Source of the DNA: Aeromonadaceae bacterium
Lineage (GTDB): Bacteria > Pseudomonadota > Gammaproteobacteria > Enterobacterales > Aeromonadaceae
DNA length: 45,540 nt
Direction: 5' to 3'
Assembly (NCBI GenBank): GCA_051645725.1
Contig: JBOFBS010000172.1
Location: forward strand, 1 to 45,540
Numbering within the stretch: the stretch's first letter is position 1; the number at the start of each line of letters is the position of its first letter. This document shows positions 1 to 45,540 of the stretch, piece by piece. The translations under genes were made by a program, and so were the position numbers. Below the pieces are notes generated by a model that made no database searches, was not told the origin of the DNA, and saw nothing but the letters and a program-made list of their open reading frames with translations.

Positions 1-1353
1 TTCGTGTGGCTCGTAGTAGAGGTGGCTGTCGTTGTCGAAACCATAGACATAGTTGCCATAGTTCAGGTCGATCTTCTGATCGCCACCGCCCAGACCCTTG
101 TTATTGCCACTGTGGGCGATCATGTTGACACAGGTGCCATGACCGCTCTTGAGCTTGAGGCGGAATACGGCCCCATACTTGGGATCAATAGTTTCTGGCA
201 GCAGGGGCTTATCCCAGCTGATGCCGTTCAGGGTGGAGGCATCCAGGCTATCGCAGGCGCTGTTGTTCCACAGGTGCAGGCCCCAACCGGTATAATCACC
301 ATCGGTACGCTTGTAGTGGAACAGGACTTCGGTATAGCCCTCGACTATGGCGGGATCCTTGGGTTCGCTACCTGAACTGCCCGCATTCTGGATGCTATCA
401 GGTACACCGTCGCCATCGTCATCACTGGAGGCGAAATCACCCCAACCATCGTTGTTGCTGTCTTTGCCTTCGAAACGGTCATTCGGGAACGCGTCATCGG
501 CATTCAGTATGCCATCACCGTCGATATCCGGATCTTCAAAATCGGCTATGCCATCTTTGTCCAGATCGGAGGGGAAGGAGTTGGGATCCCACTTATCGGT
601 ACCAGCCTGCTCTTCCTTGCTGTCTTTCCAGCCATCGCCATCGCTATCAACGACGATCTGGCCAGCACTAGGGGTCAAAACGACTCGGCTCAGGTCAACG
701 GTTTGCCCGCTGGCTGCTTGCTCTTTGACCAGATCACCGACGATTTCGGCACCCTGCTCCAGGGTACTCTTTTGTGCCTTGAGCTCATCACCCTTGGCTG
801 GCAAGAGCTGCACCAGTGCCGCAGCTTGCTCTGCCAGTGCCTGATTCTTGGTGGCCAGATAATCGCTGCTCAGAGAGGCGTTCGCTTGTTCCAGAAGACC
901 CAGAATCTTAGCTTCGGCCTGGGCTTGTGTGCTACCGGCCTGGATCTGCAGTTGAACCAGGGTCGTCAGCGGGGTGATCACCTTGTAGCCAGCCGGAGCT
1001 GACATCACATAATCCTGGGTGATGGGGGTGGTCGGTGCGCTCTCATCTATGGTCTTGTTGGCAATCACCTGGACCATGAGTGGGAACTTGCTGCTCGACT
1101 CTTTGAGTGAGCTAACATCGAGCACAGCCTTACCACCGGCTCCGGTTGTGGCGCTGGGCTCATTGCTATCCAGCAGGCTATTGCCATTCAGATCGAGCCA
1201 CACTCTGGCTCCATTCAGGTAGCCATCAATGGCTTTAACCTCAAGGGTTTTTTCATTCGGTTGGTAGTCCTTGTTGTCGGCACCACCACATGCCGTCAAC
1301 AGAGGCAACAGAGACATGGTCGTCAATGCCACCCGTGAGAGTTTTAATTTCAT
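1..1353 (-). CDS. pulA: Pullulanase-type (alpha-1,6-glucosidase) lipoprotein, N-terminal 451 codons; runs off the left edge
   Basis: Hand translation from ATG at 1353: MKLKLSRVALTTMSLLPLLTAC (lipobox, Cys22), AIDGYLNGARVWLDLNGN, several DxDxDG Ca-binding/TSP3-like repeats, then VLFHYKRTDGDYTGWGLHLW typical of CBM41/PUD modules. The catalytic GH13 domain is not in the window, so the product call is inferred. Confidence 0.75.
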   Translation of the reverse strand, partial: MKLKLSRVALTTMSLLPLLTACGGADNKDYQPNEKTLEVKAIDGYLNGARVWLDLNGNSLLDSNEPSATTGAGGKAVLDVSSLKESSSKFPLMVQVIANKTIDESAPTTPITQDYVMSAPAGYKVITPLTTLVQLQIQAGSTQAQAEAKILGLLEQANASLSSDYLATKNQALAEQAAALVQLLPAKGDELKAQKSTLEQGAEIVGDLVKEQAASGQTVDLSRVVLTPSAGQIVVDSDGDGWKDSKEEQAGTDKWDPNSFPSDLDKDGIADFEDPDIDGDGILNADDAFPNDRFEGKDSNNDGWGDFASSDDDGDGVPDSIQNAGSSGSEPKDPAIVEGYTEVLFHYKRTDGDYTGWGLHLWNNSACDSLDASTLNGISWDKPLLPETIDPKYGAVFRLKLKSGHGTCVNMIAHSGNNKGLGGGDQKIDLNYGNYVYGFDNDSHLYYEPHE

Positions 1354-1527
1354 AAGTGAGATACTCGCAAGCAGTTGTCCACGCGATCCTTCACGCGCAG
1401 GGCAATCCTATTGCAGGTTGTAACCTGTTAGATGTGATAGGTGAGGCAAAAGGCAAAAGTGAAAAAAGTGTGAAAATGATTTCAGGAGTATGGTTTTTTT
1501 CTATTTGTGAGGCAGGGCTGATTGTTT

Positions 1528-1557
1528 TAAAAAGAAGGCCCGCCGATTGGCGGGCCT
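1528..1557 (-). terminator. Intrinsic terminator of the RND operon
   Basis: AGGCCCGCC-gatt-GGCGGGCCT hairpin followed on the minus strand by TCTTTTT. Confidence 0.8.
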
Positions 1558-1577
1558 GGTGTCTACAGAGGCAGAAA

Positions 1578-4500
1578 TTATTGTTCTGCCAATGCCTTGT
1601 GTGGAATGGACTCGTCAAACTCCTCCAGTGGCTTATGGTTCTCACCCAGATAGGTGTAGATGACCGGCAGCACAAAGAGAGTGAAGAGGGTACCGATGGA
1701 GAGACCGGCCACTATGACCAGACCGATACCAAAACGGCTGACGGCACCGGCCCCACTGGCCCCCATCAGAGGGATCAGACCCGCCACCATGGCCGCTGTG
1801 GTCATCAGGATGGGTCGCAGACGGATGCGGGTGGCGTGCTTCACCGCCTCCATCTTGGAGAGTCCCCGGTGCAGCTGCTCTTCCTTGGTCACTTCACAGA
1901 TAAGGATACCGTGTTTAGTGATGAGACCGACTAGGGTAATGAGACCTACCTGAGTGTAGATGTTCATGGTCGAGAGGCCCCAGGCCATGGCGATCAAGGC
2001 ACCACAAATGGCCAGCGGCACGGAGACCAGGATCACCAGAGGGTCACGAATACTCTCAAACTGGGAGGCCAATACCAGGAAGATGACAAACAGTGCCAGA
2101 GCGAAGGTCCCCAGCAAGGCGTTCCCTTCCGTCACATATTGACGCGCTTCCCCCATGTAGCTGTGTTGATAGCCCAGCGGTAGTTGAGGGGTGATCTCTT
2201 TTTCAAAGAAGTTCACCGCATCACCCATGGTGACCCCAGGAGTAGGAACAACCCCTATGGTGGCTGAGTTCAACTGACTGAAGGTCGGGAGTGAGCGAGG
2301 CTCGGTGACCAGTTCGATATTCACCAGGTTACCAAGAGGTACCGCCGTACCATCGGCTGCACGCACATAGTAACGCTTGATGGATTCTGGATTCAGGCGG
2401 TATTTGCGCTCCACCTGAGGTATCACCTCATAGCTTCGACCGTTCAAATCGATGCGGTTGACATAGCCATCACTCATCATGGTCGCGAGGGTGACCCCGA
2501 TATCCTGCATGGTAATGCCATAGGCACCTGCCTTGTCCCTGTCTACCGTGATGCGCATGGTGCCGGAGTCATAGGCCAGATCCATTTCCGAATAGATGAA
2601 CTGACGGTTGGCTTTCACCTTCTTCAACACTTCGTCCGCTACCTGGAACAGGCTCTCGAAGTTGTTTGGCGTGGTGATCACATACTGCAGTGGCAGGCCA
2701 CTACCGGCACCCGGGAGTTCCGGGAACTGGAAGGAGCTGACCGCCATCTCGGGAATGTTCTGCATATCCTTGTTCGTGCGTTCCATCACCTGCTTGAGGG
2801 GCGGGCGCTGGCTCCACGTTTTCATAACGGCGATCCCCATACCCTGGTTTGAGTTAGGGATACCGGCAAACGACAGGGAGGTTGCCATAGCCGGATCCTT
2901 GCTCAAGCGGGTAGTGATCTCGCTCATGCTGTTTTCGATATAGTCCAGGTTGGCAGTATTAGGTGCCTTCGCCATCATCATGTAGGCGCCCTTGTCCTCT
3001 GCCGGGGCCAGTTCTGCCGGAATAAACTTGAACAGAATGGGCAACGAGGCAAAGACAATGAAAGCAAAGGCGATGACAACGGGTCTGTGCTCCATGACCG
3101 CATCCAGTGCCCGTGAGTAGGCATTGGTTACGCGCTCGAAGGTGTGCTCCACTCCGCGTTCGAAGGCATTCGGATTAACGTGAGCCTTGAGCATTTTGGA
3201 ACACATCATGGGCGACAGGGTCAGAGCGATAACGCCAGAGACGAATACGGCCCCCGCCAGTGTCAGAGCAAACTCTTTGAACAGGGAGCCAGTGATGCCG
3301 CCCATCAAAGCGATTGGCGCGTAAACAGCCGCCAGTGTGATGGTCATGGAGATAACCGGCAGGGCAATTTCCCGGGTGCCGATAATCGCGGCACGGAAGG
3401 GATCTTCCCCAGCCTTGATATGGCGGTCAACGTTCTCAACCACCACTATGGCGTCATCGACCACCAGACCTATCGCCAAGACCATGGCAAGCAGGGTCAT
3501 CAGATTGATGGTAAAGCCAAACATCTGCATCAACATCACCACGCCAATGAGCGAGAGTGGGATGGTGATGATGGGGATCACAACGGCGCGGAACGACCCC
3601 AGGAACAGGGTGATAACAACCAGTACGATTAACCCCGCCTCGGCTATGGTCTTCACTACCTCATCGATAGATTCGTTAATGGCCTCGGTTGAGTCGTAAA
3701 GCATCTCCATCTTGATGGTAGAGGGGAGGTTCCGTTGCAGCTCAGGCATCATCTTGACGACATCGGCAGCAATGTCTAGCGGGTTGGCCGTGGGGGACGG
3801 GTCCAGACCCACCACTACCGCTTCCTTACCATTGGCCATGGCTCGGTAGACGTCATGGTTTTTCTCCAGACTCACCTTGGCTATGTCCCGCAGTCGGATG
3901 ACGGCACCACTGCGGCTGGCGACCACCAGGGTCTCCAGATCGGCCACATTATCCACTTGTGTCTTGGCATCGGCGTTATAGAGCATGAAGTAGCCGATTG
4001 CCTGGCCTGGAGAGGATTGGTAGTTGTTGGCCTGCAAGACCGACATGATGTCGCTGGCGGTCAGGTTGTAAGCTGCCATGCGCTCAGGATCCAGCCAGAT
4101 ACGCAGTGCAAACTCGGTTCCCCCATAGAGGTTAACCTTGGCGACCCCGCCCACAGTAAAGAGCTGGGGTTTGATTACCCGCTCCAGGTAGTCGGTGATC
4201 TGGGAGGCATTCAACTCATCACTGGAGAAGGAGATGTACATGATGGAGGTGCTGGAGCCAGTGGACATATCCAGGCTGGGATCCTCTGACTCTTTGGGCA
4301 ACTGGGAGCGTACCGAGTTGACCTTGGCCAGAACATCCGAAAGTGCAGCATTGGGGTCCGTGTTGAGTTTCATGTTCACCGTGATGGTGGATGAACCCAA
4401 CTGACTCTTTGAGGTCATGTAGTCTATGTTGTCGGCCTGGGCGATAGCCTGTTCCAGTGGCTGGGTAATAAAGCCCTGGATCAGGTTGGCGCTGGCACCG

Positions 4501-4655
4501 TAGTAACTGGTCGTTACCGTGATCACTGTATTGGTGATCTTCGGGTACTCCCGCACTTGCATTCCCTTCAGCGCCTGCAGACCGAGTAGAACGATCAGCA
4601 GACTGATAGAGAGTGCCAATATGGGGCGACGGATGAAAATATCAGTAAATTTCAT
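1578..4655 (-). CDS. RND multidrug efflux permease (AcrB family, Vibrio VexB/VmeD-like)
   Basis: 1025 aa; MKFTDIFIRRP start; GLVVDDAIVVVEN, KHGILI and RLRPILMTT RND motifs. Confidence 0.95.
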   Translation of the reverse strand: MKFTDIFIRRPILALSISLLIVLLGLQALKGMQVREYPKITNTVITVTTSYYGASANLIQGFITQPLEQAIAQADNIDYMTSKSQLGSSTITVNMKLNTDPNAALSDVLAKVNSVRSQLPKESEDPSLDMSTGSSTSIMYISFSSDELNASQITDYLERVIKPQLFTVGGVAKVNLYGGTEFALRIWLDPERMAAYNLTASDIMSVLQANNYQSSPGQAIGYFMLYNADAKTQVDNVADLETLVVASRSGAVIRLRDIAKVSLEKNHDVYRAMANGKEAVVVGLDPSPTANPLDIAADVVKMMPELQRNLPSTIKMEMLYDSTEAINESIDEVVKTIAEAGLIVLVVITLFLGSFRAVVIPIITIPLSLIGVVMLMQMFGFTINLMTLLAMVLAIGLVVDDAIVVVENVDRHIKAGEDPFRAAIIGTREIALPVISMTITLAAVYAPIALMGGITGSLFKEFALTLAGAVFVSGVIALTLSPMMCSKMLKAHVNPNAFERGVEHTFERVTNAYSRALDAVMEHRPVVIAFAFIVFASLPILFKFIPAELAPAEDKGAYMMMAKAPNTANLDYIENSMSEITTRLSKDPAMATSLSFAGIPNSNQGMGIAVMKTWSQRPPLKQVMERTNKDMQNIPEMAVSSFQFPELPGAGSGLPLQYVITTPNNFESLFQVADEVLKKVKANRQFIYSEMDLAYDSGTMRITVDRDKAGAYGITMQDIGVTLATMMSDGYVNRIDLNGRSYEVIPQVERKYRLNPESIKRYYVRAADGTAVPLGNLVNIELVTEPRSLPTFSQLNSATIGVVPTPGVTMGDAVNFFEKEITPQLPLGYQHSYMGEARQYVTEGNALLGTFALALFVIFLVLASQFESIRDPLVILVSVPLAICGALIAMAWGLSTMNIYTQVGLITLVGLITKHGILICEVTKEEQLHRGLSKMEAVKHATRIRLRPILMTTAAMVAGLIPLMGASGAGAVSRFGIGLVIVAGLSIGTLFTLFVLPVIYTYLGENHKPLEEFDESIPHKALAEQ

Positions 4656-4666
4656 GGTCTGCTCCG

Positions 4667-5812
4667 TTACAGCATCGGGCTCTTGGCTGGTTTGGTCAGA
4701 AGTGAATCCTCGATGATCTTCACATGACTGCCATTAGAGAGGCGCACCTGCCCGGCCGTAACGATACGGTCACCGGCTTTGATGCCATCGAGTATATGGG
4801 CAACCTCTTCTTTGCGTTCACCCACCTTGACCACGACCTGATTGGCAACCAAAACTGGCTTGCCTTCGGCGTCAACCAGAGGTTGTCCTTTATCATCCTG
4901 GCCCTCGGTGATGACAAATACTGTCTGACCATAGAGCGTAAAGTTGATGGCGGTTTGTGGAATCGCAATCTGGGCGGGAATGACCGGCAGTTGGACCTGG
5001 ACTTTGGCAAACATGCCGGAGCGTAACATGCCATCTGAATTTGGAATGGCGGCCTGAACTTGAACGACACCAGACTGGGCGCTCACCGCAGGTTCGATGG
5101 CACTGACCGTTCCCTGGAAGGGTTGCTCAGGGTAGGCATCGACATAAATGTGCAGCGCTTGGCCAACCTTCAACTTGGAAATATCGGTCTGGGGAATGGT
5201 GAAGCGGATCTTCATCACGCTGGTATCTTCGAGGCGAACCATGTTGGAGCCTGCCTGGAGATATTGCCCCAGATAGACATTGCGGATACCGACCTGACCG
5301 GAGAAGGGGGCCTTGATATACATGCGATCTATGGTGGCTTGCAGGGATTCAATCTGACCAGCCAGTTCCAGATAGTTGGCTTCAGCGTTATCCACATCAC
5401 CTCTGGAGACGTTGCCCTTGGTAAACAGGCTGCGCATCCGATCCAGATTGGCTTTGGTCGCGGGCATCTTGCCTTGAGCGGCCTTGAGATTGGCCTCTTC
5501 TACAGATGCGTCCAGATTGAGCAGCAGATCACCACGCTTAACCTGCTGTCCTGACTCAAACTTGATGGATTGGACCTTGCCGGCCGTTTCATTGCTGATA
5601 TCCAGCCCCTGATTAGGCTCGATAAAGCCGATGGCTTCGATGGTTGGACCCCAGTCGCTGGCTTTTGCTTCCTGCACTGATACCGGGATAGTCGGAATGG
5701 GCATGTTGGCAAAATACTGTGCCATCATGTGGTTTTTAAACAGGTTAAACCCAATCACACTGCCGAAGATCAATAATGCGATCAGCAGCATTACGGCTGT
5801 CCACTTTTTCAT
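4667..5812 (-). CDS. RND periplasmic adaptor (membrane fusion protein, VexA/AcrA-like)
   Basis: N-terminal TM segment, lipoyl motifs GKVQSIKFESGQQVKRGDLL and IKAPFSG, adjacent to the RND gene. Confidence 0.95.
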   Translation of the reverse strand: MKKWTAVMLLIALLIFGSVIGFNLFKNHMMAQYFANMPIPTIPVSVQEAKASDWGPTIEAIGFIEPNQGLDISNETAGKVQSIKFESGQQVKRGDLLLNLDASVEEANLKAAQGKMPATKANLDRMRSLFTKGNVSRGDVDNAEANYLELAGQIESLQATIDRMYIKAPFSGQVGIRNVYLGQYLQAGSNMVRLEDTSVMKIRFTIPQTDISKLKVGQALHIYVDAYPEQPFQGTVSAIEPAVSAQSGVVQVQAAIPNSDGMLRSGMFAKVQVQLPVIPAQIAIPQTAINFTLYGQTVFVITEGQDDKGQPLVDAEGKPVLVANQVVVKVGERKEEVAHILDGIKAGDRIVTAGQVRLSNGSHVKIIEDSLLTKPAKSPML

Positions 5813-6396
5813 TCTTTGCTCCCAGTTTGATCCAAGTTGTCGGCCAGGATCGCTTTCCAGCTCGCCGCAGCCATTTGCTCTTTTAACGTATCGGTTAAAT
5901 CAACATCATAAAATCTGTGCTTGTGCATGACGCACTGCACCGTGGCCAGGCTGAGTGCGCCCAGCAAGTGAGAGGGCAGATCTAAAAATAGCCCCTGCTG
6001 ACTCCCTGTGGCGAAAAAGTCGTCGAGAGGCTGCCACTGCTCGTCAGTCCACGCCTTTTCTTCTTCGGTGAAAAAGGGTGAGCGCTCATAAAGCTCCTTG
6101 AACAGGATGACATTACTATTACCAGATATGGCGGATGCGGCATTGAGCCACATGCGACGGTAACTGGGGTAACCAATCTGCGCCAGGTTGACGCCCTCGA
6201 ACAGTCTGACCAGCATCTCTTCTACGGCCTTGCGGTAAATGGCGCGGATCAGCTCATCCTTGCCATGAAAGTAGCGGTAGAGGGAACCGGTCGCCATTCC
6301 CACATGATTGGCTATCATTTGCACCGAGGTGCCATGAAATCCCTGCTCGATGAAGAGTGACATGGCGGTTTGCATGATCTGTTCACGCTTGCTCAT
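5809..6396 (-). CDS. TetR/AcrR family regulator (VexR-like)
   Basis: MSKREQIMQTAMSLFIEQGFHGTSVQMIA...GSLYRYF HTH. Start moved to ATG 6396; stop overlaps the MFP start. Confidence 0.92.
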   Translation of the reverse strand: MSKREQIMQTAMSLFIEQGFHGTSVQMIANHVGMATGSLYRYFHGKDELIRAIYRKAVEEMLVRLFEGVNLAQIGYPSYRRMWLNAASAISGNSNVILFKELYERSPFFTEEEKAWTDEQWQPLDDFFATGSQQGLFLDLPSHLLGALSLATVQCVMHKHRFYDVDLTDTLKEQMAAASWKAILADNLDQTGSKE

Positions 6397-6450
6397 GGTA
6401 ATAGGGGTTGCCTTGATGGAGAGTAAACGAAAGTGCATTACCTGAATGAT

Positions 6451-6472
6451 AGTGAATGAACGTTCATTCACT
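6451..6472. promoter_or_regulatory. Probable TetR operator
   Basis: Perfect 22-bp palindrome AGTGAATGAACGTTCATTCACT about 55 bp upstream of the tetR start. Confidence 0.8.
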
Positions 6473-6630
6473 GCCCCCATTTTAGAAAAGTTGTAGCAAT
6501 AGTCAAATGACTATATGCATAAAGCATCGCCACGTCAGGCGGTGCGGCGAGATGTGACCTGCCGTAAATGTATGCTTTTTAATCTTTTGAGCGAAAAAAC
6601 AAGCGAACAAACTTTTTTTAAGGAAAATGC

Positions 6631-6668
6631 TGGACAAGGTGATCCCTGATTCGTACTATTCCCACCCG
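6631..6668 (+). promoter_or_regulatory. Sigma70 stable-RNA promoter of the tRNA operon
   Basis: TGGACA-17 bp-TACTAT followed by C-rich discriminator TCCCACCCG; A/T tracts upstream. Confidence 0.7.
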
Positions 6669-6680
6669 TTCCAATGACGA

Positions 6681-6757
<77 letters not shown>

Positions 6758-6810
6758 TGTATGGTTCGCGGTGACAATTCACTACGGGAACAGATTGGAC
6801 AGACGGTCGT

Positions 6811-6887
6811 GGTGGCTGTAGCTCAGTTGGTAGAGTCCAGGATTGTGATTCCTGTTGTCGTGGGTTCGAACCCCATCAGCCACCCCA
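6811..6887 (+). tRNA. hisR: tRNA-His(GTG), includes G-1
   Basis: GGTGGCTG start, TT-GTG-AT anticodon loop, GTTCGAAC, CCA end. Confidence 0.97.
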
Positions 6888-6916
6888 AATAGCTCAAGGT
6901 AATATAAAGTTTCAGT

Positions 6917-7001
6917 GCGAAGGTGGCGGAATTGGTAGACGCGCTAGCTTCAGGTGTTAGTGCCTTCGGGTGTGAGGGTTCGAGTCCCTCCTTTCGCACC
7001 A
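6917..7001 (+). tRNA. leuT: tRNA-Leu(CAG)
   Basis: GCGAAGG acceptor, TT-CAG-GT loop, long variable arm, CCA end. Confidence 0.97.
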
Positions 7002-7044
7002 CTATTTAACCAACTCGGTTTAGGCCGAATGGTAGCAAGTTTCT

Positions 7045-7121
<77 letters not shown>

Positions 7122-7125
7122 CTTT

Positions 7126-7159
7126 AAAAAGCCCCGATAGCGATATCGGGGCTTTTTTT
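7126..7159 (+). terminator. Intrinsic terminator of the tRNA operon
   Basis: AAAAAGCCCCGATA-gcga-TATCGGGGCTTTTTTT. Confidence 0.92.
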
Positions 7160-7365
7160 CATTTCGGCACTATCGTGCTCACTCCCGCTCTAATCTGGCC
7201 GCTCTTTGGCTTCCATACGCCTGTCACTCTTTGCAACGAGCCCTTCAGTTTGGAAAAACGGCTTGCCCCCGGGATTGGCCTTACATACCATCGAGCTGAT
7301 GGTTTTTTGCCCAGATGCCTTATGAATTCGTCAGGCAGCTGGTCTCCACACTCTGGGGGTGGGGC

Positions 7366-8010
7366 ATGTCAGAGTTACTAACGGCAGAAGAGTTAGCCAT
7401 GTTGCTGGATGACGATGTCGAGATGGCAGCGCCAACGGCTCATCGTGGTGGCGCGCGTGGAGCGGCTCACCCCCAATATATGGAACTCATTTCTAGCCTG
7501 GCACTGCAGGAGTTGCTTCCTCTGTTGGGGCAGGCTGATCATCTGGTGCTCAATGCCGAGTACAAACAACGTCGTTTTGCTTTTTCTCTCTCTTTTATCG
7601 AGGATAGTGCCGGTAATTTACTACCCAGGCTCAGCCCCCCTCTCATTCAGGAGGTGGGTGATTCCCAACCTCGTGAGTGGCGAATGCCACACCCAGAGGA
7701 TGCCTGGTTACTGGATGGTTCCGGAGAGCCTTTGCCTTGGCAGATCAGTAATCTATCCGCTTCGGGTTTGCTGCTGGATGGCCAGGAGGAGATGCCGGAG
7801 CCAGGAACGCCGTTCCGGGCATTACTGCGTTGCCAGGGGGATTGGAAGATCCGGCTGCGAGGCCAGGTGATCCGCCGCTTTGTCAACGCGGAGGGGGGGC
7901 ACTCCTGTGCCATCCAGTTACGGTTGAAGCGGCAGGCCCAGCAGCGACTCCAGCACTATCTCTACCATAAACATTGTGAACAGGGAAAACTCATGCCCCT
8001 TGATGAGTGA
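7366..8010 (+). CDS. PilZ-domain protein
   Basis: C-terminal PREWR...ISNLSASG...IRLRGQVIR...LQHYLY PilZ pattern; ATG 7366 follows a G-rich RBS. Confidence 0.75.
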   Translation: MSELLTAEELAMLLDDDVEMAAPTAHRGGARGAAHPQYMELISSLALQELLPLLGQADHLVLNAEYKQRRFAFSLSFIEDSAGNLLPRLSPPLIQEVGDSQPREWRMPHPEDAWLLDGSGEPLPWQISNLSASGLLLDGQEEMPEPGTPFRALLRCQGDWKIRLRGQVIRRFVNAEGGHSCAIQLRLKRQAQQRLQHYLYHKHCEQGKLMPLDE

Positions 8011-8025
8011 CGCAACTCGTCTGCA

Positions 8026-8922
8026 TCAGGTGGATTCACTCTTTCCTGTCTCTATACCAAAGCGTTTGAGTTCAGCGAGGATCATGGGTGTCATACGCTC
8101 GACACAGGCTTCTCCCTCTGTGATGGCTTCATCGGCGCGATGAAAATCCATAATCGCCAACTCCCCGAGATGGGGTGTCAGACAGATTTCCGGAGGATCC
8201 CCGGCCATCCGGGCGCGGGTGATGCGCTCCTGCATTATGCTGATGCTGCCGTTCATCACGCTCCACATGCCTGGGGTTCCCTTGGCGCCGTTGCTGCGCT
8301 TGGCCAACCACTGGAGTAGGGGGTGTTTGGCGGTGATCTCGTCATCACTGCGATCGACCCAGGATTGCCGGGTGTCGGCATTCAGATTGACGGCAATGAC
8401 CAGATCGGCGCCCATGGCTCGAGCCAGGGAAACGGGCACAGGGTTAACCACTGCCCCATCAATCAGCCAGCGGTCATCGCGGCGTACGGGGACAAACATG
8501 CCGGGAATGGAGCATGAGGCTCGTACTGCACTCATCAGCGGCCCCTCCTGCAACCAGTGTTCGCGGCCACTCTCCAGCTCGGTAGCCACACAGGCGAAGG
8601 GGCGTTTGAGTTCGGAAAAGGTCACTTCACCGACTCGCTCTTCGGCTATGCCGAATACCTTCTCGCCACGAAACAGTCCGCCGGAGAAGGCGGGATCGAG
8701 CAGGCTCATCACTTGCAGCGGGGTAAACCCCCGTACCCAACCCTCCAGTGAGTCCAACTCGCCGGCAGCATAGGCCGCTCCCACCAAGGCACCTATGCTG
8801 CAGCCGGCAATCAGGTCGGGCTCGATCCCCAGGCGCATCAGCGCTCGTAGTACACCTATATGGGCCCAGCCGCGAGCGGCCCCACTACCGAGGGCCAGGC
8901 CTATCTTGGTTTTTCGCTCCAT
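8026..8922 (-). CDS. rssA: Patatin-like phospholipase RssA
   Basis: LALGSGAARGWAHIG, GCSIG nucleophile elbow, DGA motif. Confidence 0.9.
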   Translation of the reverse strand: MERKTKIGLALGSGAARGWAHIGVLRALMRLGIEPDLIAGCSIGALVGAAYAAGELDSLEGWVRGFTPLQVMSLLDPAFSGGLFRGEKVFGIAEERVGEVTFSELKRPFACVATELESGREHWLQEGPLMSAVRASCSIPGMFVPVRRDDRWLIDGAVVNPVPVSLARAMGADLVIAVNLNADTRQSWVDRSDDEITAKHPLLQWLAKRSNGAKGTPGMWSVMNGSISIMQERITRARMAGDPPEICLTPHLGELAIMDFHRADEAITEGEACVERMTPMILAELKRFGIETGKSEST

Positions 8923-9084
8923 TGCATCTCCCTTGCCGATTGAGCATGGCTCACCATGGTGGCCATGCGAGTGGCCTCATTCGTCACTTTACGGCATGGT
9001 CTGGCTGAATGGGAAGAGAGGGCTCACCCTTCTGCCCAGGTTTGCGAAAATAGTGGAAGAGATCGGCTTGTGGTCAGCGGGTGA

Positions 9085-11667
9085 TCAGAAGAGAACGTTT
9101 CCCTGGTGGCACTGTTCATCAAACTTTTGAAGGCCAGCCTGCACCGCCTCCTGAATTTCGCCATCATCCCAGGGTTTGCCGATGAAACGGAAGATCTCGC
9201 CACCGTTGATGGCCGCAGAGAGCGCGGTCATATCGGCATAGCCGCTGAGCATGATGCGGGTGATATGGGGATAGCGCTCCTTGACCTGGCGCAGCAGTTC
9301 AATGCCGGCAGCATCGGGTAGTCGACTATCGGAGATGATGACTCCAACCTTATGGTGGGCTAACTCATTTAGTGCCTGGGCCGCCGTATGCGCCGTGATG
9401 ATACGGTAGGAATTGCTGCGTAGTGTGCGTTTGAGCGCACTGAGGATCAGGGCTTCATCATCAACCAGGAGCAATACCGGTACCTCTGTGATGCCATCGG
9501 CCGGGGATAGCCCCAGCTCTCCAGTAAAGTCTTTCCTCAGGAGTTCAGGAATGAACTCGGGGAGTTGGGGACGCGCAAAAAAGAAGCCTTGCAGCTCGTT
9601 GCAGTGCAGGGTACGCAGGTAGCGATACTGCTCCAGGGTTTCTACCCCCTCGGCTATGACCGTCAGCCCCATCGCATGCCCCAGGGCTATGATGGCTCTG
9701 ACGATTACGGCATCGCTGTTGGAGAGCAGGAAGTCGCGGATAAAGGATTGATCTATTTTAAGTTTGTTCAGCGGGAACAGCTTAAGGTAGCTCAGGCTGG
9801 AGTAGCCGGTGCCAAAGTCGTCCACCGAGAGTGTCACCCCCAGCTCTTTCAAGGCCTGCAGTTTGGCAATAGCCGACTCGACATCCGTCATGATGCAGCT
9901 CTCTGTCACCTCCAGCTCCAACCTCTCTGGTGGCAGACCACTTTCTCGCAGCCACTGCTCCACCTGCTCCACCAGCAACACATGTTGGAAGTGCAGCGCT
10001 GACAGATTGACCGCCATGTGCAGATCCAGCCCTTGCTGTACCCATTCGGCAGCCTGTTGACAGGCGGTCTTTAGCACCCAGTTGCTAATAGGGACGATTA
10101 GCCCGCTTTTCTCGGCCAGGGGGATAAACTCAGCCGGGGGGACGATGCGATCTGGCTGCCGCCAGCGGATGAGCGCTTCAACGCCGACGATACAGTGGTG
10201 TTTCATATCCAGTTGCGGCTGGTAGACAAGGAAAAACTCGTTATTCAACAGAGCATTGCGCAATGCCTGCTCGGTTTCATGCTGTTTTCTAAGTTTGGCT
10301 GAGAGTGCCAGATTGAAGCGTTGCAGGGCCAACGGCGTCTGTTGACGGCACCAGTCAAGAGCCAGCTCGGCCTGCTGTAGCAGCTCGCTGGCATTGCTAC
10401 CCAGCTCGGGATAGTCGCTAAGTCCCAGCTGTGGCAGGCTGAGGATCTCCCGTTTGTCATACTGTAGCGGTACGGAGAGCTGCGCCACTATTTCCTCTGC
10501 CAATGCCAGGGCGGGCTCGATTGCGGCCAGACGCGGCAATATGATGGCATACTCGCTGGCCGCCAAGCGTGAGACCAATCCCTCTGCCCCCACCAGGCTC
10601 TGTAGTCTTTGCATCTGCGTCATTAACACCCAATCGCCGATGGCTCGACCATACTGCTCGTTGAGCGCACGAAAGCGGCTCAGATGCACCCGGATCAGGG
10701 CAACCTTGGTGTGGGTCAATTCGGCCTGGCGGATATCCAGCGCCAGCCGCTCCTCCAGCAAAATACGGTTCAATTCCGAGAGGGAGTCGGTGCGTGATAG
10801 CTGCAGCACACACTCCTCCAACTGACGGCTGGCGCGCAGATCTGTGGTCAGCCCCAGAAAGTAGCCCTGAGCCCTCTCAGTGCGCTCCTCCTCGGCAGGC
10901 AGGTAACGCACCTGTAGCCAGAGCGGGAAAATTGCCCCCTCCTTGCGACACGCCGAAAGTTCGCCCTCCCAGCGTCCCTGCTCATAAACCCGTCGGCGAA
11001 AATCAGCGGCCAGCTCCCCCTGTGCCGAGCGTGGCAGCAGCATCTCGGCCGTCTGGCCAATCAGCTCCTCACTGCGATACCCCATCAACTGGCAGAAGGG
11101 CTCATTGACCGCCAGCAACATCCCCTGCCGATCACATAAAAAGAGCCCCTGAGAGAGGGAGTCAAACAACATGGCGAGCAATTCGCGCTGGGGTAGGGGT
11201 GGCAGTGAGAGGGGGGGCGTGGAGCCGCTCTCTCCCTGTGATGGCACTGGAACTGCCTGGGGCGGGGTGGTGGAGCTGGATGCCGCCTGCCACAACTTGG
11301 CGCTGGCCTGCAGGTGCAGCCAATGCAGTAGTTCTTCTCTTAGCTGCTCTCCACTGAGCTGGGCCGAAAGCTGCGCATCCACGAGCGACGAGGTTTCAAT
11401 GGGGCTCGACTCATCGCGCTCCTGCTGGATCAGAATAACAGGTGGGCTATCCGGGCTTAGTGTTTGGCGTTGCGCCTGGAGCCAGGGTGTCAGTTCAGCA
11501 ACGGCGGCGGCATCGAACAGATAGAGATTGGCGGTCACGGGCCAATTGCTCGTCGAGCCATTCACTACCCGGCAGCTTCTCTCCAGCACGCTGCATAACC
11601 AGCATCTAAGCGTATCGTCATGGACCATGACGCAAATGGTGGGTACCACACCTGTCATTGTCATCAC
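9085..11667 (-). CDS. c-di-GMP phosphodiesterase: pseudo-REC/PAS/degenerate GGDEF/EAL/C-terminal REC
   Basis: PAS (VNEPFCQLMGY); GGDEF site reads AASEY; intact VEALIRW, DDFGTGYSS and EGVET; terminal REC with LLVDDE, IISD and KPW. Confidence 0.9.
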   Translation of the reverse strand: MMTMTGVVPTICVMVHDDTLRCWLCSVLERSCRVVNGSTSNWPVTANLYLFDAAAVAELTPWLQAQRQTLSPDSPPVILIQQERDESSPIETSSLVDAQLSAQLSGEQLREELLHWLHLQASAKLWQAASSSTTPPQAVPVPSQGESGSTPPLSLPPLPQRELLAMLFDSLSQGLFLCDRQGMLLAVNEPFCQLMGYRSEELIGQTAEMLLPRSAQGELAADFRRRVYEQGRWEGELSACRKEGAIFPLWLQVRYLPAEEERTERAQGYFLGLTTDLRASRQLEECVLQLSRTDSLSELNRILLEERLALDIRQAELTHTKVALIRVHLSRFRALNEQYGRAIGDWVLMTQMQRLQSLVGAEGLVSRLAASEYAIILPRLAAIEPALALAEEIVAQLSVPLQYDKREILSLPQLGLSDYPELGSNASELLQQAELALDWCRQQTPLALQRFNLALSAKLRKQHETEQALRNALLNNEFFLVYQPQLDMKHHCIVGVEALIRWRQPDRIVPPAEFIPLAEKSGLIVPISNWVLKTACQQAAEWVQQGLDLHMAVNLSALHFQHVLLVEQVEQWLRESGLPPERLELEVTESCIMTDVESAIAKLQALKELGVTLSVDDFGTGYSSLSYLKLFPLNKLKIDQSFIRDFLLSNSDAVIVRAIIALGHAMGLTVIAEGVETLEQYRYLRTLHCNELQGFFFARPQLPEFIPELLRKDFTGELGLSPADGITEVPVLLLVDDEALILSALKRTLRSNSYRIITAHTAAQALNELAHHKVGVIISDSRLPDAAGIELLRQVKERYPHITRIMLSGYADMTALSAAINGGEIFRFIGKPWDDGEIQEAVQAGLQKFDEQCHQGNVLF

Positions 11668-11836
11668 CTGAGCTGTAGTGGAAGGGGCCGCATAGGCCGA
11701 TACATCTATAAGGTATAGCCTACCTGGCCAAAGAGTTGTTGATTTGAACCGGGTTTACTTGGCAGGAGGGGGCGTCATTCAAGAGATGCGGAGTTCGTGC
11801 TCTCCTCACCGAGAGCAGGAGGCCGGTTGCCCTCTC

Positions 11837-11875
11837 TTTTTACGGGATTTTTACACCGCTATTTCGCCTTTTTAC
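11837..11875 (+). promoter_or_regulatory. KdpE-binding site upstream of kdpFABC
   Basis: TTTTTAC at 11837, 11848 and 11869 (helically phased); TTTTTACACC resembles the E. coli KdpE site. Confidence 0.7.
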
Positions 11876-11967
11876 CTCCTTTTTGCGCTTAGCTCTCTAG
11901 GCTTGGGATAAGGGCGGCCTCCTGCCGCTCACCTCATGCATTTTGCTGCTCAATAAGGAGAGACTGG

Positions 11968-12057
11968 ATGACTATCTGGATGTTGCTAGGGCTGTTAGGC
12001 TCGTTGGCTCTGGCCGCTTATCTGCTGTATGCCCTGCTGAATGCGGAGAACTTCTGA
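11968..12057 (+). CDS. kdpF: K+-transporting ATPase subunit F (29 aa)
   Basis: Hand translation [29 protein letters not shown] matches the YLxYALxxAExF KdpF signature; AAGGAG RBS; TGATG overlap with kdpA. Confidence 0.92.
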
Positions 12058-13751
12058 TGAGCGCCCACGCCTGGATCTTGCTGTCACTGTTTTTGGTTCT
12101 GCTGGGCCTCTTGGCCTGGCCCTTTGCCCATCTCTTGGCGCGCCTCATCGATGGGGAGCTGCCCAGAGCCTTACTGCGCCTGGAGCGGCTCTGCCTGGGT
12201 TCGGCCTGTGGCGAGATGGATTGGTTGCGTTATGCGGTAGCGATTGTGCTGTTCAACCTCTTGGGTGGGGTGGGGCTCTTTGCCCTGCTGCTATTGCAGG
12301 GGGAGTTGCCCTTAAACCCTCAGCAGTTGCCAGGGCTCAGCCTGGATCTGGCCTTCAATACGGCGGTCAGCTTCATGACTAACACCAACTGGCAGGCCTA
12401 TGCCGGTGAGAGCAGCCTGAGTTATCTCAGCCAGATGGCCGGGATGACGGTGCAGAATTTTCTCTCGGCCGCCACAGGTGGAGCCGTGGCGTTTGCGCTG
12501 ATCCGCGGGTTGACCCGGCATGGCGTGAAGCAGATTGGCAACGCCTGGCTGGATATTTTCCGTATCACCCTCTATCTGCTGTTGCCGCTCTCCTGCCTGC
12601 TGGCGCTGCTACTCATTCAACAGGGGGGGCTGCAGACGCTGCAGGGGTATATTCATCTGACCACATTGAGCGGGGCCGAGCAGACGCTGGCCATGGGGCC
12701 TGTGTCCTCGCAAGAGGCGATCAAGATGCTGGGCACCAATGGAGGCGGCTTCTTCAATGCCAACTCGGCGCACCCCTTCGAGAACCCGACTGCGCTGACC
12801 AATTTTCTGCAGATGATCGCCATCTTTCTCATCCCGGCGGCTCTGGTGCTGGCCTTTGGTCGCGTGGCCGGGGATAGACGCCAGGGGCTGGCCATCTTGG
12901 CGGCCATGACCCTGATGTTTGTGCTGGCCGTGGTGCTGGTCACCCAGGCCGAGCAGGCCGGTACGCCACAACTGGCCGCCAGCGGCGTGGATCTGCACGC
13001 CACGAGCCTGATGCCGGGGGGCAACATGGAGGGTAAGGAGAGCCGTTTTGGTATCGTCGCCACCAGCCTCTTCTCCGTCATTACCACGGCGGCCTCCTGT
13101 GGGGCGGTCAACGGCATGCTCGACTCCTTCACGCCGCTGGGTGGCCTCATCCTGCTGCTGCAGATGCAGCTGGGGGAGGTGATCTTCGGTGGTGTGGGGG
13201 CGGGCTTCTATGGCATGGCGCTGTTTGTGCTGCTTACCGTCTTCATCTGCGGCCTGATGATAGGGCGCTCCCCCGAGTATCTGGGCAAGAAGATTGAGAG
13301 CCGTGAGATGAAGCTGGTGGCGCTGGCCATTCTGGTCTCGCCGGCTCTGGTGCTGGTCGGCACGGCCGTCAGCCTGATGCTGGAGGTGGGGCGTGCTGGC
13401 ATCTTCAACCCGGGCACTCACGGCTTCAGCGAGGTGCTCTATGCCTTCTCCTCGGCCGCCAACAATAACGGCAGTGCCTTTGCGGGTCTCTCTGCCAACA
13501 CCCCCTATTACAACCTGACGCTGGGGCTGGCCATGTTTTTCGGACGCTTTGGCGTGATAGTGCCTGTCCTGGCTTTGGCCGGTTCCCTGGCGGGCAAGCG
13601 GCGGCAGCTTGAACACCCCGGTTCGCTGCCAACCCACGGTCCGTTATTTATTGGTCTGCTGGTGGGAACTGTGTTGCTGGTGGGTGCCTTGACCTTTATC
13701 CCCTCGCTGGCCCTGGGTCCTATTGTCGAACAGCTGATGATGCTGAAGTAA
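12057..13751 (+). CDS. kdpA: K+-transporting ATPase subunit A
   Basis: NTNWQAY, GTNGGG, SCGAVN and NNGSAF filter motifs; true start ATG 12057 coupled to the kdpF stop. Confidence 0.96.
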
Positions 13752-13760
13752 GGAATCACT

Positions 13761-15833
13761 ATGACACGCAAGAAGCTTTCTCTGTTTGATCCGGCTCTCT
13801 GCCGCGAGGCGTGCAAAGGCACCATGCTCAAGCTGGATCCGCGTAGCCAGTGGCAGAACCCTGTGATGTTCGTGGTCTGGCTGGGCAGCGCCCTGACCAC
13901 CCTGGTCTGGTTGGCCCAGTGGCTGGGGCTGAGTGGACGAAGTGAGCCGCTCTGGTTCACCGCCAGCATAGCCCTCTGGCTCTGGTTTACCGTGTTGTTT
14001 GCCAACTTCGCCGAGGCGCTGGCCGAGGGGCGCAGCAAGGCCCAGGCCGCCAGCCTACGTGGGCTCAAGCAGACGGTGTGGGCACACAAGCTGACGCTGG
14101 CCAAATATGGCGCCCCCAGCCAGAAGGTGAGTGCCGACTCACTGCGCAAGGGCGATGTGGTGCAGGTGAGTGCCGGTGAGGTGATCCCCTGTGACGGTGA
14201 GGTGGTCGAGGGGGTGGCCTCGGTGGATGAGAGTGCCATCACAGGAGAGTCCGCCCCTGTCATTCGTGAATCGGGTGGTGACTTCAGCTCGGTGACGGGC
14301 GGGACTCGGGTGCTCTCCGATTGGCTGGTGATCCGCTCCACTGTCAATCCGGGTGAGACCTTCCTCGATCGCATGATCGCCATGGTGGAGGGAGCCAAAC
14401 GACGCAAAACGCCCAATGAGATCGCCCTGACCATACTGCTGATCGCCCTGACCCTGATCTTCCTGCTGGCCACAGTGACGCTACTGCCTTTCTCCGCGTT
14501 TGCCGTGCTGGCGAATGGCAGTGGGCAGGTGATCACGGTAACCGTGCTGGTCGCCCTGCTGGTCTGCCTCATCCCCACCACCATAGGGGGCTTGCTCTCG
14601 GCCATAGGGGTGGCGGGCATGAGCCGCATGCTGGCGGCCAATGTCATCGCCACCTCGGGTCGAGCCGTTGAGGCGGCGGGCGATGTGGATGTCCTGTTGC
14701 TGGATAAGACTGGGACCATCACCCTGGGTAACCGTCAGGCCAGCAAATTTCTGCCCGTGGCCGGGGTGAGTGAGCAGACACTCGCCGATGCGGCCCAACT
14801 GGCCTCGCTGGCCGATGAGACCCCGGAGGGTCGCAGCATAGTGGTGCTCGCCAAGCTGCGCTTCAACCTGCGGGAGCGGGACATCCATGCCCTGGGGGCC
14901 ACCTTTGTGCCCTTCTCCGCCCAGAGCCGGATGAGCGGCGTCAATCTGCAGCAGCGGATGATCCGCAAGGGGGCCGCCGATGCCATTCGTAAGCATGTGG
15001 AGGCCAATGGCGGTGAGTATCCGCGCCGGGCTCAGACCCTGGTCGAGCTGGTGGCTCGCGAGGGGGGAACCCCGCTGGTGGTGTGCGAAGGCAATCAGGT
15101 GCTGGGGGTGGTGGCCCTCTCCGATATCGTCAAGGGGGGCATCAAGGAGCGCTTCCTGGAGCTGCGCCGCATGGGGATCAAGACTGTGATGGTAACGGGC
15201 GACAACCGCCTGACCGCCGCGGCCATCGCCGCCGAGGCGGGGGTAGATGACTTCCTGGCCGAGGCAACGCCTGAGACCAAGCTGGCCCTTATTCGTCAGT
15301 ATCAGAGCGAGGGGCGACTGGTCGCCATGACAGGGGACGGCACCAATGATGCGCCGGCTTTGGCGCAAGCCGATGTGGCCGTGGCCATGAACAGTGGCAC
15401 CCAGGCGGCCAAAGAGGCGGGTAACATGGTGGATCTGGACTCCAACCCCACCAAGCTCATCGAGGTGGTACATATTGGTAAGCAGATGCTGATGACGAGG
15501 GGGTCGCTCACCACCTTCAGTATCGCCAATGATGTGGCCAAGTATTTTGCCATCATTCCTGCCGCCTTTGCGGCGACCTATCCCCAGCTCAATGCCCTGA
15601 ATCTGATGCACCTGGCCACGCCTCAGTCCGCCATCCTCTCGGCTGTGATCTTCAACGCGCTGATCATCATAGGGCTGATCCCGCTGGCGCTGCGCGGGGT
15701 TCACTATCGCCCCTTAACCGCGGCCAAGCTGCTGCGTCGCAACATGGTCATCTATGGCTTGGGCGGCCTGGTGGTGCCCTTTATCGGGATCAAACTCATC
15801 GATCTGCTGCTCAGTGCCGCAGGTTGGGTATAA
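13761..15833 (+). CDS. kdpB: K+-transporting ATPase subunit B (P-type ATPase)
   Basis: TGES, DKTGT, KGA and [10 protein letters not shown] motifs. Confidence 0.97.
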
Positions 15834-15843
15834 GGAGATCGTC

Positions 15844-16437
15844 ATGTTGATGCAATTTGGTTCTGCACTGCGTTTGTGGTTTGGCTTTACCCTGCTGTTG
15901 GGGCTTGTCTATCCCCTGGCCATGACAGGGGTGGCCCAGTGGATCTTCCCGACTCAGGCCAATGGCTCTTTGCTCTATCAAGGCGACAGAGTGGTGGGCT
16001 CCCGTCTGGTTGGGCAAAACTTCGATGCCCCCGGTTACTTCTGGAGCCGACCTTCGGCTGTGGAGTATAAGGGCGATGCCTCGGGTGGTAGTAACCTGGG
16101 GCCCCTCAACCCCGAGCTGCAAAAGCAGGTGGCCGCGCGCATCGCCAGGCTGCAACAGGGGAGTGAGCACTCACAGGGGGAGGCGATCCCTGTGGATCTG
16201 GTGACCACTTCCGGCAGTGGTCTGGATCCGCACCTGAGCCCGGCTGCTCTCTACTATCAGGTGGCACGGGTAGCCAAGGCTCGTGGCTTACCTGCCGATC
16301 AGGTGGAAGCCCTGGTCACGCAGCAGATTGAGCGTCCGCTTCTGGGGGCACTGGGCGAACCTGTGGTAAATGTATTGCTATTGAATCTGGCGCTGGATGA
16401 GCTGCAGCCGCCTGTGGCGAGCCAGGCAAGGAAATAG
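15844..16437 (+). CDS. kdpC: K+-transporting ATPase subunit C
   Basis: QANGSL, YFWSRPSA, SGSGLDPH; ATG 15844 after TAAGGAG. Confidence 0.95.
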   Translation: MLMQFGSALRLWFGFTLLLGLVYPLAMTGVAQWIFPTQANGSLLYQGDRVVGSRLVGQNFDAPGYFWSRPSAVEYKGDASGGSNLGPLNPELQKQVAARIARLQQGSEHSQGEAIPVDLVTTSGSGLDPHLSPAALYYQVARVAKARGLPADQVEALVTQQIERPLLGALGEPVVNVLLLNLALDELQPPVASQARK

Positions 16438-16439
16438 TC

Positions 16440-19139
16440 ATGAGTGTGGAAGAGAGTCGTCGCCCGGATCCTGATGCCCTGTTGGCCAAGATGCGCAATA
16501 AGGGCAAGCTGAAGATCTTCTTTGGTGCCAGTGCCGGGGTGGGGAAGACCTATGCCATGCTGCAAGAGGCTCAGCGTCTACGGTCTCAGGGGCTGGAGGT
16601 GCTGGTCGGGATAGTCGAGACCCATGGCCGTAGCGAGACGGCGGCCCTGCTGGAGGGGTTGACGCGGCTGCCGCTACGCCATCACTTCTACCGCGGCCAT
16701 CGTCTGGCCGAGTTCGATTTGGACGGGGTGCTGGCCCATCGTCCTGCTGTGGTGCTGGTGGATGAGCTGGCCCACTCCAATGTGCCAGGCTCACGTCACC
16801 CCAAGCGCTGGCAGGATGTGGAGGAGCTGTTGGAGGCGGGCATAGATGTCTTCACCACCCTCAATGTGCAGCATCTGGAGAGCCTCAACGACATAGTGGG
16901 GGGGATCACCGGTATCCGGGTGCGCGAGACGGTTCCGGATCGGGTCTTCGATGGGGCCGATGAAGTGGTGCTGGTGGACTTGACCCCAGATGATTTGCGC
17001 CAGCGTCTGAAGGAGGGGAAGGTCTACCTGGCCGGTCAGGCCGAACGGGCCATAGAGCACTTCTTCCGCAAGGGTAACCTGATGGCGCTGCGGGAGTTGG
17101 CTCTGCGCCGTACTGCCGAGCGGGTAGACGATCAGATGCGGGAGTATCGCAGTGATAGCGATATTGCCCGGGTCTGGCATACCCAGGATGCCCTGCTGCT
17201 CTGCCTGGGCCCTCAGGATGGCAGCGACAAGGTGGTGCGCACCGCGGCTCGTCTGGCTGCCCGATTGGGTAGCCCCTGGCATGCCGTCTATGTGGAGACA
17301 CCTAGGCTGCACCGACTGCCGGAGGCCAAGCGGCGTCGTATTCTGCAGACTCTGAAGCTGGCCGCCGAACTGGGGGCCGAGACTGCCACCTTGGCGGCTC
17401 CTGATGAGGCGGAGGCCCTGCTGGAGTATGCCCGGGAGCACAACCTGGGCAAGATAGTGATAGGTCGGCGCGCCAAGGCGTACTTTTGGCAGCGAGGGCG
17501 CCATTTTGCCGAGCGCCTGGGGCGCCTGGGGCCAGATCTGGATCTCATCATAGTCTCGGTGGAGCGGGAGACGGGAGGGGGCCGTCAGCCCGAGGTGTTG
17601 CCTCCCGACCTGCGTAGCTTCGCTGAGCGCTGGCAGGTTCAGCTTAAGGGGTGTCTGGCCACCCTGGTGCTGGGCGCCCTGTTGACGGGCATTTCCCGGC
17701 TCATGATGTCCTTTCTGGATGCCGCCAACATAGTCATGATCTTCTTGCTGGGGGTGGTGCTTATCGCCCTACGCTTTGGTCGAGGACCCGCCACCCTGGC
17801 GACCATACTCTATGTCGGCATTTTCGATTTCTTTTTCGTGGATCCCCACTTCTCTTTTGCCGTCAGTGACGTGCAGTATCTGGTCACCTTTGCCGTCATG
17901 CTGGGGGTGGGCATGCTGATTGGGCAACTGACGGCCGGGGTGCGTTACCAGGCCCGAATTGCCCAGTATCGGGAGCAGCGCTCACGTCAGCTTTTCGAGT
18001 TGGCCAAGGCGCTGAGTGGTGCTGTCAGTGTCAATGAAATTGCCACCATCAGCTGTGATTTTGTGGCGCGCAGCTTTCATGCCCGAACCCAGTTGCTGGT
18101 AGTGGATGCGGAGCAGCAGTTGCAAGAGGGGGGGCGTGGTAATGAACGCTGTGGCGTTGATCGTGCCGTGGCCCAGTGGTGTCTGGATCACAGGGCGCCA
18201 GCTGGTCTGGGGAGTGATACCCTGCCGGCCCTGACCCAGCGCCTCTTGCCTCTCTTCAGTGGCAATCTGGGGTTAGGGGTGCTGGTGGTGGAGCCAGCCA
18301 ATCTGCGGCTCTTGATGATACCCGAGCAGCTGCGCTTGCTGGATCTCTATGGTGTCCTCATCTCCATAGCGCTGGAGCGTATTATCCTGGGGCAGGAGGC
18401 CGAGCAGGCCCAGCTCAAGGTCGAATCAGAACGGTTGCGCAACTCGCTGCTGGCGGCGCTCTCCCACGATTTACGCACCCCCCTCACTGTGCTATTCGGC
18501 CAGGCCGAGATCCTGACGCTGGAGCTGGGGATGGCAAACTCACCTCAGACCGAGCAGGCCGGTGCCATGCGTCAGCAGGTGTTGGACATGACGCGCTTAG
18601 TGAACAATCTGCTGGATATGGCCCGATTGCAATCAGGTGGCATGGCATTACGTTGGGATTGGCAGTCGCTACCTGAGCTGGTAGGCAGTGCCCTGCGCGA
18701 ATTGTCTGTGCCTCTGCAGGGGCGTACTGTGCAACGGGAGCTGCCCAACGATCTGCCTCTGCTCTATTGTGACGGCACCATGTTGGAGCGGGTGCTGGTC
18801 AATCTGCTGGAGAATGGCTGCAAGTATGCCGGGGCTCATGCTACCTTCGGCATTGCGGCTCAAGTCCGGGGCGAAGAGTTGGAGATCCGGGTTTGGGACT
18901 CAGGCCCAGGGTTGCCGCCAGGCAAGGAGCAGCTTATTTTCGAGAAGTTCGCCCGAGGCGATAAAGAGTCGGTGATCCCGGGTGTCGGCTTGGGATTAGC
19001 CATCTGCCGGGCCATCATAGAGGCGCATGGCGGTCGCATCTGGGCCGATAATCGTCCTCAAGGTGGTGCCTGTTTTGCTTTTACCCTGCCACTCAAGGCT
19101 GAGCCGCCCATGCAGGATGAACCCCAGGAGGTCGATTGA
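16440..19139 (+). CDS. kdpD: Sensor histidine kinase KdpD
   Basis: GASAGVGKT, DELAH, Usp-like domain, 4 TM segments, SHDLRTPL and GVGLGLAI. Confidence 0.97.
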   Translation: MSVEESRRPDPDALLAKMRNKGKLKIFFGASAGVGKTYAMLQEAQRLRSQGLEVLVGIVETHGRSETAALLEGLTRLPLRHHFYRGHRLAEFDLDGVLAHRPAVVLVDELAHSNVPGSRHPKRWQDVEELLEAGIDVFTTLNVQHLESLNDIVGGITGIRVRETVPDRVFDGADEVVLVDLTPDDLRQRLKEGKVYLAGQAERAIEHFFRKGNLMALRELALRRTAERVDDQMREYRSDSDIARVWHTQDALLLCLGPQDGSDKVVRTAARLAARLGSPWHAVYVETPRLHRLPEAKRRRILQTLKLAAELGAETATLAAPDEAEALLEYAREHNLGKIVIGRRAKAYFWQRGRHFAERLGRLGPDLDLIIVSVERETGGGRQPEVLPPDLRSFAERWQVQLKGCLATLVLGALLTGISRLMMSFLDAANIVMIFLLGVVLIALRFGRGPATLATILYVGIFDFFFVDPHFSFAVSDVQYLVTFAVMLGVGMLIGQLTAGVRYQARIAQYREQRSRQLFELAKALSGAVSVNEIATISCDFVARSFHARTQLLVVDAEQQLQEGGRGNERCGVDRAVAQWCLDHRAPAGLGSDTLPALTQRLLPLFSGNLGLGVLVVEPANLRLLMIPEQLRLLDLYGVLISIALERIILGQEAEQAQLKVESERLRNSLLAALSHDLRTPLTVLFGQAEILTLELGMANSPQTEQAGAMRQQVLDMTRLVNNLLDMARLQSGGMALRWDWQSLPELVGSALRELSVPLQGRTVQRELPNDLPLLYCDGTMLERVLVNLLENGCKYAGAHATFGIAAQVRGEELEIRVWDSGPGLPPGKEQLIFEKFARGDKESVIPGVGLGLAICRAIIEAHGGRIWADNRPQGGACFAFTLPLKAEPPMQDEPQEVD

Positions 19140-19831
19140 ACGAGTCACCCGTCACTTTATTGATTGTTGAAGATGAACAGGCTATTCGTCGTTTCGTGCG
19201 CAGCGCTCTGGAGGCTGAGGGGTTCCGTGTGCACGAGGCGGATACGCTGCAGCGGGGGTTGATCGAGGCGGCCACTCGCAAGCCGGATCTTCTGGTGCTG
19301 GATCTGGGACTGCCGGATGGGGATGGCCTCGATCTCATCCGCGATCTGCGGCAGTGGAGTAGTATGCCAGTCATAGTGCTCTCGGCCCGGGTGGATGAGA
19401 GTGACAAGATTGCGGCCCTGGATCTGGGGGCCGATGATTACCTCATCAAGCCCTTTGGCATGGGCGAGCTGCTGGCTCGGGTACGCGCCGCGCTGCGGCG
19501 GCGGGGGACCAGCAGTGAGAACCCATCAAGTTCTGTGCAGCTAGGCGAGGTGACCATAGATCTGGCGTTACGGCGGGTCACCAAGGGTGAAGAGGAGCTG
19601 CATCTTACGCCCATCGAGTTTCGCCTGCTGGGTGAGCTGCTGGCTCATCCTGGCAAGGTATTGACGCACCGTCATCTGCTCAATGCGGTGTGGGGCCCCA
19701 CTTTCATCGAGCATAACCACTACTTGCGTATCTACATGGGTCACTTGCGGCAAAAATTGGAGTCAGATCCCACCCTGCCTCGTTACCTCATCACAGAGAC
19801 GGGTATTGGTTACCGCTTCATACCCGAGTAG
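19136..19831 (+). CDS. kdpE: Response regulator KdpE
   Basis: REC (LDLGLPDGDG) plus OmpR-type wHTH (YLRIYMGHLRQKLE); TTG start overlaps the kdpD stop. Confidence 0.95.
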   Translation: MNESPVTLLIVEDEQAIRRFVRSALEAEGFRVHEADTLQRGLIEAATRKPDLLVLDLGLPDGDGLDLIRDLRQWSSMPVIVLSARVDESDKIAALDLGADDYLIKPFGMGELLARVRAALRRRGTSSENPSSSVQLGEVTIDLALRRVTKGEEELHLTPIEFRLLGELLAHPGKVLTHRHLLNAVWGPTFIEHNHYLRIYMGHLRQKLESDPTLPRYLITETGIGYRFIPE

Positions 19832-19904
19832 AGGGTCTCATGCTTTCCTCTTAAAAAATAGGTGTCATTCGTGGCAAATAGTTGTTTTTTTCATCATATT
19901 CCAG

Positions 19905-20081
19905 TGGCATAGGGACTCTTAACGGTCTAGACTTTTCTCATCACGTGTTGCGTGATTTAGATCGCTGGATGATCGCCGCTGTGGCGCGGTGTCAGGTAGC
20001 GATTGAGCACAAGGGAAGGTCGAGAGGTGTGGCCCTGAGCTGGGTCGTACCAGAATGGATAAGACTATAATGAGGCGTAAT
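19905..20081 (+). promoter_or_regulatory. ompA promoter and long structured 5' UTR
   Basis: TGGCAT-17 bp-TAGACT (E. coli ompA also has a TAGACT -10); ~140-nt leader with stem-loop potential ending in TGGATAAGACTATAATGAGGCG RBS region. Confidence 0.55.
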
Positions 20082-21116
20082 ATGATGAAAAAGACAGCTA
20101 TCGCCGTGGCCGTGGTGGGTTTGATGATGTCGGCTGCACAGGCAGCTCCCCAAGACAATACCTGGTATGTGGGGGGCAAGCTGGGCTTGGCCCAGTTTAT
20201 GAGCCCGGATTACAACGCAGTACTGACGGGCGTCAATAACGAGGACAAGAGTGATGTCGGTGGCGGCGCGTTTGTCGGCTACCAGCTCAACTCCTGGCTC
20301 GGTTTTGAGGCCGGTTACGATTACCTGGGTAAATATACGTTCGATTTTGCCAATGGTGCCGATGAGCTTAAGGCTCAAGGTGGCCAATTGGGCGTCAAGC
20401 TGGGCTGGCCGGTTAATGACGCGCTGGATATCTACACCCGCCTGGGGGGCTTTGCCTACTGGGCCGATAGCGAAAACAACAGTGATGATGGCTACTCACC
20501 GCTGGCCGCCCTGGGCCTGGAGTATGCCATGACCCGCGATTGGGCCACTCGTCTGGAGTATCAGTGGATCGGTGGTGTGGGTGACAAGCAGTACGTGGGT
20601 TCAGAAGTTGACAGCGGTCTGTTGAGCCTGGGTGTCAGCTATCGCTTTGGCCAGGCTGCCCCTGTCGTTGCGCCGCCTCCTGCTCCGGCCCCTGCTCCGG
20701 CTCCTGAGCCCGTCAAGGTGACCAAAGAGTTCAGCCTCTCCTCTGACGTTCTGTTTGATTTCAACAAGGCCACACTGAAGCCGGCTGGACAAGATGCTCT
20801 GGCCAAGCTGTTTGAGCAGGTCAAGGCTGAAACACCTAAGGATGGTTCGGCTCTGGTCATTGGTTACACAGATCGTATCGGCTCCGATAAGTACAACCAG
20901 GCGCTCTCTGAAAAGCGTGCGAAGACAGTGGCCGACTACATGGTTAGCAAGGGCTTCCCGGCAGACAAGGTGTCGGTTGAAGGGCGAGGTGAAGGCGAGC
21001 CAGTCACTGGTACCCAGTGTGATGGCGTCAAGGCCAAGAAGGAGCTGATCTCCTGCCTGGCTGCGGATCGCCGCGTAACCATCCAGGTAACAGGCACCAA
21101 GGAAGTGACAGAATAA
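20082..21116 (+). CDS. ompA: Outer membrane protein A
   Basis: MMKKTAIA signal, [14 protein letters not shown], Pro-Ala hinge, C-terminal OmpA domain ([18 protein letters not shown]). Confidence 0.96.
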
Positions 21117-21136
21117 CGTGTCACGGCACCATGAAG

Positions 21137-21165
21137 AACGCCAGCCGTCGAGCTGGCGTTTTTTT
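21137..21165 (+). terminator. Intrinsic terminator of ompA
   Basis: AACGCCAGC-cgtcga-GCTGGCGTT followed by T tract. Confidence 0.88.
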
Positions 21166-21189
21166 GCAACTACCTGAACAGCAACAGGC

Positions 21190-21750
21190 TTAGAACTCGT
21201 TAGAGAGCGCCTTGTAGCCTTTGACCAAGTCGATATTGGTGTGGGCCACATCTTCGGAGAACTCGGTGGCATCGGCGCTGACACGCGGGATCTGGTTCAG
21301 ATCTGTCTTGGGGCCAATGCGCGTGGTGGAGGGGACATAGAAACCTGAGGGGAGGTCACAGCCATCCACAACGGCGTTATGACGCACCACGCACCCTTCA
21401 CCTATGCGGCAGTTGAAGAGCACGCTGTTGAAGCCGAGGAAGACCCGGTTTCCCACTTCACAGGGGCCGTGGACTATGGAACGGTGAGCGATGGAGGTGA
21501 ATTCGCCTATCACTACGGGCGCACCCGATTTGGAGTGGATGACCACACCATCCTGTATGTTGGAGTTGGCGCCTATGATGATGGGCTCCATGTCACCCTG
21601 CTCATCCACCTCATCGGCGCGGATGACAGCATAGGGGCCGACGAAGACATTCTCCTTGATGATCACCTTGCCGCAGATGATGGCTGTCTTGTCGATATAG
21701 GCGGATTCATCGATGACCGGCAGGTGGCCGGAGGGGTTTTTACGGATCAT
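21190..21750 (-). CDS. Gamma-class carbonic anhydrase (carbonate dehydratase)
   Basis: Hexapeptide repeats, IRADE, NIQDGVVIH and IAHRSIVHG (three metal-binding His); start MIRKNP at 21750. Confidence 0.9.
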   Translation of the reverse strand: MIRKNPSGHLPVIDESAYIDKTAIICGKVIIKENVFVGPYAVIRADEVDEQGDMEPIIIGANSNIQDGVVIHSKSGAPVVIGEFTSIAHRSIVHGPCEVGNRVFLGFNSVLFNCRIGEGCVVRHNAVVDGCDLPSGFYVPSTTRIGPKTDLNQIPRVSADATEFSEDVAHTNIDLVKGYKALSNEF

Positions 21751-21908
21751 GCTGCATCCTGTCGTTGGCTGATTCGATAATGAGAGGTGAAACAGGAGAG
21801 ATGCCATCTCTCTCCCATTTCACTCCAGGCGACCCAGCTTACGCCAAAAAAGTGTGATGAAGGAACCCTTTACTGGTCTGTCCCCTTCGCAAGCAGGGTA
21901 TTGAGATA

Positions 21909-23045
21909 TCAGGTCGGGTCATCTGATCCGGGTGGGTTGAAGTGCATATAGAGCTGTTCAGCCAGGGTAGGCTCAGGGCGACTCAATGCCTCCTGAAACA
22001 GGGCGGCTATCTGCTCCCTGGCGGCAGCCCGGACGATGAACACCAGGGTGGTTTGGGCCTTGCCCTCTGGCCATTCACCCAGGCTGGTGAGCGGATAGAG
22101 CTGGCCATGAACCCCGTGGATCACCAGGGGTTGGCTTTCCCCCTCAAGCTGAAGTATCCCCTTCAGACGCAGCAGGGAGTCTCCATAGTTGGCCTGCACC
22201 GCTTCGACGGCGGCGATCAATCTGGCAGCCGGCAGAGGGGTGCCAAAGCGCAGGGTGAAGCTTGCCACATCCGCATGGCTGCTGGGGGCGGTGGCTTGCG
22301 CGCCAATCGCCTGCTGGCTTGGTGCGGCCGGGCGCAGGGGGGAGGCCACCCCCAGTCTGGGGGCTTCTGAACGCAACCAGGCCAAGAGGGCGCGCACGTT
22401 CTTACCCGCCTCGGCGCTGTAGGGGCCAATCTTCTCCAGAACGTTAGGGTTCAATGCGCCCTGCTGCACCACATGCTGGGAGGCGGATGGGTTGAGCTGG
22501 CTCAGACGGAGTTGGAGCTCTGCGACTTGCTCGGCCGTGATGAGATCGCTCTTGCTGATCACCAGCAAGTCGGCCAGGGCTATCTGTTTGACGGCTTCAT
22601 ACTGGCGAGCCAGTTGCTGCGTGATGTGCACCCCATCGATGAGTGTGACTATGCCATCGAAGCGGTAACGCTGGGCGATAAAGTCATCCTGACGCAGGGT
22701 GAAGAGCACGGGGGCCGGATCGGCAAGCCCTGTGGTCTCTATGATGAGGCGGCGGAAGGGTTTGATCTCTTTACGCAGCGCCTTCATAAAGAGCTCCTGC
22801 AGTGTACTGGCCAAGGAGCCCTGTACCGAGCAGCAGATACAGCCGGAGTCCAGCAGGGTCACCTGTTCATCTACCTGACGCACCAGTTGGTGGTCCAACC
22901 CCACGGCGCCAAACTCATTGATCAGAATGGCGCAATCGGCCAGCTCAGGTTGTTGCACCCAGTGATTGAGCAGGGTCGTTTTGCCGCTGCCGAGAAAGCC
23001 TGTGATGATGGTGACGGGAATGCGGGTATCTTGGGGTGACGACAT
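21909..23045 (-). CDS. COG0523/CobW family G3E GTPase metallochaperone
   Basis: GFLGSGKTT, NEFG, GCICC, ETTGLADP, SKSD and C-terminal LLRLKG...HGVHG. Confidence 0.92.
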   Translation of the reverse strand: MSSPQDTRIPVTIITGFLGSGKTTLLNHWVQQPELADCAILINEFGAVGLDHQLVRQVDEQVTLLDSGCICCSVQGSLASTLQELFMKALRKEIKPFRRLIIETTGLADPAPVLFTLRQDDFIAQRYRFDGIVTLIDGVHITQQLARQYEAVKQIALADLLVISKSDLITAEQVAELQLRLSQLNPSASQHVVQQGALNPNVLEKIGPYSAEAGKNVRALLAWLRSEAPRLGVASPLRPAAPSQQAIGAQATAPSSHADVASFTLRFGTPLPAARLIAAVEAVQANYGDSLLRLKGILQLEGESQPLVIHGVHGQLYPLTSLGEWPEGKAQTTLVFIVRAAAREQIAALFQEALSRPEPTLAEQLYMHFNPPGSDDPT

Positions 23046-23122
23046 GGCAAAGGCCCAGTAAGAAGCGAGTAGGCTATTGTGCCTGTGGGTCGATGAAGTG
23101 CAAGTCTGGTGCGAGGGGAGAT

Positions 23123-23155
23123 AAAAACAAACAAGCCGCATCTTGTGCGGCTTGT
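23123..23155 (-). terminator. Intrinsic terminator downstream of the small ORF
   Basis: ACAAGCCGCA-5 nt-TGCGGCTTGT perfect 10-bp stem followed on the minus strand by TTGTTTTT. Confidence 0.8.
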
Positions 23156-23185
23156 CAGGGGAGGCTGGTTCTGGCCAGCTTGGGC

Positions 23186-23287
23186 TTAACGCTCATAGCG
23201 GAAGAAGTATTGGCGAGTGGCGGGTGCGTAGTGCTCATCTTGCTTGCCAGTCAGCAGGTTGGCCAGGTTCTTGTAGATGTTTTTCAT
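23186..23287 (-). CDS. Unannotated 33-aa small protein MKNIYKNLANLLTGKQDEHYAPATRQYFFRYER
   Basis: ATG preceded by GAGGTGA; highly-expressed-type codons (AAC, ATC, CTG, TAC, TTC); own promoter and terminator. Confidence 0.7.
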   Translation of the reverse strand: MKNIYKNLANLLTGKQDEHYAPATRQYFFRYER

Positions 23288-23306
23288 ATCTCACCTCATG
23301 GTGTTT

Positions 23307-23355
23307 TGTGATCTTCGTCACCTTCGATAGTAAGGTTTATGTGAACTCGATCAAG
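23307..23355 (-). promoter_or_regulatory. Sigma70 promoter overlapped by two CRP-like sites
   Basis: Minus strand TTGATC-16 bp-TACTAT (23354-23327); TGTGA-N6-TCACC at 23307-23322 and TGTGA-N6-TCAAG at 23340-23355. Confidence 0.65.
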
Positions 23356-23551
23356 TTCTATTTTTTTGAAAACGCTTGATTTTGTGATGATTGCGTTTTC
23401 ATTGTTACTGGTCGGATGAGATTGGCGAGTTGTAACCGATTGCAAGCGGGTGCCTTGGTAGAGGGGCGGCTTGCGGCAAGGTGCAAGAGCCGACGCTATG
23501 GTTCATATTGTAGAGCCGGGGGGCGTCCACCACCATGCGGGGAGCCGACGC

Positions 23552-23693
23552 CTAACTAGCTGTGCCGAAAAATAGATCACTCACCATGGATGGGGGTAGC
23601 ACTAAGCTGGCCCTCCGTGCCAGGTAAGGGTTCACGGCGTGGCAGCGTGTGCTACCTCATCGATGTAGCATAATTAGGAACTAGGGTATTTAG
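23552..23693. repeat. Intergenic inverted-repeat element, subtype B copy 1
   Basis: Aligns along its length with 36847-36982; core CCAGGTAAGGGTTCACGGCGT at 23620-23640; internal stem GATGGGGGTAGCAC...GTGCTACCTCATC. Confidence 0.75.
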
Positions 23694-23729
23694 CATGAGC
23701 CGCTGAGAGCCTAAGTAGAGGAGGAAGCC

Positions 23730-23981
23730 ATGCAAGTAGAACATCAAGTGAATGCGCAGCGCTTTGTGGTGCAACTGCCTGAGGGCGAGGCACGTCTGGA
23801 GTACTCTCTGCAGGCGCCCTGGGTCAACATCTTTCACACCTGGGTACCTGAGCCTCTGCGGGGGCAAGGGGTGGCCGATGCCCTGATGCGGGCCTGTCAG
23901 GGTTGGTGTCAGCAACAGGGGTGGCAGTTGGTGGCCACCTGCAGCTATGCGGTACGCTGGCTGGAGCACAAACAGCGTTGA
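23730..23981 (+). CDS. Small GNAT acetyltransferase (YjdJ-like)
   Basis: HTWVPEPLRGQGVA...ATCSY motif; GAGGAGG RBS. Confidence 0.88.
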   Translation: MQVEHQVNAQRFVVQLPEGEARLEYSLQAPWVNIFHTWVPEPLRGQGVADALMRACQGWCQQQGWQLVATCSYAVRWLEHKQR

Positions 23982-23982
23982 G

Positions 23983-24486
23983 TCAGCCGGTGCCAAGCCC
24001 CTCCAGGGCATGTCGCCAATACTCCAGTGTGTGGGGGTTGACCTGGTTCTGACCAAGCAGCAGCACCAGTTGCTGCAGTTGCAGAGCCTCGGTGAGCAGA
24101 TGGCAGGCGGCCAGGCTGCGGATGGTGCGGGTGAGGCGCAACTGGTTGTGGTTGTGTCGCGCTAGCCAGAGGGTAGCGGCATGGCTGTGGGGCTTGAGGA
24201 GATACTCGCCGCCTGAGTCGACGATTCCCCAGAAGTCGAGCATCAGCTCCAGGGAGTGTCTCATCTGTTGTCTAAGAGCGGGGTCGGCAGCAAATGCCTG
24301 GCGGCAGGCTGGGGTGAGTAGAGGGGCCTGAGGCGTGACACTACTGGGCTCTGGCAGGGGAAAGAGCCAGGGCATGTAGTCGTGGGTCTGCTCAAGCCAG
24401 CTGGGGGAGGCTCGCCAGATCTCATGCAACCAGCGTCCGCGGTGATCCGGGGCCTGTGCATGGTAGAAGGCCAGCAGTGGCTCCAT
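23983..24486 (-). CDS. Opioid growth factor receptor (OGFr)-related protein
   Basis: DHRGR, LEQTHDYMPWLFP, HNHNQLRLTRTIRSL and terminal YW pattern of bacterial OGFr_N proteins. Confidence 0.8.
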   Translation of the reverse strand: MEPLLAFYHAQAPDHRGRWLHEIWRASPSWLEQTHDYMPWLFPLPEPSSVTPQAPLLTPACRQAFAADPALRQQMRHSLELMLDFWGIVDSGGEYLLKPHSHAATLWLARHNHNQLRLTRTIRSLAACHLLTEALQLQQLVLLLGQNQVNPHTLEYWRHALEGLGTG

Positions 24487-24549
24487 CACTCAGGCTCCAC
24501 AAAATGCAAGGCCAGCTCTGGGCTGGCCTTGGGGCATGAGCGGTGAAGA

Positions 24550-24711
24550 TCACTCCTCATCATCGGTGTCGTCATCCAGGTCATCTTCACCGAGCAGATC
24601 GTCATCTTCGTCCCAGGCATCGTCTTCGTCGTCCCACTCCTCTTCGTATCCCTCTTCGTCCTCGTCTTCCCATACGGCATCATCTGGATCGTAATCGTCA
24701 TTACCGGCCAT
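24550..24711 (-). CDS. 53-aa hyper-acidic protein
   Basis: MAGNDDYDPDDAVWEDEDEEGYEEEWDDEDDAWDEDDDLLGEDDLDDDTDDEE; AAGGAG RBS upstream of ATG 24711. Confidence 0.7.
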   Translation of the reverse strand: MAGNDDYDPDDAVWEDEDEEGYEEEWDDEDDAWDEDDDLLGEDDLDDDTDDEE

Positions 24712-24945
24712 GAGGCGCTCTCCTTGGTTGGGGGGGTCTCCTGTTAGTCTATACAAAAATTTTAGGCTCAAGCGAGTAGAAGAAAGAAAATTCATCTGAC
24801 CTGACAGAGGGCACAGATCGATGGGGGGCGCGGGGTTAGTCTGGTAAGCCTCGGGCAAGGAGCGGTTTGCCTGGGAATAAGCTGCTTGCTGCCTAGGGGC
24901 GCGAGTGATAAAACCGCTAGTGATGAAGCAGCTGGAGTGGCCACT

Positions 24946-25839
24946 ATGACCCATCCTCTTGAACAACCCCTGCTGTCGACCAGCTTGTTAAATAATGAGG
25001 CGTTGCTGGGCCGCATGGTCGAGCAACTGGGTGTAGGCTGTTGGCACTGGTCTGCCGAGGCGGGGCTGGCCCATAGCCCGGCTTGTCTGGCGCTGATTGG
25101 ATTAGGTGCCAGGGTGCGTGATGATTTGGGCTGGCTGGATCGTGTGCATCCTGATGATGTACTGCAGTTGCGTAGCCAGTTTGACCGCTGTGTGGCCGGT
25201 GAACTGGTTAACTACCAGAGCCAGTACCGCATTCTGCATCATGATGGTCACTACCGTCGGGTGTGGGAGCGGGTGGCACGTACCGAGATGGGAGGGGTCT
25301 TTGCCCTGGTGCACCCACTGGACACCCAACTTGCGCCCATGCTCCAGCAGGTACCGCTTACCGATCCGTTGACAGGCTCTGAGAGTCGTCAGCGTTTCGA
25401 AGCCAGATTGGCCGCCATGGTGGCCGCCGCGACTCCCTTTAGCGTCATCGCCTTTGAGGTCGACTTCCTGGAGAAGGTTCGGCAGCTCTATGGCAAGGAT
25501 GCGGCAGATGACACCTTGGTGCGTCTCATTCGCCTGGTGCGTCATCAGGTGGGTGAGGGACCGACCATTGCGCGCTGGGAGGACAATCTCTTCCTGTTGG
25601 CCCTGCCCCAGATTGAGCTGGAGTCCGCCTTATTGCGGGCCGAGAGCCTGCGCCAGAAGATTGCCGAGGCGCAACTGTTGCCTCATCGCCCCATCACGGC
25701 CAGCTTTGGCGTGGTGATGTTGAAACCGGGTGAGCCACTGGATCATATGCTGGCGCGTTTGCTGCAACGGCTGCAGGCGGCGCGCCTGAGTCATAACCGG
25801 GTTGCGGGTGAGGTGGCTACCCAGGGTGTGCCAGGTTAG
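24946..25839 (+). CDS. PAS + degenerate GGDEF protein
   Basis: PAS_3 (WLDRVHPDD, YRILHHDG); TDPLTG and ITASFGV present but active site reads WEDNLF. Confidence 0.85.
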   Translation: MTHPLEQPLLSTSLLNNEALLGRMVEQLGVGCWHWSAEAGLAHSPACLALIGLGARVRDDLGWLDRVHPDDVLQLRSQFDRCVAGELVNYQSQYRILHHDGHYRRVWERVARTEMGGVFALVHPLDTQLAPMLQQVPLTDPLTGSESRQRFEARLAAMVAAATPFSVIAFEVDFLEKVRQLYGKDAADDTLVRLIRLVRHQVGEGPTIARWEDNLFLLALPQIELESALLRAESLRQKIAEAQLLPHRPITASFGVVMLKPGEPLDHMLARLLQRLQAARLSHNRVAGEVATQGVPG

Positions 25840-25857
25840 CCGCCCTCGCGCTTCTGA

Positions 25858-26292
25858 TCACTCTTTGATCGGCACCACCAGCATGTCGCACTCCACATGA
25901 TTCATCAGCTGGCGGGCCGAGGAGACCAGCAGGCTCCAGAAACTCTGGTGATGGCCACATACCAGCAGGTCAACGCCATACTGCTCTATTGCTTCATTCA
26001 CTCGCTCGCTCAGATCGCCACAGAGGATCAGCTTCTTCTCGATGGGAAAGTCGAGCCCTGCCAGCACCAGCTCCATCTTTTGTTGGGCATCATGGATCAC
26101 CTGATCCTGCACACGGTTGAGATCGATATCGATCATCTCGGTGTAGAGATCCTTCACATCCACATCGACATGGATCACAGATAGCTTGGCGGCGTGGGTT
26201 TTGGCCAGGGCTATGGCCTTCTGCAGTACTGGGGTGCTCTCTTCGTCCAGATTGATGGCGACGAGTATGTGTTGATAACTTTGGCCTCTCAT
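25858..26292 (-). CDS. uspA: Universal stress protein A
   Basis: YQHILVAINL...DLLVCGHH...SSARQL...DMLVVP, 144 aa. Confidence 0.92.
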   Translation of the reverse strand: MRGQSYQHILVAINLDEESTPVLQKAIALAKTHAAKLSVIHVDVDVKDLYTEMIDIDLNRVQDQVIHDAQQKMELVLAGLDFPIEKKLILCGDLSERVNEAIEQYGVDLLVCGHHQSFWSLLVSSARQLMNHVECDMLVVPIKE

Positions 26293-26581
26293 AATGTCTC
26301 CTCTAAGGCAAGGCAGCCCCTGGATAATGGCTCCCATTGGGAAGGGGCTCGAGTGCCGGTTGGCTTCACCGGCTTGAACGACACATCCAGATGGATGACG
26401 AACCTTTTCAGCCTGAACCAATAGAGAGATTAATGCAAATGTCGACTCTGGGATGTGCTACCGCAGTCGGGAGGCCAGGATCTGGCCATGTCAGGAGGCG
26501 AGGCTGAGGGAACCCTTGTGATCCTGAGCCCCATCCCCGTTACAATAGCCGCACTATGGGGTGAGGATAAGGGGAAAGTGC

Positions 26582-27778
26582 GTGCAGGATCAGCAAGAGT
26601 GGGATGTCATAGTGATTGGGGCCGGGGCCGCGGGGCTGATGTGTGCGGCTCAGGCTGGTTACCGTGGACGACGGGTTTTGCTGCTGGATAATGCCAAGAA
26701 GCCGGGGCGCAAGATCCTTATCAGCGGCGGGGGGCGCTGCAACTTCACCAATCTCTATGCCGGGCCGCAAAATTACCTCTGCCGGAATCCACACTTCACC
26801 AAGTCGGCGCTGGCACGCTATACCCAGCGGGACTTTATCGAGCTGGTGGAGCGCCATGGGGTGGAGTATGAGGAGCGCGAGCATGGCCAGCTCTTCTGCA
26901 CCGACTCCGCCAAGGAGATAGTGCGGGTGCTGCTCACTGAGTGTGAGTGGGCGGGCGTCACCATGCAGATGCAGTGCGAGATAGGGCAGCTCTCCCGCCA
27001 GGCGGCGGGTGGTTTCTCGCTCGTCACCAACAAGGGAACCTTGAGTTGTGCCTCACTGGTGGTGGCCACCGGCGGCCTCTCTCTGCCCAAGCTCGGTGCC
27101 ACCCCTTACGGCTATCGTCTGGCCGAGCAGTTTGGCCTCAACATGGTGCCGACCCATGCTGGTCTGGTGCCCTTCACCCTGCATACGGCGGACAAGGAGG
27201 CCTTTGCCGAACTCTCGGGTATCAGCCTGCCTGCCGAGGTGACGGCTGAAGATGGCACCCGCTTTCGTGAGGCGCTGCTCTTCACCCATAGAGGGCTCTC
27301 CGGCCCGGTGATCTTGCAGATCTCCTCCTACTGGCAACCGGGGCAGCGCATTGGCATCAACCTCCTGCCTGGGCAGGATATTCCCCGCCTGCTACAGCAG
27401 TGGCAGAGCGACCACCCGGCCCAGGAGCTCAAGACGGTACTGGGGCGTGAGCTGCCCAAGCGGCTGGTCGAAAAACTGATAGAGCGAAACGAGCTGCTCA
27501 ACAAGCCCCTGCGGCAATACACGCCCAAAGAACTCAATGAGGTGGCCGCGTTGTTAGGGGGCTGGAGCCTGCTGCCCAATGGCACCGAGGGGTATCGTAC
27601 CGCCGAGGTGACGCTGGGTGGGGTGGATACCGATGAACTCTCCTCCAAAACCATGGAAGCGAAGAAGGTGCCTGGCCTCTACTTTATCGGCGAGGTGATG
27701 GATGTCTCCGGCCATCTGGGGGGGTTTAACTTCCAGTGGTGCTGGAGCTCAGGCTGGGTCGCCGGGCAGTTTGCCTAG
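26582..27778 (+). CDS. yhiN: HI0933/YhiN family flavoprotein oxidoreductase
   Basis: GAGAAG, KILISGGGRCNFTN, LFTHRGLSGP, GGFNFQ; exact start uncertain (26561 or GTG 26582). Confidence 0.92.
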   Translation: MQDQQEWDVIVIGAGAAGLMCAAQAGYRGRRVLLLDNAKKPGRKILISGGGRCNFTNLYAGPQNYLCRNPHFTKSALARYTQRDFIELVERHGVEYEEREHGQLFCTDSAKEIVRVLLTECEWAGVTMQMQCEIGQLSRQAAGGFSLVTNKGTLSCASLVVATGGLSLPKLGATPYGYRLAEQFGLNMVPTHAGLVPFTLHTADKEAFAELSGISLPAEVTAEDGTRFREALLFTHRGLSGPVILQISSYWQPGQRIGINLLPGQDIPRLLQQWQSDHPAQELKTVLGRELPKRLVEKLIERNELLNKPLRQYTPKELNEVAALLGGWSLLPNGTEGYRTAEVTLGGVDTDELSSKTMEAKKVPGLYFIGEVMDVSGHLGGFNFQWCWSSGWVAGQFA

Positions 27779-27991
27779 GTCATTCCCCTTGGCTGGGGTA
27801 GCTCAACACTGCATGACGCCACTGCCCTTAATCTTGCTCTCTCATTCACTCTCTTGGCTTCTTGGGCTGGGAACAGAATAACAACCATGCCAACCGGGCT
27901 TACCCGGCTGGCATGGCTTCAACTATACTATTAGTTAGTAGTCAGGGTTGAACCTCGCTGTTGCGGCTCGGTGTCTGGCTCGGGAGTTAAT

Positions 27992-28723
27992 ATGCTCACT
28001 CGTGCGCTGCTGCTCCTCTTATTGACTTGGGCTCAGCTCTCAGACGCCAAGGCGGTGACCCTGATTGGCGCCGAGGTGCCTCCTTTTGTCATGCATGAGG
28101 CCCAGCCGCTGGGGCCAGGGCTAACGGCCGAGATCTTGCTGGTCGCGGCGCAACGACTCGGTGAACCCGCGCAGCTGGATGTGAAACCTTTTGTGCGTGC
28201 CTTGATGGTCACCGCAAATGGCCACGATAGATTGTTGGTGCCGCCCGGCCGCATCCCTGAGCGGGAGGCACTGCTTCGTTGGGTCTCGCCTCTGGTCGAT
28301 GAGGCTTTTGTGCTCTTCACCGATAGGCAGCACCACCCCAAGCCGATCCGGCAAGAGGAGTTGGCCGGGCTTACGGTCGGCGTGATGCGAGACTCGGTGG
28401 GTGAGCAGCTGATGAAGAAAATCCCGGGGGGGCATATCGAGAACGCCGCCTCTGAGATCATCAATGCCAAGAAGCTGGCGCGAGGGCGTATTCATGCCTG
28501 GGCGGTCAGTCTCAATACCGGTTTTTATGCCCAGCGCGCTGCCGGGTTGGATGAACGGCAATTGGTCCGCGGCGCCACCTTATCGCGAGTAACCCTCTAT
28601 CTGGCGGCTTCGCCGGATTTCCCCGATGCCGAGATGATTCGCTGGCAACAGGTGATTGAAGCCATGCGGCTAGATGGCACCCTGCAACGGCTCAAACAGC
28701 GCTACCACTATGTGGAGCCTTAG
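27992..28723 (+). CDS. Stand-alone periplasmic substrate-binding protein (family 3-like)
   Basis: Signal peptide, EVPPF, KKLARGRI, MRLDGTL pattern. Confidence 0.8.
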   Translation: MLTRALLLLLLTWAQLSDAKAVTLIGAEVPPFVMHEAQPLGPGLTAEILLVAAQRLGEPAQLDVKPFVRALMVTANGHDRLLVPPGRIPEREALLRWVSPLVDEAFVLFTDRQHHPKPIRQEELAGLTVGVMRDSVGEQLMKKIPGGHIENAASEIINAKKLARGRIHAWAVSLNTGFYAQRAAGLDERQLVRGATLSRVTLYLAASPDFPDAEMIRWQQVIEAMRLDGTLQRLKQRYHYVEP

Positions 28724-28833
28724 ATCTCCACTCTCTGCACATGGTGTGGTCTCTGGCCATACCCCTGCCTTTTGGTGAGCAAACAAGAGCCGTGAGCTTA
28801 TGGTCCCGTGAAAAAGGATTACGCCGTTGAATA

Positions 28834-28874
28834 TTGCATATGCCATTAACTGGGCGTATATGTGGCTTATGCCA
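28834..28874. promoter_or_regulatory. Paired palindromes upstream of DUF134
   Basis: TTGCATATGCCA (28834-28845) and TGGCTTATGCCA (28863-28874), each one mismatch from palindrome TGGCATATGCCA. Confidence 0.5.
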
Positions 28875-28887
28875 GGTAGGAGTTGCC

Positions 28888-29208
28888 ATGCCAAGACCCA
28901 AGATACCGCGCCACATCTGTGGCCGACCCGCTGATAGCTGCTTTAAGCCCAATGCTCGCCCCATGAGCCAGTTAGAGCAGGTCCATCTGGCGGCTGATGA
29001 GTTTGAATCGCTGCGTCTGGTTGACTTGTTGGGGATGCAACAGCAAGAGGCGGCGGTTGCTATGGGCGTCTCTCGGCAGACACTCGCCAACGTGCTGAAG
29101 GCCGCCCGTTTTAAGGTGGTGGAGTGTCTGACTCAGGGCAAGGCTCTTATCATGCACAGAGGAGATGAGAGCCTTGAGCCGGTTGATGACGGTGAAGCTA
29201 ATCAGTAA
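28888..29208 (+). CDS. DUF134/UPF0251 HTH protein
   Basis: MPRPKIPR...FKP...DEFESLRLVD...AAVAMGVSRQT...ARFKV; AGGAG RBS. Confidence 0.9.
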   Translation: MPRPKIPRHICGRPADSCFKPNARPMSQLEQVHLAADEFESLRLVDLLGMQQQEAAVAMGVSRQTLANVLKAARFKVVECLTQGKALIMHRGDESLEPVDDGEANQ

Positions 29209-29300
29209 CTTGCCTCCAGGCCCGCTTGGCAAAGGGGGAGTCACGGATTTTATTCGTTGCAAAGGCGCAAAAATGAGCACTATTCGCGGTGATCATGCTG

Positions 29301-29429
29301 GTCAGTTAAGTGATTCCGGTGAGCGCGCCTCCCCCGCGAACTCGCCGTAAACCCTTCCGAGGGGCTCGATGGCGGCGCGCTTGCCGCCAGCGGTAGGCTC
29401 GAGAGGCGATCCCGACTTCGCTAACTGAC
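29301..29429. repeat. Intergenic inverted-repeat element, subtype A copy 1
   Basis: Ends GTCAGTTA...TAACTGAC; core CGCCGTAAACCCTTCC-GGGGCTCGATGGCGGC-TGCCGCCA shared with 38611-38740. Confidence 0.8.
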
Positions 29430-29483
29430 TTGGGTTACCACCCAAGGTGGGCATGAAATCAATTTTTTATGTTTAGGAGGGGA

Positions 29484-29837
29484 ATGATGAGAGTTTGGTT
29501 AGGGGTGGCGTGTCTCTTTTTTCTGGGGGGGCTGCAGGCCAAGGAGTGGCTCATCGATGTGCGGAGTCCCGAGGAGTTTGCCAGCTACCATGTGCCGGGG
29601 GCGGTTAACATCGAATATCAGCAGGTCGTCAGTGGCCTCCAGGCACTGGGTGTGAGCAAGCAGGAGCCTGTGCATCTCTATTGCCGCTCTGGTCGACGAG
29701 CGGAGCTGGCGCGTGAGAGTCTGCAGCAGGCCGGTTACCAACGGGTCAATAATCTGGGGTCAGTTGCGGCCGCCAAGGCTCATCAGGAGAGCAGCAAGGC
29801 GCAGGACTCCACCCAGCAGATTGAAGCCAAGGAGTGA
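29484..29837 (+). CDS. Periplasmic rhodanese (PspE-like)
   Basis: Signal peptide, IDVRSPEEF, HVPGAVNI and YCRSGRRA active loop. Confidence 0.9.
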   Translation: MMRVWLGVACLFFLGGLQAKEWLIDVRSPEEFASYHVPGAVNIEYQQVVSGLQALGVSKQEPVHLYCRSGRRAELARESLQQAGYQRVNNLGSVAAAKAHQESSKAQDSTQQIEAKE

Positions 29838-29841
29838 GGCG

Positions 29842-30672
29842 ATGCAAAGTGTCTTGTCTGACGAGCAGTTAGTCGCGTTACTGCAACAGGATGTGCCCTA
29901 TGGCGACCTCACCACAGATCTGCTGCTGGATCCCCGACAGCGGGTGACCATGCTCTTTTCGGCGCGGCAGGCGATGACGCTCTGTGCGGTTGAAGAGATG
30001 GCCAGGTTATGCACCATTCGGGGGGCCAGTGCCCAGGTGTTGGCCGACTCGGGGCAGCAGGTGGCGGCCGGTCAGGCTTTTCTGCGCGTGGTTGGGCCCT
30101 GTGCCGAGGTGTTTGCGCTCTGGAAGGCGTGTCAGATAGTGCTGGAGTGGGCCAGTGGCATAGCCAGTGCTACCCATGATCTGGTGATGGCGGCGGCCCC
30201 TGTGCCCGTGGTCTGCACCCGCAAGCAGACGCCCTTTACCAAGGCGCTCTCGGTGAAAGCGGTACGCGCCGGAGGCGGGGCGATTCATCGACTTGGCCTG
30301 TCGGAGTCCATTCTGCTCTTTGCCGAGCACAGGCAATTTCTGACGGTAGAGCCTGAGGCCATATTGCAGTTATTACAACAGCGTGCCCCCGAGCAGAGAC
30401 GAGTGGTAGAGGTGCACGATCTGGCGGATGCCCAACGCTGGGCGCGAGCCGGCGCCGAGGTGCTGCAGATGGACAAGTTCACGCCAGAGCAGGTGCGGGA
30501 GTGTGCAGATTATTGTCACCAACACGCCCTGCCCGTAGTCCTGGCGGCGGCTGGGGGCGTCACCCTGGCTAATGCCCGTGACTATGTGGCGGCCGGGGCC
30601 AAGCTGCTGGTCACCTCGGCCCCCTATCATGCCAAGCCCATGGATGTGAAGGTGACATTTTCTGCCGTCTGA
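29842..30672 (+). CDS. modD: ModD protein (NadC/QPRTase-like)
   Basis: DVPYGDLTT, SGIASAT, CTRK, HRLGLSESIL, AAGGVT. Confidence 0.88.
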   Translation: MQSVLSDEQLVALLQQDVPYGDLTTDLLLDPRQRVTMLFSARQAMTLCAVEEMARLCTIRGASAQVLADSGQQVAAGQAFLRVVGPCAEVFALWKACQIVLEWASGIASATHDLVMAAAPVPVVCTRKQTPFTKALSVKAVRAGGGAIHRLGLSESILLFAEHRQFLTVEPEAILQLLQQRAPEQRRVVEVHDLADAQRWARAGAEVLQMDKFTPEQVRECADYCHQHALPVVLAAAGGVTLANARDYVAAGAKLLVTSAPYHAKPMDVKVTFSAV

Positions 30673-30703
30673 GCCTGTTGCCCCTCATATGAAGCTCGGC
30701 TCT

Positions 30704-33700
30704 TTAGTTCGGTTGATCCAGTTCCAACAGCAGCAGGGCGGCCGCGAAATCAAAGCTTTCGATGGCACTGCCTATCTGTTTGAGGCGCTCTGCCGGGAAG
30801 AGATGGATAAGCTCAGGTTGTAGTCTGGCAAACAGCTCTTCGGCAGCAAAATTCTGTTCACGCAGCAGACGCTTAAGCTGTTGCAATTGACGGGGTGTCT
30901 CGATTTGACACTGTGCGTTGGGCACAGGCGGAAGCAGCGGCATGGTCAGTTGATGCTTGGCATTCAACCAGAGTTGCATATCCTCCCGCAACCTATGTAG
31001 CCGTTCGCTGAAGGCGGGTTGAGCCTCGGTGAACAGTGAGTGATCCTGGCGCCGCACGGCCAGCTCCAGACGCTTGGCCTCGCTGGCCAGCAGTTGGGCG
31101 CCAAAGGTGGCCGCATGCCCCTTCAGGGTGTGCAGCATTCTGGCGGCATCTTCATGCGCCCCTTGCGTCAACAGTTTGTTGAGTCGCTCCAGCAGGGTAT
31201 CCGTCTCATGCAAGAAGGGCTCGATCAGCCGACTCAACAGCAGTTCATCCCCACCCAACTGCTGGATGAGTTGTTCTGGATTGAAACTGTCACCGCGCTC
31301 GGGTGCTTCTTGCGGCTCCGGTATCGAGTCTGGTTTGTGAGACGGGGAGGGGAGGTGCATGAGTATGCTTTGTAGCAGACGTTGTACCTCCAGGGGTTTG
31401 GCGATGACATCATTCATCCCCGACTCCAGACATTGCTGGCGTTCTGAACTCATGACTCCTGCGGTGATCGCCAGCACGGGGAGTGTCAGGTGGAGTTGGT
31501 GGCGTAAAATACGGGTCGCCGTATAGCCATCCATTACCGGCATCTGTACATCCATCAGCACCAAATCGTAGAGGTTGGCGCAGCTTTGCAGTCGATCTAC
31601 AGCCAGTTGCCCGTTTTCTACCGCATCCAGCGTGGCTCCCGCCTGTTCCAGTATGTGGCGGGCCACCAATTGATTGAGTTCGTTATCCTCAACCAGCAGC
31701 AGGTGTACCCCTTTTAGCGGTTTATCCTGGGATGTCAGCTGTGGCAGCCTGGCCAGTAATTGCATCGGACCGCCACCATGGTGGCTCTTGGCCTCTATGA
31801 CTGCGTTATGGAGTGATGAGCTGGTGGCCGGTTTGAGCAGTATGCTGTCCAGCCGTTCGGCATGAGGTTGCGCCAGCACTTTTTCGCGGTAGTAGATGGT
31901 CGTGACCAGGATGATCGGCAGAGTGGTCGGGACTGTGTCGGCCAGTATGGCAAGCAGAGTGGGGAGGTCGTGCTGGCTAACAGGCCAGCTGACGAGCAGA
32001 AGGTCGAGGCCTGCGCACAACTCGGGTGTGAGCTCGGGCAGCCGGGAGGCACACTGGAGTTGCCAGCCGAGCGTAGCCGCGGCTTGTTGCAAAGAGGTGC
32101 AGCTGTTTTGTCCCTCATCGACAAGCAGCAGTCGCAGCCCCTTCAGCTCGGTGCTGCCGCTGTAGCCCTGGATCTGCTCGGCAGCCAGTTGCAGAGGTAG
32201 GGTAAACCAGAAACAACTCCCTTCCCCCGGCTGGCTCTGCACACCGAGTGTTCCGCCCATCATATCCACCAGCCGCTTGCAGATGGCCAGCCCCAGACCT
32301 GTGCCACCGAAGCGGCGTGTAGTAGAAGAGTCGGCTTGCGTGAAGGGGGCAAAGAGTTTGGCTTGCTGCTCTAGTGATATGCCTATGCCACTATCTTTAA
32401 CCTTGAAGGTCAGCCAAGCCTGTTCGGCGGTTTGTTGCTCCAGAGTGACATGCAGGCCCACTTCCCCCTGGTTGGTAAATTTAATGGCATTACCAACGAG
32501 ATTGATGAGGATCTGTTGCAGGCGCAAATTATCCCCTATCAGTTGTCGAGGCACCTGGGGTTCGATGGAGAGGGTGAGCTCGAGGGATTTCTCGGCGGCA
32601 TTGACGGACATTATGCTGGCCAGGCTATCCATCACCTCATTGAGGTCAAACGGGCTGTTGGCTAGCTCCAGGCGACCCGCTTCGATCTTGGAAAAGTCGA
32701 GAATGTCGTTGAGTATACCGAGCAGTGAGCGACCGGATTGGGTAATCATCTGCAGATATTTTTGCTGTTGCGGCGCCAGAGGGGTATTGCCCAGTAGATG
32801 GGTGATCCCCAGCACGGCATTGAGGGGGGTTCGGATTTCGTGGCTCATGTTGGCCAGGAATTCACTCTTGGCTCGGCTGGCGCGCTCTGCTTCATCTCGA
32901 GCCAAGGCCAGGGCATTCTGGATCCGCTTTAGCTCTCCTATCTCTTTGGCGATGCCAAGGTAGCCGATGATCTTGCCCTGCGCATCCTTGATGGCGGTTA
33001 CCGCCAGTAACACAGTCAGGTGACGCCCTGACTTATGCACGTAGGTCCACTCTCTGACCTCATAGCCGCCGTGCCGGGCCCGGGCAATGAAGACATCGAA
33101 GCCATTCACTGGATAGCCCAGCTCCTGACTCAGCTCTATGCCATGGGCAATGACCTCATCTTGCAGGTGAATAATGGCGGGGGTTTCCCGGTTTATCATT
33201 TCACTGGCGGCATAGCCCAGCATGCGTTCGGCACCTGAGTTGAACAGGTTGATAGTCCCGTGGGTATCTGTGGCTATGATGGCGATTTCGCTGGCGGCAT
33301 CGATTACCCCCTGTAGCTGTTGCTGGGCGGCGATCAGCTCCTGTTCGCTACGCTTGCGTTCGCTGATATCGTGCAAGAAGCCGGTGTAGAAGGTTCCGGT
33401 TTCAACCTGGACTTCATTGATGCTCAGCTCCAGTGGGATGGCCAGGCCGCTCTTGTGACGACCGTTAACCTCTCGCCCCATTCCGAGCAAGCGCTTTTCT
33501 CCGCTTTCGGCATGATGGTGGAGATAGTCGTTGTGATGGCTGCGCTGGGGTTCTGGCATCAAGAGTGAGACATTTTTGCCTATTACCTCACCTGCTTGGT
33601 AGCCAAACATTCGCTCGGCCGCGGGGTTAAACGATTCAACAAGCCCTCTCTGGTTGATGGTGATGATGGCATCCACTGCCGAGTCGAGGATGGCCTGCAA

Positions 33701-35737
33701 CCTGGCCTGACTTTCTCGCAGGGCTTGCTCTATCTGTTTTTGAGGCGTGATATCTTGGCTCACGCCACGCAGGCGCTGGAGTTTGCCCTTCTCATCCAGT
33801 TCAACCAGAACACGGTCGTCAATCCAGATGAGGTGGCCATCGCCGCAACGGACCCGGTAGCAGTGGTTGTAGCCCCGTTTTTCTCGAAACATCTGCTGCA
33901 CCAGGCGTTCCAGTTCGGGTTTGTCCTCCTCATAGACCAGGGCGAGCCAGTTTTCGTAGCTGGCCGTTAACTCATCAGCCTGGTAGCCGATGAGCCGATA
34001 GAGTTCGTCACTCCACCACTGCTGGTTGGTTTCCACTTGCCACTCCCACGCTCCGGCACGGGCACTCTCCAGGGCGAGCTGCAGACGCCGTTCGCTGGCT
34101 TTGAGTTGGGCTTCGGCCTGCCTGCTGGCCGTGATGTCCCAGTTCATGCCAACCATGCGTCGCGTCTTTCCATGCTCATCGATCAGAGGCATGGCCGCGG
34201 CCTGGATATGATGAACCGAGCCATCGGGCCAGAGGATGCGGAATTCATATTCAAACTCCTGGCACTGCTGGATGGCTTGTTGCAATACGGCTTCGGTCGC
34301 CGCCAGGTCGTCCGGATGCACACAGTTTTGCCACATCTGATAGTTGTGTTCGCGTTCTCTCTCCGGCACTTGAAATAGCTGATACATATGCTCATCCCAG
34401 ATGAGCGTGCCATCTTGCAGATTGAAGTCCCAGATCCCCATGCGGTTGGCTCGGCAGGCCAGTTGCAAGCGCTCGTTGAGCCGGCGAATCTGCAGCTCAT
34501 CGGCTCGCCGCTCGGAGATATCATCCACATGGATGATGAGTTCATCCTCGGCGTGGTGGTTATGAAGTAAGGAGACGTTGAGCAGACAGGTCAGCTCTCT
34601 TCCCTCTTTGCTCAGATAGCGGCGCTCTGTGGTGTAGTGATCGCGAACTCCGCGCCTGAGTTCATCTAGTTGAATGCTTGCCTTTTGCCACTCTTCCGGC
34701 AGGGTCAACTCCTTGATGTTCATCTCCAGCAGTTCATCACGGCTATATCCCAGTTTGCGGCAGAGATAGGGGTTGACCTCGGTCAGCTTGCCTTCTGGTG
34801 TGCAGAGGGCGAAGCCGGTTGCCGCCAGATCCAGTATGCTCCGGAGTCGTCGTTCACTGGCGGCGATGCTCTGGCTCTTCTCTCGGGCCTCTTTTACCAG
34901 CAGCCCGACCAATTGGGCCAGCAGGGAGCAGACGGTGCCTGCGCTCCAGAAGCTGTGAATGGTGATATCGCTTATCAGGGCGGCATGGGCTAACTGCGGA
35001 ACCTGTTGATACTCCAGCAGGGCTGGGGTGAGCATCATGGTGGCGAGCGCTGTGACCCCCATGGCAAAGAGCGAGATATTCAGGGCCAGCAGAGTGAAGA
35101 GGATGGCCAGGTAGGGAAAGGGGAAGGGGATCCAGAGCAGGGTGATCACACTTATGCCAAGACAGCTGCCACCCCACAGCAGATCGCGTCGGATTGGCGA
35201 GTGGGAGCGGCCAAGTTGCAAACAGGGGAGGAGTAGCATGGCCATCCCCAGGCTGTTTTCCCACCACCAGTGAAGTGCCGGCCAAGCCGGTGAAGAGCCG
35301 CCATCCAGGCTGAGCATCAAGCCGCCGAGCAGAGCGGAGGGGGGCAGGGCCAGCAGGATCACGCGCAAGAGGGTACGCAGAGCGGTGGCAGCCTCAAGCG
35401 GCGCTGCGCCCTCTATCTGGGCATTGGGGGCTTTAAGCACCCAGAGGGCCATGCCTATCTCCAGCATGTTGATTAGAGAAAAGCCTATGGCCAGAGGGAG
35501 AGGGGTTTGGCTTAACAGGTAGGCTAACAGATTACCGAGGCCATGAGCCGTCAGTAGCCAGGGTCGGGTAAGGGGTTCGCTGCGTAGCAAGAAGGCCAGG
35601 CCTGTGGCGTTTGCGAGCCAGATATCGGCAAGCTCGTGATCTTGCAGCGAGAGTTGGATGCACAGATAAGCCAGCAGCGCACTCACCGTGGCTAGCAGTG
35701 ACCAGCGGAGTAAAAATGCGTGCTGGTTCAGGGGCAT
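30704..35737 (-). CDS. Hybrid sensor kinase MASE1-5xPAS-HisKA-HATPase-pseudoREC-REC-Hpt
   Basis: N-terminal TM region (IWLANA), five PAS/PAC repeats, MSHEIRTP, GGTGLGL, DVQMP and HTLKG. Confidence 0.93.
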   Translation of the reverse strand: MPLNQHAFLLRWSLLATVSALLAYLCIQLSLQDHELADIWLANATGLAFLLRSEPLTRPWLLTAHGLGNLLAYLLSQTPLPLAIGFSLINMLEIGMALWVLKAPNAQIEGAAPLEAATALRTLLRVILLALPPSALLGGLMLSLDGGSSPAWPALHWWWENSLGMAMLLLPCLQLGRSHSPIRRDLLWGGSCLGISVITLLWIPFPFPYLAILFTLLALNISLFAMGVTALATMMLTPALLEYQQVPQLAHAALISDITIHSFWSAGTVCSLLAQLVGLLVKEAREKSQSIAASERRLRSILDLAATGFALCTPEGKLTEVNPYLCRKLGYSRDELLEMNIKELTLPEEWQKASIQLDELRRGVRDHYTTERRYLSKEGRELTCLLNVSLLHNHHAEDELIIHVDDISERRADELQIRRLNERLQLACRANRMGIWDFNLQDGTLIWDEHMYQLFQVPEREREHNYQMWQNCVHPDDLAATEAVLQQAIQQCQEFEYEFRILWPDGSVHHIQAAAMPLIDEHGKTRRMVGMNWDITASRQAEAQLKASERRLQLALESARAGAWEWQVETNQQWWSDELYRLIGYQADELTASYENWLALVYEEDKPELERLVQQMFREKRGYNHCYRVRCGDGHLIWIDDRVLVELDEKGKLQRLRGVSQDITPQKQIEQALRESQARLQAILDSAVDAIITINQRGLVESFNPAAERMFGYQAGEVIGKNVSLLMPEPQRSHHNDYLHHHAESGEKRLLGMGREVNGRHKSGLAIPLELSINEVQVETGTFYTGFLHDISERKRSEQELIAAQQQLQGVIDAASEIAIIATDTHGTINLFNSGAERMLGYAASEMINRETPAIIHLQDEVIAHGIELSQELGYPVNGFDVFIARARHGGYEVREWTYVHKSGRHLTVLLAVTAIKDAQGKIIGYLGIAKEIGELKRIQNALALARDEAERASRAKSEFLANMSHEIRTPLNAVLGITHLLGNTPLAPQQQKYLQMITQSGRSLLGILNDILDFSKIEAGRLELANSPFDLNEVMDSLASIMSVNAAEKSLELTLSIEPQVPRQLIGDNLRLQQILINLVGNAIKFTNQGEVGLHVTLEQQTAEQAWLTFKVKDSGIGISLEQQAKLFAPFTQADSSTTRRFGGTGLGLAICKRLVDMMGGTLGVQSQPGEGSCFWFTLPLQLAAEQIQGYSGSTELKGLRLLLVDEGQNSCTSLQQAAATLGWQLQCASRLPELTPELCAGLDLLLVSWPVSQHDLPTLLAILADTVPTTLPIILVTTIYYREKVLAQPHAERLDSILLKPATSSSLHNAVIEAKSHHGGGPMQLLARLPQLTSQDKPLKGVHLLLVEDNELNQLVARHILEQAGATLDAVENGQLAVDRLQSCANLYDLVLMDVQMPVMDGYTATRILRHQLHLTLPVLAITAGVMSSERQQCLESGMNDVIAKPLEVQRLLQSILMHLPSPSHKPDSIPEPQEAPERGDSFNPEQLIQQLGGDELLLSRLIEPFLHETDTLLERLNKLLTQGAHEDAARMLHTLKGHAATFGAQLLASEAKRLELAVRRQDHSLFTEAQPAFSERLHRLREDMQLWLNAKHQLTMPLLPPVPNAQCQIETPRQLQQLKRLLREQNFAAEELFARLQPELIHLFPAERLKQIGSAIESFDFAAALLLLELDQPN

Positions 35738-35756
35738 GGGCGCTCCGTCTCATCGG

Positions 35757-36680
35757 TCAATTGGTTGGCGGTGCGAAGGCTACGACCCTATCGCGCCCCT
35801 GAGCCTTGGCGGCATAGAGCGCCTGATCCGCTTCGGCAATGAGTTGCATGGGGGAGCTTAGGGCGGAGGGGATGCAGGCGGTGACCCCTATGCTGATGCT
35901 GACGATTTCCCGGTTGACGGCACCACGGTGAGGGATGGCCAGCTCCCGGATCTGCTGGTTTAGCCATTGGCCATAACGCAGGGCATCCTCCAGGTTGGTG
36001 TTGGGCAGTATGATGGCAAACTCTTCGCCGCCGTAGCGGCAGACGGTTTCGGCTGGGCGACGGGTGACGGCAACGGCGGTATTGGCTATGGTGCGCAAGC
36101 AGTCATCGCCAGCCAGATGGCCATAACAGTCATTGAAATGCTTGAAGTGATCCACATCCAGCATGGCCAGGGCCAGCGAGCTGGCCGCTCTTTGATGGCG
36201 CCGGAATTCCACCGCCAGCATGCCATCGAAGGCTCGGCGGTTGAAGACGCCCGTCATACCATCGATATTGGCCATGTGTCTGAGTTTGTCGGCCTGCCGT
36301 TTCAGGGTCAGGTGGGTTGTGACCCGGGCTCGGACTACAGGGGGGTTGAGGGGTTTGGAGATGAAGTCCACGGCTCCGGCTTCCAGCGCCCGGATCTCGT
36401 GTTCCATGCTCTGGTGGGAGGTGACGAAGATAACGGCTGAGTCACACAGCAAGGGATCACTCTTCAAGGCCTGGCATACCTCGTAGCCATTCTTGCCTGG
36501 CATCTCTACATCCAGCAGTATCAGGTCGGGGAGCTTGTCATGGGCCATCTGCAGGGCCATGTCACCATTGGTGGCAATAAAGAGGTCGCCCATCCCGCGT
36601 AGCATGTTGCCGAGGAACTTAAGATTGGTGGGGCTATCGTCCACCAAGAGGATACGCGGTGCTAGACTGGCATGATTCAC
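35757..36680 (-). CDS. Response-regulator diguanylate cyclase (REC-GGDEF)
   Basis: ILLVDD, LLDVEMP, KP; DVDHFK and intact YGGEEF. Confidence 0.94.
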   Translation of the reverse strand: MNHASLAPRILLVDDSPTNLKFLGNMLRGMGDLFIATNGDMALQMAHDKLPDLILLDVEMPGKNGYEVCQALKSDPLLCDSAVIFVTSHQSMEHEIRALEAGAVDFISKPLNPPVVRARVTTHLTLKRQADKLRHMANIDGMTGVFNRRAFDGMLAVEFRRHQRAASSLALAMLDVDHFKHFNDCYGHLAGDDCLRTIANTAVAVTRRPAETVCRYGGEEFAIILPNTNLEDALRYGQWLNQQIRELAIPHRGAVNREIVSISIGVTACIPSALSSPMQLIAEADQALYAAKAQGRDRVVAFAPPTN

Positions 36681-36846
36681 ATTGAGCTCCTGAGAACTAC
36701 CGCTCTCTTATCTATAGGCGATGACGCAGGGAGATGCGAGGTTCACAGTGGCGATCATGGAGATGGCGCGGTTTATTCCGCACCTGAAATGAGTCAGGGT
36801 GTAGCACATATGAGTCTTTATCCAGTAAGCTAGGCGGGCTTTCACA

Positions 36847-36982
36847 CTAAGTAGCGGTTCCGACTAGTCGATCCCCTATCGCAGTGACGGGGGGCGCTAA
36901 GCTGACCCTGCCAGGGATGGGTTTACGGCGTGTCAGCCTGTGCTACCTTGTCGATGTAGCACAATCGGGAGCGGTTAGTTAG
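36847..36982. repeat. Intergenic inverted-repeat element, subtype B copy 2
   Basis: Ends CTAAGTAGCGGTTCCGA...TCGGGAGCGGTTAGTTAG; core CCAGGGATGGGTTTACGGCGT at 36911-36931. Confidence 0.75.
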
Positions 36983-37011
36983 GTTGTTTTGAATTGATGC
37001 AGAGGTTGGGT

Positions 37012-37488
37012 ATGGGAAATCGGCAGCTAATGAGCTGGATGTGTGGCGCGTTATTAGTGGCCGGCTGTGGTGAGACGCAACCTGATGGTAGCCGAGTCGA
37101 GCAGACTGAGGCATCAGGGGGGAAGACGGCCAAGGTTGAAGCCAATGTGCAGGTTCGAGTCAAACTCAGTGGCCAGGTGAGCTACCTGGAGCGCAGTGCA
37201 CTGCCGGCCGATGCGGTTCTGGAGGTGAAGCTGCTGGATGTCTCGTTGGCCGATGCACCGGCCAAGGTGTTGGCGACCCGGCGCATTTCTCCCGGGCGGC
37301 AGGTGCCTATCGATTTCACCCTGCTCTATGATCCGAGGCAAATCGTACCGAGCAACAGTTATGCGCTGCAGGCCCGTGTGCTGCAAGGGAGCCAGCTGTT
37401 ATTTATCAATACTGAGCGCTATGCCGTACTGACCCGAGGTGCTCCCAGCGACAACATAGCGATACGGGTCAATCCCGTCGTTCACTAA
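37012..37488 (+). CDS. ybaY: YbaY family lipoprotein
   Basis: Lipobox VAGC; SGQVSYLERSALP, LLDVSLADAPA and LLFINT; start 37012 chosen for GAGG RBS. Confidence 0.88.
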   Translation: MGNRQLMSWMCGALLVAGCGETQPDGSRVEQTEASGGKTAKVEANVQVRVKLSGQVSYLERSALPADAVLEVKLLDVSLADAPAKVLATRRISPGRQVPIDFTLLYDPRQIVPSNSYALQARVLQGSQLLFINTERYAVLTRGAPSDNIAIRVNPVVH

Positions 37489-37905
37489 TCCCGGCTCGGC
37501 CCCTTACCCCGGGCGGGCCCGAGTGATCCTGCGCACTTCTTATTTCTCCGCCACCAGCTTCTGGTGCAGGCGCGAACCTATGATAGGGGCGCGCACCTCT
37601 TCCCCCTCCTTACAGAGGCTGTTCATCGTTGGCCGAGGTGGTGAGATCCAGCCGTTTTCTGCTCTTGTCACCAGACTCCACCAGCGTCAGGCCCTTGTGC
37701 CATTGACTGGTGAGCAGGGCATGATTTAGTCAAAGGGGCGGGGAGAAGTAAGGGCAGGGTTAGCGGGTGGCATTGCCAGATGAGTGCGATTACGCCATGC
37801 TCATCTGGTGGTCTATTGCTACTGTTGTAGCTGTGCTGGATTAGAGTGTCAGCTGTCGTCTCTTAAAGAGTGTGTTGCGTTAGCTCATTTCGCAGGAGAG
37901 GTTAC

Positions 37906-38559
37906 ATGTCGGTATTGAAACTGGTGATAGGTAACAAGAATTACTCCTCCTGGTCGTTGCGTGGCTGGCTGGTGGCCAAGCACAGTGGCCTGGAGTTTTC
38001 CGAGATCTCCCTCGATCTCGGCTCTCCGGCGTTCAAGCAGCATGTGGCGCGTTTTTCGCCCAGCGGCAGAGTGCCGGCTTTGATTGTGGGTGAGAGTGTC
38101 ATCTGGGATTCGCTGGCCATAGCCGAGTATCTGGCCGAGTTGGTGCCTGGGCTCTGGCCCACATCGCCTCTGGCGCGAGCCAAGGCCCGGTCGGTATCGG
38201 CCGAGATGCACTCCGGCTTTCTGGCTCTGCGTCAGCAGATGCCGATGAACATGCGGGCCATAGGACGCAACGTGCTACCCACGCCAGCTTTGGAGGCGGA
38301 TATCGCACGCATCATCGCCCTTTGGCAGAGCTGCCGGCAGGAGTTCGCCGCCGATGGGCCCTGGCTCTTTGGCCGCTGGAGCATAGCCGATGCCATGTTC
38401 GCTCCCGTGGTCTCTCGTTTTCGTACCTATGGTGTCGTGGTGCCGCCGCAGCTGGCCGACTATCTGACGACTGTATTCGAGGATCCGGCGCTCGTGAGCT
38501 GGGCTCTGGCCTGTCAGGATGAGTTGACCCTGGCCAGTTCGGAGGTTGGCCTGGAGTAA
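37906..38559 (+). CDS. Glutathione S-transferase family protein
   Basis: GNKNYSSWSLR, SPSGRVP, WDSLAIAEYL and SIADAMFAPV. Confidence 0.92.
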   Translation: MSVLKLVIGNKNYSSWSLRGWLVAKHSGLEFSEISLDLGSPAFKQHVARFSPSGRVPALIVGESVIWDSLAIAEYLAELVPGLWPTSPLARAKARSVSAEMHSGFLALRQQMPMNMRAIGRNVLPTPALEADIARIIALWQSCRQEFAADGPWLFGRWSIADAMFAPVVSRFRTYGVVVPPQLADYLTTVFEDPALVSWALACQDELTLASSEVGLE

Positions 38560-38610
38560 CAGGGTCATCCTGAGCATGCAAAAAAATGGCGCCTGATGGC
38601 GCTAATGCTT

Positions 38611-38740
38611 GTCAGTTAATCAGTTAGGGAGAGCCAACCTCTCTCGCCAACGCGCCGTAAACCCTTCCCTGGGGGCTCGATGGCGGCATCCCTGCCGCCA
38701 ACGGTTGGCTCAAAAGGCTATCTCTCCCTCGCTAACTGAC
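38611..38740. repeat. Intergenic inverted-repeat element, subtype A copy 2
   Basis: GTCAGTTA...TAACTGAC ends; core CGCCGTAAACCCTTCCCTGGGGGCTCGATGGCGGCATCCCTGCCGCCA; nested inside AAAAATGGCGCC (38582-38593)...GGCGCCATTTTT (38756-38767). Confidence 0.8.
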
Positions 38741-38785
38741 GGGCATTGGCCTTGTGGCGCCATTTTTGTCTTGGACAAACTGGGG

Positions 38786-40315
38786 CTATTTGAGCGTTAG
38801 CCAGTTGCTGGTGTCGAAGCGCAGCTGGCTGTGACTGTTGCTGGCCGGGGCCTCGGTAGCCGGGGCACCACTCAGTGTGATGGGGTAGCTGACGCCATCA
38901 AAGAGCAACTTGCTCCACTGCTGGAAGCCCGACTGCACCACCAGATTGTGCCACCCCTGAGTGGTATTCGGGGAGACCAGGATAGGCCCCTGCATCCCTT
39001 CGATGCGCCCCAGGAAACGGTAGCCATCCACTGATCCCTGGAAAAGCAGCCAGACGCAGCCGCTTTTGTCGCACCAGTTCATCTGCACCAGGGCGTCAGG
39101 GTAGTTGTCATCATTCAGATCGTAGGTGAGGTAGCGGTACTGGACGCCATCCGGGTTGCTCTTGTTGATGGTAAAGTAATCCAGCAGCGCCTGTTTCACG
39201 GCGCCATCTTCCTGAAAGCTGGCCTGCAACACGACCGGAGTGAAGGCTGCTCGCGTCGGGGTCTGGCTGCTGCTGGTGTGGGAGCTGCTTTGCGCCTGAG
39301 GGGCAATGGGCAGTGCCGGTGTGCCGGGGCGCAGTTGCAACGGCTCATCGAAGTAGGCTTGTGCACCATTGATCTTGCGATAGGTGGCCGTGAGCTGTTG
39401 TCCTTCACGGGTGAAGGGGATCTGTTCACTCACCCCCCAGCCATTGCGCTGGTTAAACAGCAGCTCCAGGCCATGAGCGGTCGGTTGCCAGACGCCTGTG
39501 TACTCCACCTTGGGGCCGCTGTCTGGGTAGTAGGTGAGGCTGGCCAGATGATCCACTGTCAGGCTCAGACCGACCTGGGCCTTCATCTGGGGTGAAACGC
39601 CATACCACTGCAAGGGGGGGAGGAGATCGGCCAGTGGGCGACCGCGCTCGCCGCAACCACTTAACAGGTTTTCACCCTGCTTGAGTTTGACCTCATAGCC
39701 CCAGATCTGGTTGGCCTGGTTTTCCTGACAGAGGGCCGGAGTGAAGGTGAGCTCGGCATCCTCCCCTTCCAGGCTGGTGAGGGCGAGCGTCAATACGCCA
39801 TTGCTCTCTTGATGGCTGGATTTGAGGGTATAGGTCTGGCTGCCCCCGGGTGTGCTGTAGAGGCCGGTTTCACCTTGCAGTGTCAGGTTCCACTCTGGCT
39901 CGTGGCCGAAGGCGCGAAAGGCGAAATTGGTATCCCGCTGGCAGCTTTGCAGCTCTGGGGTCAGCAGATCAACCTGGTTCAGGGTCAGGGCTATGGGGGC
40001 TCCGCGCTCTTGGGCCAGATCGAGCTTGCCCTCCACTTCGGCATAGAGTTGCTTGGGGCTACCCAGATCTTGCCAGCGTTGCCAGAAGCCGGGCTCGGCG
40101 TTGAAGCGCCAGCTCTGTTTGCTGTCACAGGGGGTGAAGCTTGCCTTGTCGCCTTGACCACTCAGTATGCCGCGAAACAGGGCGACACCGGGGCGGGTCA
40201 ATTCGTTAGCAAGCTGAGTCGTGGTTTCGACCGGTTCGGTGGGGGAAGAACTGCAGGCGGTCAGCCATAAGGGCAGGCTCAGACTCAGCAGCATGGCGCC
40301 ATAACGCAGGAACAT
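38786..40315 (-). CDS. Multi-domain lipoprotein (COG3650-like)
   Basis: Lipobox LTAC; FRAFGHEPEWNL...GCG pattern; C-terminal DLNDDNYPDALV...WCDKSGC module; start ATG 40315 after AAGGAG. Confidence 0.75.
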   Translation of the reverse strand: MFLRYGAMLLSLSLPLWLTACSSSPTEPVETTTQLANELTRPGVALFRGILSGQGDKASFTPCDSKQSWRFNAEPGFWQRWQDLGSPKQLYAEVEGKLDLAQERGAPIALTLNQVDLLTPELQSCQRDTNFAFRAFGHEPEWNLTLQGETGLYSTPGGSQTYTLKSSHQESNGVLTLALTSLEGEDAELTFTPALCQENQANQIWGYEVKLKQGENLLSGCGERGRPLADLLPPLQWYGVSPQMKAQVGLSLTVDHLASLTYYPDSGPKVEYTGVWQPTAHGLELLFNQRNGWGVSEQIPFTREGQQLTATYRKINGAQAYFDEPLQLRPGTPALPIAPQAQSSSHTSSSQTPTRAAFTPVVLQASFQEDGAVKQALLDYFTINKSNPDGVQYRYLTYDLNDDNYPDALVQMNWCDKSGCVWLLFQGSVDGYRFLGRIEGMQGPILVSPNTTQGWHNLVVQSGFQQWSKLLFDGVSYPITLSGAPATEAPASNSHSQLRFDTSNWLTLK

Positions 40316-40382
40316 GGCAACTCCTTGAATAGGTTGGGCCTTAGAAGATAGGCCATATACTACACAGTCTGCCTGAATCCTG

Positions 40383-40413
40383 AAAAAACGCCACCCGCGC
40401 CGAGTCGGGTGGC
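40383..40413 (-). terminator. Intrinsic terminator after yigL
   Basis: GCCACCCG-8 nt-CGGGTGGC followed by GTTTTTT on the minus strand. Confidence 0.8.
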
Positions 40414-40421
40414 AGGAGGGT

Positions 40422-41216
40422 TTACTCGCCAAACAGCTTGCCGAGATAGTCGGCTACGCCATCTTCATCACTGCTGAGGGTTTGTGGGTGGTTCGGCAGG
40501 GCGGCCTTCAGGCGCGAGTGGGCGTTGCCCATCACCACACCCTGACCCACCATGGAGAGCATCTCCAGATCATTCATGCCATCACCAAAGGCTATGGCTT
40601 CGCTGAGTTGAAAGCCGTTTTGCTCCAGTACCGCTTTTACCGCGTTGCCCTTGTTCACACCTTTCTGCATGGTTTCCAGGCAGGTGGGGGTAGAGAAGGC
40701 GATGCTCAAGCGGTCACCGTAGTAAGAGAGCAGACGATGCTCCAACTCCAGCAGGTCTTCATGCTCACCCACGTAGAAGATCTTGTTGATCTGCTCTTTC
40801 GGTAGCGCGACCAGGTCTGTTATCTGATAGCTGAAACCCGACTCCTGGTGATAAGCCAGCAGCTCGGGGCTTTCCGCCTCCACCAGCCAGCGATCACCCT
40901 GGTAGATGTGCAGGGCGATATCGGGCAGGCGCTCGATCTCCACCAGCTCTTGGGCCAGTTCCGGGGGTATGGTCTGGTTGTAGATGCAGTTGTCCTGCTT
41001 GTCGTGGACCACGGCACCATTAGCAGTGATGAGGTAGATCTCCAGTCCCAAGGCATCGCGAATACCACGCACATCCACATGATGACGACCGGTGGCGACT
41101 ATGAAGCGGATGCCGCGAGCCATCAGGCGGTGCAGGGTGCGACGGGTGTGCGGGGAGATCTGATGCTGGTTATTTAGCAGAGTACCATCGAGATCGGAGA
41201 CAACGACTTTATACAT
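40422..41216 (-). CDS. yigL: Cof-type HAD-IIB hydrolase
   Basis: SDLDGTLL, ATGRH, KG and FGDGMND motifs; pldB-yigL synteny. Confidence 0.9.
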   Translation of the reverse strand: MYKVVVSDLDGTLLNNQHQISPHTRRTLHRLMARGIRFIVATGRHHVDVRGIRDALGLEIYLITANGAVVHDKQDNCIYNQTIPPELAQELVEIERLPDIALHIYQGDRWLVEAESPELLAYHQESGFSYQITDLVALPKEQINKIFYVGEHEDLLELEHRLLSYYGDRLSIAFSTPTCLETMQKGVNKGNAVKAVLEQNGFQLSEAIAFGDGMNDLEMLSMVGQGVVMGNAHSRLKAALPNHPQTLSSDEDGVADYLGKLFGE

Positions 41217-41297
41217 AAGCCCTCAGAAACGCAGGATGCCAGAACTCAAGTCTAGCCCTATCAGCCGCGAACTGAAACAGCTTTCTTCATTCGAAAC

Positions 41298-42362
41298 TTA
41301 CGGGTTTCTTTTCAGGAAGTCGAGTGTTGCCGATATGGCCTGCATTCGAATCTCATCAGTTTCGTTAAGAAGTTCATGCTTGGCTCCGGCGATCACGCGG
41401 GGCTGGTTACCATCACAATTACGCTGAGCCGCCGCCATGTTCTGGCAAAACTCGTCCTGTCGATCGTTACGCACCACAGTGTCGGCCCCGGCCTGGAGCA
41501 GCAGCAGGGGCGTGGTGATGCGAGGGGCCAGGGTCATAGTCCGCTCAGTGGCACTCAGCGCTTGATTGAGCCAGCGAGCTGTCGGGCCGCCGAGCTGAAC
41601 TTCAGGGTAGTCGCGATATACCTGACGGAAGTGGGCATAGCGCAGGGGATCCTGGGTCAGTTCATTCTCGGCAAAGGGCAGTGGGTCGTAGCGCCCCTGG
41701 GTGGGGGCGTAAGGTGATTCCAGTCCGAGCAGCAGGGTTGCCCACTCCATCAGCCAGGTGATGAACTTGGCGAGCCAGGTAGGCATGGCACCCAACTGGA
41801 TGCCCAGCATGGGGGCACAGAGGACCGCAGCCTGGAAATCATCCGGATACTGGCTCAGGTAATCGAGGGCTATGGTGCCGCCCATGGAGTGGGCAAGCAG
41901 ATAGAGCTGGCTGGGGTGATCCGCCATCACGATCTGGTCATGGAACTGTTTCAGATCTGCCGTGTAGTCACTGAAGTGGTCTATGTAACCCTTGTGGGGG
42001 TCACTCAGCATGCGACCGGAGAAGCCTTGTCCCCTGTGGTCATAGAGGTAGACGCTGTAGCCCTGTTGATAGAGTTCATAGGCCAGCTCCTGATACTTGA
42101 TATAGCTCTCGATGCGGCCATTGACCAGTACTATGGCTCTATGGCTTTGCGGGTTGCGCAGGGCGACATAGCGGATGGGCAAGTTGCCAACGCCTGCAAA
42201 CTCGCCGGGTTGGGCGTGCTGTTGCCAGAACGGTGGCAGCAGTTGCTGATAGAAGTTCGGTAGTTCGGCAGCGGTGAGAAGGTGATAGGGGTTGTCCATG
42301 GCCAGGGCTCTACCAGTCAGGGAAAGAAAAAACAGCAAGCTCAGCAGGGCGCGAGCAAACAT
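41298..42362 (-). CDS. pldB: Lysophospholipase L2 (alpha/beta hydrolase)
   Basis: NGRIESYIKY, DHRGQGFSGR, AHSMGG and GAKHE. Confidence 0.9.
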   Translation of the reverse strand: MFARALLSLLFFLSLTGRALAMDNPYHLLTAAELPNFYQQLLPPFWQQHAQPGEFAGVGNLPIRYVALRNPQSHRAIVLVNGRIESYIKYQELAYELYQQGYSVYLYDHRGQGFSGRMLSDPHKGYIDHFSDYTADLKQFHDQIVMADHPSQLYLLAHSMGGTIALDYLSQYPDDFQAAVLCAPMLGIQLGAMPTWLAKFITWLMEWATLLLGLESPYAPTQGRYDPLPFAENELTQDPLRYAHFRQVYRDYPEVQLGGPTARWLNQALSATERTMTLAPRITTPLLLLQAGADTVVRNDRQDEFCQNMAAAQRNCDGNQPRVIAGAKHELLNETDEIRMQAISATLDFLKRNP

Positions 42363-42636
42363 GGAAACAGCCTCAAGGAGCATAGGTTTGAGACAGAATT
42401 ATAAAAGAAAAAATGCGATAGTCGTCATATTTCTTCTCATCCTGTATATGCCCTACTGGGCTAAGGGTTTATCCGGGGAACCCCTGTCATGACCCCGCCG
42501 CCTGCCAACCGCCCTCTTGGCTAGACGGGGCTGGTCGAGATATTGCTCAGATGTCTCTGGGTCAGAGGCCAAAGAGGGGGATGGCGTTACCCGTCCACGT
42601 GACGTGCCCATGCCGCGCATATGCCGGGAGCAGAGA

Positions 42637-43263
42637 TCAGCTCTGTTTTACCCATGCTGCCATTTGATGTGAATGAGTCGCGTCAGTTTCAGAGAGTAAA
42701 CCATCTACTACCCCCTGTTTATTGTCGGCGCTCTGGTTTTGACTGAGCTTGGCTTTACAAACCAGAGATTCGACTGTGATCTCCAGGCCGACAATCGCCG
42801 ATAATAAGTTATCTATGTACTCTTGTGGCGCATCGGAAACCGACCAGGGATGGCTGCGGTTGTACTCATGATGATTCGAAAGTCTCGACACCAGATCCAG
42901 GCACCAATCAGCATCATGGATAAAACGCAGCGCACCGTTTATATGTACCACGACGTAGTTCCATGTGGGCACAGCTTTGCCATCAACTTGCTTGCTAGGG
43001 TAATAACCGGGTGAGACATAACACTCTGGACCGCTAAAAATAACGAGCACGGCGTTTGGCATGCGTTGACACAGCGGATTGGCTTTAGCTATGTGCCCCT
43101 GGAGGATCAGTTTCTTCTCTCCATTTTCGGTTAACAGCAAGGGGATGTGATTTGCTTCGAGACCGGCATCGGAATACGACACCACAGTAGCCAAAGGGTA
43201 TGCAGTAATAATCTGTTTGATTTTATCGGGGTCATTTTCAGCAAAGATTTTTGGAATAAACAT
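42637..43263 (-). CDS. FMN-binding negative transcriptional regulator (PaiB family)
   Basis: MFIPKIF, ANHIP, GHIAKANP, VPTWNY and KAKLSQN; visibly AT-richer than neighbours. Confidence 0.9.
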   Translation of the reverse strand: MFIPKIFAENDPDKIKQIITAYPLATVVSYSDAGLEANHIPLLLTENGEKKLILQGHIAKANPLCQRMPNAVLVIFSGPECYVSPGYYPSKQVDGKAVPTWNYVVVHINGALRFIHDADWCLDLVSRLSNHHEYNRSHPWSVSDAPQEYIDNLLSAIVGLEITVESLVCKAKLSQNQSADNKQGVVDGLLSETDATHSHQMAAWVKQS

Positions 43264-43530
43264 CTGCAATCCTCTGGATGAGAAAAGAGTCACTCACTCT
43301 ACGGAAACCACGAAATAAACCGGCTGAAGAAAAGGTGACGGAAAAGTGCAACAAATGCAACGGACGAAAAATGCAACGGACACCCACTCTGCATTGCCCT
43401 GCTGCGATTACAGTTTGGTGAGGAATGGTGTATGGCCAGCATCAGGCTGTGCCACGGTACTACAATACAGAGTGGATGCCTTGTTCAGCTTCAGGTTGTC
43501 AATAATCCGTAATTAATTCGAACGGATCTG

Positions 43531-43563
43531 GTAGGTTGGTGCTGAGCGCCAGCGAAGGCCAAC
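43531..43563 (+). repeat. GTAG-family REP-like palindrome
   Basis: GTAG followed by GTTGGTGCT-GAGCGCCAGCGA-AGGCCAAC hairpin. Confidence 0.55.
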
Positions 43564-43847
43564 GTTTACCGAGGAGCTATTTTCTTTATTTTGTGCCATA
43601 TCGCGCACGCTGGTGGCAAATCCGGCGCTGTAGCCGTAGCGTCCGGCCTGCAGGTTATCGGTCTTAGCGGTAGCAGCCCAGTGGGGTCTTAATAGCCGAG
43701 TCCTGGGTGTTGCGCGCAGCGGTTTTTACGTCTGGCAATCCAGGCCAGGAAAAGGTTCTGCTCGCACTCAGGCGAATCCTTCGTTGTCCGTCACCTCGTT
43801 TCACTACCATGGCCGCTAATTGGTTTCGACTCGCCATGCCGCTTGAG

Positions 43848-44642
43848 TTAGAGCCCGGAGTGCGGCCTGTGGCGTCCTTGGGGGATCACCCAGGGGGTAC
43901 CGAAGATAGGATCAGCCACTACGGCGACGGGCTGGCCATAGGCCTGCTCAATGGCGGCAGCCTGCAGCACCTCACAGGCCGAGCCCTGTTGCAGGATCCT
44001 GCCCTGATGCAGCAGCACCAGCTGGTCGGCATAGCGGCTGGCCAGATTCAGATCGTGCAGCACCACCACCAGCGTCTTGCCCTGCAGCCGCAGGTCAATC
44101 AGCAGATCCATGATCTCGACCTGATGATTGAGATCCAGGTGGTTGATGGGCTCATCGAGCAGCAGCACATCGGCCTCCTGGGCCAGTACCATGGCGATCC
44201 AGGCCCGCTGCTGCTGGCCGCCGGAGAGCGACGACAGAGGGCGGCCGCTCAACGCCAGCAGCCCGGTCTGACTCAAGGCGCGCTGCACGGCTTGTTCATC
44301 TTCGACTTGCCACTGACGCAGTACAGCCTGATGGGGATAGCGTCCGTAGCGCACCAGATCAAACACACTCAGATCGGCAAACAGCTCGGGATACTGGGGC
44401 AGATAGGCCAGCCGCCGTGCTCGCTCCGCCGCTGGCCAGCTCGACAAGGGGCGTTGTTCGAAGAGGATGGCGCCCGACTGCGGCGGGATCTGCCCCGCCA
44501 GCGCCTTGAGCAGCGTCGATTTGCCACAGCCGTTGGCGCCCAGCAAGACCGTCAGTTGGCCCCGGGGCAAGGTCAGCGAAAACTGGCTCAGCACCGGGGT
44601 GGCGTCGTATCCCAGGGTTAACGCCTCACAGAGTAGCGGCAC
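43848..44642 (-). CDS. Iron-siderophore ABC transporter ATP-binding protein (FecE/FhuC family)
   Basis: GANGCGKST, LSGGQQQRAWIA, LLLDEP and VLHDLN; GTG 44642 after GAAGGA. Confidence 0.92.
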   Translation of the reverse strand: MPLLCEALTLGYDATPVLSQFSLTLPRGQLTVLLGANGCGKSTLLKALAGQIPPQSGAILFEQRPLSSWPAAERARRLAYLPQYPELFADLSVFDLVRYGRYPHQAVLRQWQVEDEQAVQRALSQTGLLALSGRPLSSLSGGQQQRAWIAMVLAQEADVLLLDEPINHLDLNHQVEIMDLLIDLRLQGKTLVVVLHDLNLASRYADQLVLLHQGRILQQGSACEVLQAAAIEQAYGQPVAVVADPIFGTPWVIPQGRHRPHSGL

Positions 44643-45540
44643 AGGTTTTTCCTTCTGAAGCGGGTAGAGAGAACAGACTCGGGATCTGCGAAAGCGCCAC
44701 CTCGGCGGCCAGAATGCCGTTGGCGGTATTCCAGATGACATCATCCAGGCTGCGCACCTGGCCGCGGCGCACCACCGACAGCTGCTGCCACGCCGGGTCG
44801 CTCATAAAGGCCTCGCGGTACTGCAAGGTGCTCTGTTGACGACGGGCACCATAGGTGAAGTAGAACAGACGATCGGCATCCAGCTCGGCGATACGCTCCC
44901 GGCTGAAGTTGTTGACGCCATAGGCGTGCACATTCTGGTTGGGTGGGCGCGTGAAGCCGAGCGCCGCAAACAGCTCGCCACTGAAAGAGTCCAATTGGTA
45001 GAGACGCACCTGGCCGGGATTAAAGCGCAGCACGCTGATCCGGCGCAGCGGCTGCTGCTGCAATGCCTGCCTGAGGCACAGGATCTGCCCCTGCAGTCGC
45101 GCCAGCCGCGCCTGCGCCGCCGCCTCTTGCCCCAATGCCCGGCTGAAGCTCAGAAAATTCTGCTGCCACCCTTTGCGGCTATCGCGAACCAGCACGGTTG
45201 GCGCGATGCGCTCCAGCGTCGAGAGCAGCCGCACCGATTGCTGCCGGTTGCCGAGGATGAGATCCGGCTGCAGGCTGGCAATCAGCTCCAGATTGGGGGC
45301 ATTCTCCAGCCCCACCACCATCACCCCCGACATCTGCGCGGCTATGTGCCGATACCAGGGGTTGCCATTGAGCGAACGTGTGGCCCCGACGGGTTTTAAC
45401 CCCAAGGCCAGCAGGGCTTCGGTGCTGTCGTTGCTCAGTGTGACCACGCGCAAGGGCGTCGCGGGCAAAAGGGCGGCGGAGTGAGGTGTGAAATTCGGTG
45501 CAGAGTGCGGTGCAGAGTTTGGTGCTGAGTAGTGTGGTGC
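44626..45540 (-). CDS. Iron-siderophore ABC substrate-binding protein (FhuD/FecB family); 5' end outside the window
   Basis: RVVTL, ALLALGLKPVG, PNLELIASLQPDLI and IAPTV; frame stays open to the right edge. Confidence 0.9.
   Translation of the reverse strand, partial: APHYSAPNSAPHSAPNFTPHSAALLPATPLRVVTLSNDSTEALLALGLKPVGATRSLNGNPWYRHIAAQMSGVMVVGLENAPNLELIASLQPDLILGNRQQSVRLLSTLERIAPTVLVRDSRKGWQQNFLSFSRALGQEAAAQARLARLQGQILCLRQALQQQPLRRISVLRFNPGQVRLYQLDSFSGELFAALGFTRPPNQNVHAYGVNNFSRERIAELDADRLFYFTYGARRQQSTLQYREAFMSDPAWQQLSVVRRGQVRSLDDVIWNTANGILAAEVALSQIPSLFSLPASEGKTCAATL

Follow-up and report, generated by a model that had tools for sequence, protein, structure and literature searches.

How many small RNAs also carry a protein, and what do such proteins do? 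One preprint counts about ten known dual-function RNAs (10.64898/2026.08.28.747715), and targets have been assigned to few small proteins. The closest precedents for the locus described here are SpfP, which binds CRP, AzuC, which binds GlpD, and VcdP, which binds GltA, all of them reported to come from CRP-repressed RNAs (PMC12612679; PMC8672173). In the published account, vcdRP lies between vc2278 and vc2279 and comprises a 29-aa ORF and a four-C seed within 306 nt (PMC8672173). Here we describe a 33-codon gene from an Aeromonadaceae genome. It is genuine and belongs to a small-protein family that is linked to CRP and has no name yet. Its product would be the fourth small protein under predicted CRP repression, unrelated in sequence to the three already described, and the family is near-universal in Aeromonas, with a promoter logic kept across four lineages.

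The window is the whole stretch of DNA that was analyzed, 45,540 nt of contig JBOFBS010000172.1. Promoter, two CRP-type sites, RBS, ORF, C-run, and terminator were all located on its minus strand:

23388..23401, minus strand: operator 1, a 14-bp LacI/GalR-type palindrome (TGAAAACG-N-WTCA) centered ~75 bp upstream of the predicted start
23367..23380, minus strand: operator 2, a weaker second palindrome seen in the sequence 21 bp from operator 1
23349..23354, minus strand: predicted −35 hexamer TTGATC
23340..23355, minus strand: CRP-type site 1, an 8/10 consensus match over the −35 and spacer
23327..23332, minus strand: predicted −10 hexamer TACTAT, 16 nt from the −35, with a predicted start near 23320
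23307..23322, minus strand: CRP-type site 2, a 9/10 match over the predicted start point, which is a repressing position
23290..23297, minus strand: RBS GAGGTGAG, recognized by sequence and partly paired in a small predicted hairpin
23186..23287, minus strand: 33-codon ORF with a predicted N-terminal amphipathic helix, a variable linker, and a conserved C-terminal motif (from conservation and AlphaFold)
23189..23224, minus strand: codons of the motif P22–R33 (P-A-T-R-x-Y-x-F-x-Y-x-R)
23158..23164, minus strand: CCUCCCC run (CCTCCCC in the DNA), predicted single-stranded, unconserved in the closest orthologues
23122..23156, minus strand: intrinsic terminator with an 11-pair stem (23156–23130), the same stem type as in orthologues
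21909..23045, minus strand: downstream CobW/COG0523 GTPase gene, separated from the unit by a KDPG aldolase gene at most orthologous loci

Made from the letters alone, the initial annotation had described a self-contained unit encoding a small protein, and conservation supports that description. Its TTGATC-16-TACTAT promoter was located as claimed (23354–23349 and 23332–23327), and a single −35/−10/CRP pattern is shared by 26 of 31 unit promoters in Pseudaeromonas. The two CRP sites, the strong RBS, and the CCUCCCC directly before the terminator were likewise where it had put them, the stem having 11 pairs instead of the 10 bp it gave. It had not mentioned the palindromic operators (23401–23388 and 23380–23367) or six further family matches in the same genome. 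The promoter scores 8/12 against the sigma-70 consensus and is absent from the scan output because the scanner threshold is 9/12. CRP-type site 1 also matches 8/10 of what we take to be the FNR consensus, and FNR could be an alternative reader of it. GNAT and OGFr-domain genes flank the unit upstream. The downstream genes (21190–23045) are the CobW/COG0523 GTPase and then a gamma-carbonic-anhydrase-like gene, a pairing familiar from zinc-starvation operons; the KDPG aldolase gene of most orthologous loci is missing here.

The layout is that of VcdRP—a small ORF, then a 3′ region and terminator, with a CRP site at the promoter—and members in Aeromonas and in a fourth lineage, family f24, share its similarly long 3′ region, with a C6 run in four of the six f24 members. 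This copy differs in its length (~200 nt vs. 306 nt) and unconserved C-run, and the family is multicopy. The initial annotation recognized no sequence homology to VcdRP, and rightly so: homology to VcdP was rejected, with an hhalign probability of 0.3% (A1 vs. A2) and no VcdP-like profile match in the 11 Pseudaeromonas genomes or in the window's own genome. Synteny through vc2279, which we take to be pepD, was also rejected, because the region upstream of pepD in this genome has no such ORF. The VcdP-like genes, placed upstream of pepD and divergent from it, make up a family of their own, whose profile does match in 44 of 46 Aeromonas genomes. Three Vibrio-like genomes carry a VcdP-like unit upstream of pepD, and a matching 29-aa ORF occurs in Aeromonas, where pepD has a gene of the 33-aa type downstream and the VcdP-like ORF upstream. 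One such ORF (L053:784-870, minus strand) is divergent from pepD and has a GGA-rich leader like the Vibrio-like loci; in many Aeromonas genomes pepD is flanked by two different small-protein genes. Aeromonas is not mentioned in the main text on VcdRP (PMC8672173).

Other described systems share parts of this design. Spot 42/SpfP and AzuCR are CRP-repressed short transcripts whose peptides act on carbon metabolism, and AzuC too is amphipathic, although the excerpted accounts of them do not describe tandem arrays (PMC12612679; PMC8915982). The 33-aa family differs from both in having no Rfam, Pfam, or NCBIfam match, and Spot 42 is a separate locus in three of five genomes tested. In the 493-contig assembly of the window's own genome neither an EIIA-Glc family member nor Spot 42 was matched, possibly because of assembly gaps. 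SgrST has a 5′ small ORF and a 3′ pairing region, and Aeromonas has a divergent homologue, but SgrS adjoins sgrR and has its own 13-nt seed (PMC2760817). No sgrR-like gene was noticed among the gene neighbors of the family loci inspected, by a comparison made without a profile. The arrest peptides SpeFL and TnaC are about 25–35 aa long, with key residues close to the stop, and the C terminus of the 33-aa family presumably resembles, loosely, the aromatic C terminus of SpeFL. Unlike these, the family has no NCBIfam or PDB match and no fixed downstream operon, and it occurs in tandem copies. Its predicted regulation would be like that of SpfP, AzuC, or VcdP, and it is a member of none of these systems.

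Is the 33-codon frame translated into something that selection preserves? Compared with 10 gap-free copies, pS is 0.59 and pN is 0.21 (pN/pS 0.36 overall), and pN/pS is 0.52 over the N terminus, 0.74 over the linker, and 0.08 over the last 14 codons, with synonymous changes at every motif codon. By this purifying selection the ORF of the initial annotation is real. The core P-[AV]-T-[RK]-x-Y-[FYH]-F-x-Y is shared by 113 distinct peptides of 26–43 aa, in 102 of which the last motif aromatic stands two residues before the peptide end; these counts were made with a pattern in which P, Y, F, and Y/W are fixed, which makes the invariances partly circular, and HMM alignments show the same positions independently. 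(Alignment A3 includes one truncated row and one row without Met.) This C-terminal motif is the sole part common to the four lineages, and an invariant 10-residue motif makes target finding simple. AlphaFold gives the 33-aa peptide a helix at residues 2–13 and no fold elsewhere (mean pLDDT 67), as expected if the foldless remainder were a short linear motif that folds upon a partner. The peptide is hydrophilic overall (mean −0.24) and has no transmembrane stretch; its N-terminal helix has a hydrophobic moment of 0.6.

Databases hold the family without naming it. Neither Pfam nor NCBIfam nor PDB chains (the last two searched at E ≤ 10) gave a match, nor did phages and plasmids, nor the ESM Atlas, searched with one Aeromonas member. 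Rfam covariance models reached a best E of 2.6 in the window region and found only tRNAs at eight related loci. A search of representative proteins yielded 26 matches, of which 25 were short members of the family and the other, a 789-aa protein, was spurious, and family members are labeled “hypothetical” or left nameless. We found no published description of the peptide family within a literature scope that excluded subscription journals and supplements.

Where else does the family occur? The ORF, whose conservation across relatives the initial annotation had named as a check, was found in all 11 genomes of Pseudaeromonas, the genus of the window's own genome (1–7 matches each), and, by profile, in 44 of 46 Aeromonas genomes, one copy each. 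A peptide search of the window's own genome gave seven matches, one cut by a contig end. The profile had no match in four other genera of the same family (0/32, 0/11, 0/1, and 0/1 genomes). Outside it, in family f3, which is Succinivibrionaceae-like and presumably the Succinivibrionaceae, 20 of 70 genomes, from nine of 17 genera, have 2–18 matches per genome, mostly in tandem, and six of eight f24 genomes hold one copy. An order-wide search with a broader profile added no further lineage, with 0/31 in the family that holds the VcdP-like loci; four weak order-level matches proved spurious once their sequences were retrieved. A class-wide sample of 400 gave one match besides the own genome, inside a 456-aa frame. 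In the arrays, the ORF with its own RBS recurs every ~110–180 nt behind a single promoter. Neighbors of family genes vary freely: CobW/Eda, a sugar-binding protein, GcvA/KdsA, PepD, and convergent genes. At C268:11250-12770 of the own genome (L057, L113), three family units with separate promoters lie divergent from gcvA, and in two of them the 3′ module is the long one, with hairpins predicted to exclude each other; Rfam, GcvB included, had no match on L057.

A CRP match of at least 9/10 within 130 nt of the start occurs in 51 of 63 family promoters—a count that includes kin and hence non-independent promoters—as compared with 12 of 1,147 control upstream regions. The site lies over the start point in Pseudaeromonas and Aeromonas and between the −35 and −10 in most f3 promoters and in f24, and either position would be expected to block RNA polymerase. 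In 25 of the 26 patterned Pseudaeromonas promoters the operator 1 palindrome stands 47 bp ahead of the −35, and an operator match of at least 11/14 is found in 30 of 31 Pseudaeromonas, 17 of 17 Aeromonas, and nine of 14 f3 promoters vs. 19 of 1,075 controls; paired operators 20 bp apart also occur in f3. A GalR-like LacI regulator (C140) is the best candidate to read this operator, because its orthologues, 57–74% identical, are present in four of four f3 carriers and are the sole LacI match in one. Cra (FruR) was rejected as its owner: the genome's own Cra-type box is a 12-bp TGAA-N-CG core, and the family operator has an extra A per half-site. The genes flanking that box are, as we take them from sequence, cra-like and fruB-like.

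What might the peptide do? Variable neighbors, arrays with one promoter and many RBSs, and conservation of the motif alone argue for a peptide that acts in trans and is required in large amounts under sugar plenty. Repeated duplication and polycistronic arrays would increase its dosage, which is what a one-to-one binder would call for; among regulators of this kind, recurrent expansion into tandem arrays is uncommon and suggests that binding is limited by dosage. We therefore favor, at somewhat better than an even chance, the reading that the unit makes a CRP-repressed mRNA whose peptide acts in trans by docking its C-terminal motif onto an abundant cytoplasmic protein of carbon metabolism. 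CRP bound over the start point would repress transcription, and the ~200-nt mRNA would likely be made when cAMP-CRP is low, that is, with a preferred sugar present, the C140 regulator possibly acting at the upstream operator. The P-x-T-R-x-Y-x-F-x-Y motif would then likely dock in trans on its carbon-metabolism partner, with the N-terminal helix as an accessory and the RNA of this copy serving mainly as a message.

As to the partner, our guess would be a global carbon regulator first and, after that, an enzyme of glycogen metabolism or lower glycolysis. By analogy with SpfP, there is a small chance that it is CRP itself, which passes its family cut-off in five of five f3 genomes tested, and a slightly smaller one that it is CsrA. 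No gene has a distribution that cleanly matches that of the family: five of five f3 carriers and five of five non-carriers have citrate synthase, CRP, CsrA, and EIIA occur in both groups, and CRP, EIIA, and citrate synthase do not separate them. CsrA profile scores do divide f3 according to carrier genus: the 22 highest belong to the 20 carriers and to two other genomes from a carrier genus. In the non-carrier genera CsrA is markedly more diverged, and that of carriers is diverged too. Since the split is probably a single clade split and the carriers' CsrA has also diverged, the association is a lead only.

Does the RNA itself act? The initial annotation proposed a dual-function RNA, in which the CCUCCCC of this copy would pair, through Hfq, with the G-rich RBSs of sugar-uptake mRNAs in addition to encoding the peptide. 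What has held up is the conserved protein and the CRP site in a position suited to repression; the base-pairing half has not done so for this copy, and we judge the whole proposal unlikely. The C-run, just ahead of the terminator, is predicted to be unpaired (probability 0.92–1.0), and Hfq is present in the own genome and in five of five f3 carriers (each of which has two Hfq-family genes). CCCC is, however, kept in none of six distinct short-form orthologues at the same locus, which leaves the riboregulator half poorly supported here. Of 67 terminal units, 46 have a detectable stem, and only two of these, this copy and one paralogue from its own genome, have at least four C within 25 nt before it. 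The stretch from stop to stem is merely ~30 nt, EIIA-Glc goes unmatched in the assembly (possibly through a gap), and in a target ranking the top energies are just 2–3 kcal/mol better than shuffles, with sugar genes absent among the top. Four PTS/sugar-uptake start regions, which the initial annotation had suggested as targets, rank 1,043–2,887 of 3,010 (with rough start calls). The case is different in longer paralogues, where sequence makes a dual function plausible. Among paralogues in the own genome, C102 has a C-run and C439 retains the long form's AUCCC word, and at three further orthologous loci the 3′ region is longer and C-rich. The long-form copies of Pseudaeromonas have a conserved, C-rich 3′ module of ~90–115 nt in common (with little covariation, at three of 19 pairs), and Aeromonas members have a different conserved, C-rich module of ~130 nt; judged by eye, the Succinivibrionaceae-like arrays have no common 3′ element. 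The family thus probably mixes dual-function and peptide-only forms, this copy being a short one, and with both side by side one could test directly how dual-function RNAs gain or lose a function.

Three further explanations concern the peptide. The fixed distance between motif and stop also fits a cis-acting nascent peptide, whose metabolite-dependent ribosome pause near the stop would determine how the RNA that follows is folded (terminator or 3′ module); when the first 14 nt after the stop of long-form units are blocked, an alternative hairpin is predicted to hide CCCUCCC, its unpaired probability dropping by more than 0.4 in seven of 15. At many loci, however, such a leader would have nothing to regulate, the ORFs being near-identical tandem copies or the genes downstream convergent or unrelated. 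Longer tails also occur on sole copies (L175, L179), and NCBIfam models and PDB chains offer no relative, and so we consider an arrest peptide rather improbable. A peptide that is membrane-active or antagonistic, in the manner of a type I toxin, a leaderless bacteriocin, or a phenol-soluble modulin, and that has been amplified to raise its dose, would account for the amphipathic helix, the aromatic and basic C terminus, and the arrays. We think it very unlikely, given an overall hydrophilic sequence, neighbors without a common transporter, immunity, or modifying gene, the single copy in Aeromonas, and no match in phages and plasmids; the marks of type I toxins and leaderless bacteriocins, a hydrophobic membrane helix or export/immunity genes, are absent. 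Least probable of all is a citrate synthase activator of unrelated sequence that replaces VcdP where it was lost. The 33-aa family has expanded in Pseudaeromonas, where VcdP is unmatched, and citrate synthase accompanies it in the f3 carriers tested, but Aeromonas has both genes (44 of 46 genomes each), and the two profiles show no similarity. A bolder variant of the trans-acting reading, to which we give a low probability, is a peptide counterpart of the CsrB-type sponge: CRP-repressed, dose-amplified in arrays of up to 18 copies per genome, and titrating CsrA or CRP. Its ancestral gene would have been dual-function, with a 3′ anti-Shine-Dalgarno seed hidden while a ribosome stands at the stop codon and otherwise exposed, and short copies would have shed the module.

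Contigs from each of four RNA runs that include Aeromonas cover an Aeromonas unit, although contigs cannot rank expression: one run has a depth of 1,800–7,500 over the ORF and 3′ region vs. ~400 upstream, two are flat, and one is low and patchy. The unit of the window itself was not covered in four metagenome runs. The excerpted text of a LacI regulon survey does not mention Aeromonas (PMC4052901). In the window's own genome the operator also stands near glgC (twice), fbp, pyruvate kinase, lamB, mgsA, and ackA. These outline a candidate regulon under a LacI-family protein, made up of glycogen and central carbon genes that share a cre-like operator, with the regulator at C140:477-1478 (L146) and sites at C12, C190, C285, C197, C330, C264, C244, C93, and C137; it is possibly undescribed. 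From their protein starts we take C93 to be gpmI and C137 to be rpoS. Finally, a 15-bp TGTAAT-N3-ATTACA-like palindrome, presumably the HexR box, lies upstream of f24 members and VcdP-like genes (L013-L019, L175-L179, L099-L101), and similar words occur before and just after the Aeromonas ORF.
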